Assembly: GCA_021775615.1 (NCBI GenBank)
Contig: JAJFHL010000283.1
Span: forward strand, 11,518-75,517
Direction: 5' to 3'
DNA from: Hyphomicrobiales bacterium
GTDB lineage: Bacteria; Pseudomonadota; Alphaproteobacteria; Rhizobiales; JAJFHB01
Length of the DNA: 64,000 bases
Part shown: in pieces, positions 1 through 64,000 of the stretch
How the letters are laid out: the number at the start of each line of letters is the position of its first letter
Position numbering within the stretch: position 1 is the stretch's first letter
Made by a program: the position numbers and the translations under genes
Notes under the pieces: model-generated
Databases searched by the model: none
What the model was told of the DNA's origin: nothing
The model's input: the letters and a program-made list of their open reading frames with translations, nothing else

Positions 1-33
1 CGAATCCGCAGGCCAAACCGCGAAAAGTTTGCT

Positions 34-70
34 ACAGGGGCTGTTTGAAACAGGGGGCTGTTTGAACAGG
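34..70. promoter_or_regulatory. Tandem copies of a palindromic motif (CTGTTTGAAACAG at 41-53, CTGTTTGAACAG at 58-69) upstream of the PLP-enzyme gene; candidate operator
   Basis: Direct reading: the unit acaggggctgtttga is repeated about 2.3 times. Each unit contains a CTGTT..AACAG inverted repeat. The motif sits 10-20 nt upstream of the GTG starts at 81 and 90. Confidence 0.3.
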
Positions 71-80
71 CAACGCGGGA

Positions 81-1304
81 GTGGGTTCGGTGAGCGGGAG
101 AGACAACAAGGCTATCGAGGGGGGCTTGCGTACACTGGCGGTTCATGCAGGCGAAGCGCCGGATCCGATTACCGGTGCATCGGCGCCCAACCTGGTCATG
201 TCATCCACCTTTGTCACCGAAGAGCCCGGCGGTTTTTCGGCCCACGACCTGTCTGACGACCCGGGTTTTCTCTACACCCGATGGGGCAACCCCACAGTAC
301 AGCAGCTCGAGCGCAAACTCTGTGCGCTTGAGAACGCGGAAGGCTGCCTGTGTTTCGCCACCGGAATGGCGGCGGCAAGCGGCATCCTGTTCAGCGTCCT
401 CTCCCAGGGCGATCATCTGATCGCGTCGGACACCAACTATGCGGGCGTCGCGGAGCTGATCCGCGACACCCTGCCGAGGATGGGGATCGAGATCTCCGTG
501 GTCGACACCTCCGATGTCGCCAATGTCAGCGCCGCGATCAAAGACAACACGCGGATGATCATCATCGAAACGCCGGCCAATCCGATCATGCGGCTGTGCG
601 ATATCGCCGCCATCTCGGACGCCGCCCATGCGGCGGGCGATATCAAGGTGGTGGTCGATTCGACCTTTGCAACGCCGGTGGCGACACGGCCACTCGACCT
701 TGGCGCGGACTATGTTTTCCATTCCCTGACGAAGTATATCGGCGGGCACGGCGATGCCGCCGGCGGTGCCGTGCTCGGCAGCGCCGAAGCCATCGGCGCG
801 CTTCGGCTCGAGGCCGGCATCCACTATGGCGGCGTGCTGAGCCCGTTCAATGCCTGGCTGATCATGCGTGGCTGCGCCACCCTGCCGCTGCGCATGCGCG
901 CCCATGAAGAAGGCGCCATGGAAGTGGCCCGGTTCCTCGAGGACCACCCAAAGGTCACCAGCGTCATGTATCCGGGCCTCGCGTCGCACCCCCAGCATGA
1001 GCTCGCCCAACGCCAGATGGACAACTTCTCGGCGATGCTGACGTTTCAGGTCGAAGACGGACCGGCGCTGGCCGAGCGCATGGCCAAGGACCTGCAGGTG
1101 ATTCACTATGCGGTTTCGCTTGGCCATCACCGCAGCCTGGTGTTCTGGATGGGCACGGACGACCTGATGAATACGTCTTTCCGCCTGGACGGGGCGCAGC
1201 TCGACAGCTTCAGGGCATATGCCGGCGACGGCGTGTTCCGGGTCTCGATCGGCCTCGAGGACGGGGTTGACCTGTGCGCCGATCTCGATCGCGTCCTGGG
1301 GTGA
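81..1304 (+). CDS. Cys/Met-metabolism PLP-dependent enzyme (methionine gamma-lyase / O-acyl-homoserine sulfhydrylase / cystathionine gamma-synthase family)
   Basis: 407-aa ORF. It has the PLP-lysine motif SLTKYIGGHGD, an N-terminal TLAVHAG motif, and the length typical of the trans-sulfuration family. The start may be GTG 81 or in-frame GTG 90 (GGGAG at 76-80). Confidence 0.85.
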   Translation: MGSVSGRDNKAIEGGLRTLAVHAGEAPDPITGASAPNLVMSSTFVTEEPGGFSAHDLSDDPGFLYTRWGNPTVQQLERKLCALENAEGCLCFATGMAAASGILFSVLSQGDHLIASDTNYAGVAELIRDTLPRMGIEISVVDTSDVANVSAAIKDNTRMIIIETPANPIMRLCDIAAISDAAHAAGDIKVVVDSTFATPVATRPLDLGADYVFHSLTKYIGGHGDAAGGAVLGSAEAIGALRLEAGIHYGGVLSPFNAWLIMRGCATLPLRMRAHEEGAMEVARFLEDHPKVTSVMYPGLASHPQHELAQRQMDNFSAMLTFQVEDGPALAERMAKDLQVIHYAVSLGHHRSLVFWMGTDDLMNTSFRLDGAQLDSFRAYAGDGVFRVSIGLEDGVDLCADLDRVLG

Positions 1305-1353
1305 CGTAGCACCGTCATTCCATTTGCGCGCCAAATGCGCCATTATTCCGGCC

Positions 1354-1722
1354 ATGAGGCACCTGATGAACCAGACGGAACCGGGGGCGAAGTCAGGCGG
1401 GTTGTGTGCGATTGCCGCGGTGATCGTGACGGCCCTGGCTTGCGGCGCTGCCGCCGGGCCACGCGAAGACCGTGCGGCTTGCTGGGACAGTTACCGGATT
1501 TGCGCGGACGGGGCCGGCCGCGCCGAGCAATGGCGCACCGTGTGCTACAGCGACTACAGCGCCTGCATGAAGAACCCCGGCGAAATGCAGTGCACTACGG
1601 CGGACGAAAAGGCCTGCAAGACGGTCCGCAGCGAATGCCAAGCCGGCGGTGACGGCAGCGAAGTCAACAGCTACCACTGCCGGCAGGACTATCAGGTCTG
1701 TCTCGACTCGTTCGGCTGTTGA
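1354..1722 (+). CDS. Small secreted cysteine-rich protein (about 122 aa, 11 Cys), function unknown
   Basis: An internal ATG at 1354 gives a hydrophobic signal-like N-terminus (GGLCAIAAVIVTALACGAAAG). Cys residues are regularly spaced after it. The upstream part of ORF 1219-1722 overlaps the preceding gene. Confidence 0.5.
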   Translation: MRHLMNQTEPGAKSGGLCAIAAVIVTALACGAAAGPREDRAACWDSYRICADGAGRAEQWRTVCYSDYSACMKNPGEMQCTTADEKACKTVRSECQAGGDGSEVNSYHCRQDYQVCLDSFGC

Positions 1723-1724
1723 AG

Positions 1725-2606
1725 CTATTCGCTTTTTGTCTTCTTTCGCGCCAGGTGTTTCGGTTCGGACTCTTCATCGCGCTTGTCGTCGTGCTCTTCG
1801 ATCTGTTCCAGCTCGTGCTGAGCCGCCAGTTTCTGATGACGCCAGTAACCGACCGGAAGGCTGCCGATATAAAGAACGGCCAGGCCGGTCAGCATTGCCC
1901 AAGGGAAGCTGACCAGGAGGGAGACGAAAAGCACGGTGATCAGCATCATAGGCAGCACGAGATCCCTGCGGATGCGTTCGCCCGAGCCCTTGCCGGAAAA
2001 CGTCGGAATGCTTGAGATCATCAGGAAGCCGACGACACCGGTATAGAGCAGGATCGCCGGCGCGAAAGTCTGGCCGTCAACCAGACCCAGAAAGCCCAAA
2101 TACATCGGCAGCAGCGCCAGTCCAGCCCCAGCCGGCGCCGGCACACCCTTGAAGAAGCCTGCCTGCCAGGCGGGCTTGTCCGGATCGTCGAGCGCCACAT
2201 TGAACCGGGCGAGCCGCGCGGCGCAGCAGATCGCCAGCACCAGGCAGACGATCCAGCCGATCGATTTCAGGCTTTGCAGCGACCACAGATAGATCAACAT
2301 GGCGGGCGCGACACCGAAATTGACGAAATCGGCGAGCGAGTCGAGTTCGGCGCCGAATTTCGACGTGCCCTTCAGGAGCCGCGCGACACGGCCGTCGAGA
2401 GCGTCGAGCACGATGGCGAATATGATTGCCGCCACCGCCAGCTCGTAACGGCTCTCAGTCGCCATGCGAATGGCTGTGACACCGCTGCACAAGGCCAGAA
2501 GCGTTATGAAATTGGGAGCCAGAAGGCGCACCGGTATCGGCTTGAAACGCCGGTACTTCTGTTCACGTGCAGCCCGTCCGGGCTCCATCTGCTCGAATTT
2601 GGACAT
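1725..2606 (-). CDS. pssA: CDP-diacylglycerol--serine O-phosphatidyltransferase
   Basis: CDP-alcohol phosphatidyltransferase motif DALDGRVARLLKGTSKFGAELDSLAD. The protein is multi-TM and lies directly downstream of psd. Confidence 0.9.
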   Translation of the reverse strand: MSKFEQMEPGRAAREQKYRRFKPIPVRLLAPNFITLLALCSGVTAIRMATESRYELAVAAIIFAIVLDALDGRVARLLKGTSKFGAELDSLADFVNFGVAPAMLIYLWSLQSLKSIGWIVCLVLAICCAARLARFNVALDDPDKPAWQAGFFKGVPAPAGAGLALLPMYLGFLGLVDGQTFAPAILLYTGVVGFLMISSIPTFSGKGSGERIRRDLVLPMMLITVLFVSLLVSFPWAMLTGLAVLYIGSLPVGYWRHQKLAAQHELEQIEEHDDKRDEESEPKHLARKKTKSE

Positions 2607-2659
2607 TCGCGTCTTACTCCATACTCGGGCGGCCTTATTGACCCTGCACCAGCGCGCCT

Positions 2660-3355
2660 TCAGCCTTCGCGCGCCGTACGCTCCGGCTCGTCGGAATCGA
2701 GGTCCGCAAGCACGGTTTCACCGGCAAGTGTACGCTGTCCGATGGCCACCAGGGCATTTTGCCCGGGTGGAAGGTAAACGTCCACCCGGCTGCCGAAGCG
2801 GATTAGCCCGAAGCGCTCGCCGGCACCAAGCGGTTCGCCCTCCTTGATGAAGGGCACGATGCGGCGCGCGACCAGGCCGGCAATCTGCACCACGCCGAGT
2901 TTCTTGCCGTTGTGAAGCTCGAGCGTGAGGGCCAGCCGCTCGTTGTCTTCACTCGCCTTGTCGAGTTCGGCGTTAATGAAACGGCCGGGCACATAGGTCA
3001 TTTTCGTGACCTTACCGGCCGCCGGCGAGCGGTTTACATGGACATCGAACACATTCATGAAAATGGAGACCCGCACCCGGCTCTCACCGGCGAGGTCCAG
3101 CTCGCTCGGCGCTGTGACATCTTCGATGGCGCAGATCCGGCCATCGGCTGGACTGATCACCAGCCCCTCGCGCAACGGCGTCACTCTGTCGGGATCGCGA
3201 AAGAAATAGGCGCACCAGAACACCAAAATGACGCCCAGCCAGCCGAAAGGGTCCCAGATCCAGAACAGGATCAGGGTGCCCAGAACGAACAGCCCCACAA
3301 ACTTGTGGCCGTCGCGATGGATCGGCACAAAGACCGACATGATCGATTCAATCAA
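2660..3355 (-). CDS. psd: Phosphatidylserine decarboxylase proenzyme (short alphaproteobacterial type)
   Basis: 231 aa with an N-terminal [10 protein letters not shown] and a FGSRVD self-cleavage-type motif near the C-terminus. The TTG start at 3355 overlaps the upstream stop codon (TTGA). An alternative ATG lies at 3340. Confidence 0.88.
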
Positions 3356-5316
3356 AGGTCACTCCCACCATCAAGAACATCCACCGGCACCGGGCCGCCG
3401 GTTCCAGCTGTGACACCCAATGCCACTTCCTCGGCCGTCCGGCCGCGTTCGTCCAGCGCTTTCGCGAGACGCTCGCGCGCCTCTTCGGCCTCGCGCTGGC
3501 GGTTCCACAGTCCGGCGTAAAGACCGTTCTGATCGAGGAGTTCGGTGTGATGCCCGCGCTCCACGATGCGGCCCTTGTCAAGCACGACAATCTCGTCTGC
3601 GTCAATGATGGTCGACAACCGGTGCGCGATCACCAGTGTGGTGCGGTCCTTCGAAACCTGCTTCAACGCGGCCTGGATGTCCTGTTCGGTGTAGGTATCG
3701 AGGGACGACGTGGCCTCGTCGAGCAGAAGGATCGCCGGGTTCTTGAGGATGGTCCGGGCGATAGCGACGCGCTGCTTCTCGCCTCCTGAAAGCTTCAGGC
3801 CGCGCTCGCCGACGCTGGCGTTATAGCCCTCGGGCAGGCTTTCGATAAAATCGTGCACCTGGGCCAGGCGGGCCGCCTCCATAACCTCTTCGTCGCTCGC
3901 ATCTGGGCGACCGTAGCGGATGTTGTACATGATGGTGTCGTTGAACAGGACGGTGTCCTGCGGCACCATGCCGACCGCGTGGCGCAGCGACTTCTGGGTC
4001 ACGTCGCCGACGTCCTGACCGTCGATCCTGACGGCGCCGTCGGACACTTCGTAGAAGCGGAAAAGCAGCCGGGAGATGGTCGATTTGCCGGCGCCGCTCG
4101 GCCCCACGATCGCGACCTTCTTTCCCGCCGGCACCTTGAAACTCACATCGAACAGGATCTGCCGGTCCGGGTCGTAAGAGAACGAGACATGCTCGAACTC
4201 GACGACCGCATCACCGACGGCGAGCGGTTTGGCGTTTGGCCTGTCGGCGATATCGGGCTCGACCGCGAGCAGATCGAACATCATTTCAACATCGATCAGG
4301 CCCTGCTTGATGTCGCGGTAAACGGTGCCGAGAAAATTGAGCGGGATGTAGAGCTGGATCAGGAAGGCGTTGACCAGGACGAAATCGCCGACCGTCATGG
4401 TGCCATTGACGATGCCCTGTGCCGCCATCACCATGCAGATGGTGAGGCCGATGCAGAAGATCACCGCCTGGCCCGAATTCAGCACCGCCAATGACGTGAA
4501 GGTCTTGGTTGCGGCCTTCTCGTAACGTTCCATGGATTTGTCGAAGCGGCGCGACTCGTGGTCCTCATTACCGAAATATTTGACCGTCTCAAAATTCAGG
4601 AGACTGTCGATCGCCTTGGTGTTGGCGTCGGTGTCCGCCTCGTTCATGCGGCGGCGGATGGCGATGCGCCATTCGGTCGCCTGATAGGTGAACCAGATAT
4701 AGGTGATCACGGTGATGCCGATGACGACCGCAAACCAGATGTTGAACGTATAGGCGAGCACGCCGCAGACGAACCCCAGTTCCAGTATGGTGGGGAAGGT
4801 GTTGAACAGCGAAAACCGCAGGATCACCTCGATCGCCTTGGTGCCGCGCTCAACAACCCGGCTGAGACCGCCGGTGCGGCGTTCAAGATGGAAGCGCAGG
4901 GACAGGCGGTGCAGGTGGTCAAAGGTGCGGATCGCGACCTGACGCACGGCGTTCTGGGCAACGCTGGCAAACAGGCCGTCGCGCAACTGGGTGATGGCGA
5001 CCATGAGCAGGCGTCCGGCGCCATAGGCGATGATCATCATCAGGGGCACCACCACAATGGCCGTGGTGGTGACAGTCGTGCCGCCCGCCTCGGATCCCGT
5101 CAGCGCATCGACCGCCGCCTTGTAGGCGAACGGAAAGGTGACGGTGATCACCTTGGCGGCCACAAGGCAGACCATCGCGGCGACCACGCGGGCCTTGAGA
5201 TCGCCCCTGCCCTCCGGCCAGAAATAGGGAAACAGATGACGGAACGCCTCCATATGGCCGATGCCGTCGCCGGGATCGCCGAAATATTCCCTGTTCTTAG
5301 CGGTAAGTGTTCTCAT
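3352..5316 (-). CDS. ABC transporter, fused permease/ATPase, ATM1 / heavy-metal exporter type
   Basis: 654 aa. N-terminal six-TM exporter domain, Walker [10 protein letters not shown], signature [13 protein letters not shown] and Walker [10 protein letters not shown]. The start could instead be the internal [13 protein letters not shown]. Confidence 0.9.
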
Positions 5317-5543
5317 AAAGATTCAACTGAACGCCCAAATGCCCGCGCGTGCGCGGCGTGTCTCGTTGTCGCCCAGCGCCTGATATGCTCCGAAATCGAT
5401 TCTGAAATTGCGCCAAACCCCTTATGTAAGCCGTGTACCGGCTTCGGACAATCGTTTCCACAGCGACCGGACAATCAGACCGGCCTTTACCGTGCCGCGT
5501 TCTAACCCTTGACGATGCCATATTCGCGATGCCACATCAGCGC

Positions 5544-6116
5544 ATGGAACTGATTCAAAAAATATGTGTTTATTGCGGCTCCGGCCCCGGCAAGAACCCT
5601 GCCTATGCCGCAGCGGCGGAAGCGCTCGGCAAGGACATGGCCGAGCGTGGCATCGGTCTTGTCTATGGCGGCGGCAGCCTTGGCCTCATGGGCATCGTCG
5701 CCCGTTCCGTCCTCAAGCACGGCGGCCATGTCACCGGCGTCATCCCGCAATTTCTGAAAGACCGCGAGCAGATGCTGCGCGACGTGCAGGACGCCATCGT
5801 CACCGCCGACATGCATGAGCGCAAGATGCTGATGTTCCAGAAGGCGGACGCGTTCGTCGCCCTGCCCGGCGGGATCGGCACCCTTGAAGAAACCGTCGAA
5901 ATGACCACATGGGCGCAGCTCGATCAGCACACCAAGCCGATCGTCCTGGCCAATATCGAGAACTTCTGGGACCCGTTCATCACGCTCATCGAGCATATGC
6001 GCGAAGAAGCCTTTATCCGGGCCGGGCTGGAAGTGGCGATCGACATCGCGCAGACACCGGACGACATCGTGCCCAAGGTGCTGCAGCGGGCCGAACTGGT
6101 TGCGGCGGCGAGCTAG
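5544..6116 (+). CDS. LOG family protein (TIGR00730-type; cytokinin riboside 5'-monophosphate phosphoribohydrolase-like)
   Basis: Motifs VYCGSG and PGGIGTLEE. ATG 5544 gives the usual length of about 190 aa. Confidence 0.85.
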   Translation: MELIQKICVYCGSGPGKNPAYAAAAEALGKDMAERGIGLVYGGGSLGLMGIVARSVLKHGGHVTGVIPQFLKDREQMLRDVQDAIVTADMHERKMLMFQKADAFVALPGGIGTLEETVEMTTWAQLDQHTKPIVLANIENFWDPFITLIEHMREEAFIRAGLEVAIDIAQTPDDIVPKVLQRAELVAAAS

Positions 6117-6133
6117 GTTCTGAGTACAGAACC
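6116..6133. terminator. Hairpin GGTTCTG-AGTA-CAGAACC between convergent genes (weak bidirectional terminator candidate)
   Basis: 7-bp perfect stem read directly. There is no clear U-tract. Confidence 0.3.
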
Positions 6134-6151
6134 GAGAGTCCTTCCCCTTCA

Positions 6152-7720
6152 CTATTGCGTCGATGCGCCTTCGAGCAGTGCCCTGACGGCGGCGGCCGGG
6201 ACTCCAAGGTTTGAGCCGCCATATTCGGGTAGGATCGCGGCGTTGACTGCGACCACCGTGCCCTCGATACCAAGCACCGGTCCGCCTGAGCCGCCATGGG
6301 TGGTTTCCGCGTCATAGACGATGGTCGCCTCCGTGACCTGTCCGACAATGCCGCGGCTGGCCAGGGGCACGATGTGCCCATCCTCCGCCAGACGGGCGGC
6401 GACGCTCCAGAAGTCGGTGTCTTCGGCCTCCTGAAGCTTCTTGATGAACGCATCTCCGGCCTGCACCAGCATAGAGCGCAGTCCGGTGGGATATCCCATG
6501 ACGATCACCTCATCACCGCGGTTCGGTGGCGCGTCGGCCAGGGTCAGCGCCGGCAACGGCTCCGCAGCGCCGGTGCGTCGCATGATGGCAAGATCGGCAT
6601 CGGGGCTCGTCCGGTAGAGCTCCAGGGGAGCCGCGGCCGGGTTGCCCGGCAAATAGGCAAGAAACTTTATCATCACCGGCGCCAGACCCCGGCCGGCAAG
6701 GGCCTTTATGTCGGCATCGTTCTCCCATGGCTGCGCCACATGCCGGTTGGTGACCAGCATCGCGCCGTCGGCGACGGCAAATCCGGTTCCGGTGAACTGG
6801 CGCTCGGCAACCGGGCCTTCGCCCTCCAGCGACAGCATCGGCTGACCCAGCGGCGAGATCAGGGGGCGGCCCTTGTCATCCACAACATGGCGCAGCATGC
6901 GGCCGGTCTCCGCTTCACGAAAGCCATACGCACCCTGGAGGAACGCAACCGATGCGATCGAACTTGCGATCACCTTTGCGGTTGCCTCGCTGCGCCGCTC
7001 CAGTGCCTCAAGGCGCTCGACATTGGTCATAAGGCGAGTAGCGATCTCCTGTCGCAACGCCTCAAGGTCACCTGGCGTCAATGCCTCTTCACGTGCCCGC
7101 GTCAGCGCCTTGGCGAAGCTCTCAAGCTGAGCGGCACCGGAATCAATGCGCTGCTGCAGTAACGCGTTCATCCGGTTCTGCTGATAGGCGAAGACGCCAA
7201 GGCTTATCAGTGCGCACAGCACCGCGAATCGGAACAGAACAGTGGTTTCGCCCGCCAGCCTCCGCAAGAATCCGCCAAAAGCCCTGAGCATGCGTATGGC
7301 AACCGGCTGGCGGCTGACCCGCATGTAGGCAACCGCGTCACTGACGATGTCGGCAACCGTCCTGCGCATCGGCCGGTCTTCGCGGTAAAGACAGAAGCGC
7401 GACATCGGCCCTGCCTGATCGAACTCGATGATGTCGTCGTTCTCGAGAGAGCGGGCGTTGACACGGTCACCGTTCACCCAGACCGAGCAGTCCGGCATGA
7501 CCTCGAGTTCATAGGTGTCGTCCGCCCGGTGCAGACGGGCGATCAGGTGGTCCGTCTCGCCATTGGGGCGTGTCTCGGAGACATGGATGAACCGCCTCGG
7601 ACTCAGGAAAATATCCAGCGCCGATCCGGTGAGCCATGTGACGGTGCCCCGCGAAGGCCCTGTGAGGTGTTCCAGGGCGGCCGTGCGTCCCGGCAGGTCG
7701 TGATCGGCATTTGCGTCCAT
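6152..7720 (-). CDS. Membrane-anchored trypsin-like (S1/Trypsin_2) serine protease with an N-terminal FHA-like domain
   Basis: 522 aa. Residues about 20-115 look FHA-like (VWVNGDRV...DIIEF). A TM helix spans about aa 160-179, followed by a coiled-coil-like region. The C-terminal triad context is TNRHVA / DADLAIM / THGGSGGPV. Confidence 0.75.
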   Translation of the reverse strand: MDANADHDLPGRTAALEHLTGPSRGTVTWLTGSALDIFLSPRRFIHVSETRPNGETDHLIARLHRADDTYELEVMPDCSVWVNGDRVNARSLENDDIIEFDQAGPMSRFCLYREDRPMRRTVADIVSDAVAYMRVSRQPVAIRMLRAFGGFLRRLAGETTVLFRFAVLCALISLGVFAYQQNRMNALLQQRIDSGAAQLESFAKALTRAREEALTPGDLEALRQEIATRLMTNVERLEALERRSEATAKVIASSIASVAFLQGAYGFREAETGRMLRHVVDDKGRPLISPLGQPMLSLEGEGPVAERQFTGTGFAVADGAMLVTNRHVAQPWENDADIKALAGRGLAPVMIKFLAYLPGNPAAAPLELYRTSPDADLAIMRRTGAAEPLPALTLADAPPNRGDEVIVMGYPTGLRSMLVQAGDAFIKKLQEAEDTDFWSVAARLAEDGHIVPLASRGIVGQVTEATIVYDAETTHGGSGGPVLGIEGTVVAVNAAILPEYGGSNLGVPAAAVRALLEGASTQ

Positions 7721-7762
7721 GTCCCTAGCTTCGACCTTGCGGGCACCGACTGCAACCTGCCA

Positions 7763-7780
7763 TTCACGGCGCGCCGTGAA
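7763..7780. promoter_or_regulatory. 18-bp perfect palindrome TTCACGGCGCGCCGTGAA between the CYTH gene and the protease gene
   Basis: Read directly. It lies about 43 nt upstream of the protease start and has no adjacent U-tract, so an operator or an RNA hairpin is equally possible. Confidence 0.3.
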
Positions 7781-7855
7781 GTCACAGGAACGTAACTTCG
7801 CGAACAGGCCCTAGCTGCGGAGCCTCAACAGGGCGTCCCTTTTGAGACGCAACAG

Positions 7856-8350
7856 CTAAACCGCCTCCAGGCTGGGCTCTGCTGCCCACGCACAATAGGG
7901 ACGCCAGGCAAGCTGGGAATTCTGGTAGCGTTTGTCCTGCGTGACTTCCTCGCCGATCCACGCCGGGCGATGGAATTCCTGTTCCTCGCTGGTCAGTTCG
8001 ATCTCTGCCATGACGAGGCCGTGGTTGCTTCCTTCGAAAACATCGACCTGCCAGACCAGGTCTCCCATTTTCACATTGTGACGGCGCTTGACGACGATGG
8101 CGCCGTGACTGAGTTCGAGCAGTTCCTCGGCTTCGCTTTTGGGAATTTCGTACTCATATTCCAGGCGGCTGAGGCCGCTTCTGGGGTGCTTCAGCGTCAG
8201 CGTGCTCTTGGCCGTGTCTGAAACGCGCACGCGGATGCTGGGCTGCTGATCTTGAGTGAGATAGCCCTGGCGGATGGACACCCCCGCATCGGCTTCCTGT
8301 CGCCACGTATCCCCGAGTATCAGAAACTTCCGCTCAATTTCCACAGGCAT
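7856..8350 (-). CDS. CYTH domain protein (triphosphate tunnel metalloenzyme / CyaB-ThTPase family)
   Basis: The EIERKFL (ExExK) signature comes immediately after ATG 8350. The longer ORF to 8497 starts at TTG and adds 49 aa with no recognisable similarity. Confidence 0.8.
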   Translation of the reverse strand: MPVEIERKFLILGDTWRQEADAGVSIRQGYLTQDQQPSIRVRVSDTAKSTLTLKHPRSGLSRLEYEYEIPKSEAEELLELSHGAIVVKRRHNVKMGDLVWQVDVFEGSNHGLVMAEIELTSEEQEFHRPAWIGEEVTQDKRYQNSQLAWRPYCAWAAEPSLEAV

Positions 8351-8645
8351 AGACTGCCACCGCTCTCCATCGGCACCACGCAACCACCGTCCGGCCGCTA
8401 GAGCGCGATTGACATCGAATGCATCAATCAATGTCGTCAATCGCCCTCTTTCATATTGAAGCCGATCAGGTTTTTCGATTCTGATCGCGTAAATCAAAAT
8501 CGATCCTGACCTGGTCGAGGACCGGATGGCTTCAGCTTAGGGCAATCATTCGGACGGAACAATCAATACCAGCCAAAACGGTGTCAAAATGCAGGCGAAT
8601 TCGCGAACCGGCGATCCAACGGCAGACTGCCAGACAGCCTCCCAA

Positions 8646-10097
8646 TCATTGCGTATCCGCGGCGGCAGCGGCATCCAGAATCCATATCTCAACCGCCGTC
8701 TCGCGGCCACGGATCGTCTGGCTGCCGGCCTTGGACAAGTGCTTCAGCAACCCGCTGTCGTCACCGGAACTTTTCTCAAGCTCACCGATCAGTCGGTCAC
8801 TGACAACCATGGCCGTGTTCAGATCTCGCGTCAGCTGCTCAAGACGGCTGGCAATGTTCACGGTGTCACCGATAACGCTGTATTCCAGCCGGCGTTCATT
8901 ACCGATGTCACCGGCGATGACCGGACCAAAATGGAGGCCGATGCCGACACGCACCGGCTTGTCACCTCGCGCGCGCCGCTCTGCGTTCCACACATCCAGT
9001 GCGCCGAGCATGTCCATGGCGCTCTGCAGAGCGTTGCGGGCATCATCGGGGCCGGTCTCGGGAGTACCGAAGGTCGCCATAAGACCATCACCGATGTATT
9101 TGTCCAAGGTGCCGCCATTATCGAATACGGCCTGCCCCAATCGGGCATGGTAGTCGCGCAACAGGGCGATCACGGTTTCGGGGGACTCGCGCTCGCATAA
9201 CCCGGTGAAACCGATGATATCGGCGAACAGCACAGCAACATGCTGCTCGCGAACCTGGCCAAGTCCGCTGTCCGTGGCACTCAGGTGATCCACCACGTTG
9301 GGTGAGAAGTAGCGCGCAAGGCTGGTTCGGGTGCGTTCGACCGCAGTGCGATCCTCAACCAGCTTCCGTGACCGGCGGACCACGAAAGCGAGACCGACCG
9401 TAACGATGATGGCGGCCATCATCTCGTTTGTCCAGAAGCCGAGATATATGAAACTGGGGTTCGAATAGGCCTCCAGAATGGCCTCTGACGTTTGTTCCGG
9501 TAAATCGAATTTGGAGGTGGCCCCCGGCCTGCCGGCGAACCACAGCAGCATCGCCGTCCTGGCGGCAACGATGCACATGCCGCACCACAGAACGAGGCGC
9601 GGGCGCAGGCTGAACGCCGCCTGCATCAGAAATATGTAGAAATAGCCGAAGCGGCTGCTCTCCATCGCCAGCGCGGGCGGAATGAGCGCATCCTCGGACC
9701 ACCAATCAACCGAGAACACTAAGGCCAGCAACGCGCAGTCGACGAACACAAACACATATTTCAACACATTCATGTGAAAGCGCAGCCGTGCGGCGAGGTA
9801 CTGCACAAGCCCGAGCACCGCAAATGCAGCCACCTCGAAAAGATCGGACAACAGCGCCAGACCCTGGCCCGGGTTGTCGATCGCCTGCCAGAGCAGAATG
9901 ACCAGCAGAGCGATCGTCCTGGTCTTGCTCGCAAGCATCAAGCCGTGCCGCTCTTCCTCCGCGAATGCGCTTTCGTTGCGGCCTTCAAGACGGGCATTCA
10001 GGCCGGACTTCACCGCTGATGAAGACGTCACGGCAATCTCCCTTGCGTGCATGGAAACTCGTTCGCCCCCTCGCTGCGGCGGAACCAATGGGAGCAT
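8646..10097 (-). CDS. Membrane-bound class III adenylate/guanylate cyclase
   Basis: N-terminal multi-TM region. The C-terminal cyclase homology domain has VAVLFADIIGFTGL, GDGLMATFG and EYSVIGDTVNIASRLE. An alternative start lies at 10052. Confidence 0.9.
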   Translation of the reverse strand: MLPLVPPQRGGERVSMHAREIAVTSSSAVKSGLNARLEGRNESAFAEEERHGLMLASKTRTIALLVILLWQAIDNPGQGLALLSDLFEVAAFAVLGLVQYLAARLRFHMNVLKYVFVFVDCALLALVFSVDWWSEDALIPPALAMESSRFGYFYIFLMQAAFSLRPRLVLWCGMCIVAARTAMLLWFAGRPGATSKFDLPEQTSEAILEAYSNPSFIYLGFWTNEMMAAIIVTVGLAFVVRRSRKLVEDRTAVERTRTSLARYFSPNVVDHLSATDSGLGQVREQHVAVLFADIIGFTGLCERESPETVIALLRDYHARLGQAVFDNGGTLDKYIGDGLMATFGTPETGPDDARNALQSAMDMLGALDVWNAERRARGDKPVRVGIGLHFGPVIAGDIGNERRLEYSVIGDTVNIASRLEQLTRDLNTAMVVSDRLIGELEKSSGDDSGLLKHLSKAGSQTIRGRETAVEIWILDAAAAADTQ

Positions 10098-10166
10098 ATG
10101 TGGTGTCGCTCGCCGACGGCGTCCGCAATTCCGGACCCACAGGCGACACTCAAACCGTGGACCGGC

Positions 10167-11774
10167 CTATTCGGCGGGCGCCCCGTCCCGCAGCAGCTTG
10201 TAGCGAACGCTGTCGATCAGCGCCTGGAACGAGGCATCGACGATGTTGGGCGAGACGCCGACGGTGAACCATCGGTTGCCCTGGCCATCGGCACTTTCAA
10301 TCAGGACTCTGGTGGTTGCGCCGGTACCACCGTTTAAGATACGGACCTTGTAGTCGACCAGCCTGAGATCGTTGATGAAGGGCTGGTATTTGCCGATATC
10401 CTTTCGCAGGGCGGTGTCGAGGGCGTTGACCGGGCCGTTGCCCTCGCCCACGGACGTCATACTCTCACCGTCGACCTCGACCTTTACTGTCGCTTCCGAC
10501 ACGGTGATCAGGTTGCCGAGTGCGTTGTAGCGGCGCTCGACCAGGACACGGAAACTCTCGACCTTGAAATAGTCCGGCACGCTGCCGAGGATGCGGCGGG
10601 CGAGCATTTCAAACGACACATCGGCGCCTTCATAGGAATAGCCTTCCGCCTCTCGCTCCTTGACCTCGCGCAGCAGGGCATTGAGCCGCGTGTCCGACTT
10701 CTCAACGTCAATACCGATACGGGAAAGCTCGGCCATAAGGTTCGACTTGCCGGCCTGGTCCGACACCAGCAGCCGCCGCTGGTTGCCGACGCATTCCGGC
10801 GTCACATGTTCGTAGGTCTCCGGCTCCTTGACGATGGCGGAGGCGTGGATGCCGGCCTTGGTGGCAAAGGCGCTTTCGCCCACATAGGGCGCCTGACGGT
10901 TGGGCGCCCGGTTGAGCAGTTCGTCGAACGACCGCGAAACGTGGGTCAGTGACAGGAGACCCGCCTCCCCGACACCGGTCTCGAAGCGGTCCGCGAAGGC
11001 AGACTTCAGGAGCAGTGTCGGTATGAGAGAGACGAGGTTGGCGTTGCCGCAGCGCTCGCCGATACCGTTCAGGGTGCCCTGTATCTGGCGTACACCGGCG
11101 CGCACTGCCGCGAGGGAATTGGCGACCGCGTTTTCCGTGTCATTGTGGGCATGTATGCCGAGGTGCTCACCTGGAATGTGCTTGCAGACCTCGGTTACGA
11201 TCTCGAAGATCTCGTCCGGCAGCGTGCCCCCGTTTGTGTCGCACAGGACCACCCAGCGGGCGCCGCTTTCGAGGGCGGCCCTGGCGCATTGCAGCGCATA
11301 GTCCGGGTTTGCCTTGTAGCCGTCGAAAAAATGTTCGCAGTCGATCATCGGCTCAAGACCGCGATCCGCGATGGCTTTGACCGAGTCGGCGATGCAGTCG
11401 ATGTTTTCCTCGTTGGTGATGCCGAGCGCCACGTCGACGTGATAATCCCACGCCTTGGCCACCAGGCAGACGGCATCGGCCTTCGCCTCGAACAGCGCCG
11501 CCAGGCCCGGATCGTTGGATGCGCTGCGCCCGGCCCGCTTGGTCATGCCGAAGGCGGTGAATGTGGCGTTCCGGAACGGCGGCTTTTCGGCGAAAAACTC
11601 AGTGTCTGTCGGATTGGCGCCGGGATAACCGCCCTCCACATAGTCGACGCCCAATCTGTCGAGCATCCCGGCGATGACGCGCTTGTCCTCGAGCGAGAAA
11701 TCGACGCCGTTGGTCTGCGCGCCGTCGCGCAGGGTGGTGTCGAAGAGATAGAGGCGTTCGCGTGCCGCGCTCAT
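10167..11774 (-). CDS. cimA: Citramalate synthase (LeuA-related, TIGR00977-like)
   Basis: 535 aa with [25 protein letters not shown] and a LeuA-dimer-like C-terminus. The ATG overlaps the cysS stop codon (ATGA). Confidence 0.85.
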
Positions 11775-13114
11775 CGTGCGAGCTCCCAGGTGGTGCCTTC
11801 CGGGCCGTCTTTCAGGGCAACGCCCATCTCCATCAACGCGTCGCGCAGGCGGTCGGCTTCGGCGAAGTCCTTGGCCGCCCGCGCCGCGTTGCGGGCGACG
11901 ATCATCGCATCGATCTGTGTTTCATCGAGATCGAGGCCGCGCGGCCGCCAGGCGTTCCAGGTGGTCTCGTCAAGCTGCAGGACACCCAGAATGTGCCCCG
12001 CGGCGATGAGCGCCGCGGTGTCGCCGGCGTCGGCAAACCTGTGCATTTCAGTGATCACGGCCGGCGTGTTGAGGTCATCCGACAGGGCGTCCAGAACGGA
12101 CAGGGGAACATCACCTCCCGGCCCCGCGCCGTTGCCGATCAGCCCATACCAACGGTCGAGCAGGCTGCGCGCCTCGCGGCAGCGGGTATCGGTCCAGTCG
12201 AGCGGCTGGCGGTAATGGGTCATCAGCATCTGCAACCGCAGAACCTCGCCCGGCCACTGACCGAGAAGATCGTGGATGGTCAGGAAGTTGCCGAGCGACT
12301 TCGACATCTTCTCGCCTTCGACCTGCAGGTATCCGTTGTGCATCCACACATTGGCCATCACGTCGTGGCCAAGGGCGCAGCGCGACTGGGCGATTTCGTT
12401 CTCGTGGTGCGGAAACGCCAGATCGATGCCGCCGCCGTGAATGTCGAAGATCTCACCGAGATGGGTCTTCGACATGGCCGAGCACTCGATATGCCAACCC
12501 GGCCGGCCGCGGCCCCATGGGCTGTCCCAGCCCGGCAGATCGTCCGACGACGGCTTCCACAGCACGAAATCCATGGAGTCTTTCTTGTAGGGCGCCACAT
12601 CGACCCGGGCGCCGGCCAGCATTTCATCCGTCGAGCGCCGCGACAGCGCGCCGTAGTCCGCCATGGAGGGCACGTTGAAGAGGACATGGCCTTCCGCTTC
12701 ATAGGCGTGGCCCTTCTCGACCAGCGCCTCGATCATTTCGATCATCTGCGGCACGTGGCCGGTGGCGCGCGGCTCGACGCTCGGCTCAAGCGCGCCAAGC
12801 GCGGCCACATCCTCGTGGAACTGGGCGGTGGTGCGCGAGGTGACGTCGGCGATCGGAACGCCTTCTTCTCTTGCCCGGTTGTTTATCTTGTCGTCGATGT
12901 CGGTGATGTTGCGGGCATAGGTGACATGGGCCTCGCCATAGACCTGGCGCAGCAGGCGGAACAGCACATCGAACACGATGATCGGCCGCGCATTGCCGAT
13001 ATGGGCATAGTCGTAGACGGTCGGCCCGCAGACATACATGCGCACGTTATCGCGATCGAGCGGCGCAAAAGCCTCCTTGGCACGGGTCAGCGTGTTGTAG
13101 AACTTCAGTGTCAC
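11771..13114 (-). CDS. cysS: Cysteine--tRNA ligase
   Basis: Class I motifs HIGNARP (HIGH) and KMSKSLGN (KMSKS). GTG 13114 is preceded by AAGGGAG. The ORF extension to 13201 is not CysS-like. Confidence 0.9.
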
Positions 13115-13495
13115 GAGACACTCCCTTGTCGCCGCCGCCCCTTTTGCCCTCTCCAAGGGTGCCGGCAATAAGCAAGCCCTGCCACCGGCCGGGTCGTTCA
13201 TTTGAGATTTTTAGAAAAGGAACGGCCGCTGGCCAGCGCGCGAAGCTAGCTGGTGATAATAATACAGCCAATAATGTGAATGGCCGGTATATGGGCAACC
13301 GTTTTCATAGCGCGCGCAAAATGCGCGGGAACGACGGAAAGGTCAAGTGTTAACGGGCGCGCCCGCCGATCGAGGCAACATGATGCCGTATTACTGCCAA
13401 GTCGGACGTTCCGCGCCCTGTCCGGACCCGGAACATCCAGTGCAAATCCATGCCGCCACCTGAAGGGTGATGGGAATGTCCCGGCTCGCGAGAGG

Positions 13496-13777
13496 TCAAC
13501 GCCCGATATGCTGGCCGGTGCCGATTGCGTAGTCATAGCCTTCAGGGCCGAAAGTTCGGCCATTGCGGCTGACATTACAGTCGGCCAGGCCGTAATATCC
13601 GGGCTGACACTTAACACCGGGAGGCAGGTTCCGCTTGTTCTTGGCCTTCGGCTGGTTGGGTGGCGGGTTGTTGCCGTAATTCGGTGTCGCGCCTTGCTGG
13701 GCGAACCCGGCGCCGGCGACGCCGACGGTCAATCCAGCGGCCAGCGCAACGGTCAGAATTGCACGGGTGATCTTCAT
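13496..13777 (-). CDS. Small secreted protein (93 aa), unknown function
   Basis: MKITRAILTVALAAGLTVGVAGAGFAQQ signal peptide. A GGAAGGAGAG Shine-Dalgarno sequence lies just upstream of ATG 13777. Confidence 0.5.
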   Translation of the reverse strand: MKITRAILTVALAAGLTVGVAGAGFAQQGATPNYGNNPPPNQPKAKNKRNLPPGVKCQPGYYGLADCNVSRNGRTFGPEGYDYAIGTGQHIGR

Positions 13778-14098
13778 CGATTCTCTCCTTCCGGCCGGCT
13801 CAGATGTATGAGGACTTGGCCCAAAACTGCGATGTGTACTAACAGAATATAGGTCATGATTCGAGGATGTGTGGTGATGCAAATCACTTCATCCACATGA
13901 GACGCGCTGCAACGCGGCGGCATGGGCGTCAGCCGACAGCAAAAGTACGGACCTGAGCGTGCATGTCTTGATGGCGCCCGCATTCGGCGCAGAACCGGAC
14001 ATTCCGGAGCACTCCGTCACGCACAATCAACCGCCGCATGCCCGAGCACGGATACGCATCTGCTTGCCACCGGTTCGATTGCCCCGTAAACCCGCGCG

Positions 14099-14980
14099 AT
14101 GGCCGTTTCCGACGCACCCCTCCCCCGCACCCAGGACATCTACAAGGCCGCCCTGTGGATGCTGGCCTGGGTGGCGGCGCTTTCGATCATGGCGATTTCG
14201 GGCCGCGAACTTTCGGCCGAGATCACAACCTTCCAAATCATGTTTTTCCGCAGCCTGATAAGCGTTGTTCTGGTGCTGGTGGTGTGGTTTGCGCTTGGCC
14301 GGCCGTCGCTCGCCACACAGCGGCTGCCGCTGCACACGGCCCGTAACGTCATCCATTACGCCGCGCAGTTTCTGTGGTTTCTGGCGATCGGCCTGATCCC
14401 CCTGGCGCAGGTGATTTCGATCGAGTTCACGGTACCGGTGTGGACGGCCCTGATGGCGGCGATGTTTCTGGGAGAAAAGCTGACCGGAATCCGCATCGTT
14501 GCGGTCGTGCTTGGGTTCCTCGGCGTGCTGGTGATCGTGCGCCCGGGCATCGAGACCGTCAACCTCGCCACCCTGGGCGTGGTTGCCGCGGCCATCGGCT
14601 TCGGCATTGTGCTGACCATGACAAAGACGCTGTCGGGGACCGACAGCGCCTTCACTCTCATCTTCTACATGCACCTGACCCAGTTCGTGATCGGCGCCTC
14701 CCCCATACCCTTCGTCTGGGTAACGCCGTCATGGGAACTGGCACCCTGGGCGGTGGCGGTCGGTGTTGCCGGGTTCGCCTCGCACTACTGCCTGACCCGG
14801 GCCATGGCCGAGGCCGACGCGACGGTGGTGGTACCGCTCGATTTCCTCCGCCTGCCGGTCATGATGCTGGTCGGCTACCTGCTCTATCAGGAATCGATCG
14901 ACCTGCTGGTTTTTGTCGGCGCATCGATGATCCTCGCCGGCAACCTCACCAATGTCCGGGCGGAGCGGCGAAAGGGCTAG
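14099..14980 (+). CDS. EamA/DMT-family transporter
   Basis: 293 aa, about 10 TM segments, with the duplicated EamA-like pattern. Confidence 0.85.
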   Translation: MAVSDAPLPRTQDIYKAALWMLAWVAALSIMAISGRELSAEITTFQIMFFRSLISVVLVLVVWFALGRPSLATQRLPLHTARNVIHYAAQFLWFLAIGLIPLAQVISIEFTVPVWTALMAAMFLGEKLTGIRIVAVVLGFLGVLVIVRPGIETVNLATLGVVAAAIGFGIVLTMTKTLSGTDSAFTLIFYMHLTQFVIGASPIPFVWVTPSWELAPWAVAVGVAGFASHYCLTRAMAEADATVVVPLDFLRLPVMMLVGYLLYQESIDLLVFVGASMILAGNLTNVRAERRKG

Positions 14981-14996
14981 ACCCTTTCTTCTTCTT
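14971..14996 (+). terminator. Hairpin AAAGGG-CTAGA-CCCTTT followed by CTTCTTCTT; terminator candidate overlapping the EamA stop codon
   Basis: 6-bp stem with a T-rich tail, read directly, between convergent genes. Confidence 0.4.
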
Positions 14997-15291
14997 AGAG
15001 TGCACCGCAGGCCCGCAGCGCCCGGCGCCGGATCCTGCGCTCCTCCTTGGCGCGCCATTTCGGAGCGCCGCGGCACCAGTTGTAATGCAGTTGCCAGGCG
15101 TAATGCCATCTGAGGCCACCGTAGCCGCACCTGGCATTGACGTTGCGATTGTGCTGCCAGACCGCGCTGTCGGCGTAGTTCCGGCAGACCTTGTGGCCGG
15201 CCGCCTCGGCGGCGCCAATATGGGATAAAGCGAGAACCATTCCGGCCGCCAGCGCGGCAGCCGCCGCCTTGCGATTGAATGAACGAAACAT
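14995..15291 (-). CDS. Small secreted Trp/Cys-rich protein (98 aa), unknown function
   Basis: MFRSFNRKAAAAALAAGMVLALSHIGAAEA signal peptide. A GAGGAG Shine-Dalgarno sequence lies upstream of ATG 15291. Confidence 0.5.
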   Translation of the reverse strand: MFRSFNRKAAAAALAAGMVLALSHIGAAEAAGHKVCRNYADSAVWQHNRNVNARCGYGGLRWHYAWQLHYNWCRGAPKWRAKEERRIRRRALRACGAL

Positions 15292-15408
15292 GATCAGGCT
15301 CCTCAATCTGTTCATCCGTTCCCGGAGAAAGATATAGGACGCCGCGATGAACCTGGCCTGAACATGTTGCCGCACCGGCTGCGACATGCGGCCAGGTGGG
15401 AACTTCAG

Positions 15409-16230
15409 CTACTTGCCCGAGGGGCCCGCGGACATCTTCTCCGCCAGTTCCCTTATTCCTTCGTCAATCGGCCGCGGCGACAGATCAACGCCATCGGACA
15501 AAACCGACCTGATGGTCTCAAGGGCGCTGAGGCGGGCGTATTTCTTGTCGTTTGCCGGGATCACCCACCACGGCGCCACGTCGGTCGACGTGCGGCGCAC
15601 CATCTCCTCGATCGCCGTCGTGTAATCATCCCACTTGGCGCGATTACGGAAGTCCTCATGGCTCAGTTTCCAGCGTTTGTGCGGCTCGTTCAGACGCGCC
15701 ACGAAGCGCTCCATCTGCACATCGGGGGAGATGTGCATGAAGATCTTCACAATGCGGGCCCCGTCGTCGGTGAGGAGACGCTCAAACTCATTGATCTCAT
15801 CAAATGCCCGGCTCCATTCGGCCTCGTCGGCAAAGCCCTCCACACGCTCGACCATGACCCGGCCGTACCAGGAGCGGTCGAACACGCCGATGGTGCCGTT
15901 CGCCGGAAGGCATTCCCAGAACCGCTGCAGATAGTGCCGCTCCTTGAAATAGGGCCTGGGCGCACCGACCGGCCACACCTTGAACCCGCGCGGATCCATG
16001 GCCGTCGACAGGCGCCTGATGGTGCCGCCCTTGCCGGACGCGTCCCAGCCTTCGAACACAACAACCGCCTTGTCTCGCGTGTGCAGGTAGGCCTGCTGTA
16101 TGATCTGAAGCGAGAGTTGCAGCCTGGCGAGCTTCGCCTCGTAGGTTTTTCTCTTCGCCCGCTTGGACAGATCCACATCCCCCAGGGAGAAGTCCGCGGC
16201 TGTCTGTCGGTCAATTGGTGTCACTTTCAT
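15409..16230 (-). CDS. ppk2: Polyphosphate kinase 2 family protein
   Basis: VVVFEGWDASGKGGTIRRL P-loop and the PPK2 lid region. ATG 16230 gives about 273 aa. The longer ORF to 16392 is unlikely. Confidence 0.85.
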   Translation of the reverse strand: MKVTPIDRQTAADFSLGDVDLSKRAKRKTYEAKLARLQLSLQIIQQAYLHTRDKAVVVFEGWDASGKGGTIRRLSTAMDPRGFKVWPVGAPRPYFKERHYLQRFWECLPANGTIGVFDRSWYGRVMVERVEGFADEAEWSRAFDEINEFERLLTDDGARIVKIFMHISPDVQMERFVARLNEPHKRWKLSHEDFRNRAKWDDYTTAIEEMVRRTSTDVAPWWVIPANDKKYARLSALETIRSVLSDGVDLSPRPIDEGIRELAEKMSAGPSGK

Positions 16231-16424
16231 GTACGGGCCTGTCGCTGCGTTCGATAGGTTTCCCCTCATTGGCGTGAGGCTACAACCTATGGCACGATTT
16301 CTCCAGACAACGCCGCCCGGAATGGCGCGTGAAAACGTAACCGGTTTGACGCATGCGCCCGATAAAGGCGAGACTTGAGTTCCCGCCTGCACTAATCGGC
16401 TCGCGGACCCGAACGGAGAAGACC

Positions 16425-17852
16425 GTGACGTCTACCGTCGAACTTCCCCTCTGGCTGGTGTTGATCGCGGCCTGTCTTGCGAGCCTGGCATTGGTCAATC
16501 ACTTTTTTCTGCCTGGCATTCGCTGGTTCTTCAGGCGCCGCGTCAACCGGGTGATTACAGACGTCAACGACCGGTTGCGCATGAAACTGCCGACCTTTCA
16601 GTTGACCAAGCGCCAGGTCCTCATCGACCGTCTCATATACGATCCGGACGTCATGAAAGTGGTCGAGCAGGTCGCCATTGAGCGCGGCGTCAGACGGGAT
16701 GGCGTGATGGCCGAAGTCACTCTTTACGCCCGCGAGATGGTCCCCTCGTTCAACGCCTTCATCTACTTTCGCCTGGGCTACCGGATTGCCCGTTGGTTTC
16801 TCCGCGCCTTCTACTGGGTACGGCTGGGATTTGTCCATGAAAACGCCGCCGCGGCGTTCCCCGAGGATGCCTCCGTTGTGTTCGTCATCAATCACCGAAG
16901 CAATATGGATTACCTGCTGGTCACGTATCTGGCTTCGCGCGATGCTGCCATGTCCTACGGCGCGGGCGAATGGGCGCGGGTGTGGCCGGTCCGTTCGGTT
17001 CTGCGATCCGCCGGCGCCTATATCGTCCGCCGCAATGCCGGCGAGGATGGGCTCTACCGCAAGATGCTCGAGCGCTATGTGCAGATGGCAAGCGAGGGCG
17101 GTGTGCCGCAAGCCATATTCGTCGAAGGCAAACTGTCGCGAAACGGCCAGGTCAACACACCGAAGCTCGGCCTCATCGGCTACATCACCAGGCGGTTCGA
17201 TCCCGGCGGAAACCGGGACATCCTGTTCATACCGGTCGGCACGAACTTCGACCGGGTGTTTGAGGAGCGCACACTGATCGCCAATGCGGACGCCGACTTT
17301 CGCGGCCGCGGCGGCAGGTTCGTGCTCGGTTCCGGCCTGCGGTTCATCGGCCGTGAAATCTGGCGCAAGATGACCGGACGGCGGCTCGGCTTCGGCATGG
17401 CGTGCGCGAATTTCGGCGACCCGCTGTCGCTGAAGGCATGGTCGCACGAACGCCGGATCAACTTGTCGGAGATGGGCAAACCTGAGTTCTTTGACACGGT
17501 CGAGGAACTCGGCAGGGAAATCACCGGGCGCATCGTCGAGATCGTTCCGGTTCTCGCGGTGCCCGTGTTGTCGATGCATGTCCTCGGTCGGGACACGCCG
17601 GGCGATGAGACTGCGCTGATTGCCGGTGCACAGGAGATTTGTGATGAACTTCGGGACAAGGGCGCCCATATAGGCTTTGAGAAATACGGCATGGAGAGCG
17701 GGCTGAAGTCCGGACTGCAGCTTATGAGGGCGCGCGGCCTGCTGCGGCAAGACGAGGCAGGCCTGCTGTCTCCGGCAGACACCGAAACGGACTTGCTGCA
17801 ATACTATGCCAATTCGGTGATTCAGATCCGGGCCAAGCTTGCCGAGCGATGA
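16425..17852 (+). CDS. GPAT/PlsB-like glycerolipid acyltransferase
   Basis: Acyltransferase motifs I-IV: NHRSNMD (HX4D), AGAYIVRR, FVEGKLSRNG and IPVGTNFDRV. GTG 16425 is preceded by GGAG 6 nt upstream, and an N-terminal TM helix follows. Confidence 0.75.
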   Translation: MTSTVELPLWLVLIAACLASLALVNHFFLPGIRWFFRRRVNRVITDVNDRLRMKLPTFQLTKRQVLIDRLIYDPDVMKVVEQVAIERGVRRDGVMAEVTLYAREMVPSFNAFIYFRLGYRIARWFLRAFYWVRLGFVHENAAAAFPEDASVVFVINHRSNMDYLLVTYLASRDAAMSYGAGEWARVWPVRSVLRSAGAYIVRRNAGEDGLYRKMLERYVQMASEGGVPQAIFVEGKLSRNGQVNTPKLGLIGYITRRFDPGGNRDILFIPVGTNFDRVFEERTLIANADADFRGRGGRFVLGSGLRFIGREIWRKMTGRRLGFGMACANFGDPLSLKAWSHERRINLSEMGKPEFFDTVEELGREITGRIVEIVPVLAVPVLSMHVLGRDTPGDETALIAGAQEICDELRDKGAHIGFEKYGMESGLKSGLQLMRARGLLRQDEAGLLSPADTETDLLQYYANSVIQIRAKLAER

Positions 17853-19258
17853 TGGCCGGCCGAAACCCCAAGAGCCCCAGGAGCATTCCCTTGCAAGAAA
17901 TGATGGTCGGCAGCCTGCGCACGCCCCTTGGCGGACTGATCGCACGCCCGTGGTTCGACCAGGTGGCCCTGCGCCTGCTGGCCCGATGGTTTTTCCCTTT
18001 GTCGCGGCTGTGGGCGGCGGCGCGGGCCGCCGAAGGATCGGTCGATCGATACTTCGCGGAAACGCCGATGGAGCCGCAGTCGCGGCTGAGGCCGTTGGTG
18101 GAGACTCGGCTGCGCCGCTTTGAAACCGTGCGCCACGAGGTGGTCGACATGGAAGCGCGCTGGGAAGCCGCTTTTTGGGGCGAGGTGTCCCCCGGCGCCG
18201 ATGCGCTCACCGAGATCGAACACGACCGCCTGTTCCAGCGAAATGGCTACAACACGCTGCGGCGCCTCTTCGTGCCGCTGCGACTGAAAGGCAATGTGAC
18301 GCCGGTGCACTGGGACACCCCCACCCCGGACGAGGTCGACGGCATCTACGGTGCCTTTGCCCGCGATCCCGCCGCCGCGTTTGAGGCGCCCGACCCGATG
18401 CCCGCCGTCGTGCGGTCACGCAGCATCGAAACGGAAAGCCGGCGCGACTACTGGCTGCGGTTTCACTCGCCATCCGAACGGATGAACGACGAGGTGATCG
18501 CCCGGGTCTACGAGCCCAAGGGCGTCGACAATCCCCCGACCATCATTCTCGGCCACGGTATCTGCGTCGAATTCGATCACTGGCGCGGGCTGACCGACGA
18601 AGCCGATGCGCTGGTCGCCCTGGGCAACCGGGTAATCCGGCCGGAAGCACCGTGGCACGGGCGCCGCGTGCCAACCGGCCGGTATGGCGGCGAACAGTTT
18701 CTGTCGACCGCGCCGCTCGGCGCCCTCGATCTCTTTACATCCGCGGTGCGCGAGTGGTCGGTGCTGATCGACTGGTGCCGGCGCACGAGCGATGCGCCGG
18801 TAGCCATCGGGGGCACCAGTCTCGGCGCCATGACAGCGCAGCTGACCGCCGTCAAGTCACGCTATTGGCCGAAGCGCCTGCAGCCCGACGCGCTGTTGCT
18901 GATCACCCATTGCGGCCGCATCGAAGACGCGGTGGTGCACGGTTCCCTCGCCCGGGTCTGGGGCATTGCAGAACAGACCGAAGCTCGAGGCTGGACGCCG
19001 GATCTGATGCAGACCTACGCCCCCCTGCTCGACCCGGACGGCGGCCCGGTGATGGCGCCCGGCAACATCGTCTCGGTCCTCGGAAGCCACGACGATGTAA
19101 CGCCTTTCGAGAGCGGCAAGGCGCTACTCGAACGCTGGGACATTCCGCACGAGAACCGGTTCATCTGGCGCTGTGGCCATTTCAGCGTGCCGCTGGCCAT
19201 GCTGCGCAATCATGAGCCGCTGGAACACTTCAGCGCGCTTCTGAAGCGCCTCAGCTAG
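17849..19258 (+). CDS. Alpha/beta-fold hydrolase (Ser-Asp-His), unknown substrate
   Basis: Nucleophile elbow GGTSLGAM, later GSHDDVTP and CGHFS. The start overlaps the acyltransferase stop codon (ATGA). Confidence 0.65.
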   Translation: MMAGRNPKSPRSIPLQEMMVGSLRTPLGGLIARPWFDQVALRLLARWFFPLSRLWAAARAAEGSVDRYFAETPMEPQSRLRPLVETRLRRFETVRHEVVDMEARWEAAFWGEVSPGADALTEIEHDRLFQRNGYNTLRRLFVPLRLKGNVTPVHWDTPTPDEVDGIYGAFARDPAAAFEAPDPMPAVVRSRSIETESRRDYWLRFHSPSERMNDEVIARVYEPKGVDNPPTIILGHGICVEFDHWRGLTDEADALVALGNRVIRPEAPWHGRRVPTGRYGGEQFLSTAPLGALDLFTSAVREWSVLIDWCRRTSDAPVAIGGTSLGAMTAQLTAVKSRYWPKRLQPDALLLITHCGRIEDAVVHGSLARVWGIAEQTEARGWTPDLMQTYAPLLDPDGGPVMAPGNIVSVLGSHDDVTPFESGKALLERWDIPHENRFIWRCGHFSVPLAMLRNHEPLEHFSALLKRLS

Positions 19259-20492
19259 CACCCTCACCGCGAAATCCTCTGTCGCCCGCGAGCGGCCGCG
19301 GCCGCAGCCACGCCAGCGCCAGCGGCCCCATCAGCATGATGAGGCCGAGATGGGCGAAAGCCGCCCACCAGCCGAAGATCGTATCACTGCCGGCGACATC
19401 GAGAATTGCACCGAAGGCCATGGGGCCGATTGCGCCGCCGAGGAACCCCAGGGTGGAATGCACCGCCATGGTGGCACCGCGGGCGCCGGGCAAGGCGTTG
19501 CCGAGCGCCCCGGCGGTAACCACCGCGGATTCCCCCAGGATGACGACGCCGTATATGAGGCAGGCGGTAACCGCCAGGCCGTAAGACACCGACGCCGACG
19601 CCCCGATCAGACCGGCCACCAGCGCAGACAGCGCCATCACCACCGCAACGGTGCGCGAACGGCCCCATCTGATCGCAAGCTCGTTGCCGAACACCATGGC
19701 GGGCATGCCGGCGAGGGTCACCCAGAATGCCACCGAAAACGGCAGCCAGAAGACTGCGTCGACAGCTTGAAATGTCATCGCGAACGTCAGGAAGGCAACG
19801 ATCCAGGTCTGAAACGCGACAAGTTCCCAGCTGTGGAACATGTAGCAGACGGTGTAGGCCATGGCGTGCCGGTTTCGGATCACCGGCCGGAAATCGAGAA
19901 GGTTCCGTTCCTTTTGCGGCGCCGGCGTTCTTGGCAGCAGCGCGAACGAAATCGCCGCGACGATGGCGGCGATCACGCAGGCCACAGCCGCGGCACCGAA
20001 TGCCGTTCGAAAGTCGCCAAGCGATGCGAACCATGTCGTAAAAGGGTAAGAGGCTGCACTGCCGACCATGAAGCAAGATGTGTAGAACGCGATTGTGCGT
20101 GACTGGCGCTCAGGCGCCACCCGCTCCGCAAGAGCCGCGGCGCCGGGCATGTAGGTCCCGGCCAGCCCCGCGCCGGCAACGGCACGGGCGATCGCCGCGC
20201 TCCAGAATCCGTCGGCGAACAGGGCGAACCCCAGATTTGCGGCTCCGGTCAGGATGGTTGCAGCTATGAACACGCGCGCCGGATCGATCCGGTCGGTCAT
20301 GCTGACGAGAAAGGGTACCGCGAGCGTATAGCCGATGAAATAGGCCGATCCGATCCACCCCGCCTCGGCGTTGCTCAAGTCCCAGCGGACGGAGAACTCC
20401 GGCAGCAGCGCGGCAAACGCGGCAATGCCGAGCATTGTCAGAACTTCTGCAATGCACAGCCCCGCCAGCAGTCCAACAATCCGTTTCGGCAT
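19251..20492 (-). CDS. MFS transporter
   Basis: 413 aa, 12 TM-like segments, with an MFS-type loop between TM2 and TM3. Confidence 0.85.
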   Translation of the reverse strand: MPKRIVGLLAGLCIAEVLTMLGIAAFAALLPEFSVRWDLSNAEAGWIGSAYFIGYTLAVPFLVSMTDRIDPARVFIAATILTGAANLGFALFADGFWSAAIARAVAGAGLAGTYMPGAAALAERVAPERQSRTIAFYTSCFMVGSAASYPFTTWFASLGDFRTAFGAAAVACVIAAIVAAISFALLPRTPAPQKERNLLDFRPVIRNRHAMAYTVCYMFHSWELVAFQTWIVAFLTFAMTFQAVDAVFWLPFSVAFWVTLAGMPAMVFGNELAIRWGRSRTVAVVMALSALVAGLIGASASVSYGLAVTACLIYGVVILGESAVVTAGALGNALPGARGATMAVHSTLGFLGGAIGPMAFGAILDVAGSDTIFGWWAAFAHLGLIMLMGPLALAWLRPRPLAGDRGFRGEGAS

Positions 20493-20574
20493 GCGCCCTC
20501 ATCGACGAGCGATGTGAAATCCGTGTGACGTCGTTGGACTTGCTAAACCATTTTTGGGTCAGTGGGAAATGCCG

Positions 20575-21042
20575 CTATTCGGGCGTTGGCCCGATGCGCT
20601 CCTTGGCACGGCCGAGATTGATCGTTGCCGGGATATAGGCGGGCAATACGATAAGCGCCTTTGAGCAGGCGGCCCGCGCATTCTTGTACTTGCCAACCTT
20701 GAGATACATCAGACACAGGTTGCTGTAGGCCAGACCGACCGTGGGATATCCGAAACTGTCAGCCCGGATGGCGGCTCTCATTTTTTCGAGCGCTTCGTCG
20801 TACTTCTTTTCGAGGAACAGCGAGACCGCCTTGTTGTAGGCGGCAACGCTCGGGTTGCCGTCATGGGTGGTGAGTACGGGACCGGGCTGATCGGCACCCG
20901 GGAACTCGCTCTCTTCGGCCTTGGCGGCTGAAAAACCTGCCGTCAGGCCGCCCATCAGGAGCATCGCGGCAATCGAGCCACGCCGGCGGTCCATTGCGGA
21001 CCGCAAGGCGGGCACGCAGTACATGTGGTCTATCGTGGTCAT
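20575..21042 (-). CDS. Secreted TPR-repeat protein
   Basis: TPR-like helices (AYNKAVSLFLEKKYDEALEKM, AYSNLCLMYLKVGKYKNARAAC). A signal-like RRGSIAAMLLMGGLTAGFSAAKA is present. The start is uncertain (21042 or 20994). Confidence 0.55.
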   Translation of the reverse strand: MTTIDHMYCVPALRSAMDRRRGSIAAMLLMGGLTAGFSAAKAEESEFPGADQPGPVLTTHDGNPSVAAYNKAVSLFLEKKYDEALEKMRAAIRADSFGYPTVGLAYSNLCLMYLKVGKYKNARAACSKALIVLPAYIPATINLGRAKERIGPTPE

Positions 21043-21232
21043 GGTGTTTTTTCGCGGCGGATTTGCTAAAATCTGCCGCCCAGCTCTGTTCAAGTACGGG
21101 TGCTGATACGCAATGTGCCACGAAAGTGTAAGCGAATCGTTTAGGTGCGAACGATTACCAGTGGATGGCGCGCTGCCGCATGTCCGACTCGGAAATTCGA
21201 AGTAGAATGCCAAAAAAGGGCAAAAAGAGCCA

Positions 21233-21751
21233 ATGGCAATGACGCAATTCACACTCAGCCAGATCAGTCAATTGACTTGCGAAGCGTTTACCGAAGCATT
21301 CGGCGACATCTACGAACACTCGCCGTGGATTGCCGAAGCGGCCTGGCGGGCGCGGCCATTCGCCGATCTGGATGCGCTGTCCGGTGCCATGGCGCAGGCC
21401 GTGCGCGGCGCGAGTGACGAACAGCGAATGGCGCTTTTGACCGCTCACCCGGAGCTGGCTGGCCGCGACGCCAAGGCCGGCAATCTGACCCAGGCCTCTT
21501 CTGAGGAGCAGGCAGGCGCTGGACTGGTCGACCTGGCGCCGGATGAACTCGCCCATGTCGCCCAATTCAACGAAGCGTACTACGCCAAATTCGGCTTCCC
21601 GTTCATCATTGCCGTGCGTCACCACACCAAGTCAACGATCATGCAGGCGATGCGGGCAAGGCTCGAGAACGATCGTGACGCAGAGCTGCGAACGGCCCTT
21701 GAACAGGTCGACGAGATCGGCAGACTGCGGCTGGAAAAGCTGATCGGCTGA
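21233..21751 (+). CDS. uraD: 2-oxo-4-hydroxy-4-carboxy-5-ureidoimidazoline (OHCU) decarboxylase
   Basis: 172 aa with YEHSPWIAE, LLTAHPELAG and FPFIIAVR motifs. Confidence 0.85.
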   Translation: MAMTQFTLSQISQLTCEAFTEAFGDIYEHSPWIAEAAWRARPFADLDALSGAMAQAVRGASDEQRMALLTAHPELAGRDAKAGNLTQASSEEQAGAGLVDLAPDELAHVAQFNEAYYAKFGFPFIIAVRHHTKSTIMQAMRARLENDRDAELRTALEQVDEIGRLRLEKLIG

Positions 21752-21768
21752 AAGGGCCCTGACGCCTT

Positions 21769-22671
21769 ATGAACGACCACGCTCACGATCACGACCATGG
21801 CGGGCATTCCCACGCCGCCACCACGGCGGACAACGAGCGCCGCGTCCTGTGGGCGATGGTTCTGACCGGCGTGTTCATGATTGCCGAGGTCATCGGCGGC
21901 ATCCTGTCGGGCTCGCTCGCCCTTATCGCAGACGCCGGCCACATGCTCACCGATTTTGCCGCCCTTGCCCTTTCGTGGGCCGCCTTTCGGGCATCCGGCA
22001 AACCAAACGACGAACGGCGCACCTACGGCTATCACCGGTTTCAGGTGCTCGCCGCGTTCGTCAACGGATTGACGATGGTGGCGGTTGTAGGATGGATCCT
22101 GATTGAGGCGGCGCGCCGGTTGTTTGACCCGGTCGAAGTGCTGCCTGCCCCGATGATGGTCATCGCGGTGCTCGGGCTGCTGGTAAACATCATCGCCTTT
22201 GCGCTGCTGCACGGTGGCTCCAAAGACAACCTGAACCTCCAGGGCGCCGCGGTGCACGTGCTGGGTGATCTGCTCGGCAGCGTTGCCGCCATCGCCGCAG
22301 CCGCGGTGATCTACTGGACCGGATGGATGCCGATCGACCCGCTGCTTTCGGTGCTGGTCGCGCTTCTCATTCTGCGCAGCGCGGTAACGATTGTCCGCAA
22401 ATCAGCCCACATTCTGCTTGAAGGCGCACCAGAATGGCTCGATGTGGAAGCGTTGCGGGCCGATCTGGCCGAAGCGGTTCCCGCGGTCAAAGACGTGCAT
22501 CACGTGCATGCCTGGATGCTGACGCAGGAACGCGCCCTGATGACCCTGCACGCGGTGATCGACCGGGCAGCCGATCCAGCTGAAACACTGACGGCAATCC
22601 AGAAACGGCTGCAGGCGGCGCACGGCGTCGACCACGCGACGGTGCAGATCGAGATTGCCGAGGGGCGCTAG
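21769..22671 (+). CDS. Cation diffusion facilitator (Zn/Co/Cd efflux, CzcD/ZitB-like)
   Basis: His-rich N-terminus, six TM segments, HMLTD and HVLGDLLGS metal-site motifs, and a C-terminal cytoplasmic domain. Confidence 0.9.
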   Translation: MNDHAHDHDHGGHSHAATTADNERRVLWAMVLTGVFMIAEVIGGILSGSLALIADAGHMLTDFAALALSWAAFRASGKPNDERRTYGYHRFQVLAAFVNGLTMVAVVGWILIEAARRLFDPVEVLPAPMMVIAVLGLLVNIIAFALLHGGSKDNLNLQGAAVHVLGDLLGSVAAIAAAAVIYWTGWMPIDPLLSVLVALLILRSAVTIVRKSAHILLEGAPEWLDVEALRADLAEAVPAVKDVHHVHAWMLTQERALMTLHAVIDRAADPAETLTAIQKRLQAAHGVDHATVQIEIAEGR

Positions 22672-22783
22672 CCCCTCCCCGGATCGCAGCGTTGCGTTAA
22701 CGCCGTGTGCGTCAAAGGGCTTCCAACTGCAGACACGCTGCGGCACATTGCGGGTGAGATAGCCTCAGGGTCTGGCGCAGGGC

Positions 22784-25700
22784 ATGGCACAGATATTCAT
22801 TTCGCACTCCAGCAAGGACAATGATGCGGCCGCCCGCCTGCTCGCCTGGCTGCGTGAGCGCGGCTTCGACCAGGTGTTTCTCGACTTCGACAAGGATGCC
22901 GGCATCCAGCCGGGCGCCGACTGGGAACGCACGCTCTATGAGCAGCTTGAGCGCTGTCAGGCGGTGATTATCATCCTGACCAAGAACTGGCATGCCTCCA
23001 AATGGTGCTTTGCTGAGTATTTCGCCGCTCGGGCACAAGGCAAGGCCATCTTCCCGATTGTCGAGTCACCGACCGGCGAGATGCTGGTGGGATCGGACCT
23101 GCAGGCGATCAACTTCGTCTCCGACCGCTCCGACGGGCTGGAGCGACTGTCTGCTTCACTGAGTGAGATAGCGCTCGAGTCGGCCGCCGGATTTGAGTTG
23201 CCCGACAACGTGTCGCCATTCCCCGGTCTCAACTCTTTCGAGGAGCATCATGCCGCCGTGTTCTTCGGGCGCGATGATGTCCTGACCCAGTTGCGCGAAG
23301 TTCTGCGCAAGCGCAGCACGCAAGGCGGTGAACGACTGATTGCGTTGCTCGGTGCGTCGGGCAGCGGAAAGTCGTCACTGCTGCGGGCCGGGCTCATTCC
23401 CCGGCTTCGGCGCGACCGGGACAACTGGATCGTGCTGTCGGTGTTCAGGCCTGAATATGATCCGACCGCCAAGCTTATCGATGCCCTCCTGCAGTTGTGC
23501 GGCGATGACGAACGCATCGGCGCATGGGAAGCCGCGCTCGACGGCGGCAACCCGGAAGACGCGCTGGGCCAGATCGCACGACTTGTCCGCCGCACGTCGA
23601 AGGCACCCGATGCACGCATTCTTGTCGCCATCGACCAGGGTGAGGAGCTGTTCCTCAATCTCGACGAAAAGGCGCGGCACAGGTTCTTCGCTCTCCTCTC
23701 CAAGATGCTGGCGCTGCAACTGCCTTTTGTTGCCGTCATTGCCATGCGTTCGGAATTTCTCGACGCCCTCCAGGTCGAGAAGGGCCGTACGGTTGCCTTC
23801 GACACGTTCTCTGTCGAACCCGTTCCCCTGAGCCGCATCGGTGCGATTGTGCGCAGCCCTGCGCGCTATGCCGGCATCCGTGTCGACGATGAGCTCATTG
23901 CGGCCGTCACCCAGGATGCCGGACGGCCGGACGCCATGCCTCTTGTCGCGTTCGCGCTGCGTGAACTCTTTGACCGCTTCGGCGGCAGCGGCAGCTTTAC
24001 GCTGCGGGACTACGAAACACTTGGCCGGCGCGACAGCGGCATCACGCCTCTGGAAAATGCGGTTCGTCTCGTCGTCGAAGAGGCCTTTCCCAAAGCCAAG
24101 CGTTCAGACGAAGACGATCGCCTGCTGCGCGAGACGTTCGTCCCGGCCCTGGTGCAAGTCAACAAGGAAGGCAACTTTGCCCGTCGCTCGGCCCGGTACG
24201 CGGACCTGCCGGAGCGGGTGAGGCCCTTTGCCGACAAACTGATCGATGCCCGCCTGCTGGTTCGGCGCGGTGGTGGCGCCGGGACGGGAGAATCGATTGT
24301 CGAAGTGTCGCATGAGGCGGTGTTCAGGGTCTGGCCCGAGCTGGCCGCATGGCTCGACGAAGAGCGCGATTTTCTCGTCGGCCGCGACCGGCTGCAAGAT
24401 GCGGCGACAGACTGGGAGGAGCTTGACCGCGACGACAAGGCTCTGCTGCGTGGCGTTCTGCTGGAGCGCGCGCAGGACTGGCTGTCGAACAATCCGGACC
24501 GGTTCTCGGGCACGGAACTGGAATTCGTCCAGGCATCCATTGATCAGGACCGGGCGCAGCGGGCGCGCAAAAAACGGGCGGAACGCCGACTGTTTGCCGG
24601 TGTCGCCGCCGCGGCGGTTGTTTTTGCCATCCTGGCGGCCTGGGGCAAAATCTCGTCAGACCGGGCGATCAGGGCTGAAGCGGAAACCCAGACCCAGTTG
24701 CGTCAGACGCTTAAGAATCAGTCTTTGCATCTTGCCTCCCTGTCGGAACAGCGCAGCGACCTGGGCGATCCGGTGACGGGTGCGCTTCTGGCTCTGGCCG
24801 CCCTGCCGGGAGATGTTGACGGTTTCGCGCGCCCCTATGAGCCGAAAGCCGAGAGCGCCCTATACAGGGCGGTGCGCGAACAACGCGAAATGCGCGTCAT
24901 GAGGGGACACACGAAGCGGGTGTACACGGCAACATTCAGCCGCGATGGGCACGTCTTCGCAACCGGCTCCGGCGACCGGACAGTGCGTCTGTGGGACGCA
25001 AAAACCGGCGGGCTTCTGAAAACGTTCGAAGGTCACGGCAAGGCGATCACGTCGGTCACATTCAGCGCCGATGCGACACGGCTCTATACCGGCTCGCTTG
25101 ATGAGACAATCCGGATCTGGGACACCGCAACCGGACAGGTGATCCGAACTCTTGAAGCCCAGAGCGGCGCAAAATGCGCGGTCCGCAGCCTGGTGGTCAA
25201 CCGCGAAGAGTCCCGTATCGCGGCGGGCTGCGGCGACAGCACGATCCGGATCTGGGACATTGATACTGGTCGGCCGGTCTTCGAATTCGACAGACACAAC
25301 GGTGCGGTGACGGCTATTGCGTTTTCGCCCGACGGTGCAAATCTTGTTTCTGCGTCACGCGATGGAACGATGCTCCTGTGGGCCATCCCCGCAGGCACTG
25401 CGCTTGCGTTCGAGCCGACGCACAGAGACAGCGTCAAGTCGGTGGCTTTCTCCACCGACGGCCGGCGCGTCATTTCCGGCTCCACCGACAAGACCGCAAT
25501 CATCTGGGAGGTCGCATCGCGCGCGCCGCTTCATATTCTGGAGGGACACGAAAATGCGGTTGAAGCGGTTGCACTCGACGCGTCCGGGACCCGCGCCGTC
25601 ACCGGTTCGGTGGACCGCTCACTGCGACTTTGGAATGCGCGGACCGGTGAGGTCATTGCTGTTCTGCGCGGGCACGGCGCCGCAGTTCGCACGGTTGCAT

Positions 25701-26779
25701 TCTCGCCAACGGGCGAGCGTATCGTCTCGGGATCATCCGATTTCACAGCCAGGCTCTGGGACGCACGGCCGGCGAAACATCTCGGCGCGTTGCTGGAAGG
25801 GCATACGGACGCCGTCAATCAGGCCGACTTCAATGATGACGGCACACGCATGGTCACCGCGTCAAGAGACGGCACGGCGCGGGTCTGGAATGCGATGAAC
25901 GGCGAATTGCTGGCAACGTTCGAACACGGCGAGTTCGACGTCAAATCGGCGGCTTTCGATGCCGACGGCTCACGGATCGTCACTGGTGCGGGAGACGGCA
26001 AAGTCAGAATATGGTCACCCGGCCAGTCATCACCGCTGCTGACCACCGGGGGACAGGCCGGCCAAATCCTCTCGACCGTATTCAGCGGCGATGGGCAACG
26101 CGTTCTGGCAGGCGCCAACGACGGTACCGCGCGTGTTTGGAACGCCCGGACAGGTGCCCAGGTCCTCGTTCTCGCCGACCACGGCGATGCCGTGATGTCG
26201 GTCGCTTTCGACGCCGACAGCAACCGGATCGCCACCGGCGGTCTCGGCGGCGCGCTGCGCATTTGGAATGCCACGAGCGGCAAGATCATCCACCGTATGG
26301 ATGTCGAGGGGGCAGATGTCCGGTCCGTCTCCTTCAGCCCGGACGGGCGGTTGCTTGCCGCCGGCTTCAGCGACCAGACCGTGCGCCTGTTCGACACGGC
26401 AACCGGTGTCCCGGCGATGCCGAACCTTCTGGGACACCGGAATGAAGTAACGTCGGTGAGATTCCAGTCTGACAACAACCGTGTCGTCAGCGGATCTTCC
26501 GACGGCACCATGCGGATCTGGTCCACAACCGGACCGGACGCCGGAGAGATCCTTGAAATTCAATCGGACGAGGGCCCGGTCAGTTCCATAGCCGTAACGC
26601 GGGGCGGCGGCGGGAACATAGCGGTTGCCGCCGGGAACCTGGTTGCCGTGTGGCGCAGCTTCAAGTCGACACAGGATCTCATCGACCATGCCCGCTCGGC
26701 CCTGCCACGGTGTCCCACCCCGGACGAACGCAGAAGATACGTCATTCCGGCCGGAGCGCTTGCCTGGTGTGCGGAGTAG
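22784..26779 (+). CDS. TIR domain / STAND-type P-loop NTPase / single TM helix / 14xWD40 (two predicted 7-bladed propellers) protein
   Basis: 1331 aa. TIR-like N-terminus (IFISHSSKD ... SKWCFAEY, Glu78). FPGLNSFEE..FFGRD lead-in. Walker A GASGSGKS (nt 23351-23374). Walker B-like ILVAIDQGEE (nt 23618-23647). Basic stretch RAQRARKKRAERR, then hydrophobic LFAGVAAAAVVFAILAAW (nt 24590-24643). 14 GH..WD-type repeats span nt 24899-26656. Confidence 0.9.
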   Translation: MAQIFISHSSKDNDAAARLLAWLRERGFDQVFLDFDKDAGIQPGADWERTLYEQLERCQAVIIILTKNWHASKWCFAEYFAARAQGKAIFPIVESPTGEMLVGSDLQAINFVSDRSDGLERLSASLSEIALESAAGFELPDNVSPFPGLNSFEEHHAAVFFGRDDVLTQLREVLRKRSTQGGERLIALLGASGSGKSSLLRAGLIPRLRRDRDNWIVLSVFRPEYDPTAKLIDALLQLCGDDERIGAWEAALDGGNPEDALGQIARLVRRTSKAPDARILVAIDQGEELFLNLDEKARHRFFALLSKMLALQLPFVAVIAMRSEFLDALQVEKGRTVAFDTFSVEPVPLSRIGAIVRSPARYAGIRVDDELIAAVTQDAGRPDAMPLVAFALRELFDRFGGSGSFTLRDYETLGRRDSGITPLENAVRLVVEEAFPKAKRSDEDDRLLRETFVPALVQVNKEGNFARRSARYADLPERVRPFADKLIDARLLVRRGGGAGTGESIVEVSHEAVFRVWPELAAWLDEERDFLVGRDRLQDAATDWEELDRDDKALLRGVLLERAQDWLSNNPDRFSGTELEFVQASIDQDRAQRARKKRAERRLFAGVAAAAVVFAILAAWGKISSDRAIRAEAETQTQLRQTLKNQSLHLASLSEQRSDLGDPVTGALLALAALPGDVDGFARPYEPKAESALYRAVREQREMRVMRGHTKRVYTATFSRDGHVFATGSGDRTVRLWDAKTGGLLKTFEGHGKAITSVTFSADATRLYTGSLDETIRIWDTATGQVIRTLEAQSGAKCAVRSLVVNREESRIAAGCGDSTIRIWDIDTGRPVFEFDRHNGAVTAIAFSPDGANLVSASRDGTMLLWAIPAGTALAFEPTHRDSVKSVAFSTDGRRVISGSTDKTAIIWEVASRAPLHILEGHENAVEAVALDASGTRAVTGSVDRSLRLWNARTGEVIAVLRGHGAAVRTVAFSPTGERIVSGSSDFTARLWDARPAKHLGALLEGHTDAVNQADFNDDGTRMVTASRDGTARVWNAMNGELLATFEHGEFDVKSAAFDADGSRIVTGAGDGKVRIWSPGQSSPLLTTGGQAGQILSTVFSGDGQRVLAGANDGTARVWNARTGAQVLVLADHGDAVMSVAFDADSNRIATGGLGGALRIWNATSGKIIHRMDVEGADVRSVSFSPDGRLLAAGFSDQTVRLFDTATGVPAMPNLLGHRNEVTSVRFQSDNNRVVSGSSDGTMRIWSTTGPDAGEILEIQSDEGPVSSIAVTRGGGGNIAVAAGNLVAVWRSFKSTQDLIDHARSALPRCPTPDERRRYVIPAGALAWCAE

Positions 26780-26899
26780 CGCTTCCAGGTTTGACACCCC
26801 TCGCCTGCTGACCGTTCTTTTGCATACCAGATGGCGCGAATATCATCATATACTCGTCGCCGGACTGTGGGGTTTTGCCAGAGGGAGGCATGGCAACCA

Positions 26900-28729
26900 A
26901 TGAAATTACTGCGCGTCGCGTCACTTGTGCTCACTGCCGCAGCCTTGGCGGCGACCGCTCCGGTGCCGGGAGGCAACGGACTTTCCGGGACGCATGCCAG
27001 GGCTGCGGAAGCGATCGGAACCTGGCGGGAAAAGTCCCAGCTTGTCTGGAACGCAAAAACCCGTCAGATGGAACGCCGCATGTTGCGCGTCTGGGACACC
27101 GAAAACCGTCGCGATCAGGAATTCTCGTGGGATGCGAGCGCCGCAAGCGGGCCGCTCGAAAACGGCCCCGTCAACGGTTCGGGGACGCTGGTCTGGCGCG
27201 AGCGCGGCGCATCGTCCTATGACCGCCAGTCGATCGTCAGCACCTACAGGGGCTCGATGCAAAACGGACGGCCGCATGGCGAAGGCGCTCTCAGCACCCG
27301 CGACGGGCTCACCTATGCCGGCGAATGGCGCGACGGCATGATGCATGGTCGCGGAGAGCTCCGATACACCAACGGCGACCGCTACACCGGCCGGTTCGCC
27401 AGCGGACTGCCCCACGGCGCCGGCCGGTATGCCCGGGCAAACGGAGAGCTGTACAATGGCGAGTTTGATAACGGGCGCCGTCACGGTCTCGGCATACTGA
27501 CCTCGCCTCAGGGTGTGGTTTTTCAGACAGAGTGGGCGTACGGCAAGGAATTGCCGGCATCGGCGCGGCGACGCAATACCGAGATCGCCAACGAGCCCAC
27601 GGACCTGACCGCGCACTTGATGCCGGCTGCCAACACGGTCGATGTCGACCGGATTGAGGTTTCGGTTGTCGTCGATCAGAAGATCAGCAAGCTGTACCAG
27701 CAGGCATATGGCGGCGTCTCCTATATCCACACCCAGTCGCCCGGCGAAACGTCAATTGCCCCGGACGATCCCGAATTGATGAACCGCTGGAAGGGCGGCG
27801 GGACGATCTCCTACAGCTGGTTGAGCCAGGAGGCGCCGGCATTCATCAAATTCGTAGTGCGTAACAAAACCGGCCGATATGCCTATTTTCAATCGGCCTA
27901 TCTCCATGTCTCGGACAGTGCCACCGACATGCATCCCCTGCTCGGTCTCAACTCTCACTGGGGCTGCGTCGGCTACCGCCCGACCTTCAACATGATCAAC
28001 AATGGCTGGGGACCGGCGGAGAACTCCAAGCTCGAGTTTTCGTTTGCGCGCGATGAACTTGCCGCGCCGGCAGACACCTACCAGCACAGTCTTGACGTCG
28101 GATCCATCGATGACGGTCAGGACGTCTATGTCGAAACCGCATTGCGCGATGCCGGCGTCGACGTCGAAAAACTCAAGGCGGCGCGCTTCACCTGCCCGTC
28201 TTACGAACAGCTGCCGGGATGCGGTTCGGACATCAAGGCGAAACTGCAACTGGGATCGCTGGGTCGCCATGTGGAAGTGGTCGACAACTATGTGCGCACG
28301 ACCCTGATCGGCAAGATGCGCTATTCCTGGCGCGACAACCAGGGCGAGACGCACCAAGGCGCGTCCGTGGTCAAGACCCCAATCCTCCTGGGATTTATCG
28401 ATGTTCCAGCCTTTGCAGAGTGCTCCGATCTGCCGCCGCCCGATGTCACCCTGCCCAAAGTACCCGAGATCCGCTTCGGGCTCGACAAGCAGGATTATCG
28501 CGTGGAAGTGCCGCTGCAGGGGGTCACCAGGCTTGGCCGGGAAAACGAATACGTCGTCTCGGCGAAAGTCGACAAAGGGTCCCAGCACGAGTTCAAGCTG
28601 GTTCTTGTTTTCACCGACGGCAGCGAAAAGGTTTCGCGGCCGGTCAAGTTTCAATTCTACAAGCCCCGGCCATCGAAGTTCGAAAGCAAGGTGGAGGTGC
28701 CTGCCTGCTACATCGAGGAAACGTGCTGA
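26900..28729 (+). CDS. Secreted MORN-repeat protein with a large uncharacterised C-terminal domain (paralog A)
   Basis: MKLLRVASLVLTAAALAATA signal peptide after a GGGAGG Shine-Dalgarno sequence. About 5 MORN repeats (YxGxWxxGxxHGxG pattern: GRPHGEGA..YAGEWRDGMMHGRGEL..YTGRFASGLPHGAGRY..YNGEFDNGRRHGLG). About 400 aa of unrecognised sequence follow, ending in PACYIEETC. Confidence 0.8.
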   Translation: MKLLRVASLVLTAAALAATAPVPGGNGLSGTHARAAEAIGTWREKSQLVWNAKTRQMERRMLRVWDTENRRDQEFSWDASAASGPLENGPVNGSGTLVWRERGASSYDRQSIVSTYRGSMQNGRPHGEGALSTRDGLTYAGEWRDGMMHGRGELRYTNGDRYTGRFASGLPHGAGRYARANGELYNGEFDNGRRHGLGILTSPQGVVFQTEWAYGKELPASARRRNTEIANEPTDLTAHLMPAANTVDVDRIEVSVVVDQKISKLYQQAYGGVSYIHTQSPGETSIAPDDPELMNRWKGGGTISYSWLSQEAPAFIKFVVRNKTGRYAYFQSAYLHVSDSATDMHPLLGLNSHWGCVGYRPTFNMINNGWGPAENSKLEFSFARDELAAPADTYQHSLDVGSIDDGQDVYVETALRDAGVDVEKLKAARFTCPSYEQLPGCGSDIKAKLQLGSLGRHVEVVDNYVRTTLIGKMRYSWRDNQGETHQGASVVKTPILLGFIDVPAFAECSDLPPPDVTLPKVPEIRFGLDKQDYRVEVPLQGVTRLGRENEYVVSAKVDKGSQHEFKLVLVFTDGSEKVSRPVKFQFYKPRPSKFESKVEVPACYIEETC

Positions 28730-28820
28730 CGCGGCGGTTTCGCGGACCGGGCTTGTCTGGCGAAAGTCGTGAAACCATAATCTTGACAGTGACCGATAAT
28801 GAGCTGAGCCAGAAGGAAGA

Positions 28821-30659
28821 ATGGCCGGTCTTCTGAAATTCATGGCGACCTGTGCACTTGCCGCGACTGCCGTTGTCCTGGTCGAGCCGTTGCCACACGG
28901 CGCGGTCGCTGCGACACGCTCGCCGGTGCCCGCGGTTACCGGCATATGGAGACAAAAATCTCAGCTTGTCTGGAACCACGGTACCGGCGAGATGGAGCGC
29001 AGGCTCCTGCAGGTCTGGGACAACCAGAACCGCGCCGATCAGGAGTTCTCGTGGGACGCCGATACTGCCGGCGGACATGTGGACAACGGGCCGATTAACG
29101 GCTCGGGCCTTCTGGTGTGGAGGGAACGCGGCGCGCCGGCCTACGACAAGGCGGCAATCGTCAGCATTTATCGCGGTGTCCTCCTCAACGGCCGGCCGCA
29201 TGGCGACGGTGTGCTCACCACCCGAAAAGGGCTCGTCTATGCCGGCCGATGGCGCAATGGTGAGATGCATGGGCACGGCGATCTGCACTACGCCAACGGC
29301 GATCACTATGCGGGTGAGTTTTCGTACGGCCTGTCGCATGGAGACGGCCGTCTGGCGCAGGCCGGCGGCGAAATCTACGAAGGCCGGTTTCGCGACGGAG
29401 AGCGCCATGGGACCGGCCGCCTGACGACACCCGGCGGCGGCGTCCATCAGACCGAATGGACCTCTGGTGTCGAGCACCACCTGTCCGCCGCCAGGCGCGG
29501 CGCCGACCTTCCGGATGATGCAGGATCGGTTCCGGACAATTACGGCCTCGCAGCCGCCGGAGACATCAACCTCAACAAGCTGGCATTGTCGGTGGTGGTC
29601 GACCGGGAGGTCAGCCAAAAACAGCAGATGCGACATGGCGGAATGACCTATGTCCACCTGCATGAAGGCGGCAGTACCCGCATCATCCCGAACCAACCGC
29701 AACTCCTGAAGCGGTGGAAGGGTGACGGCACGTTGTCCTACAGCAGTGTCTACAATTTTGCCCCCGCCTATCTCAAGTTCGTGGTCCGCAACCGTACCGG
29801 CGGGAAAATCGCGGTACGAAGCGCTTATCTCGAAGTCGTCGACAGCCGCACCGACCTGCAGCCCCTGCTTGGCCTTGACAGCCACTGGGGTTGTGTCGGC
29901 TACCGGCCCACGTTCAACTTCACCAACCATGGCTGGGGGCCTGCTGAGGACGCACGGGTGGAGTTTTCGTTCGTACGCTCGTTTCAGGACGAGGCGCCGG
30001 AACAGCACAGCTACGCCCTCAATCTGGGAACATTCAAGGGCGGGCGAGACGTATCGATCGAGTCGGCGCTGAAAGCCGCCGGCGTCGACGTGCCAAAACT
30101 GAAAGCCGCGCGATACAAATGCCCTTCAGCGGAACAACTGCCGGGATGCCGGACAGACGTCATCCGAAAGCTTCAATTTGGACAACTGCAGCAGAAAGTC
30201 GAAGAAAGCGGCTTCTATCTGCGGACCAATCTGGTTGGACGGCTCAGCTATACCTGGAGGGATTCCGAGGGCGAAACGCACGAGCGTTCATCGGCGATCA
30301 AGACACCGATCCAGCTGACCGCCATCGAGCTTCCGAGCTATGCCGAATGCGGCGGCGCGGAGGACGAACTCCCGCCGGTCGCAAATGTGCCGCTGGTCCG
30401 TTTCAGCCTCGACAAAAAGAACTATCGGATCGAGGTGCCTCTGCGTGGCGGCTGGACGCTGCGCCGGCGCAGCGAGTTCACGGTTGCCGCCAGGGCGTAC
30501 AGATCATCCCTGCACCGGTTCAGGCTGGTCATCGTGCTGAAGGACGGTTCGACGAAGACGTCTCCGCCGATCGAAATGGACTTCTATCGGCCTGTGGTGA
30601 AACCGTTCAAGACATCGGTGAAGACACCTGCGTGCTACATAGTCGAGTCGAGCTGCTAA
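28821..30659 (+). CDS. Secreted MORN-repeat protein with a large uncharacterised C-terminal domain (paralog B)
   Basis: Collinear with paralog A over its full length: MORN block, HWGCVGYRPTFN, KLKAARxxCPSxEQLPGC and terminal PACYIVESSC. The N-terminus is signal-like. Confidence 0.8.
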   Translation: MAGLLKFMATCALAATAVVLVEPLPHGAVAATRSPVPAVTGIWRQKSQLVWNHGTGEMERRLLQVWDNQNRADQEFSWDADTAGGHVDNGPINGSGLLVWRERGAPAYDKAAIVSIYRGVLLNGRPHGDGVLTTRKGLVYAGRWRNGEMHGHGDLHYANGDHYAGEFSYGLSHGDGRLAQAGGEIYEGRFRDGERHGTGRLTTPGGGVHQTEWTSGVEHHLSAARRGADLPDDAGSVPDNYGLAAAGDINLNKLALSVVVDREVSQKQQMRHGGMTYVHLHEGGSTRIIPNQPQLLKRWKGDGTLSYSSVYNFAPAYLKFVVRNRTGGKIAVRSAYLEVVDSRTDLQPLLGLDSHWGCVGYRPTFNFTNHGWGPAEDARVEFSFVRSFQDEAPEQHSYALNLGTFKGGRDVSIESALKAAGVDVPKLKAARYKCPSAEQLPGCRTDVIRKLQFGQLQQKVEESGFYLRTNLVGRLSYTWRDSEGETHERSSAIKTPIQLTAIELPSYAECGGAEDELPPVANVPLVRFSLDKKNYRIEVPLRGGWTLRRRSEFTVAARAYRSSLHRFRLVIVLKDGSTKTSPPIEMDFYRPVVKPFKTSVKTPACYIVESSC

Positions 30660-30675
30660 CGCGATTTCGGCCTGC

Positions 30676-32436
30676 TCAGTCGATCCGTGTCCGCGGTATC
30701 TCTCTCATGGCATCGTAGTAGTTCGGAATCGGGATCAACCGCGAAAAGAACGTGCCCTGATCGAAGAACCGTACTTCCAGAAGAACTCCCGACGCTGTTT
30801 CGGCCGTCTGGTCGAAGATGAAGTTGCCCAGCGAATAGACCCTCTGCGTCTGGCCGCCGGCAAGTGTCTCAATTTTCGCGCTCGCGCGGTGCGAGTGGAC
30901 GCCGATGATTGCGGAGAAGCCGCGAATGCGCAGTTCCTGTGACAGATCTTCTTCACGCGCACCGGCCTCAGTCTCCCCTTCCGCGCCCCAATGGACGAAT
31001 GCGATCAGCGGCGGCGCCTTGGACGGATCGAAGAGCCCGTCCAGAAGATCGGCGGTGATCAGGTTTCCCGCAGCCGGGCCGGCGTTGCGAAAGTCGGTGA
31101 GACCGGCGGCGCGAAATGGCCCAAGATCAACGATTTCGCCCTGTGCAAGCACGGCTATTTCGAGTTCCTCAAGCTGCGCCCGCATCTCCGCAAATGCAGT
31201 GGGTCCCATATCGCTCGTGTGATTGTTTGCCAGACTTACGGCGACCACGCCCAAACGATGCAGCCAGTTGACCGCGATGCCCGACGGCATTGTCATGGTC
31301 GAGTAGCGCATGCTCTCAGGCACTTCGTCGAGAATGACCCCTTCGAGATTGAGGACGATGGGACGGTAGCGCGTGATGTCCAGGATGTTTTCACTCACTG
31401 CAGCGGCAACTGTCCGGTCCGCCAGAAGGTAGGTCAGGTTGCGTCCGAGCAAGGTGTCGCCGGCGAAGTAGAACACCTGCTGCCCGTCGATGGTATCGAG
31501 CACCGGCGCCGCATCGGCCCCGCGCAGAAACACCTGCACCATATAGCTTGTGGTCTCGTCAATCTCGACCGTCGTGTAGCTCTGGGAGTTTGCGTTCGCA
31601 ACGACAATGAGCTCGGCGCCGAACACATCCTTCTGGAGCTTCATCTGGACATATTGCGCGCCGATCGCGTCCATGTGCTCCACCGGAAGCAGCGTCGCGA
31701 CCTCCTCCGCGGACCCGGACGAAAGCGTGTTCAGAACCTCCTGATCCCGCTGTACGGCCTTGGCCATAGGCAGAAAATGAGAGAAGTCCGTTGACTGGAC
31801 GATCAGGGTCTTTGGCGTCAGCAATGGCTTCAAACGTTCGACCAGTGCGTCCCAGTCACGCTTCTTGGCGCCCGGCGCAATCGCGACCGGAACCACCGGG
31901 ACGTTCGGAAAAAAGTGACGGATAAACGGCAGAAGCGCACGGATACCATGCTCGCGCTCGAACAGATCGGACGGCGCGATGTGTTGTCCGCCATCGACAA
32001 GCGCGTCGACCGCCTCGCCATCGACGTCGACGGGGCCAAGCACGGTCTCAAAACCGCGCCGAGTGGTGGCAATCGCCGTGTGTGCGCCTTTGAAGTGATC
32101 GGGGAGGAGCACCACGATCCGGTCATAGTCATGACCCGCCGCATACCAGAAACCCTTCGCGATCAGGTCGGAGGCCAGCAGATGATGCGGCACCGTAATG
32201 CCGGTGACAGCGGCGTCGCGATCTGCCGCGGTCCATGCATTATCCGGTTTCGCTTTGGCGATCGCATCGGTGAACTCGGCCGCAAGTTGGTAAAACTGGG
32301 GATACCGGCCCGCATCTTGGCCCAACGCAGCCCCTTCTGCCGCGGACAGCCAGAGGAGGACGGCGCCCGCTCCAAGCCCAAAGGGTCGAATGCAACGCAG
32401 GCACCAGGTCCATACTCGGTCAGACTCACCAGGCAA
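30676..32436 (-). CDS. Secreted fusion protein: MEMO1/AmmeMemoRadiSam-B-like N-domain plus CapA-family metallophosphoesterase C-domain
   Basis: Signal-like N-terminus. ITVPHHLLA, VVLLPDHF and EHGIRALLPF resemble the MEMO family. LANNHTSDMG, FVHWGAEGE and IIGVHSHRAS resemble the CapA/PGA_cap family. Confidence 0.65.
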   Translation of the reverse strand: MPGESDRVWTWCLRCIRPFGLGAGAVLLWLSAAEGAALGQDAGRYPQFYQLAAEFTDAIAKAKPDNAWTAADRDAAVTGITVPHHLLASDLIAKGFWYAAGHDYDRIVVLLPDHFKGAHTAIATTRRGFETVLGPVDVDGEAVDALVDGGQHIAPSDLFEREHGIRALLPFIRHFFPNVPVVPVAIAPGAKKRDWDALVERLKPLLTPKTLIVQSTDFSHFLPMAKAVQRDQEVLNTLSSGSAEEVATLLPVEHMDAIGAQYVQMKLQKDVFGAELIVVANANSQSYTTVEIDETTSYMVQVFLRGADAAPVLDTIDGQQVFYFAGDTLLGRNLTYLLADRTVAAAVSENILDITRYRPIVLNLEGVILDEVPESMRYSTMTMPSGIAVNWLHRLGVVAVSLANNHTSDMGPTAFAEMRAQLEELEIAVLAQGEIVDLGPFRAAGLTDFRNAGPAAGNLITADLLDGLFDPSKAPPLIAFVHWGAEGETEAGAREEDLSQELRIRGFSAIIGVHSHRASAKIETLAGGQTQRVYSLGNFIFDQTAETASGVLLEVRFFDQGTFFSRLIPIPNYYDAMREIPRTRID

Positions 32437-32477
32437 GGTGGAAACCTTCCTTCTTCCCCGGATCGTTGCGGGTTGCC

Positions 32478-33866
32478 CTACTCCGCCGCGATGACCGGCT
32501 TCGCAGGACCGCGTATTGCGCGTTCCTTCTTCAAACCCTCAGCAATCAGGAAGGCAAGCTCGAGCGCCTGATCCGCGTTGAGCCTGGGGTCGCAATGGGT
32601 GTGGTAGCGGTCATGCAGATCCGCATCTGAAATCGAGCGGACGCCGCCGGTGCATTCGGTGACGTTCTTGCCGGTCATTTCCACATGGATGCCGCCGGCA
32701 TGGGTGCCTTCGGCGCGGTGCACATCCATGAAGTTGCGCACTTCGCTCATGATCAGGTCGAACGGCCTTGTCTTGTAGCCGCTTGAGGCCTTGACCGTGT
32801 TGCCATGCATGGGATCGCAGGACCAGACCACCTTGTGGCCTTCCCGTTTGACCGCCTGGATGAGGCCTGGAAGATGCTTCTCCACATTGTCGGCGCCGAA
32901 ACGGCAGATCAGCGTCAGCCGTCCCGCCTCGTTCTCCGGGTTGAGCAGCTCAATCAGCTGCATCAGTCCGTCGGGTTCGAGCGAAGGGCCGCATTTGAGC
33001 CCAAGCGGGTTCTTGATGCCCGAGCAATATTCGATGTGGGCGCCATCGGGCTGACGTGTACGGTCGCCGATCCAGACCATGTGTCCGGAGGTGGCGTACC
33101 AGTCGCCGGAAATCGAGTCGACGCGGGTCAGCGCCTGCTCATAGCCCAAGAGCAGCGCTTCGTGGCTGGTGAAGAAATCGGTCGTCCGCAAGCTGGCATC
33201 CGTGTCCGGGTTGACGCCGCAGGCGCGCATGAACTCCAGGGACTCGGAAATCCGGTCGGCAAGCTCCTGGTACCGTTCGCTGGCCGGTGTGTCTTTCAGG
33301 AAGCCCAACGTCCATTGATGGACATGCTCGAGATTGGCGTAGCCACCCTGGGCGAAAGCCCTCAAGAGATTGAGCGTCGCGGCAGCCTGCCGGTAGGCCT
33401 GCAGCTGACGCTTGGGATTGGGAATTCGCGCCTTTTCGTCGAACTCGATCGCATTGATGATGTCGCCGCGGTAACTCGGCAACTCGATATCGCCCTGGGC
33501 TTCCACCGGCGAGGATCGCGGCTTGGCGAACTGGCCCGCAATGCGGCCGACCTTGACCACCGGAGAGGCGGCCGCATAGGTCAACACCACGGCCATCTGC
33601 AGGAAGACGCGGAAGAAATCACGGATATTGTCGGCAGAGTGTTCGGCAAAGGCCTCGGCGCAATCGCCACCTTGAAGCAGGAACGCGTTTCCGTTCGCCA
33701 CTTCGGCCAGATGCTGTTTCAGCTTGCGGGCTTCACCTGCAAAAACCAGCGGCGGAAACTCCGCCAATTCACCCTCGACCCGCGCCAGAAGATCGGCGTC
33801 GTCATAGTCAGGCACCTGCACGATTGGTTTTTCGCGCCAGCTCTGGGGTGACCAGTCTTTAGCCAT
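32478..33866 (-). CDS. 3-deoxy-7-phosphoheptulonate (DAHP) synthase, class II
   Basis: 462 aa. The N-terminal [17 protein letters not shown] and overall length are typical of the class II (plant-like) enzyme. Confidence 0.9.
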
Positions 33867-34171
33867 TGCTCCGTTCCTTAAATGTCGCGGAAGCGAACCT
33901 CCGCACCGTCAGACTCATACTAACCGGCGGGTCCTGTGGGACCGGTTAACGGTTGCGCCGATCTTAAGTGATGCACCGTGGCTTCGGCGAAATTACGCTG
34001 CCGGACCATAACGGCCGGGCTTCAGCCAGCGGACATGCATACCTTATAACGGCAACGCAGGTTGAATGACAATCGCTGTAAGAGTCTGGGTTAAGGACGT
34101 GCCCCGCATGACGGCCATGAGCACTCCAGTTTTCCGGTGAAACCGGCCTGCGGTTATGCCAGACTGGCCCT

Positions 34172-35305
34172 ATGTCAAAGTCAGAACCAGAATTCACAAT
34201 CGGCATCGAGGAAGAGTACCTGCTGGTCGACAAGGACAGCCGGGATCTGGTGCACGATGCTCCGCAGGACCTGATGGACGAGTGCGAGGCGGAATTGCAT
34301 TCGCAGGTCAGTCCGGAATTCCTGCAGTGCCAGATCGAAGTCGGCACCAGGGTCTGTGCGTCGGTGCAGGAGGCGCGCGACGATCTCCGCCGGCTGCGCC
34401 AGACCATCGTCAAGCACGCCTCAGAGCACAACCTGGCGCCGATTGCGGCCTCCACCCATCCCTTCGCCCTCTGGCAGGACCAGCATCATACAGACAAGGA
34501 ACGCTACACCATGCTGGCAAAGGATCTGCAGCTGGTGGTGCGGCGCATGCTGATCTCCGGCATGCACGTACATGTCTGCATCGAGGACGAAGATCTGCGC
34601 ATCGACCTCTTCAACCAGTTGCCCTATTTCCTGCCGCATATTCTGGCGCTGAGCACGTCGTCTCCGTTCTGGCAGGGCCGCAACACGGGGCTGAAATCCT
34701 ATCGTCTTATTGTCTTTGACGGCCTGCCGCGCACCGGCCTGCCGCCGAGTTTCTCAAGCTATGGCGAATATGAGCGCACCGCCAATGTGCTGGTCAAGGC
34801 GGGGCTGATCGAAGACACCACGAAAGTGTGGTGGGACCTGCGCCCGTCGGCAAGGTTTCCAACCCTTGAGGTGCGCATCTGCGATGTCTGCACCTATCTT
34901 GAGGACGCGATCTGCATTGCCGCGACCTACCGCTGCATCGCCCGGATGCTTTACCGGCTGCGCCGCAACAATCAGCGCTGGCGCAGCTACGACCGGTTCC
35001 TGGTGAACGAGAACCGCTGGCGCGCGCAGCGCTACGGTTTCGAAAACGGATTGATCGATCTCGGCCGCGGCAATGTCGTGGCATACCGCGATCTGGTGGA
35101 AGAGATCATCGAACTGACCGCGCCGGATGCGGAGCACTTCGGCTGCTCAGAAGAAGTGCAGCACGCGCTCACGATTGTCGACCGGGGCACCAGCGCCGAC
35201 CGGCAGATAAAGTGTTTCGATGAGGCCAAACAGGGCGGCGCCGGGGACGAAGAAGCCCTTCAGGCCGTTGTCGACCAGTTGATTGCGGAAACCGCAGAAC
35301 AGTAG
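34172..35305 (+). CDS. Carboxylate-amine ligase, YbdK / glutamate-cysteine ligase family 2
   Basis: N-terminal [19 protein letters not shown] and a typical length of 377 aa. Confidence 0.85.
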
Positions 35306-35315
35306 GAGACCCGTT

Positions 35316-35921
35316 ATGGGAGAGCTGCAGACCATACCAGAGCGCGGTGGCAAGGCCGCCGCGGTCAAAAAGGGGCAGTCGATCAAGATCATCAACACCC
35401 ATGGGAGCCAGGTGGTCGACACGTGGGCGTTCAACGCGGACGATCTCACTGAATTCATGTCGATGGAACATACTCGAAGTGTTCTTTTGAAGCTGATCCC
35501 GGACACCGGTGATGCCTATTATTCAAACAAGCGCCGCGCCATCGTGACCATGACGGAGGACACCTCGAGCGGCATTCACGACACTCTGCTCGCCGCCTGC
35601 AACAAGGAGCGCTATGAGCAGCTCGGTTGCACCGAGTACCACGCCAACTGCACCGACAATCTTGCCGCCGCGATGCAGGAGCTCGGCCTGAAGGAGCCGG
35701 AAACGCCGAGCCCGCTCAATGTTTTCATGAACATTCCATGGACCGGAAGCGGCGCCCTTTCCTTCGAAGAACCCAAAACCGGGCCCGGCGATTATGTGGT
35801 GCTGCGCGCGGAAATGGACTGCATCGTCGCCATGTCCGCCTGCCCGCAGGACATGGTGCCCATCAACGGCGCCGACTGCTTGCCGACGGAAGCGCATTTC
35901 GAGGTGCTTGACGGGGTTTAA
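35316..35921 (+). CDS. DUF1989 (urea-carboxylase-associated-like) family protein
   Basis: IPERGGKAAAVKKGQSIKIINTHGSQVVDTWAF start region. ATG 35316 is preceded by AGGAGA. It lies 10 nt after the ligase stop codon. Confidence 0.7.
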   Translation: MGELQTIPERGGKAAAVKKGQSIKIINTHGSQVVDTWAFNADDLTEFMSMEHTRSVLLKLIPDTGDAYYSNKRRAIVTMTEDTSSGIHDTLLAACNKERYEQLGCTEYHANCTDNLAAAMQELGLKEPETPSPLNVFMNIPWTGSGALSFEEPKTGPGDYVVLRAEMDCIVAMSACPQDMVPINGADCLPTEAHFEVLDGV

Positions 35922-36379
35922 TCGGCAGGCTTGAACCCCAGCAGGTGCGCGCGGCATGCGTGGCAGTCGGAACTGCCGAACCCTTCGACGGGAAAGTTGA
36001 AACCGGGGGCCTCCGCGAGAGCGCCCGCAATCTCACATTCCGACACTCCCGGCAGAGATGCCGTCCACAGCCCATCGGCAGCCGTGGTCAGGTGGTCGAT
36101 GTGCCAGCGCACGGTCTTGTCTTTGCGCAGATGGCGCCCTGCCCGCGCCGCGACGCCACCGGGACCGCGTGCACTTCCCGCATAGAGATACCAGCCCACC
36201 GCAAGCGTCTGACCGATGAACCTCGGGACGCTCAGCACGAGCTTCGAGTCAAGACGGGCGAAAAGCAGATAGCTGCCCGGATCTCGCGGCAATTCAGCAG
36301 CGTCGTTGAAAAGTTCCAGCCGTCCCGACAACGCCGTTCCAACGCGGTTTGTCAGGTCGGCGGGCGGGCGGGCGTTCAT
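35918..36379 (-). CDS. DUF123 / GIY-YIG (Uri) superfamily protein
   Basis: GWYLYAGSA...RHLRKDKTVRWHIDHL and FGSSDCHACRAHL motifs. ATG 36379 overlaps the gor stop codon (ATGA). Confidence 0.65.
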   Translation of the reverse strand: MNARPPADLTNRVGTALSGRLELFNDAAELPRDPGSYLLFARLDSKLVLSVPRFIGQTLAVGWYLYAGSARGPGGVAARAGRHLRKDKTVRWHIDHLTTAADGLWTASLPGVSECEIAGALAEAPGFNFPVEGFGSSDCHACRAHLLGFKPAD

Positions 36380-37755
36380 TCCGCCGCGGCGGCTTCGGGC
36401 GGTGTCCATTTTTCGCGCATGGTGACGAGTTCTTCAGCCGCCGTGGGATGAACCGCGACTGTGGCGTCGAACTGCGCCTTGGTGGCGCCCATCCGGACCG
36501 CGATGCCAAGCACCTGAGCCATCTCGCCGGCATCGGGCCCCATGATATGGCAGCCCAGGACCTTGTCGCTGGAAGGCTCGACGATCAACTTCATGATCAT
36601 CTTTTCGTCGCGGCCGGACAGCGTGTGCTTCATCGTGCGGAAGCTCGACTTGTAGATATCGACATCTCCGAATTCGGCCCTGGCCTCCGCCTCGGTCAAC
36701 CCGACCGTGCCCAGTTCCGGCTGGCTGAAGACCGCGGTCGCAATGCACCTGTGGTCGACCGCCATCGCATTGTCGTTGAACACGGTTTCGGCAAAGGCGG
36801 CGCCTTCGCGGATGGCGATCGGCGTCAGGGCGACCCGGTCCGTCACGTCTCCGACCGCATAGATATTGTCGACGCTTGACTTGGAATGGGCATCGACGAC
36901 CACCGCGCCATTGCGGTCCAGTTCGACGCCGGCACTCATCAGCCCGAGGCCGGCGGTGTTGGGATTGCGACCGGTGGCGTACATGACGAGGCCGGTTTCG
37001 TGGGTTGTTCCGTCTTCGAGATGAACGCGGTACGTCCCGCCCGACTTCTCGATGGATGTGACCGACGTGTGGACCCGCAGATCGAGACCCTTTTTCCTAA
37101 GTTCGTCGGCAAGTCCGTAGCGCAGGTCGTCGTCGAAGCCGCGCAGGATCTGTTCGCCGCGATAAAACAGGCTGGTTTCAACACCCAGACCATGGAAGAT
37201 CCCGGCGAACTCGACCGCGATGTAGCCGCCGCCGACGACGGTCACGTGTTCAGGCAGCTTTTCCAGATGAAACGCCTCATTCGAAGTGATCGCGAATTCG
37301 GCGCCGGGGAGCTCCGGCACGAAGGGCGCCGCTCCGGTCGCGATCAGAATGTAGCGGGCGGAGACGGTACGGCCGGACGTCACAAGCCGAACCGTGTTGG
37401 CGTCTTCAAGGACCGCGCGCTCCTGGAAGATCTCGACGCCGGAGTTCTCCAGATTGCGGATATAGATGCCGTTCAGGCGGTCGATCTCGGCGTCCTTGTT
37501 GGCGAGCAGCGTCTGCCAGTCGAAGGTCGGCTTGGGAACGGTCCAGCCGAAGCCCGCCGCATCTTCGAAGGTCTCGGAAAAGTGGCTGGCATAGACGAAG
37601 AGCTTCTTCGGCACGCAGCCGCGAATGACGCAGGTTCCGCCGACGCGATACTCCTCGGCCACCGCCACCTTGGCGCCGTGCTGCGAGGCCATGCGCGCGG
37701 CCCGAACGCCGCCCGAGCCCGCGCCGATAACAAACAGGTCGTAGTCGAAAGCCAT
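36376..37755 (-). CDS. gor: Glutathione-disulfide reductase
   Basis: FAD motif IGAGSGG, redox-active GGTCVIRGCVPKK, and a C-terminal HPT..EE dimerisation/His-Glu region. Confidence 0.9.
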   Translation of the reverse strand: MAFDYDLFVIGAGSGGVRAARMASQHGAKVAVAEEYRVGGTCVIRGCVPKKLFVYASHFSETFEDAAGFGWTVPKPTFDWQTLLANKDAEIDRLNGIYIRNLENSGVEIFQERAVLEDANTVRLVTSGRTVSARYILIATGAAPFVPELPGAEFAITSNEAFHLEKLPEHVTVVGGGYIAVEFAGIFHGLGVETSLFYRGEQILRGFDDDLRYGLADELRKKGLDLRVHTSVTSIEKSGGTYRVHLEDGTTHETGLVMYATGRNPNTAGLGLMSAGVELDRNGAVVVDAHSKSSVDNIYAVGDVTDRVALTPIAIREGAAFAETVFNDNAMAVDHRCIATAVFSQPELGTVGLTEAEARAEFGDVDIYKSSFRTMKHTLSGRDEKMIMKLIVEPSSDKVLGCHIMGPDAGEMAQVLGIAVRMGATKAQFDATVAVHPTAAEELVTMREKWTPPEAAAAE

Positions 37756-37821
37756 TTTGTGGAATCCCTTCTCGCAGCCCGATCATCCCGGCAGATAGGC
37801 GCCGGAGGCCGCACTGGCAAA

Positions 37822-38364
37822 TCAATTCTTCTTGGTCTTGTAACCGCGCTTCTGCAGGCTCTTCATGGTCGCCGCCACAATCTGGGGCTTCAATGTGCCC
37901 CCCATGGAAACGGCATACTTCACCGTGTCCTGACTGACTATGCTCTGAACCTTCGTATAGCGGCGGCCTTCGGGTGAGGAAAAGAACGCGGCCGCGGCCC
38001 GCAATTCGCGGGCGGTCAGATGCTTTGCATAGATATGCGCGATGCCCTCGAGATAGAGGCCACGGTTCTGCGAAATGGTGACGCCCGCCTGTTCCATCAG
38101 CGCACGCACCACGATCCGGTCGTCCGCGCCTTCGGTTCGCTTGGCGATATCGACCGAGAAGTTCTGCACCACCTGGCGCAGCATGGTTTCGAATTCCGAC
38201 GTCTTGACCGTCGCTCCGATCAGGGCGCGCGCCGCCCTGAGGCTCGACGCATCGACGTCATTTGCCGTTCTGGCTGTCCCGCCCGCCAAGAATGCAAGCG
38301 CGGCAAGCAATACAGACGCAGCCCGAAGGCAATTGGTACGACCAGACATAGTGTTTGTTCCCAC
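37822..38364 (-). CDS. Periplasmic DUF2059-like protein
   Basis: Signal peptide plus LTARELRAAAAFFSSPEGRRY, typical of DUF2059. Confidence 0.6.
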   Translation of the reverse strand: MGTNTMSGRTNCLRAASVLLAALAFLAGGTARTANDVDASSLRAARALIGATVKTSEFETMLRQVVQNFSVDIAKRTEGADDRIVVRALMEQAGVTISQNRGLYLEGIAHIYAKHLTARELRAAAAFFSSPEGRRYTKVQSIVSQDTVKYAVSMGGTLKPQIVAATMKSLQKRGYKTKKN

Positions 38365-38481
38365 CTGTCACAGGTTATGCCACCGCCAGCGGCGGCCAGC
38401 CCAAGTGTTGGTTTTACGTACGCCACCCTACCACTGCGGTGTTGCAGGATGAACTCAATTAAGGGAAAGAGAATTCAGACC

Positions 38482-39000
38482 CTAGAACTCGTGACCGTCT
38501 TCCTTGAGCTTGGCGCGCAGCCGGTCGAAGGTCTTGAGGGCGATTTTCTCGCCCCAGGCGGTGCCGATCGCAGCCGCCTCAACCTGCAGGGCCGGCATGA
38601 CCGAAACCAGCTTGCGGCCGGTTTCGGTTCTGTAAAACGCCGTGATGTCGTTCATCTCCGGCACCGACAGCCGGCGCGCATAGAGCTTTGCCATCTCCTG
38701 CATGAACTCGACGCGCCCCTCGGTGAGGGCGGTTTTCAGAAACTCGTCGACAAGAGGTTCAAACTTGCCTTTCAATTCCGGTTTGATCTGAAGGACCAAC
38801 TGCACGATCTGATCGCCGAACAGCGGCAGGACCGTGTCGAAGATCTGGTCCATGTCGGCCGCTTCAACGAGTTCGACGGCGGCGGCCAGGGCGGCTTCGT
38901 CAACTTCCTCCTGAGCGGTGGCGAGCGGGCCCGAAGAGATCACAAACGCCAGCGCGACGACACCGGCCCGCCCTTTCAGGGCCTGCAGAGAGAACTTCAT
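38482..39000 (-). CDS. Periplasmic DUF2059-like protein (paralog of the neighbouring gene)
   Basis: Signal peptide plus LSVPEMNDITAFYRTETGRKL. Confidence 0.6.
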   Translation of the reverse strand: MKFSLQALKGRAGVVALAFVISSGPLATAQEEVDEAALAAAVELVEAADMDQIFDTVLPLFGDQIVQLVLQIKPELKGKFEPLVDEFLKTALTEGRVEFMQEMAKLYARRLSVPEMNDITAFYRTETGRKLVSVMPALQVEAAAIGTAWGEKIALKTFDRLRAKLKEDGHEF

Positions 39001-39018
39001 GATGACCTCCTTTGGGGC

Positions 39019-39720
39019 CTATGACTTTGCGGGCACCACGGTCTCGACACCTTCGTCCGTGCCGACCAGCGCCAGGGCCGCGATCGATATGAACAGTCCG
39101 TTTTCCACCACGCCGGGTATCCGGTTCAGTTCGTCCGCCAGTCCGGCGGCGTCTTCGATCCGGCCGAAGGCGCAGTCATAAATGAGATGCTGGCCGTCCG
39201 TGATGAAAGGTTCTTTATCTTTCATGCGCAATGTGACCTCACCTTGACAACCGAAGGCGCGGGCCACCTCGATGACCCGGCGATGCGTGGTTTCGGCGCC
39301 GAAGGGCACAACTTCCACAGGCAGTTTGAACTGCCCCAGGACATCGACCCGTTTTGAGGCGTCGGCGATCACAATCATGCGGTCAGATGCCGTGGCGACG
39401 ATCTTCTCGCGCAGCAGCGCCCCGCCGCCGCCCTTGATGAGATTGAGGTTGCCGTCCAGTTCATCGGCGCCATCGACCGTCAGGTCGAGATGCGGCGTTT
39501 CCTCAAGCGTCGTCAGGGGAATGTTCAAGGCGCGGGCCTGCGCGGCCGTTGCCTCCGAGGTCGGCACGCAGACGACCTTCAGGCCGTCCGCAACGCGCCT
39601 GCCGACCGCGTCGGTGAAATAGACCGCGGTCGAGCCCGTCCCCAGACCCAACCGCATGCCGTCTTCCACATAGCCGATCGCGCCGAGCGCCGCCCGGCTC
39701 TTTTGTTCTTCTGCCGACAT
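39019..39720 (-). CDS. rpiA: Ribose-5-phosphate isomerase A
   Basis: GLGTGSTA, VDGADE and KGGGGALLREK motifs. Confidence 0.9.
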   Translation of the reverse strand: MSAEEQKSRAALGAIGYVEDGMRLGLGTGSTAVYFTDAVGRRVADGLKVVCVPTSEATAAQARALNIPLTTLEETPHLDLTVDGADELDGNLNLIKGGGGALLREKIVATASDRMIVIADASKRVDVLGQFKLPVEVVPFGAETTHRRVIEVARAFGCQGEVTLRMKDKEPFITDGQHLIYDCAFGRIEDAAGLADELNRIPGVVENGLFISIAALALVGTDEGVETVVPAKS

Positions 39721-39724
39721 ATGC

Positions 39725-41173
39725 CTAGCTGCTCAGGCCACCCATGAGCATGTATTTCGGCTCGACGAACTCTTCGATGCCGAGATGCGAGCCTTCGCGG
39801 CCAAGGCCCGATTCCTTGACCCCGCCGAAGGGCGCGATCTCGGTGGAAATGATGCCTTCGTTGATGCCGACGATGCCGTATTCGAGGGCCTCCGCAACCC
39901 GCCAGACACGGCCGATATCACGGCTGTAGAAATAGGACGCCAGGCCATATTGCGTGTCATTGGCCATAGCGATCGCTTCTTCTTCCGTCTTGAAACGGAA
40001 CAGCGGCGCAACCGGCCCGAAGGTTTCCTCATGGGTGATAAGCATCTTGGTGGTGACATTGGCGAGCACCGTGGGCTCATAGTAGTTGCCACCGAGCGCA
40101 TGGCGCTGTCCACCGACCACGAGCTTTGCGCCCTGCGACATGGCGTCGGCAACATGCTCTTCGACCTTTTCGACCGCGGCAATGTTGATCAGCGGCCCCT
40201 GGGTGACACCCACCTCGGTGCCCTGCCCGACCTTCAGCTTGAGCACTTCGCTCGCCAGCTTCTCGGCAAAGGCGTCGTAGACGCTGTCCTGCACCAGGAT
40301 GCGGTTGGCGCAGACGCAGGTCTGGCCGGCATTGCGGTACTTCGAGGCCATGGCGCCCTGCACCGCGGCATCGAGATCGGCATCGTCGAACACAATGAAC
40401 GGCGCATTGCCGCCAAGTTCCAGATGAACCTTCTTCACGGTCGTGGCGCATTGCGCCATCAGCACCTTGCCGATCTCGGTGGAGCCGGTGAAGGTCATGA
40501 CTCGCACGATGGGGTTGGAGGTGATTTCGCCGCCGATGTCCTTGGCGGAACCGGAGATCACATTGATGACGCCGGCCGGCACGCCGGCGCGCTCTGCCAG
40601 CACGGCAAGGGCGAAGGCGGACAGCGGCGTTTCGCTCGCCGGCTTGGCCACCGCGGTGCAGCCAGCGGCCAGCGCCGGCCCAAGTTTGCGGGTGATCATG
40701 GCGAGCGGAAAGTTCCAGGGCGTGATCGCCGCCACGACGCCGACCGGCTGGCGGCCGACGAGAATGCGGGCATCTGCCTTGTGGGTCGGGATCATCTCGC
40801 CATAGATCCGCTTGGCCTCTTCGGCAAAGAACTCGATGAACGAGGCCGCGTAGGCGACCTCGCCGCGGGATTCGGCGAGCGGCTTGCCCTGCTCCGCAGT
40901 CATGATCTGGGCGAGATCTTCCTGGTTCTCCATCTGCAGGTCGAACCAGCGGCGCAGGATGGCGGAGCGTTCCTTTGCGGTCTTCGCTGACCAAGCCTTC
41001 AGCGCGGCACCAGCCGCCTCGATTGCCTGGCGGGTCTCGTCGGCACCGAACCGCGGCACCGAAGTGATCAGTTCGCCGGACGCCGGGTTGGTCACATCGA
41101 GACCGCCGTCGCCGACCCATTCGCCATTGATGTAGCACTGGCTGCGCAGCAGGGATTTGTCCTTGAGTTCCAT
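39725..41173 (-). CDS. gabD: NAD(P)+-dependent succinate-semialdehyde dehydrogenase (aldehyde dehydrogenase family)
   Basis: 482 aa ALDH with ELGGNAP and GQTCVCANR catalytic motifs. The N-terminal CYINGEW is typical of GabD. Confidence 0.8.
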   Translation of the reverse strand: MELKDKSLLRSQCYINGEWVGDGGLDVTNPASGELITSVPRFGADETRQAIEAAGAALKAWSAKTAKERSAILRRWFDLQMENQEDLAQIMTAEQGKPLAESRGEVAYAASFIEFFAEEAKRIYGEMIPTHKADARILVGRQPVGVVAAITPWNFPLAMITRKLGPALAAGCTAVAKPASETPLSAFALAVLAERAGVPAGVINVISGSAKDIGGEITSNPIVRVMTFTGSTEIGKVLMAQCATTVKKVHLELGGNAPFIVFDDADLDAAVQGAMASKYRNAGQTCVCANRILVQDSVYDAFAEKLASEVLKLKVGQGTEVGVTQGPLINIAAVEKVEEHVADAMSQGAKLVVGGQRHALGGNYYEPTVLANVTTKMLITHEETFGPVAPLFRFKTEEEAIAMANDTQYGLASYFYSRDIGRVWRVAEALEYGIVGINEGIISTEIAPFGGVKESGLGREGSHLGIEEFVEPKYMLMGGLSS

Positions 41174-41412
41174 CGCTTCCGCCTCTCTTTCCTGGGCTGT
41201 CCGGCGGATCGTGTGGTGTCGCCGGTGCGTGAGTGTGCAAAAATTCGGCCTTTCATTATCACGCGGGCCGCCGCGCGGAAAGCAGACGTTGCGGTTTCAG
41301 ATCCTGTGATGCGAGATTGAGTCAGATTTCTCATCTAACCAATTGAAACAGAATCGGTTTTCGGACTAGGTCTCCTTGCGTTGAAGGGCGCACCCATGAG
41401 AATGGAGACCTG

Positions 41413-42096
41413 ATGAGCGAGAAACTGACCGTCGTATTCGATCTGGACGGGACACTGGTGGACACCGCACCGGACCTGGCACAGGCCATGAACGCCGTGC
41501 TGCAGGTGCATGGGCGCGGCCATGTGCCCCTGGAAACCGTGCGCCAGATGGTTGGACAGGGCGCACGCGCCCTGATGGCCAAGGGCATGGCGGCGACGGG
41601 CGCGCCGGCGGACGATGCGCTGCTCGACCGGCTGTTCGACGAGTTCCTTGCCTATTACATCGATCATATCGCCGATTTCAGCGTGCCCTTCCCCGGCATG
41701 GTGGCGCAGCTGGAGCTTTGCCGCGATGCCGGCTTTGCCGTCGGTATCTGCACCAACAAGCCCGAAGCGGCTTCGCACCGGCTGCTGGACGAACTGGCCC
41801 TGGCGCATCACTTCGACGCGGTGGTCGGCGGCGACAGTCTCAGCGTCAGAAAGCCCGATCCCGAACACATCCATGAAACGGTGCGGCGCGCCGGCGGGCG
41901 CACCGGACACGCCATCATGGTCGGCGACAGCGGCAACGACATCGATGCCGCCCGCAATGCGTCGGTGCCGGTGATCGCGGTGAGCTTCGGCTACACCCAG
42001 ATCCCGGTGCGCGAGCTGCGCCCGGACGTCACCATCGACCATTTCGATGAGTTCTGGGGTGCGCTCGAACAAGTTCGCATAACTCTTGCCCCTTAA
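41413..42096 (+). CDS. gph: HAD-IA phosphatase, phosphoglycolate phosphatase-like
   Basis: VVFDLDGTLVDT, ICTNK and VGDSGNDIDAARNA motifs. Confidence 0.8.
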   Translation: MSEKLTVVFDLDGTLVDTAPDLAQAMNAVLQVHGRGHVPLETVRQMVGQGARALMAKGMAATGAPADDALLDRLFDEFLAYYIDHIADFSVPFPGMVAQLELCRDAGFAVGICTNKPEAASHRLLDELALAHHFDAVVGGDSLSVRKPDPEHIHETVRRAGGRTGHAIMVGDSGNDIDAARNASVPVIAVSFGYTQIPVRELRPDVTIDHFDEFWGALEQVRITLAP

Positions 42097-42178
42097 ACCC
42101 CTGCAACGGCGGCATCCGCCCGCTTGACGGCACTCACCAAACCGTACTATCGCTGTGCCGCCGCAAGATCGGTCTTTA

Positions 42179-42253
42179 GGGCGTGTAGCTCAGCGGGAGA
42201 GCGTTCCGTTCACACCGGAGAGGTCGCTGGTTCAATCCCAGCCACGCCCACCA
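42179..42253 (+). tRNA. tRNA-Val (anticodon CAC), CCA encoded
   Basis: The cloverleaf was folded by hand. Acceptor GGGCGTG/CACGCCC. D arm GCTC/GAGC. Anticodon stem TTCCG/CGGAG with loop TTCACAC. T arm GCTGG-TTCAATC-CCAGC. Discriminator A plus CCA. Confidence 0.9.
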
Positions 42254-42470
42254 TTTTTTGTTTCACGCCGATTTCGCTTCGCTCAGCGGCTCCAACGGGG
42301 CACGCTGTCGCGCGGGCGTTCGCTTGGACGCCGTGGTTCCGGTTCGAGATTCCTCCTCTCACGTCCACCTTTTTCTGTTTCACGCGAGTTTCGCTTCGCT
42401 CAATCGCTCCAATGGCGCGCGCTTTCGCGCGGGCGTCCGCTTGGACGCCATGGCTCCCGCGACTGATTGC
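42243..42470 (+). repeat. Two tandem copies (period 117 bp) of a unit that starts with the tRNA-Val 3' acceptor strand
   Basis: Copy 1 starts with cacgcccacc at 42243 and copy 2 with cacgtccacc at 42360. The copies align without gaps for about 100 bp (gtttcacgc..tttcgcttcgctca..cgcgcgggcgt.cgcttggacgcc.tgg). A degenerate T-arm-like ggttcgagattcc precedes copy 2. Confidence 0.7.
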
Positions 42471-42579
42471 GGCCGTGACCGACTTGCCAATGTCATGGAA
42501 TCTCGAATAGTGATCATAGCGACGCCGCCGGAGCGGACACTTCCGCATTCGCGAACGGCCGGGAACCCAGGGCTTTGTC

Positions 42580-44628
42580 ATGAAATCACTTTGGTCGGAC
42601 ACCGACGCCCAAAACACGGTTGAGAGTTACGCGCCGCAGGGTGTGAACGCCGATCTGGCGCTCAGGGTGTATACCACCCGGCTGCTCGGCGGCGATCCCG
42701 CGCTGGTTCTGCATGGCGGCGGCAACACTTCGGTGAAGACCGCCGTGACCGACCTGAGCGGAGCGGACACGGACGTGCTCTGTGTGAAGGGGTCGGGCTG
42801 GGACATGGCGACCATCGAGCCGCCCGGCCTGCCCGCCGTCCGCCTCGAAGGACTGCGGGTGCTTGAGGACCGCGATGCCTTGAGCGATGAAGACATGGTG
42901 GCGCTGCAGCGCCAGAACCTGATCGACCCCAAGGCGCCCAACCCGTCGATCGAGACCCTCCTGCATGCCTTTCTGCCGCACAGGTTCGTCGACCACACCC
43001 ATGCCAATGCCATCGTCACGCTTACCGACCAGCCGGACGGCGAGGATATCTGCCGTGATCTCTTCGGTGAGCGCGCCGTGGTGGTGCCGTGGGTCATTCC
43101 CGGATTCGAGCTGGCGAAGTTCTGTTCCGATGCCTGGCGCGCGCATTCCGGCATCGAAGGACTGATCTTGAGCATGCACGGCATCTTCACCTTCGGCGAG
43201 ACCGCGCGGGACGCCTACGAGCTGATGATCGACATGGTCTCCATGGCCGAGGCGAGGCTGGACGATGGCGCGAGGCCGTTCCTTCAGGTCAAACTCCCGG
43301 CCGATGTGGCAAGCGTTGCTCAGGTCGCACCGATCATCCGCGGCGCCATTGCAGTGCCCGCGAATGACGCCAGGGACACCCAACGCTTCATCCTGCATCA
43401 CCGCACCGGCGATACCATCCGCCACTATGTGGACGGCGCCGACCTTGGCGATTACGGCACACGCGGGCCGATCACGCCGGACCATGTGCTGCGCACCAAG
43501 CGGCTGCATCTCGTCGTTCCACCGCCCGGCATCGGCGATCTGGATGGCTTTGCGGAAAACCTGCGTGGCGCGGTGGATACCTATGTTGCCGACTACCGCG
43601 CCTGGTTCGAGGCCAACAATGCGCGGGTCGGCGGAGACAAGACCATGCTTGATCCCATGCCGCGGGTTGTTCTAGTGCCGGGGGTCGGCCTGTTCGCCGC
43701 CGGCAAAAGCGCCGGTGACGCGGCAGCTGCCGCTGATCTCGCCGAAGCTACCGCTGAAGTGGTGACCGTGGCGGAAGCCTATGGCCGGTTCACGCCGCTT
43801 GACGGCGAGGCGCTGTTCGACATCGAGTACTGGTCTCTGGAACAGGCAAAGCTCAACAAAACCAGCGAGAAGCCGCTGCAGCGGCGGATCGTGGCGGTGA
43901 CCGGCGGCGCCGGCGGCATAGGGCTCGAAACCGCCCGCGCCTTCAAGGCGGAGGGCGCCGAGGTTGCCCTGATCGACCTTCCGGGCGAAGCGCTTGAACA
44001 GGCCGCATCGGATACCGGCGCGTTTGCGGCCGCCGGCGATGTGACGGAGACAGGTTCGCTCGAGGCCGCATTCAATGCCATTGCGGAAACCTTTGGCGGG
44101 CTCGATATCCTCGTGTCCAATGCCGGGGCCGCCTGGCAGGGCGACATCGGCGATGTCGACGAAGAGGTGATGCGAACTTCCTTCGAGCTCAATTTCTGGG
44201 GCCATCAGCGGGCCGCGCAGGCAGCAGTGCGGATCATGCAGGCGCAAGGCACCGGCGGCGCCTTGATCTTCAACGTCACCAAACAGGCGGTGAACCCGGG
44301 CCCGGGTCTCGGCCCTTATGGCATCCCCAAGGCGGCGACCATGGCACTGATGCGACAGTATGCGCTCGAATACGGGGCGCACGGCATCACATCGAACGCG
44401 GTCAATGCGGACCGGATCCGCTCAGGGCTGCTCACCGGGGATATGATCGCGAGCCGCAGCCAGGCGCGCGGACTTTCAGAGCAGGACTATATGGGCGGAA
44501 ACCTGCTGCACCGCGAAGTCGAGGCACGTGATGTCGCCCGCGCATTCGTGCATCTTGCCCTGTCGCGCGCCACGACCGGCGCTGTGCTGACGGTGGACGG
44601 CGGCAATGTGGCCGCGATGATGCGCTGA
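42580..44628 (+). CDS. Bifunctional class II aldolase / short-chain dehydrogenase (rhamnulose-1-phosphate aldolase/alcohol dehydrogenase-like)
   Basis: 682 aa. The N-terminal aldolase-II/adducin domain has VLHGGGNTSVK. The C-terminal SDR has VTGGAGGIG and a YGIPKAA catalytic region. Confidence 0.85.
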   Translation: MKSLWSDTDAQNTVESYAPQGVNADLALRVYTTRLLGGDPALVLHGGGNTSVKTAVTDLSGADTDVLCVKGSGWDMATIEPPGLPAVRLEGLRVLEDRDALSDEDMVALQRQNLIDPKAPNPSIETLLHAFLPHRFVDHTHANAIVTLTDQPDGEDICRDLFGERAVVVPWVIPGFELAKFCSDAWRAHSGIEGLILSMHGIFTFGETARDAYELMIDMVSMAEARLDDGARPFLQVKLPADVASVAQVAPIIRGAIAVPANDARDTQRFILHHRTGDTIRHYVDGADLGDYGTRGPITPDHVLRTKRLHLVVPPPGIGDLDGFAENLRGAVDTYVADYRAWFEANNARVGGDKTMLDPMPRVVLVPGVGLFAAGKSAGDAAAAADLAEATAEVVTVAEAYGRFTPLDGEALFDIEYWSLEQAKLNKTSEKPLQRRIVAVTGGAGGIGLETARAFKAEGAEVALIDLPGEALEQAASDTGAFAAAGDVTETGSLEAAFNAIAETFGGLDILVSNAGAAWQGDIGDVDEEVMRTSFELNFWGHQRAAQAAVRIMQAQGTGGALIFNVTKQAVNPGPGLGPYGIPKAATMALMRQYALEYGAHGITSNAVNADRIRSGLLTGDMIASRSQARGLSEQDYMGGNLLHREVEARDVARAFVHLALSRATTGAVLTVDGGNVAAMMR

Positions 44629-44707
44629 GCCAACTTAACTCCAGCAAACAGCTTCTATTGGCAGCCATTATTGGGTAAGGGTTGCCGCTCTGTTTGTATG
44701 GCAAGCG

Positions 44708-46084
44708 TTGGTACCTTTGATGGCGGGAATTCTCGCGCGAGTGTTTCAGAACCCCGGGAAGCATATCGACACGCGGATTGAAGCCGCTTTCGGGGCGAGG
44801 GCGATGCATGCCTGCGCGGTGCAGTCCAAACAACTGCCCGGCTATCGTTTCGTCGACGCCTACAACGCCATCACCGCCTTCTGTGACGAACATGGAAACA
44901 CCGACCGGGTCGAAACGGAACACCAGGAAGACCTCAACTCGATCCTGCACAGCGGCCGCAACCAGTGGGACAACCGCAGCATAAAGCGGTCTTCGAATAC
45001 CGCGTGGCCGGTTGGCGCCGACGAGGAGATCTATCTCCCTGTCGACTGCTTCTGGATTGTCAAGGGCACCACGCCGGAGGAACGGCTGATCCTTCGGCTG
45101 CGGTTCGTCACTTATGTCCAACAGACTGAGCTGACCGTTGCCTGCGTCGACCAGGGCGCCGGTGAGCGTTGCCTGCAGTGGCTTGTCGCATGGGGCGAGG
45201 AGCACTCGATCTACCGCAACCGCATCCTGCAACTCAGTTTCGAAGCAGGCACCAAGGATGAATATGGCGACGTTGAAAGCCCGGAGCGCCTGCGCGTCAT
45301 GTTCCGGGCCGACGAGACGGTCGGCGACGACGACATCGTGATGGACGAAGACGTGCTCAAGATCCTGTGGCGCAATGTCATCGATCTGCACGAGCGGCGC
45401 GATCTTCTGAAAGAGCACAAGGTGCCGGTGCGCCGCGGCGTGCTGCTTTATGGTCCGCCCGGCACCGGCAAGACCTATGCGTGCCGCTACCTCTGCGGCA
45501 AGCTGCCGGAAACCACCCGCATCATGGTCACCGGAACCGCCCTCACGCAGGTCGGCGCCCTGTTCAGCCTGGCCCGCCTGCTGCAGCCTTCGCTGCTCAT
45601 CCTGGAAGACGTCGACCTGATCTTCGCCTCACGCGAGATCAATCTCTATTCCACGGCGCTCGGCGACCTGCTCGACCAGATGGATGGCCTGCGCCCGTTT
45701 GAAGATGTCGGCGTGCTGTTGACAACGAACGCCATCGACCGTCTGGAGGCCGCGATCAAGGACCGGCCGGGCCGTGTCAGCCAATGTGTTTACATGGGAC
45801 CGCCAAACAAAAAACTCCGGCGACGCTATCTCACACGCTATCTGCGCGACTACGACACCTCGGCGCTCACCTTCGATACACTGGTCGATGAAGCGGATGG
45901 CGCCAGCCAGGCGTTTCTCAAGGAATGGGTGCACCGCTCCGTACAGATCGCCAGCGAGCGGATCGACGGGGCCGGTCAGGAACTTCATTTGCAGGACAAC
46001 GATTTTACTGTCGCCATGCAGGAAATGCGGAGCTTCGTAGAAGGTTCCGCAGGCCAGATCATCGGCTTTTTTCCGGCAAATTAA
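44708..46084 (+). CDS. Classical AAA+ ATPase with an uncharacterised N-terminal domain of about 230 aa
   Basis: Walker A LLYGPPGTGKT, Walker B LLILEDVD, sensor-1 LLTTN and an Arg-finger region DRPGRV. I recognise nothing in the N-terminal half. The start is uncertain. Confidence 0.8.
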   Translation: MVPLMAGILARVFQNPGKHIDTRIEAAFGARAMHACAVQSKQLPGYRFVDAYNAITAFCDEHGNTDRVETEHQEDLNSILHSGRNQWDNRSIKRSSNTAWPVGADEEIYLPVDCFWIVKGTTPEERLILRLRFVTYVQQTELTVACVDQGAGERCLQWLVAWGEEHSIYRNRILQLSFEAGTKDEYGDVESPERLRVMFRADETVGDDDIVMDEDVLKILWRNVIDLHERRDLLKEHKVPVRRGVLLYGPPGTGKTYACRYLCGKLPETTRIMVTGTALTQVGALFSLARLLQPSLLILEDVDLIFASREINLYSTALGDLLDQMDGLRPFEDVGVLLTTNAIDRLEAAIKDRPGRVSQCVYMGPPNKKLRRRYLTRYLRDYDTSALTFDTLVDEADGASQAFLKEWVHRSVQIASERIDGAGQELHLQDNDFTVAMQEMRSFVEGSAGQIIGFFPAN

Positions 46085-46283
46085 CTGCCGCAAAGTGTAC
46101 CTGACAGTCTTCCTTTAACGGCTGGTTCATTCTAGAGCGCTAATCTTATAAAATATACGTGATTGCTGTTAGGCATACTGTTTTCAGGCAATTGCACCGT
46201 AAAATTGGGGGCGGATAAATTCGCCGGAGATGTATTGGCACCCTTCGGGGGGCAGACGAAAGCTGGATCACTTGAGCGGAACC

Positions 46284-47366
46284 ATGTCAGCCGGGACAAA
46301 GGCACAGCAGGCCTTCCAGCGCGAAGCGATCAGAAACCGTTTGACGGCCTGGTGGCAAGGCGATGAGCCACTGAGCGCACGGCCGAACGGCGTCGGTGCG
46401 GGAGGCCCGAACGGTGCTGCCGTTACCCCTGAGCCGGATGGCTATGTGGTCCTGAAACAACGCCTCATGACGTGGTGGAATGGCGACGAGGCCGGTGACC
46501 TCGCCACAACGGACAATCCGTCCCTCCGGATCGAGGAGTCCGGGCAGTCCGAAAGCGACCAGGCTGAATGGTCAGACGATCGGGTCAGGTTGAGCAAAAT
46601 CCTGTGGGGCGAAGGATACATTCGTCCCAACACGGAAGTCTTCGCCAACGAACTGATGTCGGGTCTGCGGCTCGATCCCCGAAAGACAATTCTCGACGTG
46701 GCTCCCGGTCTCGGAGCCACCGCACTCATTATGGTGAAGGAGAAGAGCGTCTGGATCGAGGCAATTGAGTCGGACCCCGACCTGATGCGACACGCCAAAC
46801 AGCGCCTTGCCCTGGAAAAGTGCGGACATCACATCAACATTCGCCACGAAGACTTCACGTCATTCGAGTTGCCGCCTCTGCGATATCACATCATCTACGG
46901 CCGCGAGCATTTGTACTCATTTGCGTCCAAGGATCACATCCTCAGGCAATTGTGCCGCAGCCTCAAGGATCACGGCAAGCTTCTGCTGTTTGACTATGTG
47001 GTGAAAGAAGGCAGCTATAACAGCCCGGCAATCGAAGCCTGGCGTGAGATCGAGCCGACGAATGTTTATCCCTGGACCGTTGGGGAATACCGGCGCGCCT
47101 TCGAGAGCGGCGGGCTGTCATTGCACGGGCGTGAGGACTTCACCGACACCATGATCCACGAGATCAGAACCGCATGGCACCGTATGCTGCAAAACCTCGA
47201 GACGGGTGGATTCAAGCCTGGAAATGTCGACAGGATGATGAAAGAAGGACGGTTGTGGCAGAGCCGGTTGCGGGCGCTGGAATCGGGCGATCTGAAGCTG
47301 CTTCGTCTCGATGCCCGCAAGACGGCGGTCAAACCGGCATTGGAGGGTGACGACCCCGCCGACTAA
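46284..47366 (+). CDS. Class I SAM-dependent methyltransferase with an N-terminal duplicated WW motif
   Basis: Motif I ILDVAPGLGATA. The C-terminal GRLWQSRLRALESGDLKLLRLDARK resembles the C-terminus of PEAMT-type N-methyltransferases. The N-terminus has RLTAWWQGDEP and RLMTWWNGDEA. The start is uncertain (46230 or 46284). Confidence 0.72.
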   Translation: MSAGTKAQQAFQREAIRNRLTAWWQGDEPLSARPNGVGAGGPNGAAVTPEPDGYVVLKQRLMTWWNGDEAGDLATTDNPSLRIEESGQSESDQAEWSDDRVRLSKILWGEGYIRPNTEVFANELMSGLRLDPRKTILDVAPGLGATALIMVKEKSVWIEAIESDPDLMRHAKQRLALEKCGHHINIRHEDFTSFELPPLRYHIIYGREHLYSFASKDHILRQLCRSLKDHGKLLLFDYVVKEGSYNSPAIEAWREIEPTNVYPWTVGEYRRAFESGGLSLHGREDFTDTMIHEIRTAWHRMLQNLETGGFKPGNVDRMMKEGRLWQSRLRALESGDLKLLRLDARKTAVKPALEGDDPAD

Positions 47367-47410
47367 ACGGCCTGAGGGCCGCTCCCCGACACACATCGCT
47401 GCCGGCTGGG

Positions 47411-50400
47411 TCATGCCGCCTGCGGATACGGATCCAACGCAACCGCTTTCGCACCGGCGTCATGTTCGGCACGGCCCGCCCGCCTGCGCCGTGGCCGGGT
47501 CATCAGCAGAAATGCCGGTGGCGTGAAATAGAATGACACCACCGTCGACAAAAGGACACCGCCGGCGACCGCCATGGCAAACGGCGGCCAGAAACCGCCG
47601 CCGGCCATGATCAACGGCAAGAAACCGCCAAAGGTCGTAATCGTGGTCGACACGATGTGGCGGCTTGAGCCGACGACAACGTCTCGAATCGTCTCGATAT
47701 CGCCCTGCAACGCTTTCGGCTCCTCCTGCAGCGCGGTCATGATGATGATCGCCGCATTGATCGACACGCCGATCGAGCCGATGACCCCGATCACCGCCTG
47801 AATGCCGAAGGGATAGCCGAACACCGCGAGCGCCAGCAGGCTCAGGCCCATGGACAGGAAGGCCACCACGCCGGCAACTGCAGAGAGACGGAACGAATTG
47901 AACGTCAGCACCACGGTGGCAATGGTCAGGGAGACGATGAGGCCGATGGAGGACAGGAGGTTGCGGATCGTTTCGGATCGGGCATCCGCGTCGCCGCCGA
48001 ATTCCAGGCGGTAACCAAGCGGCAGCTCAAAGCCCTGTTCAGCGAGCCTTTGCTGCACCGTCTTCAAAGCTTCTTCGGGCAGGACGTCGCGCCAGACAAA
48101 GGCCTGGATTGTGTTGATGCGCTCGCCGTTGCGCCGGAAGACGGGCGTTTCGGCCGGCTGCAGGCGAATTGTGCCAAGGGTTGTCAGGGGGATTCCCGGA
48201 TAACCGCCCTCCGCGACGGTCTGGCGGGCGTTTGGCGTGACCACCTCGAAACCGCGCAGGATGTCGATGGCGTCCCGGCCGTCGGCGCCGACGCGCACGC
48301 GTACTTTCAGTTCTTCGGTGGATTCGATCAGCGAACCGCCGGTGACGCCTTCCAGCGTCGCCTCGAGCTGACGCGCAACCGAACCGAGATCAAGCCCGAG
48401 CAGCCGGACCTTTTCTTCATCGAGATCGAGCACCGCCTTGGGTTCGCCGCCGGTGAGCTGGGTGCGGACCTGGATCACCTCGGGCACCTCGGCCATGACC
48501 TGCCGCAGGATGTCGCCGTTTTCACGCAGGACACCGAGATCGGGGCCGACGATCCGCAGCTCGACCGGCGCATTGACCGGCGGCCCCTGAACGAGACCCC
48601 GCACGATGATCCGGGCCGAAGGGACGCTCTCGTCGAGCGCGGCCTGCAGCTCCGGGATAACCCGTTCGGTATCGGCCGCGGACGTGGTCGTGAGCAGAGC
48701 CTCGGCGAAACTCGAAACACCGTCCTGGTTCATCAGCATGTTGTAGTAGAACGAAGGGGCGCTTTGGCCGACCACCCAATGGACCCGTTCAACACCGTCA
48801 ACCCGGCGCATGACCTTGGTCGCCTCACGGGCAAGGCGCTCGGTCTGCGCGATCGACGTGCCGCCCGGCAGTTTCAGCTGAACGTAAAGCTGGTCGCGGT
48901 CGACGCCGGGGAAGAACTGCGCCTTGAGGGTGGGAAACGAACCGAATCCGATGACCGGCAGGATCAAAGCGCCCAAAATCGCGAGTTTCGGAAAGCTGAG
49001 CGACAGGTCGAGGGACCGCGAGAAGACGCCGCCGAGTGTTTTCGACCTGATACCCTGCTGCCACCAGTGATGTTTCTCACCGGGCGCGCGCTGATGCAGC
49101 AGCCAGCCGGCAAGAGCCGGTGCAACGGTCAGGGCGAGTCCGAAGGACGAGACCAGCATCACGATCACCGAAATTGCAATCGCACCGACAAAGTCGCCGG
49201 CCGGTCCGGGCAGTAGCACCATCGGCATGAAGGCAAGCGCGGTTGTCAGCGTAGAGGCAAGCAGCGGCACGGTGAGCCGCTTGACGGAACCGGAAACGGC
49301 CGAAAGCCGGTCCGCGCCGGCTTCCAGTTTTTTGCGGATTTCGTCTGTCATCACAATCGCGGCGTCGACCAGAAGCCCAAGCGCCACGATCAACCCGGTC
49401 ACCGACATCTGGTGAATGGAAATGCCGACCATCTGCAGCGTGGTTATGGACAAGAGGCTGGCAAGCGGCAGGATGGTTGCCACCACGAGGGCGGCACGCC
49501 AACCCAGAGTTATGATCAGAACGGCAATGACCAGGGCGACGCCGATCATGAGATTCTTGAGCACTCCGGTCAGACGATCGGCGGTGTAGCTGGACTGCTC
49601 AAACAACAACCGGTGCTCAAGTCCTCCCGGCAGTTCCGCCTCGAACTCGGCGAGCGAAGCGTTGATACGCGCCATCCAGGCGTCCACCTGCAGGTCGTCT
49701 TCCATGCGCGCGGCAATCAGGATCGCCGGATCGCCGTCCGCATAGGCAAGACTGCTGGCCGGCGTCGCCACCGAGCGGCGCACTTCGGCCACGTCGGAAA
49801 CCCGCACGACGCTGTCATTTACCGCGGTAACAATGGATACCGCGCGGATGCGGTCGAGCGAGGTGATTTCGCCGGCAACCTCGATCAGCAGGTCGACGCT
49901 GTCGCCACGGATCTGGCCGGCGCGGACTTTTGCATCGGCGGTCTCGATGGCGCGGGACACCTGATCGACCGTCAGGCCCAGCGAAGTGAGCTTGCGCGGG
50001 TCGATTTCCACAACGATCTCCTCTTCGCGGTCGCCAAACAGGGTGACCAGCTTGGTGCCCCCTACCCCGCGCAACCGGTCCTGGAGCAACTCCGCATAGC
50101 GCCGCATGACGGCCCAGTTCACCTCGTCTCCAGCGCGCGGCACGATGGCGCTGATCGACGTGAACGCGCCGGTACGGTCGTTGTCGAAAGTGGGTTCGGC
50201 GACGCCGGCCGGGAAGTTCTGCACGGCATCGGCCAGGGCATCTCGGATCTCGGACCAGGTCTGCTCGATCTTCTCATCGGAGATGAACATTGAGAGCTCG
50301 ATCTGGACGACCGAAATGCCCACCCGCGAGGTGGAGGTGATTTCTTCGATCTCCGCGATCTCGCGCAGCTCTTCTTCGATCCTCTCGGTGACAAGCGCCT

Positions 50401-50572
50401 CGACACGCGCCGGATCGGCTCCCGGATAGGGCGTGACGATGGTCGCAAAGAGGTTGGTGATGGTGGGGTCTTCCTGCCGTCCGATGGACAGCAGCGACGC
50501 CGCGCCGGCGGCAAGAACAAGCAGGATCGTCAGCGCGAAGATGCGCTTGTTGCGAAAGAACAGGGTTTCCAT
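47411..50572 (-). CDS. RND efflux transporter, inner-membrane permease (AcrB/AcrD/AcrF family)
   Basis: 1053 aa with the 12-TM, two-large-periplasmic-loop architecture. Confidence 0.9.
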   Translation of the reverse strand: METLFFRNKRIFALTILLVLAAGAASLLSIGRQEDPTITNLFATIVTPYPGADPARVEALVTERIEEELREIAEIEEITSTSRVGISVVQIELSMFISDEKIEQTWSEIRDALADAVQNFPAGVAEPTFDNDRTGAFTSISAIVPRAGDEVNWAVMRRYAELLQDRLRGVGGTKLVTLFGDREEEIVVEIDPRKLTSLGLTVDQVSRAIETADAKVRAGQIRGDSVDLLIEVAGEITSLDRIRAVSIVTAVNDSVVRVSDVAEVRRSVATPASSLAYADGDPAILIAARMEDDLQVDAWMARINASLAEFEAELPGGLEHRLLFEQSSYTADRLTGVLKNLMIGVALVIAVLIITLGWRAALVVATILPLASLLSITTLQMVGISIHQMSVTGLIVALGLLVDAAIVMTDEIRKKLEAGADRLSAVSGSVKRLTVPLLASTLTTALAFMPMVLLPGPAGDFVGAIAISVIVMLVSSFGLALTVAPALAGWLLHQRAPGEKHHWWQQGIRSKTLGGVFSRSLDLSLSFPKLAILGALILPVIGFGSFPTLKAQFFPGVDRDQLYVQLKLPGGTSIAQTERLAREATKVMRRVDGVERVHWVVGQSAPSFYYNMLMNQDGVSSFAEALLTTTSAADTERVIPELQAALDESVPSARIIVRGLVQGPPVNAPVELRIVGPDLGVLRENGDILRQVMAEVPEVIQVRTQLTGGEPKAVLDLDEEKVRLLGLDLGSVARQLEATLEGVTGGSLIESTEELKVRVRVGADGRDAIDILRGFEVVTPNARQTVAEGGYPGIPLTTLGTIRLQPAETPVFRRNGERINTIQAFVWRDVLPEEALKTVQQRLAEQGFELPLGYRLEFGGDADARSETIRNLLSSIGLIVSLTIATVVLTFNSFRLSAVAGVVAFLSMGLSLLALAVFGYPFGIQAVIGVIGSIGVSINAAIIIMTALQEEPKALQGDIETIRDVVVGSSRHIVSTTITTFGGFLPLIMAGGGFWPPFAMAVAGGVLLSTVVSFYFTPPAFLLMTRPRRRRAGRAEHDAGAKAVALDPYPQAA

Positions 50573-50581
50573 GGTTCCGGC

Positions 50582-51736
50582 CTACTGTGCAACCGCGACC
50601 CGCTGGCCGGGCACAACGCGGTTGGTGCCCTCCAGTACGATCTGCGCCCCGGGCGTGACGGTGCCGCGCACAAAGGCGCGGGCACGCTCGGTATGCAGGA
50701 TTTCCACCGCCTCGCGCTGGACCACCTGTTCGCCGTTCGAGGTATCCACCGTGTAAACGGTCCACAGACCCTTGCGGCCTTCGACCAGAGCCGACAGCGG
50801 GACCCAGAGCCCCGGCTCGGCCACCTGGCGATCAAGGGCTAGTTCGACGATCTCGCCGAAGCGCAGGTCAGCCGCTCCTTCGACATCGAACACCGCCGAG
50901 ACGGTACGGGTTGACGATGAAAGATCTGGACGCACCACGACCAGAGTGGCCGCAAAGGTGCGCCCGGCGGCGGAGAGCGTGTAGGTCCTGTCCTGCGTCA
51001 GCGTGGAGGAAGCTTCAACCGACACACCGATACGGACCTGACGCCGCTCCGCCTCCAGAAAGTCGACAACGGGCAGATTGGGAGAGGCGACTGTCCCCTC
51101 ATCGACCATTCGGGCACCAACACGTCCGGTGAACGGCGCACGCAGAACGGACTTCTCGATGTCCACATCAAGCGATTTGATCGAGGCGTCGATGTTCTCG
51201 ATTGCGGCCACGAACCGGGCCAGGCCGAAGCGCGCTTCATCATGCTGCTCGATCGAACCGTGACCGCCATCCATCAGCCGCTTCTTGCGTTCGACCGTGA
51301 GTTCGGCCAGGCGCTTCTGGGCTTCCAGTTCGCGGCGTTGTGCACTCAGCATGCCACGTTCGGCGAGCAGCTTCGCCGTATCGAGTTGGGCGATCGGCTC
51401 GCCCTGCCTGACGATATCGCCTTCTTCGACCAGGACACTGGTCACAAGACCGGAGCGCTCAAAGCCGAGGCGGGTTTGACGGGCGGGCTCGAGACGGCCG
51501 ACAAAGCGTTCGCGCACCGTATAGCCCTGCGCCGATGAAACCGTTTCGGCGCGCACCGGAACGGGCGGGGTCGCCTCCACCGGAGCCGTCGCATTGGCCA
51601 TATGATGCAACCCGGCAATGCCCCCGGCCATCAGTCCAACGAATGTGAGAGCGGTCGCCCCCATTGCGGCCCAGCGAATGCTGCGTTTGAGCATTCGCCG
51701 GGGAGCCTCATCTGTGCTATTGATTTGCCCGGACAT
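50582..51736 (-). CDS. RND efflux periplasmic adaptor (membrane fusion protein, HlyD family)
   Basis: TM anchor, coiled-coil hairpin (LLAERGMLSAQRRELEAQKRLAEL) and beta-barrel region. It lies directly upstream of the RND permease. The start is 51736 or 51778. Confidence 0.85.
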   Translation of the reverse strand: MSGQINSTDEAPRRMLKRSIRWAAMGATALTFVGLMAGGIAGLHHMANATAPVEATPPVPVRAETVSSAQGYTVRERFVGRLEPARQTRLGFERSGLVTSVLVEEGDIVRQGEPIAQLDTAKLLAERGMLSAQRRELEAQKRLAELTVERKKRLMDGGHGSIEQHDEARFGLARFVAAIENIDASIKSLDVDIEKSVLRAPFTGRVGARMVDEGTVASPNLPVVDFLEAERRQVRIGVSVEASSTLTQDRTYTLSAAGRTFAATLVVVRPDLSSSTRTVSAVFDVEGAADLRFGEIVELALDRQVAEPGLWVPLSALVEGRKGLWTVYTVDTSNGEQVVQREAVEILHTERARAFVRGTVTPGAQIVLEGTNRVVPGQRVAVAQ

Positions 51737-51767
51737 TGTTGCGTTCCCGTTCGGTTCCAGCTTGAAT

Positions 51768-51820
51768 GTTAGCGGCACTCACTTATGTTAGTGGGGCTAA
51801 CTTATGTAAGCGACGCTAAC
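51768..51820. promoter_or_regulatory. Nested imperfect palindrome GTTAGCG-N12-GTTAG-TGGGG-CTAAC-N12-CGCTAAC; TetR operator candidate
   Basis: Read directly. The inner and outer inverted repeats share one centre (about 51794). It lies in the divergent promoter region between the TetR gene and the MFP-RND operon. Confidence 0.45.
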
Positions 51821-51850
51821 TTTACAACCCGAGTCCCTGGTTTTTTTGGC

Positions 51851-52477
51851 ATGAACGATATTGGCGAGACGCAGAAGGATGCGGCCCAGATCAAGGACCG
51901 CTATCACCACGGTGATCTGCGCGAGGCGTTGATCGAGGCGACGGCGAGCCTTGTCGAGGAACGCGGCGCGGAGAACTTTTCGCTCGCCGATGCCTGCCGT
52001 TGCGCCGGTGTGAGTACGGCCGCCCCTTACCGACATTTTCGCGACAAGGAAGAGATCCTTGAGGAAATTGCCGCACGTGGCTTCGACGCGCTGACGCAGC
52101 GCTCGATGGCGGCGGTGCAGGAGCATGGCTCGGGCACCCTCGCCGGCATGACGGCCATGGGCCGCACCTATGTTGCCTTCGCGGTCGAGGAGCAGGCGCT
52201 GTTCCGTCTCATGTTCGGCCAGCGTCCGGCCCTCAAGGCCGCCGAGCTGGTCGAGGACAGTGGACACGAATGCTTCGACCACGTGATCAGCGAGGTGGGG
52301 CGTTACTGCGAAAGGAACGGCATCGAAGGCGATGCGCGTGAAATTGCGGTTCAGCTCTGGACATTCGTGCATGGCGCGGCGTCACTGATCATCGATCAGG
52401 ACTATGAAAAAGTCGCACCCGATGTGAACATCGAACAGATGATCATAACGGCCACCGAGCGGCTGCTGTCGCGCTGA
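51851..52477 (+). CDS. TetR/AcrR family transcriptional regulator
   Basis: N-terminal HTH (FSLADACRCAGVSTAAPYRHFRDKEEIL). It is divergent from the efflux operon. Confidence 0.85.
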   Translation: MNDIGETQKDAAQIKDRYHHGDLREALIEATASLVEERGAENFSLADACRCAGVSTAAPYRHFRDKEEILEEIAARGFDALTQRSMAAVQEHGSGTLAGMTAMGRTYVAFAVEEQALFRLMFGQRPALKAAELVEDSGHECFDHVISEVGRYCERNGIEGDAREIAVQLWTFVHGAASLIIDQDYEKVAPDVNIEQMIITATERLLSR

Positions 52478-52499
52478 CCGGCCCAAGAGACACCGGCCT

Positions 52500-53279
52500 A
52501 TGGGACAGTTGATCACCACCGCCTGGCGCGGGCTCAAGGTCGCAACCGTTCTCGTCATGCTCACCGTTCTGATCCCGACCGCTGCCGCGGCGGCGTATTT
52601 CTATGCCCAGGGCTGGCCTCGAAGCTGGAACAGCGCCGACTGGTCCTCCACCAACACCGCCCCTGATCCGCGCAGCGACACCGACGCCATTATCCAGGTC
52701 TATGCCGCCCGCGCGGGCCGCTGGAAAGGGGTGTTCGCGGTTCACACATGGATTGCCGTGAAGCCGCAGAACGCGCGCGCGTTCACGCGCTACGACGTTG
52801 TCGGGTGGGGCCGTCCGGTGCGCCGCAACGGGTGGCCGGTGGACGGCCGCTGGTACAGCAACGCCCCGCGCGTCGTTCTCGAACTGCGCGGTGAAGACGC
52901 GGAACGGCTGATTCCGGAGATCGAAGCCGCCGTGGCGCGCTATCCCTATAACGTCCGCGGCGGTTACGGGGTGTGGCCGGGGCCAAACTCCAATTCGTTC
53001 ATCGCCTGGATCGGCCGCCAGGTGCCGGGCCTCGGACTGGAGATGCCGGCAACCGCTGTCGGCAAGGACTTCATCGGTGCCGGCCCCGCCTGGTCGCAGA
53101 CGCCATCGGGCACCGGATGGCAGATTTCCTGGGGCGGTTATGCCGGTGCGGCCATCGGACTGAAGGAAGGGCTTGAGGTCCACGTGCTCGGGACCACGAT
53201 CGGCATCGACCCTCAGGATCTCGGCATCAAACTGCCGGGATTTGGTCTCTTGAGTTTCCGCCGCCTGTGGGCCGGCTGA
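52500..53279 (+). CDS. DUF3750-like membrane-anchored protein
   Basis: N-terminal TM helix, then VYAARAGRWKGVFAVHTWIAVK..YDVVGWG as I recall for DUF3750. Confidence 0.55.
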   Translation: MGQLITTAWRGLKVATVLVMLTVLIPTAAAAAYFYAQGWPRSWNSADWSSTNTAPDPRSDTDAIIQVYAARAGRWKGVFAVHTWIAVKPQNARAFTRYDVVGWGRPVRRNGWPVDGRWYSNAPRVVLELRGEDAERLIPEIEAAVARYPYNVRGGYGVWPGPNSNSFIAWIGRQVPGLGLEMPATAVGKDFIGAGPAWSQTPSGTGWQISWGGYAGAAIGLKEGLEVHVLGTTIGIDPQDLGIKLPGFGLLSFRRLWAG

Positions 53280-53354
53280 ATTCGCCGCAAGCGGCTTCAC
53301 CCGCCGCGCATTCTTCTGTACAACCTGCACGCCGCGAAGCGAGGAGAAACGGTC

Positions 53355-54320
53355 ATGGCCAAGATTGTCGTCAACGGAGCCTCACAGATTGAAGACGTTC
53401 CCGGGTTGTCCGCGATTGCGCAGGCGCACGAAATCGCCTTTGCCGGTGACGAGACCGCCCTCGCCGCGGCACTGCCGAGCGCCGAAGTACTGCTCGGATG
53501 GAATTTCCGCGGCCGCGACCTGCCCAACTGCTGGGCCCATGCCGACGCCCTTCAATGGATCCACTGGTGCGGCGCCGGCGTCGATGCGGTGCTGTTTCCC
53601 GAACTGATCGCGAGCGACGTGGCGCTTACCAATGCGCGCGGCTGTTTCGACCGCGCCATGGCCGAATATGTGCTCGGGCTGATGCTGGCCCACGCCAAGG
53701 GCTTCGACCAGATGTTCGACAGCCAGGCGAAGCGAACCTGGTACTACCGCATGACGGAACGCATCGCCGACACCAAGGCGGTGATCTTCGGGGTCGGCAG
53801 CATCGGCCGCGAGGTGGCCCTGGTCCTGCGCGGCGTTGGCATTGAAGTGTCTGGCATCGGGCGCAGCGCACGCAGCGGCGTTCCGGTCTTCGGCGATGTT
53901 CATGGGGAAGCTGAAGCGGGCCATCTGATCGCGGCGGCGGACTGGGTCATCGGTGTGCTGCCGAGCACGCCGGAGACGCAAAACCACTTCGATGCCGCGT
54001 TCTTCGGGAAGATGAAGCCGAGCGCGCGCTTCTACAATATCGGCCGCGGCACCGCCGTCGATGAGACGGCGCTGGTCGCGGCCCTCGAAGCGGGGACCAT
54101 CGCCGGAGCCGGCCTTGATGTCTTCGCCACAGAGCCCCTGCCCGACGACGATCCCATCTGGTCGGCGCCGAACCTGATCGTTTCACCGCACGTGTCGGGA
54201 GATTTCATCGGCCACCGCGAGGCGATGGTGGAGCAGTTTCTCGACAACCTGAAGCGCTATCTGAACGGCGAGCCGCTCTCCAACCTGGTCGACAAGGCGG
54301 CCGGCTACGTGCGCGACTAG
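53355..54320 (+). CDS. D-isomer-specific 2-hydroxyacid dehydrogenase family protein
   Basis: NAD fold VIFGVGSIGREVA, NIGRGTAVDE, LDVFATEPLP and SPHVSG. Confidence 0.85.
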   Translation: MAKIVVNGASQIEDVPGLSAIAQAHEIAFAGDETALAAALPSAEVLLGWNFRGRDLPNCWAHADALQWIHWCGAGVDAVLFPELIASDVALTNARGCFDRAMAEYVLGLMLAHAKGFDQMFDSQAKRTWYYRMTERIADTKAVIFGVGSIGREVALVLRGVGIEVSGIGRSARSGVPVFGDVHGEAEAGHLIAAADWVIGVLPSTPETQNHFDAAFFGKMKPSARFYNIGRGTAVDETALVAALEAGTIAGAGLDVFATEPLPDDDPIWSAPNLIVSPHVSGDFIGHREAMVEQFLDNLKRYLNGEPLSNLVDKAAGYVRD

Positions 54321-54583
54321 ACCCTTTCATCTTTATACGGAATCGTTTGATGGCGCCAAACCGGTTCGTCCGGCAAGGCGCGGTGCGAAGCGCGATGTGG
54401 TGCATCGGGCAAGCGCCACAACGCTGCCGGCGAGCTGGTTTGGCCCACCGAAGGCCCGATTTTCACGCCTCCTGACTGCGTTACGGCCCCCTTGTGGACG
54501 GCAAGTCCACGGCGGGACCCGTGCCTGGTCAGCAGACGTGAAAATCCGGTCAAAGCGTTTCCGTATAAAGATGAAAGGGTCTA
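54318..54583. mobile_element. MITE-like element 1 (262 bp core, 54320-54581) with terminal inverted repeats of about 31 bp and a TA/TA duplication in a CTAG target
   Basis: Left end GACCCTTTCATCTTTATACGGAAtcgtttga. The reverse complement of the right end is GACCCTTTCATCTTTATACGGAAacgctttga. The first 23 nt are identical. The flanks read C-TA-[element]-TA-G. No ORF of transposase size is present. Confidence 0.6.
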
Positions 54584-54694
54584 GATCACGATCGACTTAG
54601 GTGGATGCACACAAGTCGACAAAACGTGATCGATCTCCATAGGCCAGAGCGGGATCGGACGGAAAGCCGGTGCCCACTTTTCCTGATCCCGCTC

Positions 54695-54962
54695 TAGGTC
54701 ATGAACTCATAAATGGCACGCATTCTGTTTGGTCAGGAGGGGTCGAATGCTGGGAAACAAGCGCAAGATCAGGCTTTGCGCCTTATCGAGCATTGTTTGC
54801 CTGCAGGCGGGCCCTCCTGGCCTAACCCTGCGGGCGCGTCGGATGTGCGCCGCGCGGGCGTTGCAAAGGTTTGAAAACCGGAAGGTTTACGGCACCTTTG
54901 CGCCTGCTCGCGACGCAAATCCGTCAGCGCAGAATGCGTGCCATTTATGAGTTCATGGCCTA
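54695..54962. mobile_element. MITE-like element 2 (264 bp core, 54697-54960) with 31-bp terminal inverted repeats (1 mismatch) and a TA/TA duplication
   Basis: Left end GGTCATGAACTCATAAATGGCACGCATTCTG. The reverse complement of the right end is GGCCATGAACTCATAAATGGCACGCATTCTG. TA is present at 54695-54696 and 54961-54962. Confidence 0.6.
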
Positions 54963-55613
54963 AACCGAAACGCCGCCGTATCCGACAATCTCTTCCTTGA
55001 TCACACGGGCCGGGTTGCCGACCACGACGGTGTTGTCCGGCACATCCTTGATGACCACCGCTCCGGCACCGACGACGCTGTTGGAGCCAATGGTCAGGGA
55101 TGGAGCAATGGTGGCACCGGTGCCGATGAACGCACCGCGGCCTATGAGACAGCTCGAGGCAACTGCAACCTGCGGGCCGACGGTGCCAAACTGCTCTATC
55201 CGGGTGTGATGGCCAATGGATGCGGCGCGATTTACGAAGGCGTGGTCCTCCAGATGAACGAAGGAGCCGATCACCGCACCCGCGTTTATGTAGTTGCCCA
55301 GCCCGGAGATCATCGAGGAGGGCAGGATGGCGGTAGGATCGAAAATGCTGCCGAACCGGGCAAACCCCATTTCACGCGCCAGGGCGATCCGCTCCTTGCG
55401 TCTGCCCGGATTGATTTGAGGAACGACGGTTTTGTGCTCCGTCAGGTTGGGGGCAACCTCCTCGGACTGCAGGAGACACCCGATACCCGTCATGCTCCAC
55501 TTCGGTTCACCGACAAGAACGCCTGCGACCACTTCGCCTTCCAGTCGCCGGATGGACTCCACCAACTCAGAAGCATAGATGTGCTCAATCCCGAATATGA
55601 CGACCTTATCCAT
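54960..55613 (-). CDS. Left-handed beta-helix (hexapeptide) acetyltransferase, NeuD/PglD-like
   Basis: N-terminal Rossmann-like MDKVVIFG domain. C-terminal hexapeptide repeats ([31 protein letters not shown]). Confidence 0.75.
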
Positions 55614-55761
55614 GCAAGCGCGCCCGCGACCTCAGGGATGATGAGTTGTGTTGGTCATGACATCGGAAAACCTATAGAGCGGTGCGTCGCTCTTCAAACG
55701 CAAACTGAAGCCTGATATGTCGTTGTGCTGATCGAAGAAAGTGCAGCGCCAGTTGGACCGA

Positions 55762-57141
55762 ATGTCTGAACCCGAGCTTCCAGACCACGACGAACATGCA
55801 GACTCCGGCTCGCCGGAGGGCTTTTACAACACGCTGTTGCGCTGCGAGTGGACGGAGCCGCATATCTTGGCGAAATTCCAGGAGAACTCGGTAAAAAAGA
55901 TCCTTCAGCATGCGATCCGCCATGTTCCCTACCACCGCGACCGTCTTGGTTTCCTGCTCGATGGAAATGGCAACATCAATCTGTCGCGATGGCTTGCGGT
56001 CCCGACGATGTCGCGCCCCGATGTCGAACGCAACTATCAGGATCTGATCGCCGAAGAGGTCCCCAAAAGCCACGGCGAGGTTTTGACGGCAAGTACGTCG
56101 GCGTCGCACGGCCGGCCTCTGGTTCTGAAAAAGACCCGGCTGCACGACACCGCGATTGCATGCGCATCATTCCGGCATGCGCGCACTTTCGATCTGGACT
56201 GGGCGCGGCCTCTGGTGTTGATCAGAGCGCTTGCCGGTCGCGCGAGGCGCCCGTCGGACACGGCGACGGCGCCGCCGAAATGGGGGCCCGACTGGATGGA
56301 CCCGGAGCAGCGTGGCGAGCGCGTCCGCATGTCGGTGCACACTCCGCTCGCACGGCAAATCGAGCGTCTGTGCGAAATGGGACCGACTTATCTGAACACC
56401 TCACCGGCAAACGCAATGGCGCTGGCGGCCTTCGTTGCCAGGCACCCGGAAAAGCGGCCTGCCATTCTGGCATTGCTGACGGTCGGCGAGTATGTCTCGC
56501 AGGATACGCGGCGCGAATGCCGCGAGCACCTGGGCTGCGAATTGATCGACGTGTTCTCCACCGCGGAGTGCGGGGTGATCGCAACGCAATGCCCGGAGCA
56601 CGGCGGTTATCACATGCAGCCCGAACTTACCGTTCTTGAGATTCTGGACCAAAAAGGCAAACCCTGCCGCCCCGGCGAGACCGGCCGCATCACCGCGACA
56701 CCGCTTTACAACTACGCCATGCCACTGGTCCGCTACCAGTCGGAAGACTACGCGACAGTGGGTGGCAGTTGCGCGTGCGGCCGCCCGGCGCCAATCCTCT
56801 CAAAGGTGCTGGGGCGTTCCAATCATCACTTCGTGCTGCCCGACGGACGGTATGTCAGACCTGAACCATCAAGCAGCGAACTTCGGCAGTTCATCGGATT
56901 TCGCCGCTGGCAGCTGGTGCAGACCGGAACCGGCCAGGCGGAGTTTCGAGTGTCCGCAGGGCCGGGTGGCGACCCACTGGATGCCGAAGCGGCCGAAGCG
57001 TACATTTCATCGATTATCGAAGGGGAGTTTGCCGTGCGCGTGATCCGCGACGCGATTCTCGGGCCGACATCGGGAGGCAAATTCGCCAGCGTGCTGCGCG
57101 ACTTTGGAGAACACGGCGAAGCTTTGGCAAATGTAGGCTGA
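55762..57141 (+). CDS. Adenylate-forming enzyme, phenylacetate-CoA ligase / CapK / F390-synthetase-like
   Basis: Degenerate P-loop-like TSASHGRP, YxxxDxA-type SEDYATVG, GRSNHHFVLPDGRYV and a C-terminal GGKFASV lysine region. The start is GTG 55741 or ATG 55762. Confidence 0.65.
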   Translation: MSEPELPDHDEHADSGSPEGFYNTLLRCEWTEPHILAKFQENSVKKILQHAIRHVPYHRDRLGFLLDGNGNINLSRWLAVPTMSRPDVERNYQDLIAEEVPKSHGEVLTASTSASHGRPLVLKKTRLHDTAIACASFRHARTFDLDWARPLVLIRALAGRARRPSDTATAPPKWGPDWMDPEQRGERVRMSVHTPLARQIERLCEMGPTYLNTSPANAMALAAFVARHPEKRPAILALLTVGEYVSQDTRRECREHLGCELIDVFSTAECGVIATQCPEHGGYHMQPELTVLEILDQKGKPCRPGETGRITATPLYNYAMPLVRYQSEDYATVGGSCACGRPAPILSKVLGRSNHHFVLPDGRYVRPEPSSSELRQFIGFRRWQLVQTGTGQAEFRVSAGPGGDPLDAEAAEAYISSIIEGEFAVRVIRDAILGPTSGGKFASVLRDFGEHGEALANVG

Positions 57142-57183
57142 CCAATCTGGGCCGTCTTGCCCAAAAACGACTGCGTCCGTCTG

Positions 57184-58038
57184 CTATTTGTCTTTCTTTT
57201 CGTCCTTGTCCTCTTCCTCAATCAGGTTGCCACAGTTGTCCAGCCCTGACTCGTCCATGATGGCATCAACAAGCGGAACGCAATTGTCCGAAGCGCCTGC
57301 GCGTTCGAGCTGCTGGCCCTTGAATTGCGGGTCATCCTCGCGGTGGCGGCGGATCAGGCTCTTGCCGGGATCGTCAGAGAAGTAAAACCGGATGCCGAAC
57401 CAGGCCGACTCGAAGTTGCCCTCACCCACCTGAGCCTGCGCGAAGACGGACATGGGCAGTCCGAAATCGAGGTTGGGCAACCACTCCAGGCCGAATTGCG
57501 CTGCATCGATGCCGAGCGCACGACTGTAGCCGGCCGAGATGCGAAGATTGTCGTCGGGATAGAATGCAACGTCGCCGACGAAGAAGAAGTCGTTGCCGCC
57601 GTTGTCGGCATCTTCAAAGCCGCCAAAGCCTTCAATGGAGAATTGCCCGAGGTAGAACTCAACCTCGGGTCCAATGCGGAAGATGTCATTGGACCCGATC
57701 CCCTGATACATCGCCCCGGCGCCGAACAGGTAGCTCGACGGATCGCGGGTGAACAGGTGGCCCATGGCGGTGCCGGTGAAATCGCCGTCGAAGCTGCCGA
57801 GGGAGCCGTCGAACTGGGCGCCGAAGTCGTGACCGATGGGAATCGTGATCGATCCGTCGGCCGCGCCGCGCCCTGCATCATCGGCGAAACCGCCAGAGCC
57901 GCTCAGCTTGCCGTTAATGCCTGATACCGCAGGCAGACTGCCGGCCGGCGCCGGATCTTCAAGATCGGCTGCAAATGCATTGGACGTCGACAGCGCGGCC
58001 AGAGCCACGCCGCAAAGTAGATTGTGTTTTGAGCCCAT
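57184..58038 (-). CDS. Secreted protein with a beta-barrel-like alternating pattern and an acidic/lysine-rich C-terminal tail; function unknown
   Basis: Signal peptide ending AFAADL. Gly/aromatic-rich amphipathic strands end in WFGIRFYF. About 60 aa follow, ending in IEEEDKDEKKDK. Confidence 0.5.
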   Translation of the reverse strand: MGSKHNLLCGVALAALSTSNAFAADLEDPAPAGSLPAVSGINGKLSGSGGFADDAGRGAADGSITIPIGHDFGAQFDGSLGSFDGDFTGTAMGHLFTRDPSSYLFGAGAMYQGIGSNDIFRIGPEVEFYLGQFSIEGFGGFEDADNGGNDFFFVGDVAFYPDDNLRISAGYSRALGIDAAQFGLEWLPNLDFGLPMSVFAQAQVGEGNFESAWFGIRFYFSDDPGKSLIRRHREDDPQFKGQQLERAGASDNCVPLVDAIMDESGLDNCGNLIEEEDKDEKKDK

Positions 58039-58165
58039 TCTTGGCCACCCTTCCCCGAAAATACGCCGGGATTACCGTGCTCTTTTGTTCTTGTGGAACG
58101 ATACAAGCGTTTTTGGTGGCGTCAGACAATAGTTAAATTCACGTAAAGACAAGTAATTCTGAAGG

Positions 58166-58183
58166 TGTGGCTTCCCGGCCACA
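58166..58183 (-). terminator. Hairpin TGTGGC-TTCCCG-GCCACA just downstream of the response-regulator gene (weak terminator candidate)
   Basis: 6-bp stem read directly. The downstream tract is only moderately U-rich. Confidence 0.25.
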
Positions 58184-58201
58184 GCCCAAAATATGGACCC
58201 G

Positions 58202-58651
58202 TCAACCCTCCTTGGCGAGCCCGACCGCTGAAAACCAGTACTCGATGACCAGTTGCACGATCCGTTCAAGCTGTTCGGCGCTGACCGGCTTTGTGATGAA
58301 GGAGTTGGCGTGCAGCTGGTAAGCCTTCATGATCGAATCCCGGTCGGAACTGGTGGTCAGAACCACCACGGGGATGTGCCTCAGAGCCTCATCTTCCTTG
58401 GTCTCGAGCAGCACCTCATAGCCGTTCTTTCGGGGCATGTTAAGATCAAGAAGGATCAGGTCAGGCGTCGGGGCGTCAGCGAACTCCCCGTTTTGACGCA
58501 GGAACTCCAGCGCCATCTCTCCGTTTTCCACCACATGCAGCCGACAGTCCGACCACACTTTTGCGAAGGCGCGGCGAACGAACTCGACATCGTCCGGATC
58601 GTCCTCCGCCAGCAGAATGTTGACTGTTGTCTTCATCGGTTGATCCGACAT
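58202..58651 (-). CDS. Single-domain response regulator (CheY-like receiver)
   Basis: ILLAEDDPDD, phospho-acceptor context LILLDLNMP, and LTTS and K near the C-terminus. No output domain, and no adjacent histidine kinase. Confidence 0.85.
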   Translation of the reverse strand: MSDQPMKTTVNILLAEDDPDDVEFVRRAFAKVWSDCRLHVVENGEMALEFLRQNGEFADAPTPDLILLDLNMPRKNGYEVLLETKEDEALRHIPVVVLTTSSDRDSIMKAYQLHANSFITKPVSAEQLERIVQLVIEYWFSAVGLAKEG

Positions 58652-58931
58652 ATTGACCTCTGTCCGCTTCAATGCACCCCGGAGGGCTGGCTATATCAGA
58701 AGCTCGTCACCGACTGTGACGGCATCACTCGCACTCGCTTATGGAGACTGAAAAGCCGACGACAATGGTCCGGCCCCCGACACAACAAAATCCGCCCGTA
58801 CATTAGACGGGAAAAAGTATTTAATTCGTATACAAATGAACTATTCTTGCGATTGCAATCACATACTCACAACGACCGATCTAATCACATCAGTACGTCT
58901 GAGTACACCTTTTTCAAACCGTATGAATCAC

Positions 58932-59828
58932 TCAGAGCTGGGACGCTCCGAAGGTATCGCACTCGCGAATATCGCCGGCCTTGTAGCCCTGCGAAAACCA
59001 GCGCACGCGCTGCGCCGACGATCCATGAGTGAATGAATCCGGGACCACGTAGCCCTGCGACTGGCGTTGCAGACGGTCATCGCCGATGGCTTCGGCCGCA
59101 TTGAGGCCTTCTTCAAGATCACCGGTTTCCAGAAGCGCCTTGCCGGTCGCCTTCTTGTTGCGCTCGTTGGCATGGCGCGCCCATACGCCGGAGAAGCAAT
59201 CGGCCTGGAGTTCCAGCCGCACCGAAAGCTGGTTGGACTGCGTCTGGCTCGACTGCTGGCGCGCCGCCGTCACCTTTTGCGAGATCCCGAGCAGCGTCTG
59301 CACATGGTGCCCGACCTCATGGGCGACCACGTAGGCCTGGGCGAAATCGCCAGGCGCACCGAGCCGGCTCTTCATTTCGGCGAAGAAACTGAGGTCGATA
59401 TACACCTTCTGATCACCCGGACAGTAGAACGGTCCCATGGCCGCCTGACCAAGACCACAGGCGGACGATACGCGGTCTGTAAAGAGAACCAGCTTGGGCG
59501 GCTGATAGGTGCGGTCCATCTCCTTGAAGATCGGGGTCCAAGTGTCTTCGGTGAACCCCAGAATGGTTGCGACGAAACTCTTCATCTCGTCGTTTGCCGG
59601 CGTACTCGTGCGCTCAGTCGTGGTCTGCTGCGAAGTCGATGTCTGATCCGTCACACCCTGCAGGACTACGCTGGGATCGATGCCGAGGAACCATGCCGCC
59701 ACGACGACGACGATCATCCCGCCGATACCAAGCCCGCCGGCCCCTTTTACAGATGGCCTTCGGACACGGCCGCGGGTCGACCGGCGGTCTTCAACATTGG
59801 TACTTTTCCGGCCTCTTTTCCAACGCAT
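58932..59828 (-). CDS. YpfJ-family neutral zinc metallopeptidase
   Basis: N-terminal MRWKRGRKSTNVEDRR, a TM helix, and the HEVGHH zinc motif. Confidence 0.85.
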   Translation of the reverse strand: MRWKRGRKSTNVEDRRSTRGRVRRPSVKGAGGLGIGGMIVVVVAAWFLGIDPSVVLQGVTDQTSTSQQTTTERTSTPANDEMKSFVATILGFTEDTWTPIFKEMDRTYQPPKLVLFTDRVSSACGLGQAAMGPFYCPGDQKVYIDLSFFAEMKSRLGAPGDFAQAYVVAHEVGHHVQTLLGISQKVTAARQQSSQTQSNQLSVRLELQADCFSGVWARHANERNKKATGKALLETGDLEEGLNAAEAIGDDRLQRQSQGYVVPDSFTHGSSAQRVRWFSQGYKAGDIRECDTFGASQL

Positions 59829-60015
59829 CGCAATGTTCTTTCCGCATTTACATCTGTTCGCCGCCCTCCCGACCTAACTATAGTGTGAACAGCAATTGGG
59901 CAACCATCTCTAACCGGGGCCGACTGCATCACTTCCCGACACCAGGAGCGTGACATCACCCTGTCACGATTGCATGATTTGCCGGAGACGCTGGTTCCAA
60001 AGTGAGAGATGTTAC

Positions 60016-60516
60016 ATGACCGCCACAATTCACCGACTGCTCCGTTCCGCCACCGTGTTTGCGTTTCTGGTTGTCTTGTCCGCGGGACCGGGACGGGCCG
60101 ACCTCGATGGCCGCGACGGATGGGTCGTCCTGCCGACACCGCACAGCTATCAAGATCTCATCGCACGGGTCGACCAGGCCGCCAAAGCCAACAAAATGGG
60201 CGTGGTGACACGGGCATCCGCCACCGTCGGCGCCAAAAAAGTGCTCGACAAGACGATCCGCGGCAACATGGTGGTCGGGCTCTATCATCCGCGGTTCGCG
60301 GTTCGGATGCTCGATGCAAGCATCGCCGCCGGCATCGAGGCGCCTATCCGGCTGTACCTGACCGAAAACGAAGACGGCACGGCGACCCTCTCCTATAAGA
60401 CACCGACACACGTGTTTTCGCCTTACATGGAACAAGGCGGTACGGAGCTAAAGGCGCTGGCGGATGAGCTCGACAAGCTGTTCGACAAGCTCGCCAGGGA
60501 GGCGGCGGCACAATAG
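60016..60516 (+). CDS. DUF302 domain protein, secreted
   Basis: Signal peptide, then a GVVTRASATVGAKK...MVVGLYHPRFA...IEAPIRLYL pattern typical of DUF302. Confidence 0.65.
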   Translation: MTATIHRLLRSATVFAFLVVLSAGPGRADLDGRDGWVVLPTPHSYQDLIARVDQAAKANKMGVVTRASATVGAKKVLDKTIRGNMVVGLYHPRFAVRMLDASIAAGIEAPIRLYLTENEDGTATLSYKTPTHVFSPYMEQGGTELKALADELDKLFDKLAREAAAQ

Positions 60517-60531
60517 AGCCACCCGGACGGC

Positions 60532-62076
60532 CTACGGCTCGCCATAGGGCGGGAAGCGGCTGAGAACATCTGTCTCGGTAACGTCCAAGTGGCTGCGCAT
60601 GTATTCCTGCGAAGCATCGCGCGGCGGCGCGTAATCCCAGGACGTCAGCTCGCCCCGCTTCATGGCCTGATACACGGCCCGCCTGCCCTTCTGCGTGGCG
60701 ATGACATCACGGCGTATCTTTTCAGAGTCCCAGCGCTCCGCAACCTCCGCGGCGAACGCGGCCGCCAGGTCGCCGTGCGCGGGATCATCAACCAGATTGG
60801 TGCGCTCCAGCGGATCTGCCGCCGTGTTGAACAGGAGCGGCGGGTCGACATCGCAATGGACGTACTTGAAGTCGCCGCGCCTGATCATGAAGCAGGGGTG
60901 CGAGGCGCATTCGGCGGCGTATTCCGAGATCGCCTCGTCGGCATCGCCGTCCGCATCGCCTGCAATCAGCGGCACCAGGGAGCGTCCGCCGACCGGTTCG
61001 CCATAGGCCGGCGCGGGCCCTGCGCCGCCCGCCTCCGCCAGCCCCACCAGTGTCGGCAGGATGTCGGCCAGCGAGACATTGCCGGAGATCCGCTTGGCCT
61101 GAGGAATCCCCTGCCCGGCGATCACCAGCGGCACCCGGACGGATGGCTCGAAGAAGCTCATCTTGTACCAAAGACCGCGCTCGCCCAGCATGTCGCCGTG
61201 ATCGGAGGTGACGATGATGATGGTGTTGTCGTCGAACCGGGCCTCCTTGAGGGTCTTGGTGATGCGCCCCACCCAGTTGTCGAAATAGCTGACATTGGCA
61301 TAGTAGGCATGGCGCGCGTTGCGCACCTGGTCTTCGGTCACCGGTGAATTGGGCAGGTCGATGCCGGTCATCAGCCGGCGGCTGTGGGCGTCCTGATCGT
61401 CCAGCGACAGTGCCGGGACCGCGGGCATGTCGACCGCATCATGGTCGTAGAGATCCCACCACTCGCGCAGCGCGATGTAAGGGTCGTGCGGGTGAATGAA
61501 CGACACCACCATGCAGAACGGATGCTGATCTGGGTGGCGCGCATAGTCGAAGATCTTGCGCCGCGCCGACCAGCCGACTTCTTCGTCATAGTCGATCTGG
61601 TTGGTGGTTGCCGCGACACCGGCTTCCTGGACGCTCGACATGTTGTGATAGAAGGCGTCGATGCGCTCGTCCGGCATTTCCCAGTCCGGTGTCCAGGCGA
61701 AATCGGCGGGGTAGATGTCGGTGGTCAGGCGCTGGTTGAATCCATGCAACTGGTCGGGACCGACAAAGTGCATTTTTCCGCACAGCGACGTGTGATAGCC
61801 CATCATGCGAAGATAGTGAGCGAATGTGGGGACCGAGCTCGGGAACTCGGAGGCATTGTCGTACGCCGCGATGCGCGTGATCAGCTGGCCCGCCATGAAG
61901 GAAAACCTCGCCGGGGCACAAAGCGGCGAATTCGTATAGGCGCTGTCGAAGGTGACGCCGCGTTCGGCGAGCGCGTCGATGGCCGGCGTCCTGACCAGGG
62001 GATGGCCGTAGGTGCCCATGAAAAGCGGGCTCAACTGGTCTGCCATGATCAAGACGATGTTGGGAGCGGCTGGCAT
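60532..62076 (-). CDS. betC: Choline-sulfatase
   Basis: The sulfatase motif SPLCAPARFSFMAGQ (CxPxR) is present. From memory, the protein is collinear with Sinorhizobium BetC over long stretches (GKMHFVGPDQLHGF..RLTTDIYPADF.WTPD). Confidence 0.8.
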   Translation of the reverse strand: MPAAPNIVLIMADQLSPLFMGTYGHPLVRTPAIDALAERGVTFDSAYTNSPLCAPARFSFMAGQLITRIAAYDNASEFPSSVPTFAHYLRMMGYHTSLCGKMHFVGPDQLHGFNQRLTTDIYPADFAWTPDWEMPDERIDAFYHNMSSVQEAGVAATTNQIDYDEEVGWSARRKIFDYARHPDQHPFCMVVSFIHPHDPYIALREWWDLYDHDAVDMPAVPALSLDDQDAHSRRLMTGIDLPNSPVTEDQVRNARHAYYANVSYFDNWVGRITKTLKEARFDDNTIIIVTSDHGDMLGERGLWYKMSFFEPSVRVPLVIAGQGIPQAKRISGNVSLADILPTLVGLAEAGGAGPAPAYGEPVGGRSLVPLIAGDADGDADEAISEYAAECASHPCFMIRRGDFKYVHCDVDPPLLFNTAADPLERTNLVDDPAHGDLAAAFAAEVAERWDSEKIRRDVIATQKGRRAVYQAMKRGELTSWDYAPPRDASQEYMRSHLDVTETDVLSRFPPYGEP

Positions 62077-62199
62077 ACATACACCTCCAATTGAGAACCG
62101 GCGTTGGGCAGGCTAAACAACCCCTTCCCGCAATGTCCCTCATATGCCCTGATAGAACGCAACGCCACACTTTTCGCCGACCCAGAGAAAGAACCCAGC

Positions 62200-63180
62200 A
62201 TGACCGAACGAGCATTCCCGGCAAAGCGCGACCTCACGATCCAGTTCGCCCACGTCGCCTATGCCTTTGCCGAGAATTTTGCAGCGCGCGACGCCGGCAT
62301 CGCACACTTCCAGACCTGGACCCCCGAAGACACGCTTGAACGCGCCCATGAGGCGGACGTGCTGGTGGTGTCGGGCTTCTGGCGTCCCGAACTTGCCGCG
62401 CGCGCCAGCAGGCTTCGTTTCATCCAGGTGCTCTCGGTGGGCTATGAGCAGTTCGATCTCGACGATCTGCGTGCCCGCGGGATCCACCTCGCCAACGGCT
62501 CCGGCGTCAACAAGAACGCGGTCAGCGAACACGCCATGTCCCTGGTGCTGTCCTTCACCCGGCACCTCCACCTCGGACGCGACGACCAGCACAAACGCCG
62601 CTGGCGCGGCATGAAGGGCGAGATCGCCCTGCGCGAAGAGGAACTGGGCGGCAAGACCCTGGTGATCTACGGCCTGGGAGATATCGGCGCACGCATCGCC
62701 CGGCTGGCGCGCGCCTTCGGCATGCGTGTCATCGGCATCAAGCGCGATGTTGCGGCCCATGACGGCAGTGCGGACGAAGTGCGCCCGCCGGAAGCCTTTC
62801 TCGACGCCCTGCCGCAGGCCGACTTTGTCGTTCTCGCCTGCCCGCTTACCGATGAAACACGTGGTCTGGTCGGGGCGGAAGCGCTCGCGGCGATGCCGGC
62901 GCGCTGCCGTCTCATCAACGTGGCGCGCGGCGGTTGTGTCGACGAAGCGGCACTGATCGCGGCGCTCGAGAGCGGCCGGATCGCCGGCGCCGGGCTGGAT
63001 ACCGTAGCCGTCGAACCCCTGCCTGAGACCTCGCCGCTGTGGGATATGGAAAACGTGATCATCACGCCCCATACCGGCGGCGAAACCGCGCTTTACGAAG
63101 AGAACCTCTTCGACATTCTTCTGGACAATCTTGACCGCCTCCAGCGCGGCGAGTTTCCGCTGCGCAATCAGCGCACCTGA
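62200..63180 (+). CDS. D-isomer-specific 2-hydroxyacid dehydrogenase family protein
   Basis: VIYGLGDIGARIARLA, NVARGGCVDE, LDTVAVEPLP and ITPHTGG. ATG 62200 is preferred over the ORF start at 62104. Confidence 0.85.
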   Translation: MTERAFPAKRDLTIQFAHVAYAFAENFAARDAGIAHFQTWTPEDTLERAHEADVLVVSGFWRPELAARASRLRFIQVLSVGYEQFDLDDLRARGIHLANGSGVNKNAVSEHAMSLVLSFTRHLHLGRDDQHKRRWRGMKGEIALREEELGGKTLVIYGLGDIGARIARLARAFGMRVIGIKRDVAAHDGSADEVRPPEAFLDALPQADFVVLACPLTDETRGLVGAEALAAMPARCRLINVARGGCVDEAALIAALESGRIAGAGLDTVAVEPLPETSPLWDMENVIITPHTGGETALYEENLFDILLDNLDRLQRGEFPLRNQRT

Positions 63181-63384
63181 CTATCGCCGGCACTACAACT
63201 GATCGTTCGGTTTGAAGGGCGCTCCGTCGGGGCGCCCTTTTTCGTGCCGAGCCGCCGCGTGTTTCAATTGTTTCTGCTTCGAACCTGTCTCCCGGCCGCC
63301 GCGTCCCATGGCCAACAGTGCAGCGCGTGTGACCGTCCAGCGGCGCGAGCGCCCGCACGCAGATATGCAGACAGGAGATGAAAC

Positions 63385-64000
63385 ATGTTTGGACTGGCAA
63401 GAAAAGCCCTCGCGGCCGGCGCAATGCTGGCCGTATCAAGTGCCGCAGCGCATGCCCTCACGGTCAAGTTCGATCAACCCAATATGGGCTTCGGACAGGG
63501 GCCCATCATAGTGGAATCGACCGACGGCGTGTCTTGGTCGAAGATCAAGACGACCGAACTGAAGCTGCCACATTCGTTGTTCATCGGACACAACTCCAAT
63601 GATTACGAATTCGTGACTCGCCGTGTCTACCAGGACGGGGCGGATATCACGCCGACCACCGTCTATCCTGACGGAGACTGGGGGAACCCGGTTGTCTTTA
63701 ACCAGACCGCCTCGGGTTCGACGGACCATTTCAACGACATCACCCGGAGCAACCTGCTCTATGGCTGTAACAGTCGGCTCAAAAATGGCGGCGACATCCG
63801 CAAGGACCAAACCTTCTTTTTCAAAGTGCCGCTGCAGGCCCTCGCCTATTTCAATAGAAAGAACGGCTCACAGTTCTTCAAGGAAGCACGCGGCCATTCG
63901 CTGGTGCACGTGACCTGCAAGGCCTTCAAGGACCCGCAGCGCGAGAAGAAGCCGCTGAAGATATCCAAACTGAGCTTCCAGGCCTATGCCACCAGCAGCA
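63385..64000 (+). CDS. Secreted hypothetical protein, 3'-truncated by the window edge (absent from the ORF track)
   Basis: My own translation from ATG 63385 (GGAG 8 nt upstream) gives MFGLARKALAAGAMLAVSSAAAHALTVKFDQPNMGFGQGPIIVESTDG... The frame stays open through position 64000, with coding-like GC3 usage. Confidence 0.55.
   Translation, partial: MFGLARKALAAGAMLAVSSAAAHALTVKFDQPNMGFGQGPIIVESTDGVSWSKIKTTELKLPHSLFIGHNSNDYEFVTRRVYQDGADITPTTVYPDGDWGNPVVFNQTASGSTDHFNDITRSNLLYGCNSRLKNGGDIRKDQTFFFKVPLQALAYFNRKNGSQFFKEARGHSLVHVTCKAFKDPQREKKPLKISKLSFQAYATSS

Follow-up and report, generated by a model that had tools for sequence, protein, structure and literature searches.

A predicted N-in/C-out signal-anchor helix between the STAND NTPase and the WD40 propellers of a TIR-nSTAND1 protein

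The question that this locus raises is on which side of the inner membrane the sensor half of a TIR-STAND protein resides. Within the window, i.e. the whole 64-kb stretch of DNA analysed, a complete ORF joins a TIR domain, a nSTAND1 NTPase and a long WD40 array (Table 1). A preliminary description had proposed, from a basic stretch followed by a hydrophobic one, that the first two modules are cytoplasmic and the WD40 part lies outside, as in a trans-envelope sensor and not a cytosolic NLR. To our knowledge, the STAND/NLR-like immune proteins of bacteria that have been studied all detect their trigger in the cytoplasm, the sensor directly contacting the NTPase.

The start of the ORF, MAQIFISHSS, agrees with the family consensus MARIFISHSS of the homologue alignment, and exactly the same protein sequence is present in NCBI; its best relatives in the genome collection are 44-48% identical. 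Over the 38 homologues aligned, TIR residues W74, C75 and E78 are invariant, the last of which we take to be the catalytic glutamate from what is known of plant and bacterial TIR NADases. The nSTAND1 profile (PF20703) is matched along positions 1-378 of 379 with 264.6 bits, compared to a cut-off of 27.1, and displays Walker A (GASGSGKSS, residues 190-198) and Walker B (DQGEE, residues 284-288) motifs, with the P-loop and D284, Q285, E287 and E288 invariant in the same alignment. A PDB sequence search with residues 1-720 retrieved no relatives. The AF2 model has pLDDT values above 90 across the nSTAND1 region, and its best Foldseek match in the PDB is the plant TIR-NLR RPP1 resistosome (E 1e-8), which is similar in its TIR and NB-ARC-like fold; further matches are Apaf-1, CED-4 and Avs4, and fold similarity extends to ORC/Cdc6. 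By its fold similarity to RPP1, Apaf-1, CED-4 and ORC/Cdc6, nSTAND1 is a candidate NTP-dependent oligomerisation switch.

Concerning the C-terminal half, Pfam alone recognises 13 WD40 stretches, and parsing of the region yields 14 blades, which are predicted to form an extracytoplasmic ligand-binding module. Tandem Repeats Finder detected no tandem repeats in the DNA of this region, thus the array is neither recently homogenised nor hypervariable. No Pfam model matched the stalk or linker (residues 621-704), whose cap motif GALLALAAL is also present in relatives that have no hydrophobic helix. At the DNA level, a promoter and terminator scan gave nothing above chance, and a hairpin within the codons of the hydrophobic segment was discarded because GCC/GCG Ala codons ahead of GTT GTT TTT account for it.

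Table 1. Positions in the window of the features of the ORF and of the two genes directly downstream.
Feature	Position	Strand	Residues	Details
ORF, complete: TIR, nSTAND1, predicted TM helix, stalk, WD40 array, tail with Cys pair	22784..26779	+	1331 aa
TIR domain, motif SKWCFAEY	22793..23149	+	4-122	Pfam TIR_2 (PF13676), E 3.4e-21, positions 1-121/122
nSTAND1 STAND NTPase	23216..24436	+	145-551	PF20703, E 2.8e-78
Basic cluster RAQRARKKRAERR, predicted cytoplasmic juxtamembrane stretch	24551..24589	+	590-602
Predicted single transmembrane signal-anchor helix LFAGVAAAAVVFAILAAW	24590..24643	+	603-620	18 uncharged hydrophobic residues
Post-membrane helical stalk/linker	24644..24895	+	621-704	AF2 helix to residue 660
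WD40 array of 14 blades, predicted to form two 7-bladed propellers	24896..26653	+	705-1290	Pfam WD40 (PF00400), 13 stretches, E 2.3e-121
Cys798, WD40 blade 3	25175-25177	+	798
Cys816, WD40 blade 3	25229-25231	+	816
C-terminal tail, family motif R.LT..E...Y/F-like PRCPTPDERRRY	26654..26776	+	1291-1331	Pair Cys1310/Cys1329
Two paralogous signal-peptide MORN-repeat proteins, directly downstream	26831-28729 and 28821-30659	+

The translation of 24530-24700 reads ...QDRAQRARKKRAERR-LFAGVAAAAVVFAILAAW-GKISSDRAIR..., and so the basic stretch and the 18-residue hydrophobic segment after it (24590-24643, residues 603-620) are present as first described. The segment contains the highest Kyte-Doolittle 19-residue window of the protein (2.26); the runner-up, residues 301-319 (1.99), falls in the NTPase core, and the view that this is the only hydrophobic segment stands, residues 603-620 being the sole hydrophobic-helix candidate for membrane spanning. 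The N-terminus (MAQIFISHSSKDND) is polar and carries no signal peptide. The segment had also been placed exactly between the two modules; it does lie between them, but abuts neither, with nSTAND1 ending in Pfam at residue 551, about 50 residues of helix on the N-side, a helical linker of about 85 residues on the C-side and the WD40 blades starting near residue 705. On the Hessa 2005 scale, taken as simple sums with no length or position terms, the segment scores -0.61 kcal/mol, the next best stretch +3.44 and the family median about -0.1 to 0. For an Ala-rich helix a sum of -0.6 kcal/mol makes insertion energetically marginal by that measure. In the AF2 model the segment lies inside one continuous helix (residues 576-660), along which pLDDT drops in the stalk towards residue 660.

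Whether such a segment is a chance feature of one protein can be judged from the family, which is large: 18,893 representatives of a library clustered at 50% identity or less match the ORF protein at E <= 1e-3. An uncharged segment of 19-25 residues occurs at the same position in about 80-90% of approximately 370 homologues from at least 6 phyla (Proteobacteria, Actinobacteria, Cyanobacteria, Chloroflexi, Planctomycetes, Acidobacteria and others). An equivalent segment was found in 146 of 179 homologues in a first sample and in 103 of 114 cluster representatives (50% identity or less) in a second one, about half of whose representatives also belong to the first; its recurrence at the same position shows that chance does not account for it. 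Across phyla the segment keeps its position, its length (median 21) and its hydrophobicity, and the sequence itself is variable. The homologues keep the basic-hydrophobic pattern that the preliminary description wished to see compared, and, as far as sequence prediction goes, the TM segment is a hallmark of the nSTAND1 family, most members of which have it.

The flanking charges indicate an orientation. In the ORF protein the 15 positions before the segment contain 8 Lys and Arg residues and the 15 after it contain 3, and the family means per 15-residue flank are 5.45 and 2.54, respectively. The N-flank is the richer in 135 of 141 homologues and the poorer in only 2 (Wilcoxon p = 4e-24; this and the p-value for cysteine parity below overstate independence due to the relatedness of the sequences). 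Trp and Tyr are enriched at the C-terminal end of the segment (68 of 141, compared to 24 of 141 at the N-terminal end).

The first competing explanation is a soluble, cytosolic NLR-like protein, in which the hydrophobic stretch is a coiled-coil or buried helix used for oligomerisation or cap packing and never enters the membrane. The Ala-rich composition with its marginal predicted insertion energy, the single long helix of the AF2 model and the existence of relatives that have this linker and WD40 array and function with no helix would all fit, and the characterised bacterial STAND defence proteins that we know of are all cytosolic. A buried or coiled-coil helix would, however, be expected to conserve its heptad or packing positions and to be fixed in length, whereas the segment is free in sequence, ranges from 17 to 27 residues and contains about 0.7% Asp, Glu, Lys and Arg over more than 140 homologues. 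Neither does a soluble protein explain the 135:2 charge asymmetry, nor the cysteine bias confined to the downstream domain and the fusions to cytochrome c1 and PG_binding_1 domains that are described below. We therefore consider it unlikely.

Further information on the fate of the post-helix domain comes from its cysteines. Their number is even in 110 proteins and odd in 16 in the first sample, and clustering at 60% identity leaves 45 even-majority clusters vs 7. The second sample gives 79 even and 24 odd (p = 5e-8), and its counts follow a saw-tooth (21 proteins with none, 13 with one, 30 with two, 8 with three, 16 with four, 3 with five and 10 with six). The NTPase part of the homologues displays little or no such bias, the corresponding numbers for this region in the second-sample proteins being 59 and 44. 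An even-Cys bias is a published signature of exported proteins, seen in 49 of 52 proteomes of aerobic Alphaproteobacteria and 31 of 31 of Actinobacteria (PMC2823432). Parity and not density was used as evidence, as density disagrees between samples: per 100 residues after the helix, helix-containing and helix-less proteins have 0.64 and 0.69 cysteines in the first sample, where some borderline helices are misclassified, and 0.41 and 1.07 in the second (n=11 helix-less).

The tail presents a more specific picture. Exactly two cysteines occur in the last 60 residues of 36 out of 45 helix-containing WD40 homologues, the ORF protein included, in several spacings, among them C-x8-C and CxxC. In the helix-less homologues, which here and elsewhere form small control groups of about 9-11 sequences, there is no tail cysteine in 9 of 9, although the same tail motif is recognised in 8 of the 9, from Actinobacteria and Chloroflexi. 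All four post-helix cysteines of the ORF protein (798, 816, 1310 and 1329) are kept in P0123, an orthologue of 67% identity whose WD40 region is the most divergent part (54-57% identity, vs 93% for the TIR). Several helix-containing relatives nearest in tail type have no post-helix cysteine at all; they are compatible with export, yet provide no evidence for it.

Domain fusions point in the same direction. P0100 and P0103 have one helix followed by TPR/Sel1 and then PG_binding_1, and P0077 has three helices followed by a full cytochrome c1 with its CSACH haem motif; the occurrence of these periplasm-only domains after the helix or helices favours N-in/C-out export in the predicted architectures. 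In P0062 the WD40 part follows three helices whose second loop is strongly basic. The "caspase" Pfam labels on some post-helix regions were not used, as these regions match no more than the C-terminal third of the profile. Loss of the helix is also precise: in P0001, the nearest database homologue in the first search, the hydrophobic segment is exactly deleted with the linker still alignable and the WD40 array kept, and a Streptomyces/Nocardiopsis/Micromonospora clade has likewise lost the helix and retained linker and WD40. The WD40 module is thus evidently able to work in the cytoplasm.

Taking these data together, we assign a probability of about 0.7 to the segment being a genuine single-pass type II signal-anchor with N-in/C-out topology. 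The even-Cys bias, the absence of the tail pair in helix-less relatives, the retention of all four post-helix cysteines in P0123 and the periplasmic-domain fusions support export of the post-helix domain, and, added to the conservation of the segment and the 135:2 charge asymmetry, they back as a prediction the initial assignment of TIR and NTPase to the cytoplasm and WD40 to the outside.

The preliminary description had itself offered a second alternative, in which the helix is a membrane tether or an oligomerisation element. As a tether only, it would lie in-plane or re-entrant at the inner membrane, with the WD40 part kept in the cytoplasm, where it could for example watch DNA-entry sites; localisation to the membrane with no export would have the merit of keeping the classic sensor-NTPase autoinhibition. 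An uninterrupted uncharged helix of 18-25 residues with no central Pro/Gly turn is, however, too short for a hairpin and insufficiently amphipathic for in-plane binding, and neither the cysteine parity nor the periplasm-only fusion partners would be explained. A single spanning helix cannot keep both large domains cytoplasmic, so that this alternative, taken alone, looks quite unlikely. The Ala/Gly-rich composition does allow a spanning helix to contribute to oligomerisation as well. Very unlikely as a replacement for the signal-anchor is a latent membrane-disrupting effector, whose helices would be bundled into a pore by NTPase-driven oligomerisation like other abortive-infection membrane effectors: the Ala/Gly/Ser-rich composition suits helix-helix packing and some members have three or four helices with nothing downstream (P0094; "nSTAND1+TM+TM+TM+TM"), but with its TIR domain the protein has an effector already, the helix co-occurs with many different N-terminal effectors and precedes large, sensor-typical repeat domains, and pore formation is in any case compatible with N-in/C-out topology.

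With the signal-anchor as the preferred reading, membrane insertion, the disulfides, a ligand and signalling across the membrane, all of which we infer, could combine in the following way. The TIR effector, of NADase type, and the ATPase switch formed by nSTAND1 would remain on the cytoplasmic side, which supplies NAD+ and ATP. The Arg/Lys cluster would lie on the cytoplasmic surface of the inner membrane, and the Ala/Gly-rich helix would span this membrane and run on as a stalk of roughly 40 residues. Both propellers would be exported via Sec, and two disulfides, C798-C816 and C1310-C1329, would stabilise the WD40 part. The periplasmic propellers may recognise a ligand on the envelope side, for instance a protein of a phage or competitor or a neighbouring secreted protein, and the resulting clustering or reorientation of the membrane helices would lead the cytoplasmic NTPase domains to oligomerise, which would bring the TIR domains together as an active enzyme that consumes NAD+ or produces a signal. 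In characterised STAND proteins, autoinhibition relies on the sensor touching the NTPase directly; the membrane would bar this contact, and another activation mode must be assumed.

The nSTAND1 conflict-system NTPases were described by Kaur, Iyer, Burroughs and Aravind 2021, eLife (PMC8195603), and the ORF protein is like them in its full-length match, N-terminal effector and C-terminal repeats. Their supplementary source data already include the architecture "TIR+nSTAND1+TM+BetaPropeller", and count "nSTAND1+TM" 412 times and "nSTAND1+TM+BetaPropeller" 278 times; the main text mentions neither the TM nor its topological consequence (PMC8195603). The cysteine parity and the periplasm-only fusions are the additional evidence given here. 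A literature search for experimental studies of nSTAND1 family members found none, and a search for an explicitly periplasmic STAND/WD40 sensor returned only the architecture strings of that supplement and the paper by Dore et al. 2024 on the DGR-diversified STAND sensors of Thiohalocapsa PB-PSB1, some of which (NACHT + C-type lectin) are predicted to be periplasmic and others, nSTAND1 targets among them, cytoplasmic (PMC10907252). A predicted periplasmic STAND-linked sensor is thus common to the NACHT proteins of that organism and the ORF protein, but the former use a CLec/FGE fold with retroelement diversification and the latter a WD40 fold (PMC10907252).

Like Avs1-4, bNACHT and RPP1, the ORF protein is built of three parts, an effector, a STAND NTPase and a sensor made of repeats; Avs, bNACHT and RPP1 are soluble with the sensor touching the NTPase, whereas here a membrane helix is predicted between them. 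PADLOC yielded no match to an Avs or NLR model at E <= 0.01, the models matched being generic TIR-like (ThsB, SAVED-TIR) and repeat (HEAT-ARM_XIII) ones only. The suggestion that the layout is unusual for TIR-STAND proteins is right in relation to the characterised cytosolic Avs, bNACHT and plant and animal NLRs, but does not apply within nSTAND1, of which it is the majority state. Signal-anchors of N-in/C-out orientation are known from PknB/PknD-type Ser/Thr kinases and from ToxR/CadC, in which the anchor connects a catalytic or DNA-binding domain, folded in the cytoplasm, to a sensor outside it, and PknD also bears a beta-propeller; the ORF protein differs in its output module, TIR plus STAND ATPase, and in a far longer cytoplasmic part of 600 residues. 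Animal Toll-like receptors share the predicted layout, with a repeat ligand domain outside, a single membrane helix and TIR inside, and ligand-induced association would be the most economical activation model for both. Order and orientation are nevertheless opposite (type I LRR-TM-TIR vs type II TIR-NTPase-TM-WD40), Toll-like receptors have no NTPase, their TIR domains serve as scaffolds, those of bacteria being typically NADases, and the whole proteins are not homologous.

Extending the topology to the whole family, we place somewhat better than even odds on nSTAND1 proteins being trans-envelope, NLR/TLR-like receptors instead of cytosolic NLRs, with disulfide-stapled repeat sensors outside and a single helix that passes the signal to an ATPase and to effectors (TIR, caspase or other) in the cytoplasm. 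Precise deletion of the helix, repeated several times and accompanied by loss of the Cys pair, would then have produced the helix-less cytosolic paralogues, and in the lineage of the ORF the WD40 part may work with the adjacent secreted MORN and Memo/PGA_cap proteins. If the sensors are truly exposed, in the periplasm or at the cell surface, they would constitute a very large, unexplored class of bacterial receptors, in which threats or kin and competitor cues are detected before or without cytoplasmic entry, the STAND switch can be activated across a membrane by a mechanism beyond the accepted autoinhibition model, and the layout parallels that of Toll-like receptors, repeats outside and TIR inside. 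Proteins with helix and Cys pair and helix-less ones with no pair make up a paired natural experiment, which renders the topology directly testable.

The neighbourhood bears on export and on possible partners. The host is a diderm, with AcrB and HlyD-type efflux genes in the window, and the genes adjoining the ORF encode signal-peptide proteins, both of which favour the signal-anchor reading. The MORN proteins are possible periplasmic partners of the WD40 protein. A tblastn search with both of them against family loci L001-L081 gave a single generic MORN match, which indicates that MORN genes are not partners of the family generally and would be so in the ORF's own lineage only. Within two other loci (L082 and L085) the gene order TIR-nSTAND1-WD40, MORN, Memo/PGA_cap is kept, and in a third (L083) MORN and Memo/PGA_cap adjoin a signal-peptide WD40-caspase protein.

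The protein encoded by the single long ORF in the table clearly belongs to the nSTAND1 family as delimited by Kaur et al. 2021 (PMC8195603). Its Walker A (GASGSGKSS) and Walker B (DQGEE) motifs, as well as the TIR motif SKWCFAEY with E78, are intact and invariant among homologues, and manual parsing yields 14 WD40 blades, which suffices for two seven-bladed propellers. The linker (aa 552-705) and the 41-residue tail match no Pfam model. AlphaFold2, run on aa 1-720 (mean pLDDT 84), predicts aa 576-660 as one unbroken helix that takes in a basic cluster, then the hydrophobic segment, then a stalk beyond the membrane. Among PDB structures the model best resembles the resistosome of the plant TIR-NLR RPP1, with ORC/Cdc6, CED-4, Apaf-1 and Avs4 next in rank; no sequence-level relative was found in the PDB, and PADLOC returned only generic TIR and repeat matches, with no other defence-system model.

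Features of the TIR-nSTAND1-WD40 protein and its downstream neighbours (nucleotide positions are those of the window)
Feature	Nucleotides	Residues	Strand	Remarks
TIR-nSTAND1-WD40 ORF	22784-26779	1331 aa	+	single long ORF
TIR_2 domain		4-122		Pfam E 3.4e-21
nSTAND1 (PF20703)		145-551		Pfam E 2.8e-78, full profile
Uncharged 18-residue segment	24590-24643	603-620	+	from translation
WD40 stretches (n=13)		from ~705		Pfam
MORN-repeat protein 1	26831-28729		+	signal peptide, six Cys in mature part
MORN-repeat protein 2	28821-30659		+	signal peptide, six Cys in mature part
Memo/PGA_cap gene	30676-32436		-	convergent, past MORN genes

The TIR and ATPase domains need the NAD+ and ATP of the cytoplasm, and a single spanning helix places the two halves of a protein on opposite sides of the membrane; therefore, the topology question reduces to whether the segment really inserts. 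Translation of 24530-24700 gives QDRAQRARKKRAERR-LFAGVAAAAVVFAILAAW-GKISSDRAIR, with eight K/R in the 15 residues before the segment vs three in the 15 after it. The segment is the top 19-residue Kyte-Doolittle window of the protein (2.26), the second being aa 301-319 in the NTPase core (1.99), and the preliminary description of a basic stretch preceding an 18-residue hydrophobic one is accurate to the nucleotide. On the Hessa 2005 scale it scores -0.61 kcal/mol and the next best stretch +3.44, as simple sums with position and length terms left aside. Its codons also hold a terminator-like GC hairpin with a T-run (24601-24627, + strand; GTCGCCGCCGCGGCGGTTGTTTTTGCC); the regional count of such sites is within shuffle expectation, so the hairpin most likely reflects nothing more than the Ala and Val/Phe codons.

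The pattern is a property of the family. A search with aa 130-720 gave 120 best homologues, all TIR-nSTAND1 proteins, most of which carry an uncharged segment of 17-27 residues near aa 600, whatever follows it: WD40, TPR, Sel1, Sel1 with PG_binding_1, or extra helices. In a survey taking one genome per species, 66 of 80 nSTAND1 loci (from Actinobacteria, Cyanobacteria, Chloroflexi, Planctomycetes, Proteobacteria, Acidobacteria and others) show it 86-145 residues past the conserved HEAL motif, typically with ~700 aa downstream. It occurs in 146 of 179 pooled proteins, with a median length of 21 and a composition of 27% A, 19% L, 15% V and 10% G, D/E/K/R making up ~0.7%. K+R are richer in the N-terminal flank in 135 cases and in the C-terminal one in 2, and the basic-hydrophobic pattern, whose conservation the preliminary description had proposed to check, is conserved; W/Y are enriched at the C-terminal end of the segment (68/141 vs 24/141 at the N-terminal end). 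When 1.84 billion cluster representatives at <=50% identity were searched with HMMER, profile-free, 18,893 matched at E <= 1e-3. Of the best 150, 114 were scorable, roughly half of them shared with the pooled sample, and 103 of the 114 carry the segment. Free sequence, variable length, absence of charges and a one-sided basic cluster form the pattern of a membrane anchor; a packed or coiled-coil helix would look different.

In aerobic Proteobacteria and Actinobacteria, exported proteins are biased towards even Cys numbers because their cysteines pair in disulfides, a bias that Daniels et al. 2010 (PMC2823432) saw in 49/52 alphaproteobacterial and 31/31 actinobacterial proteomes. In helix-containing homologues the Cys count past the helix is even in 110 and odd in 16; when NTPase domains are grouped at 60% identity, even counts prevail in 45 clusters and odd ones in 7, whereas helix-less clusters split 3 to 5, bearing in mind that the sequences are related, hence not independent, and that the helix-less control groups are small. 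The HMMER sample gives 79 even vs 24 odd (p = 5e-8) in a saw-toothed distribution (0:21, 1:13, 2:30, 3:8, 4:16, 5:3, 6:10, 8:2), and the NTPase region of the same proteins 59 vs 44. To our knowledge, this parity contrast between helix-containing and helix-less relatives is new evidence. Past the helix the window protein has four Cys, C798 close to C816 and C1310 close to C1329, and all of them are kept in P0123, its 67%-identical orthologue, where the sequence local to them differs. Judging from general WD40 geometry, C798 would start strand A and C816 end strand B of blade 3, neighbouring positions in canonical blades. Several helix-containing relatives with the tail type nearest to this one have zero Cys past the helix, which is compatible with export but uninformative.

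Fusions provide topology markers. In the homologues P0100 and P0103 a single helix is followed by TPR/Sel1, which holds exactly two Cys, and then by a peptidoglycan-binding domain above the Pfam cut-off; P0077 (Rhizobium leguminosarum, 964 aa) follows TIR-nSTAND1 with three predicted helices and a complete cytochrome c1 (Pfam E 2.7e-59, CSACH haem motif at 738, C-terminal anchor); and P0062 has three helices, the second loop extremely basic, before its WD40 region. In these arrangements the first helix must run N-in to C-out. P0077 is also an odd effector/sensor combination with a built-in topology marker. Pfam labels post-helix regions of P0006, P0007, P0014, P0028 and other TIR-nSTAND1 homologues Peptidase_C14; in P0006, the sole one rescanned, aa 635-709 match caspase profile positions 151-229, its last third only, so these matches may be spurious or may reflect a degenerate caspase-like domain lying outside the membrane.

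Several independent indirect tests thus say that the segment inserts, and we predict a type II signal-anchor protein with a probability of about 0.7. The layout first proposed, TIR/NTPase inside and WD40 outside, is well supported, if indirectly, by helix conservation, charge bias, Cys parity and fusions. Against export, the helix is Ala-rich and marginal on a simple insertion scale (family median ~0); moreover, known STAND proteins are held inactive through sensor-NTPase contact, and a membrane between the two demands another activation mode. A soluble coiled-coil helix is an improbable alternative, and a tether on the cytoplasmic face slightly more so; neither accounts for the cysteine signature or for fusion partners that are periplasm-only. 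A latent pore-forming helix, which fails on the same two points, is very unlikely. In the signal-anchor reading, TIR and nSTAND1 would lie on the cytoplasmic side with the basic cluster at the inner leaflet, the Ala/Gly-rich helix would extend into a stalk, and two disulfide-stapled propellers would stand in the periplasm. Binding of an outside ligand might then cluster or reorient the helices, whereupon the NTPase domains might oligomerise, bringing the TIR domains together as an active NADase or signal generator.

The architecture is already on record, since the supplementary source data of Kaur et al. 2021 (PMC8195603) contain 'nSTAND1+TM' 412 times, 'nSTAND1+TM+BetaPropeller' 278 times and also 'TIR+nSTAND1+TM+BetaPropeller'; the helix is absent from the main text, and in the literature searched we found no paper discussing or testing its topological meaning. 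Dore et al. 2024 (PMC10907252) predicted that some other STAND-linked proteins have their sensor domains in the periplasm, but called their own nSTAND1 examples cytoplasmic, unlike the layout predicted here. The functional layout is like that of Toll-like receptors, whose repeats lie outside and TIR inside, and like that of single-pass sensors of the PknD or ToxR type, but the protein is homologous to neither.

WD40-type members, including most WD40 homologues among the loci examined, end in a tail motif past the last blade, (…aR…gR.LT..E(W/R)..Y/F…), kept across phyla and lacking a Pfam model (26654-26776, aa 1291-1331 here). Exactly two Cys lie in the last 60 residues of 36 of 45 helix-containing WD40 members, the window protein counted, a pair flanking the motif at varying spacings (C-x24/25-C, C-x8-C, CxxC, C-x18/20-C). 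Nine helix-less homologues have none in the tail and 1-7 scattered in the propellers, and eight of them (from Nocardiopsis, Streptomyces, Micromonospora and a Caldilineaceae genome) keep the same motif, as does a likewise Cys-free Dehalococcoidia protein outside the WD40 tally. The segment is precisely lost in L016, L019, L021, L028, L031, L039, L043 (Nocardiopsis, Streptomyces, Micromonospora), L058, L010 and P0001; these nSTAND1-WD40 lineages keep the linker and a tail motif ARxRVFRxLTxEERxxHLL and lose the tail Cys pair, with 1-7 scattered Cys. In P0001, the closest homologue in the first search, only the hydrophobic stretch is cleanly deleted and both flanks are alignable, and a whole actinobacterial clade has no helix; the linker-WD40 module therefore evidently works in the cytoplasm too, a point against export.

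With AcrB/HlyD-type efflux genes, DAHP synthase and transporters, the window is a stretch of ordinary diderm chromosome and not a defence island. Directly downstream lie two paralogous MORN proteins (51% identical), and two related metagenomic contigs, L082 and L085, share the order TIR-nSTAND1-WD40, MORN, Memo/PGA_cap. In distant genomes too, MORN is paired with Memo/PGA_cap, mostly behind one or two trypsin-like genes, and these genes, seen across the loci L082, L083 and L085-L088, may form an uncharacterised periplasmic protease/repeat module. In L083 the pair adjoins a WD40-Peptidase_C14 protein bearing a classical signal peptide, which shows that such bacteria export canonical WD40 propellers, and lies beside a DUF4760 protein and another caspase. 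These neighbours hint at a periplasmic partnership with the window protein, a lead only, because MORN genes were not found as general neighbours of the family in loci L001-L081. The syntenic orthologue P0123 (L082, 6047-10033) is 93% identical in TIR, 75% in the NTPase and 54-57% in the propellers, a gradient that fits a fast-evolving sensor on a conserved effector.
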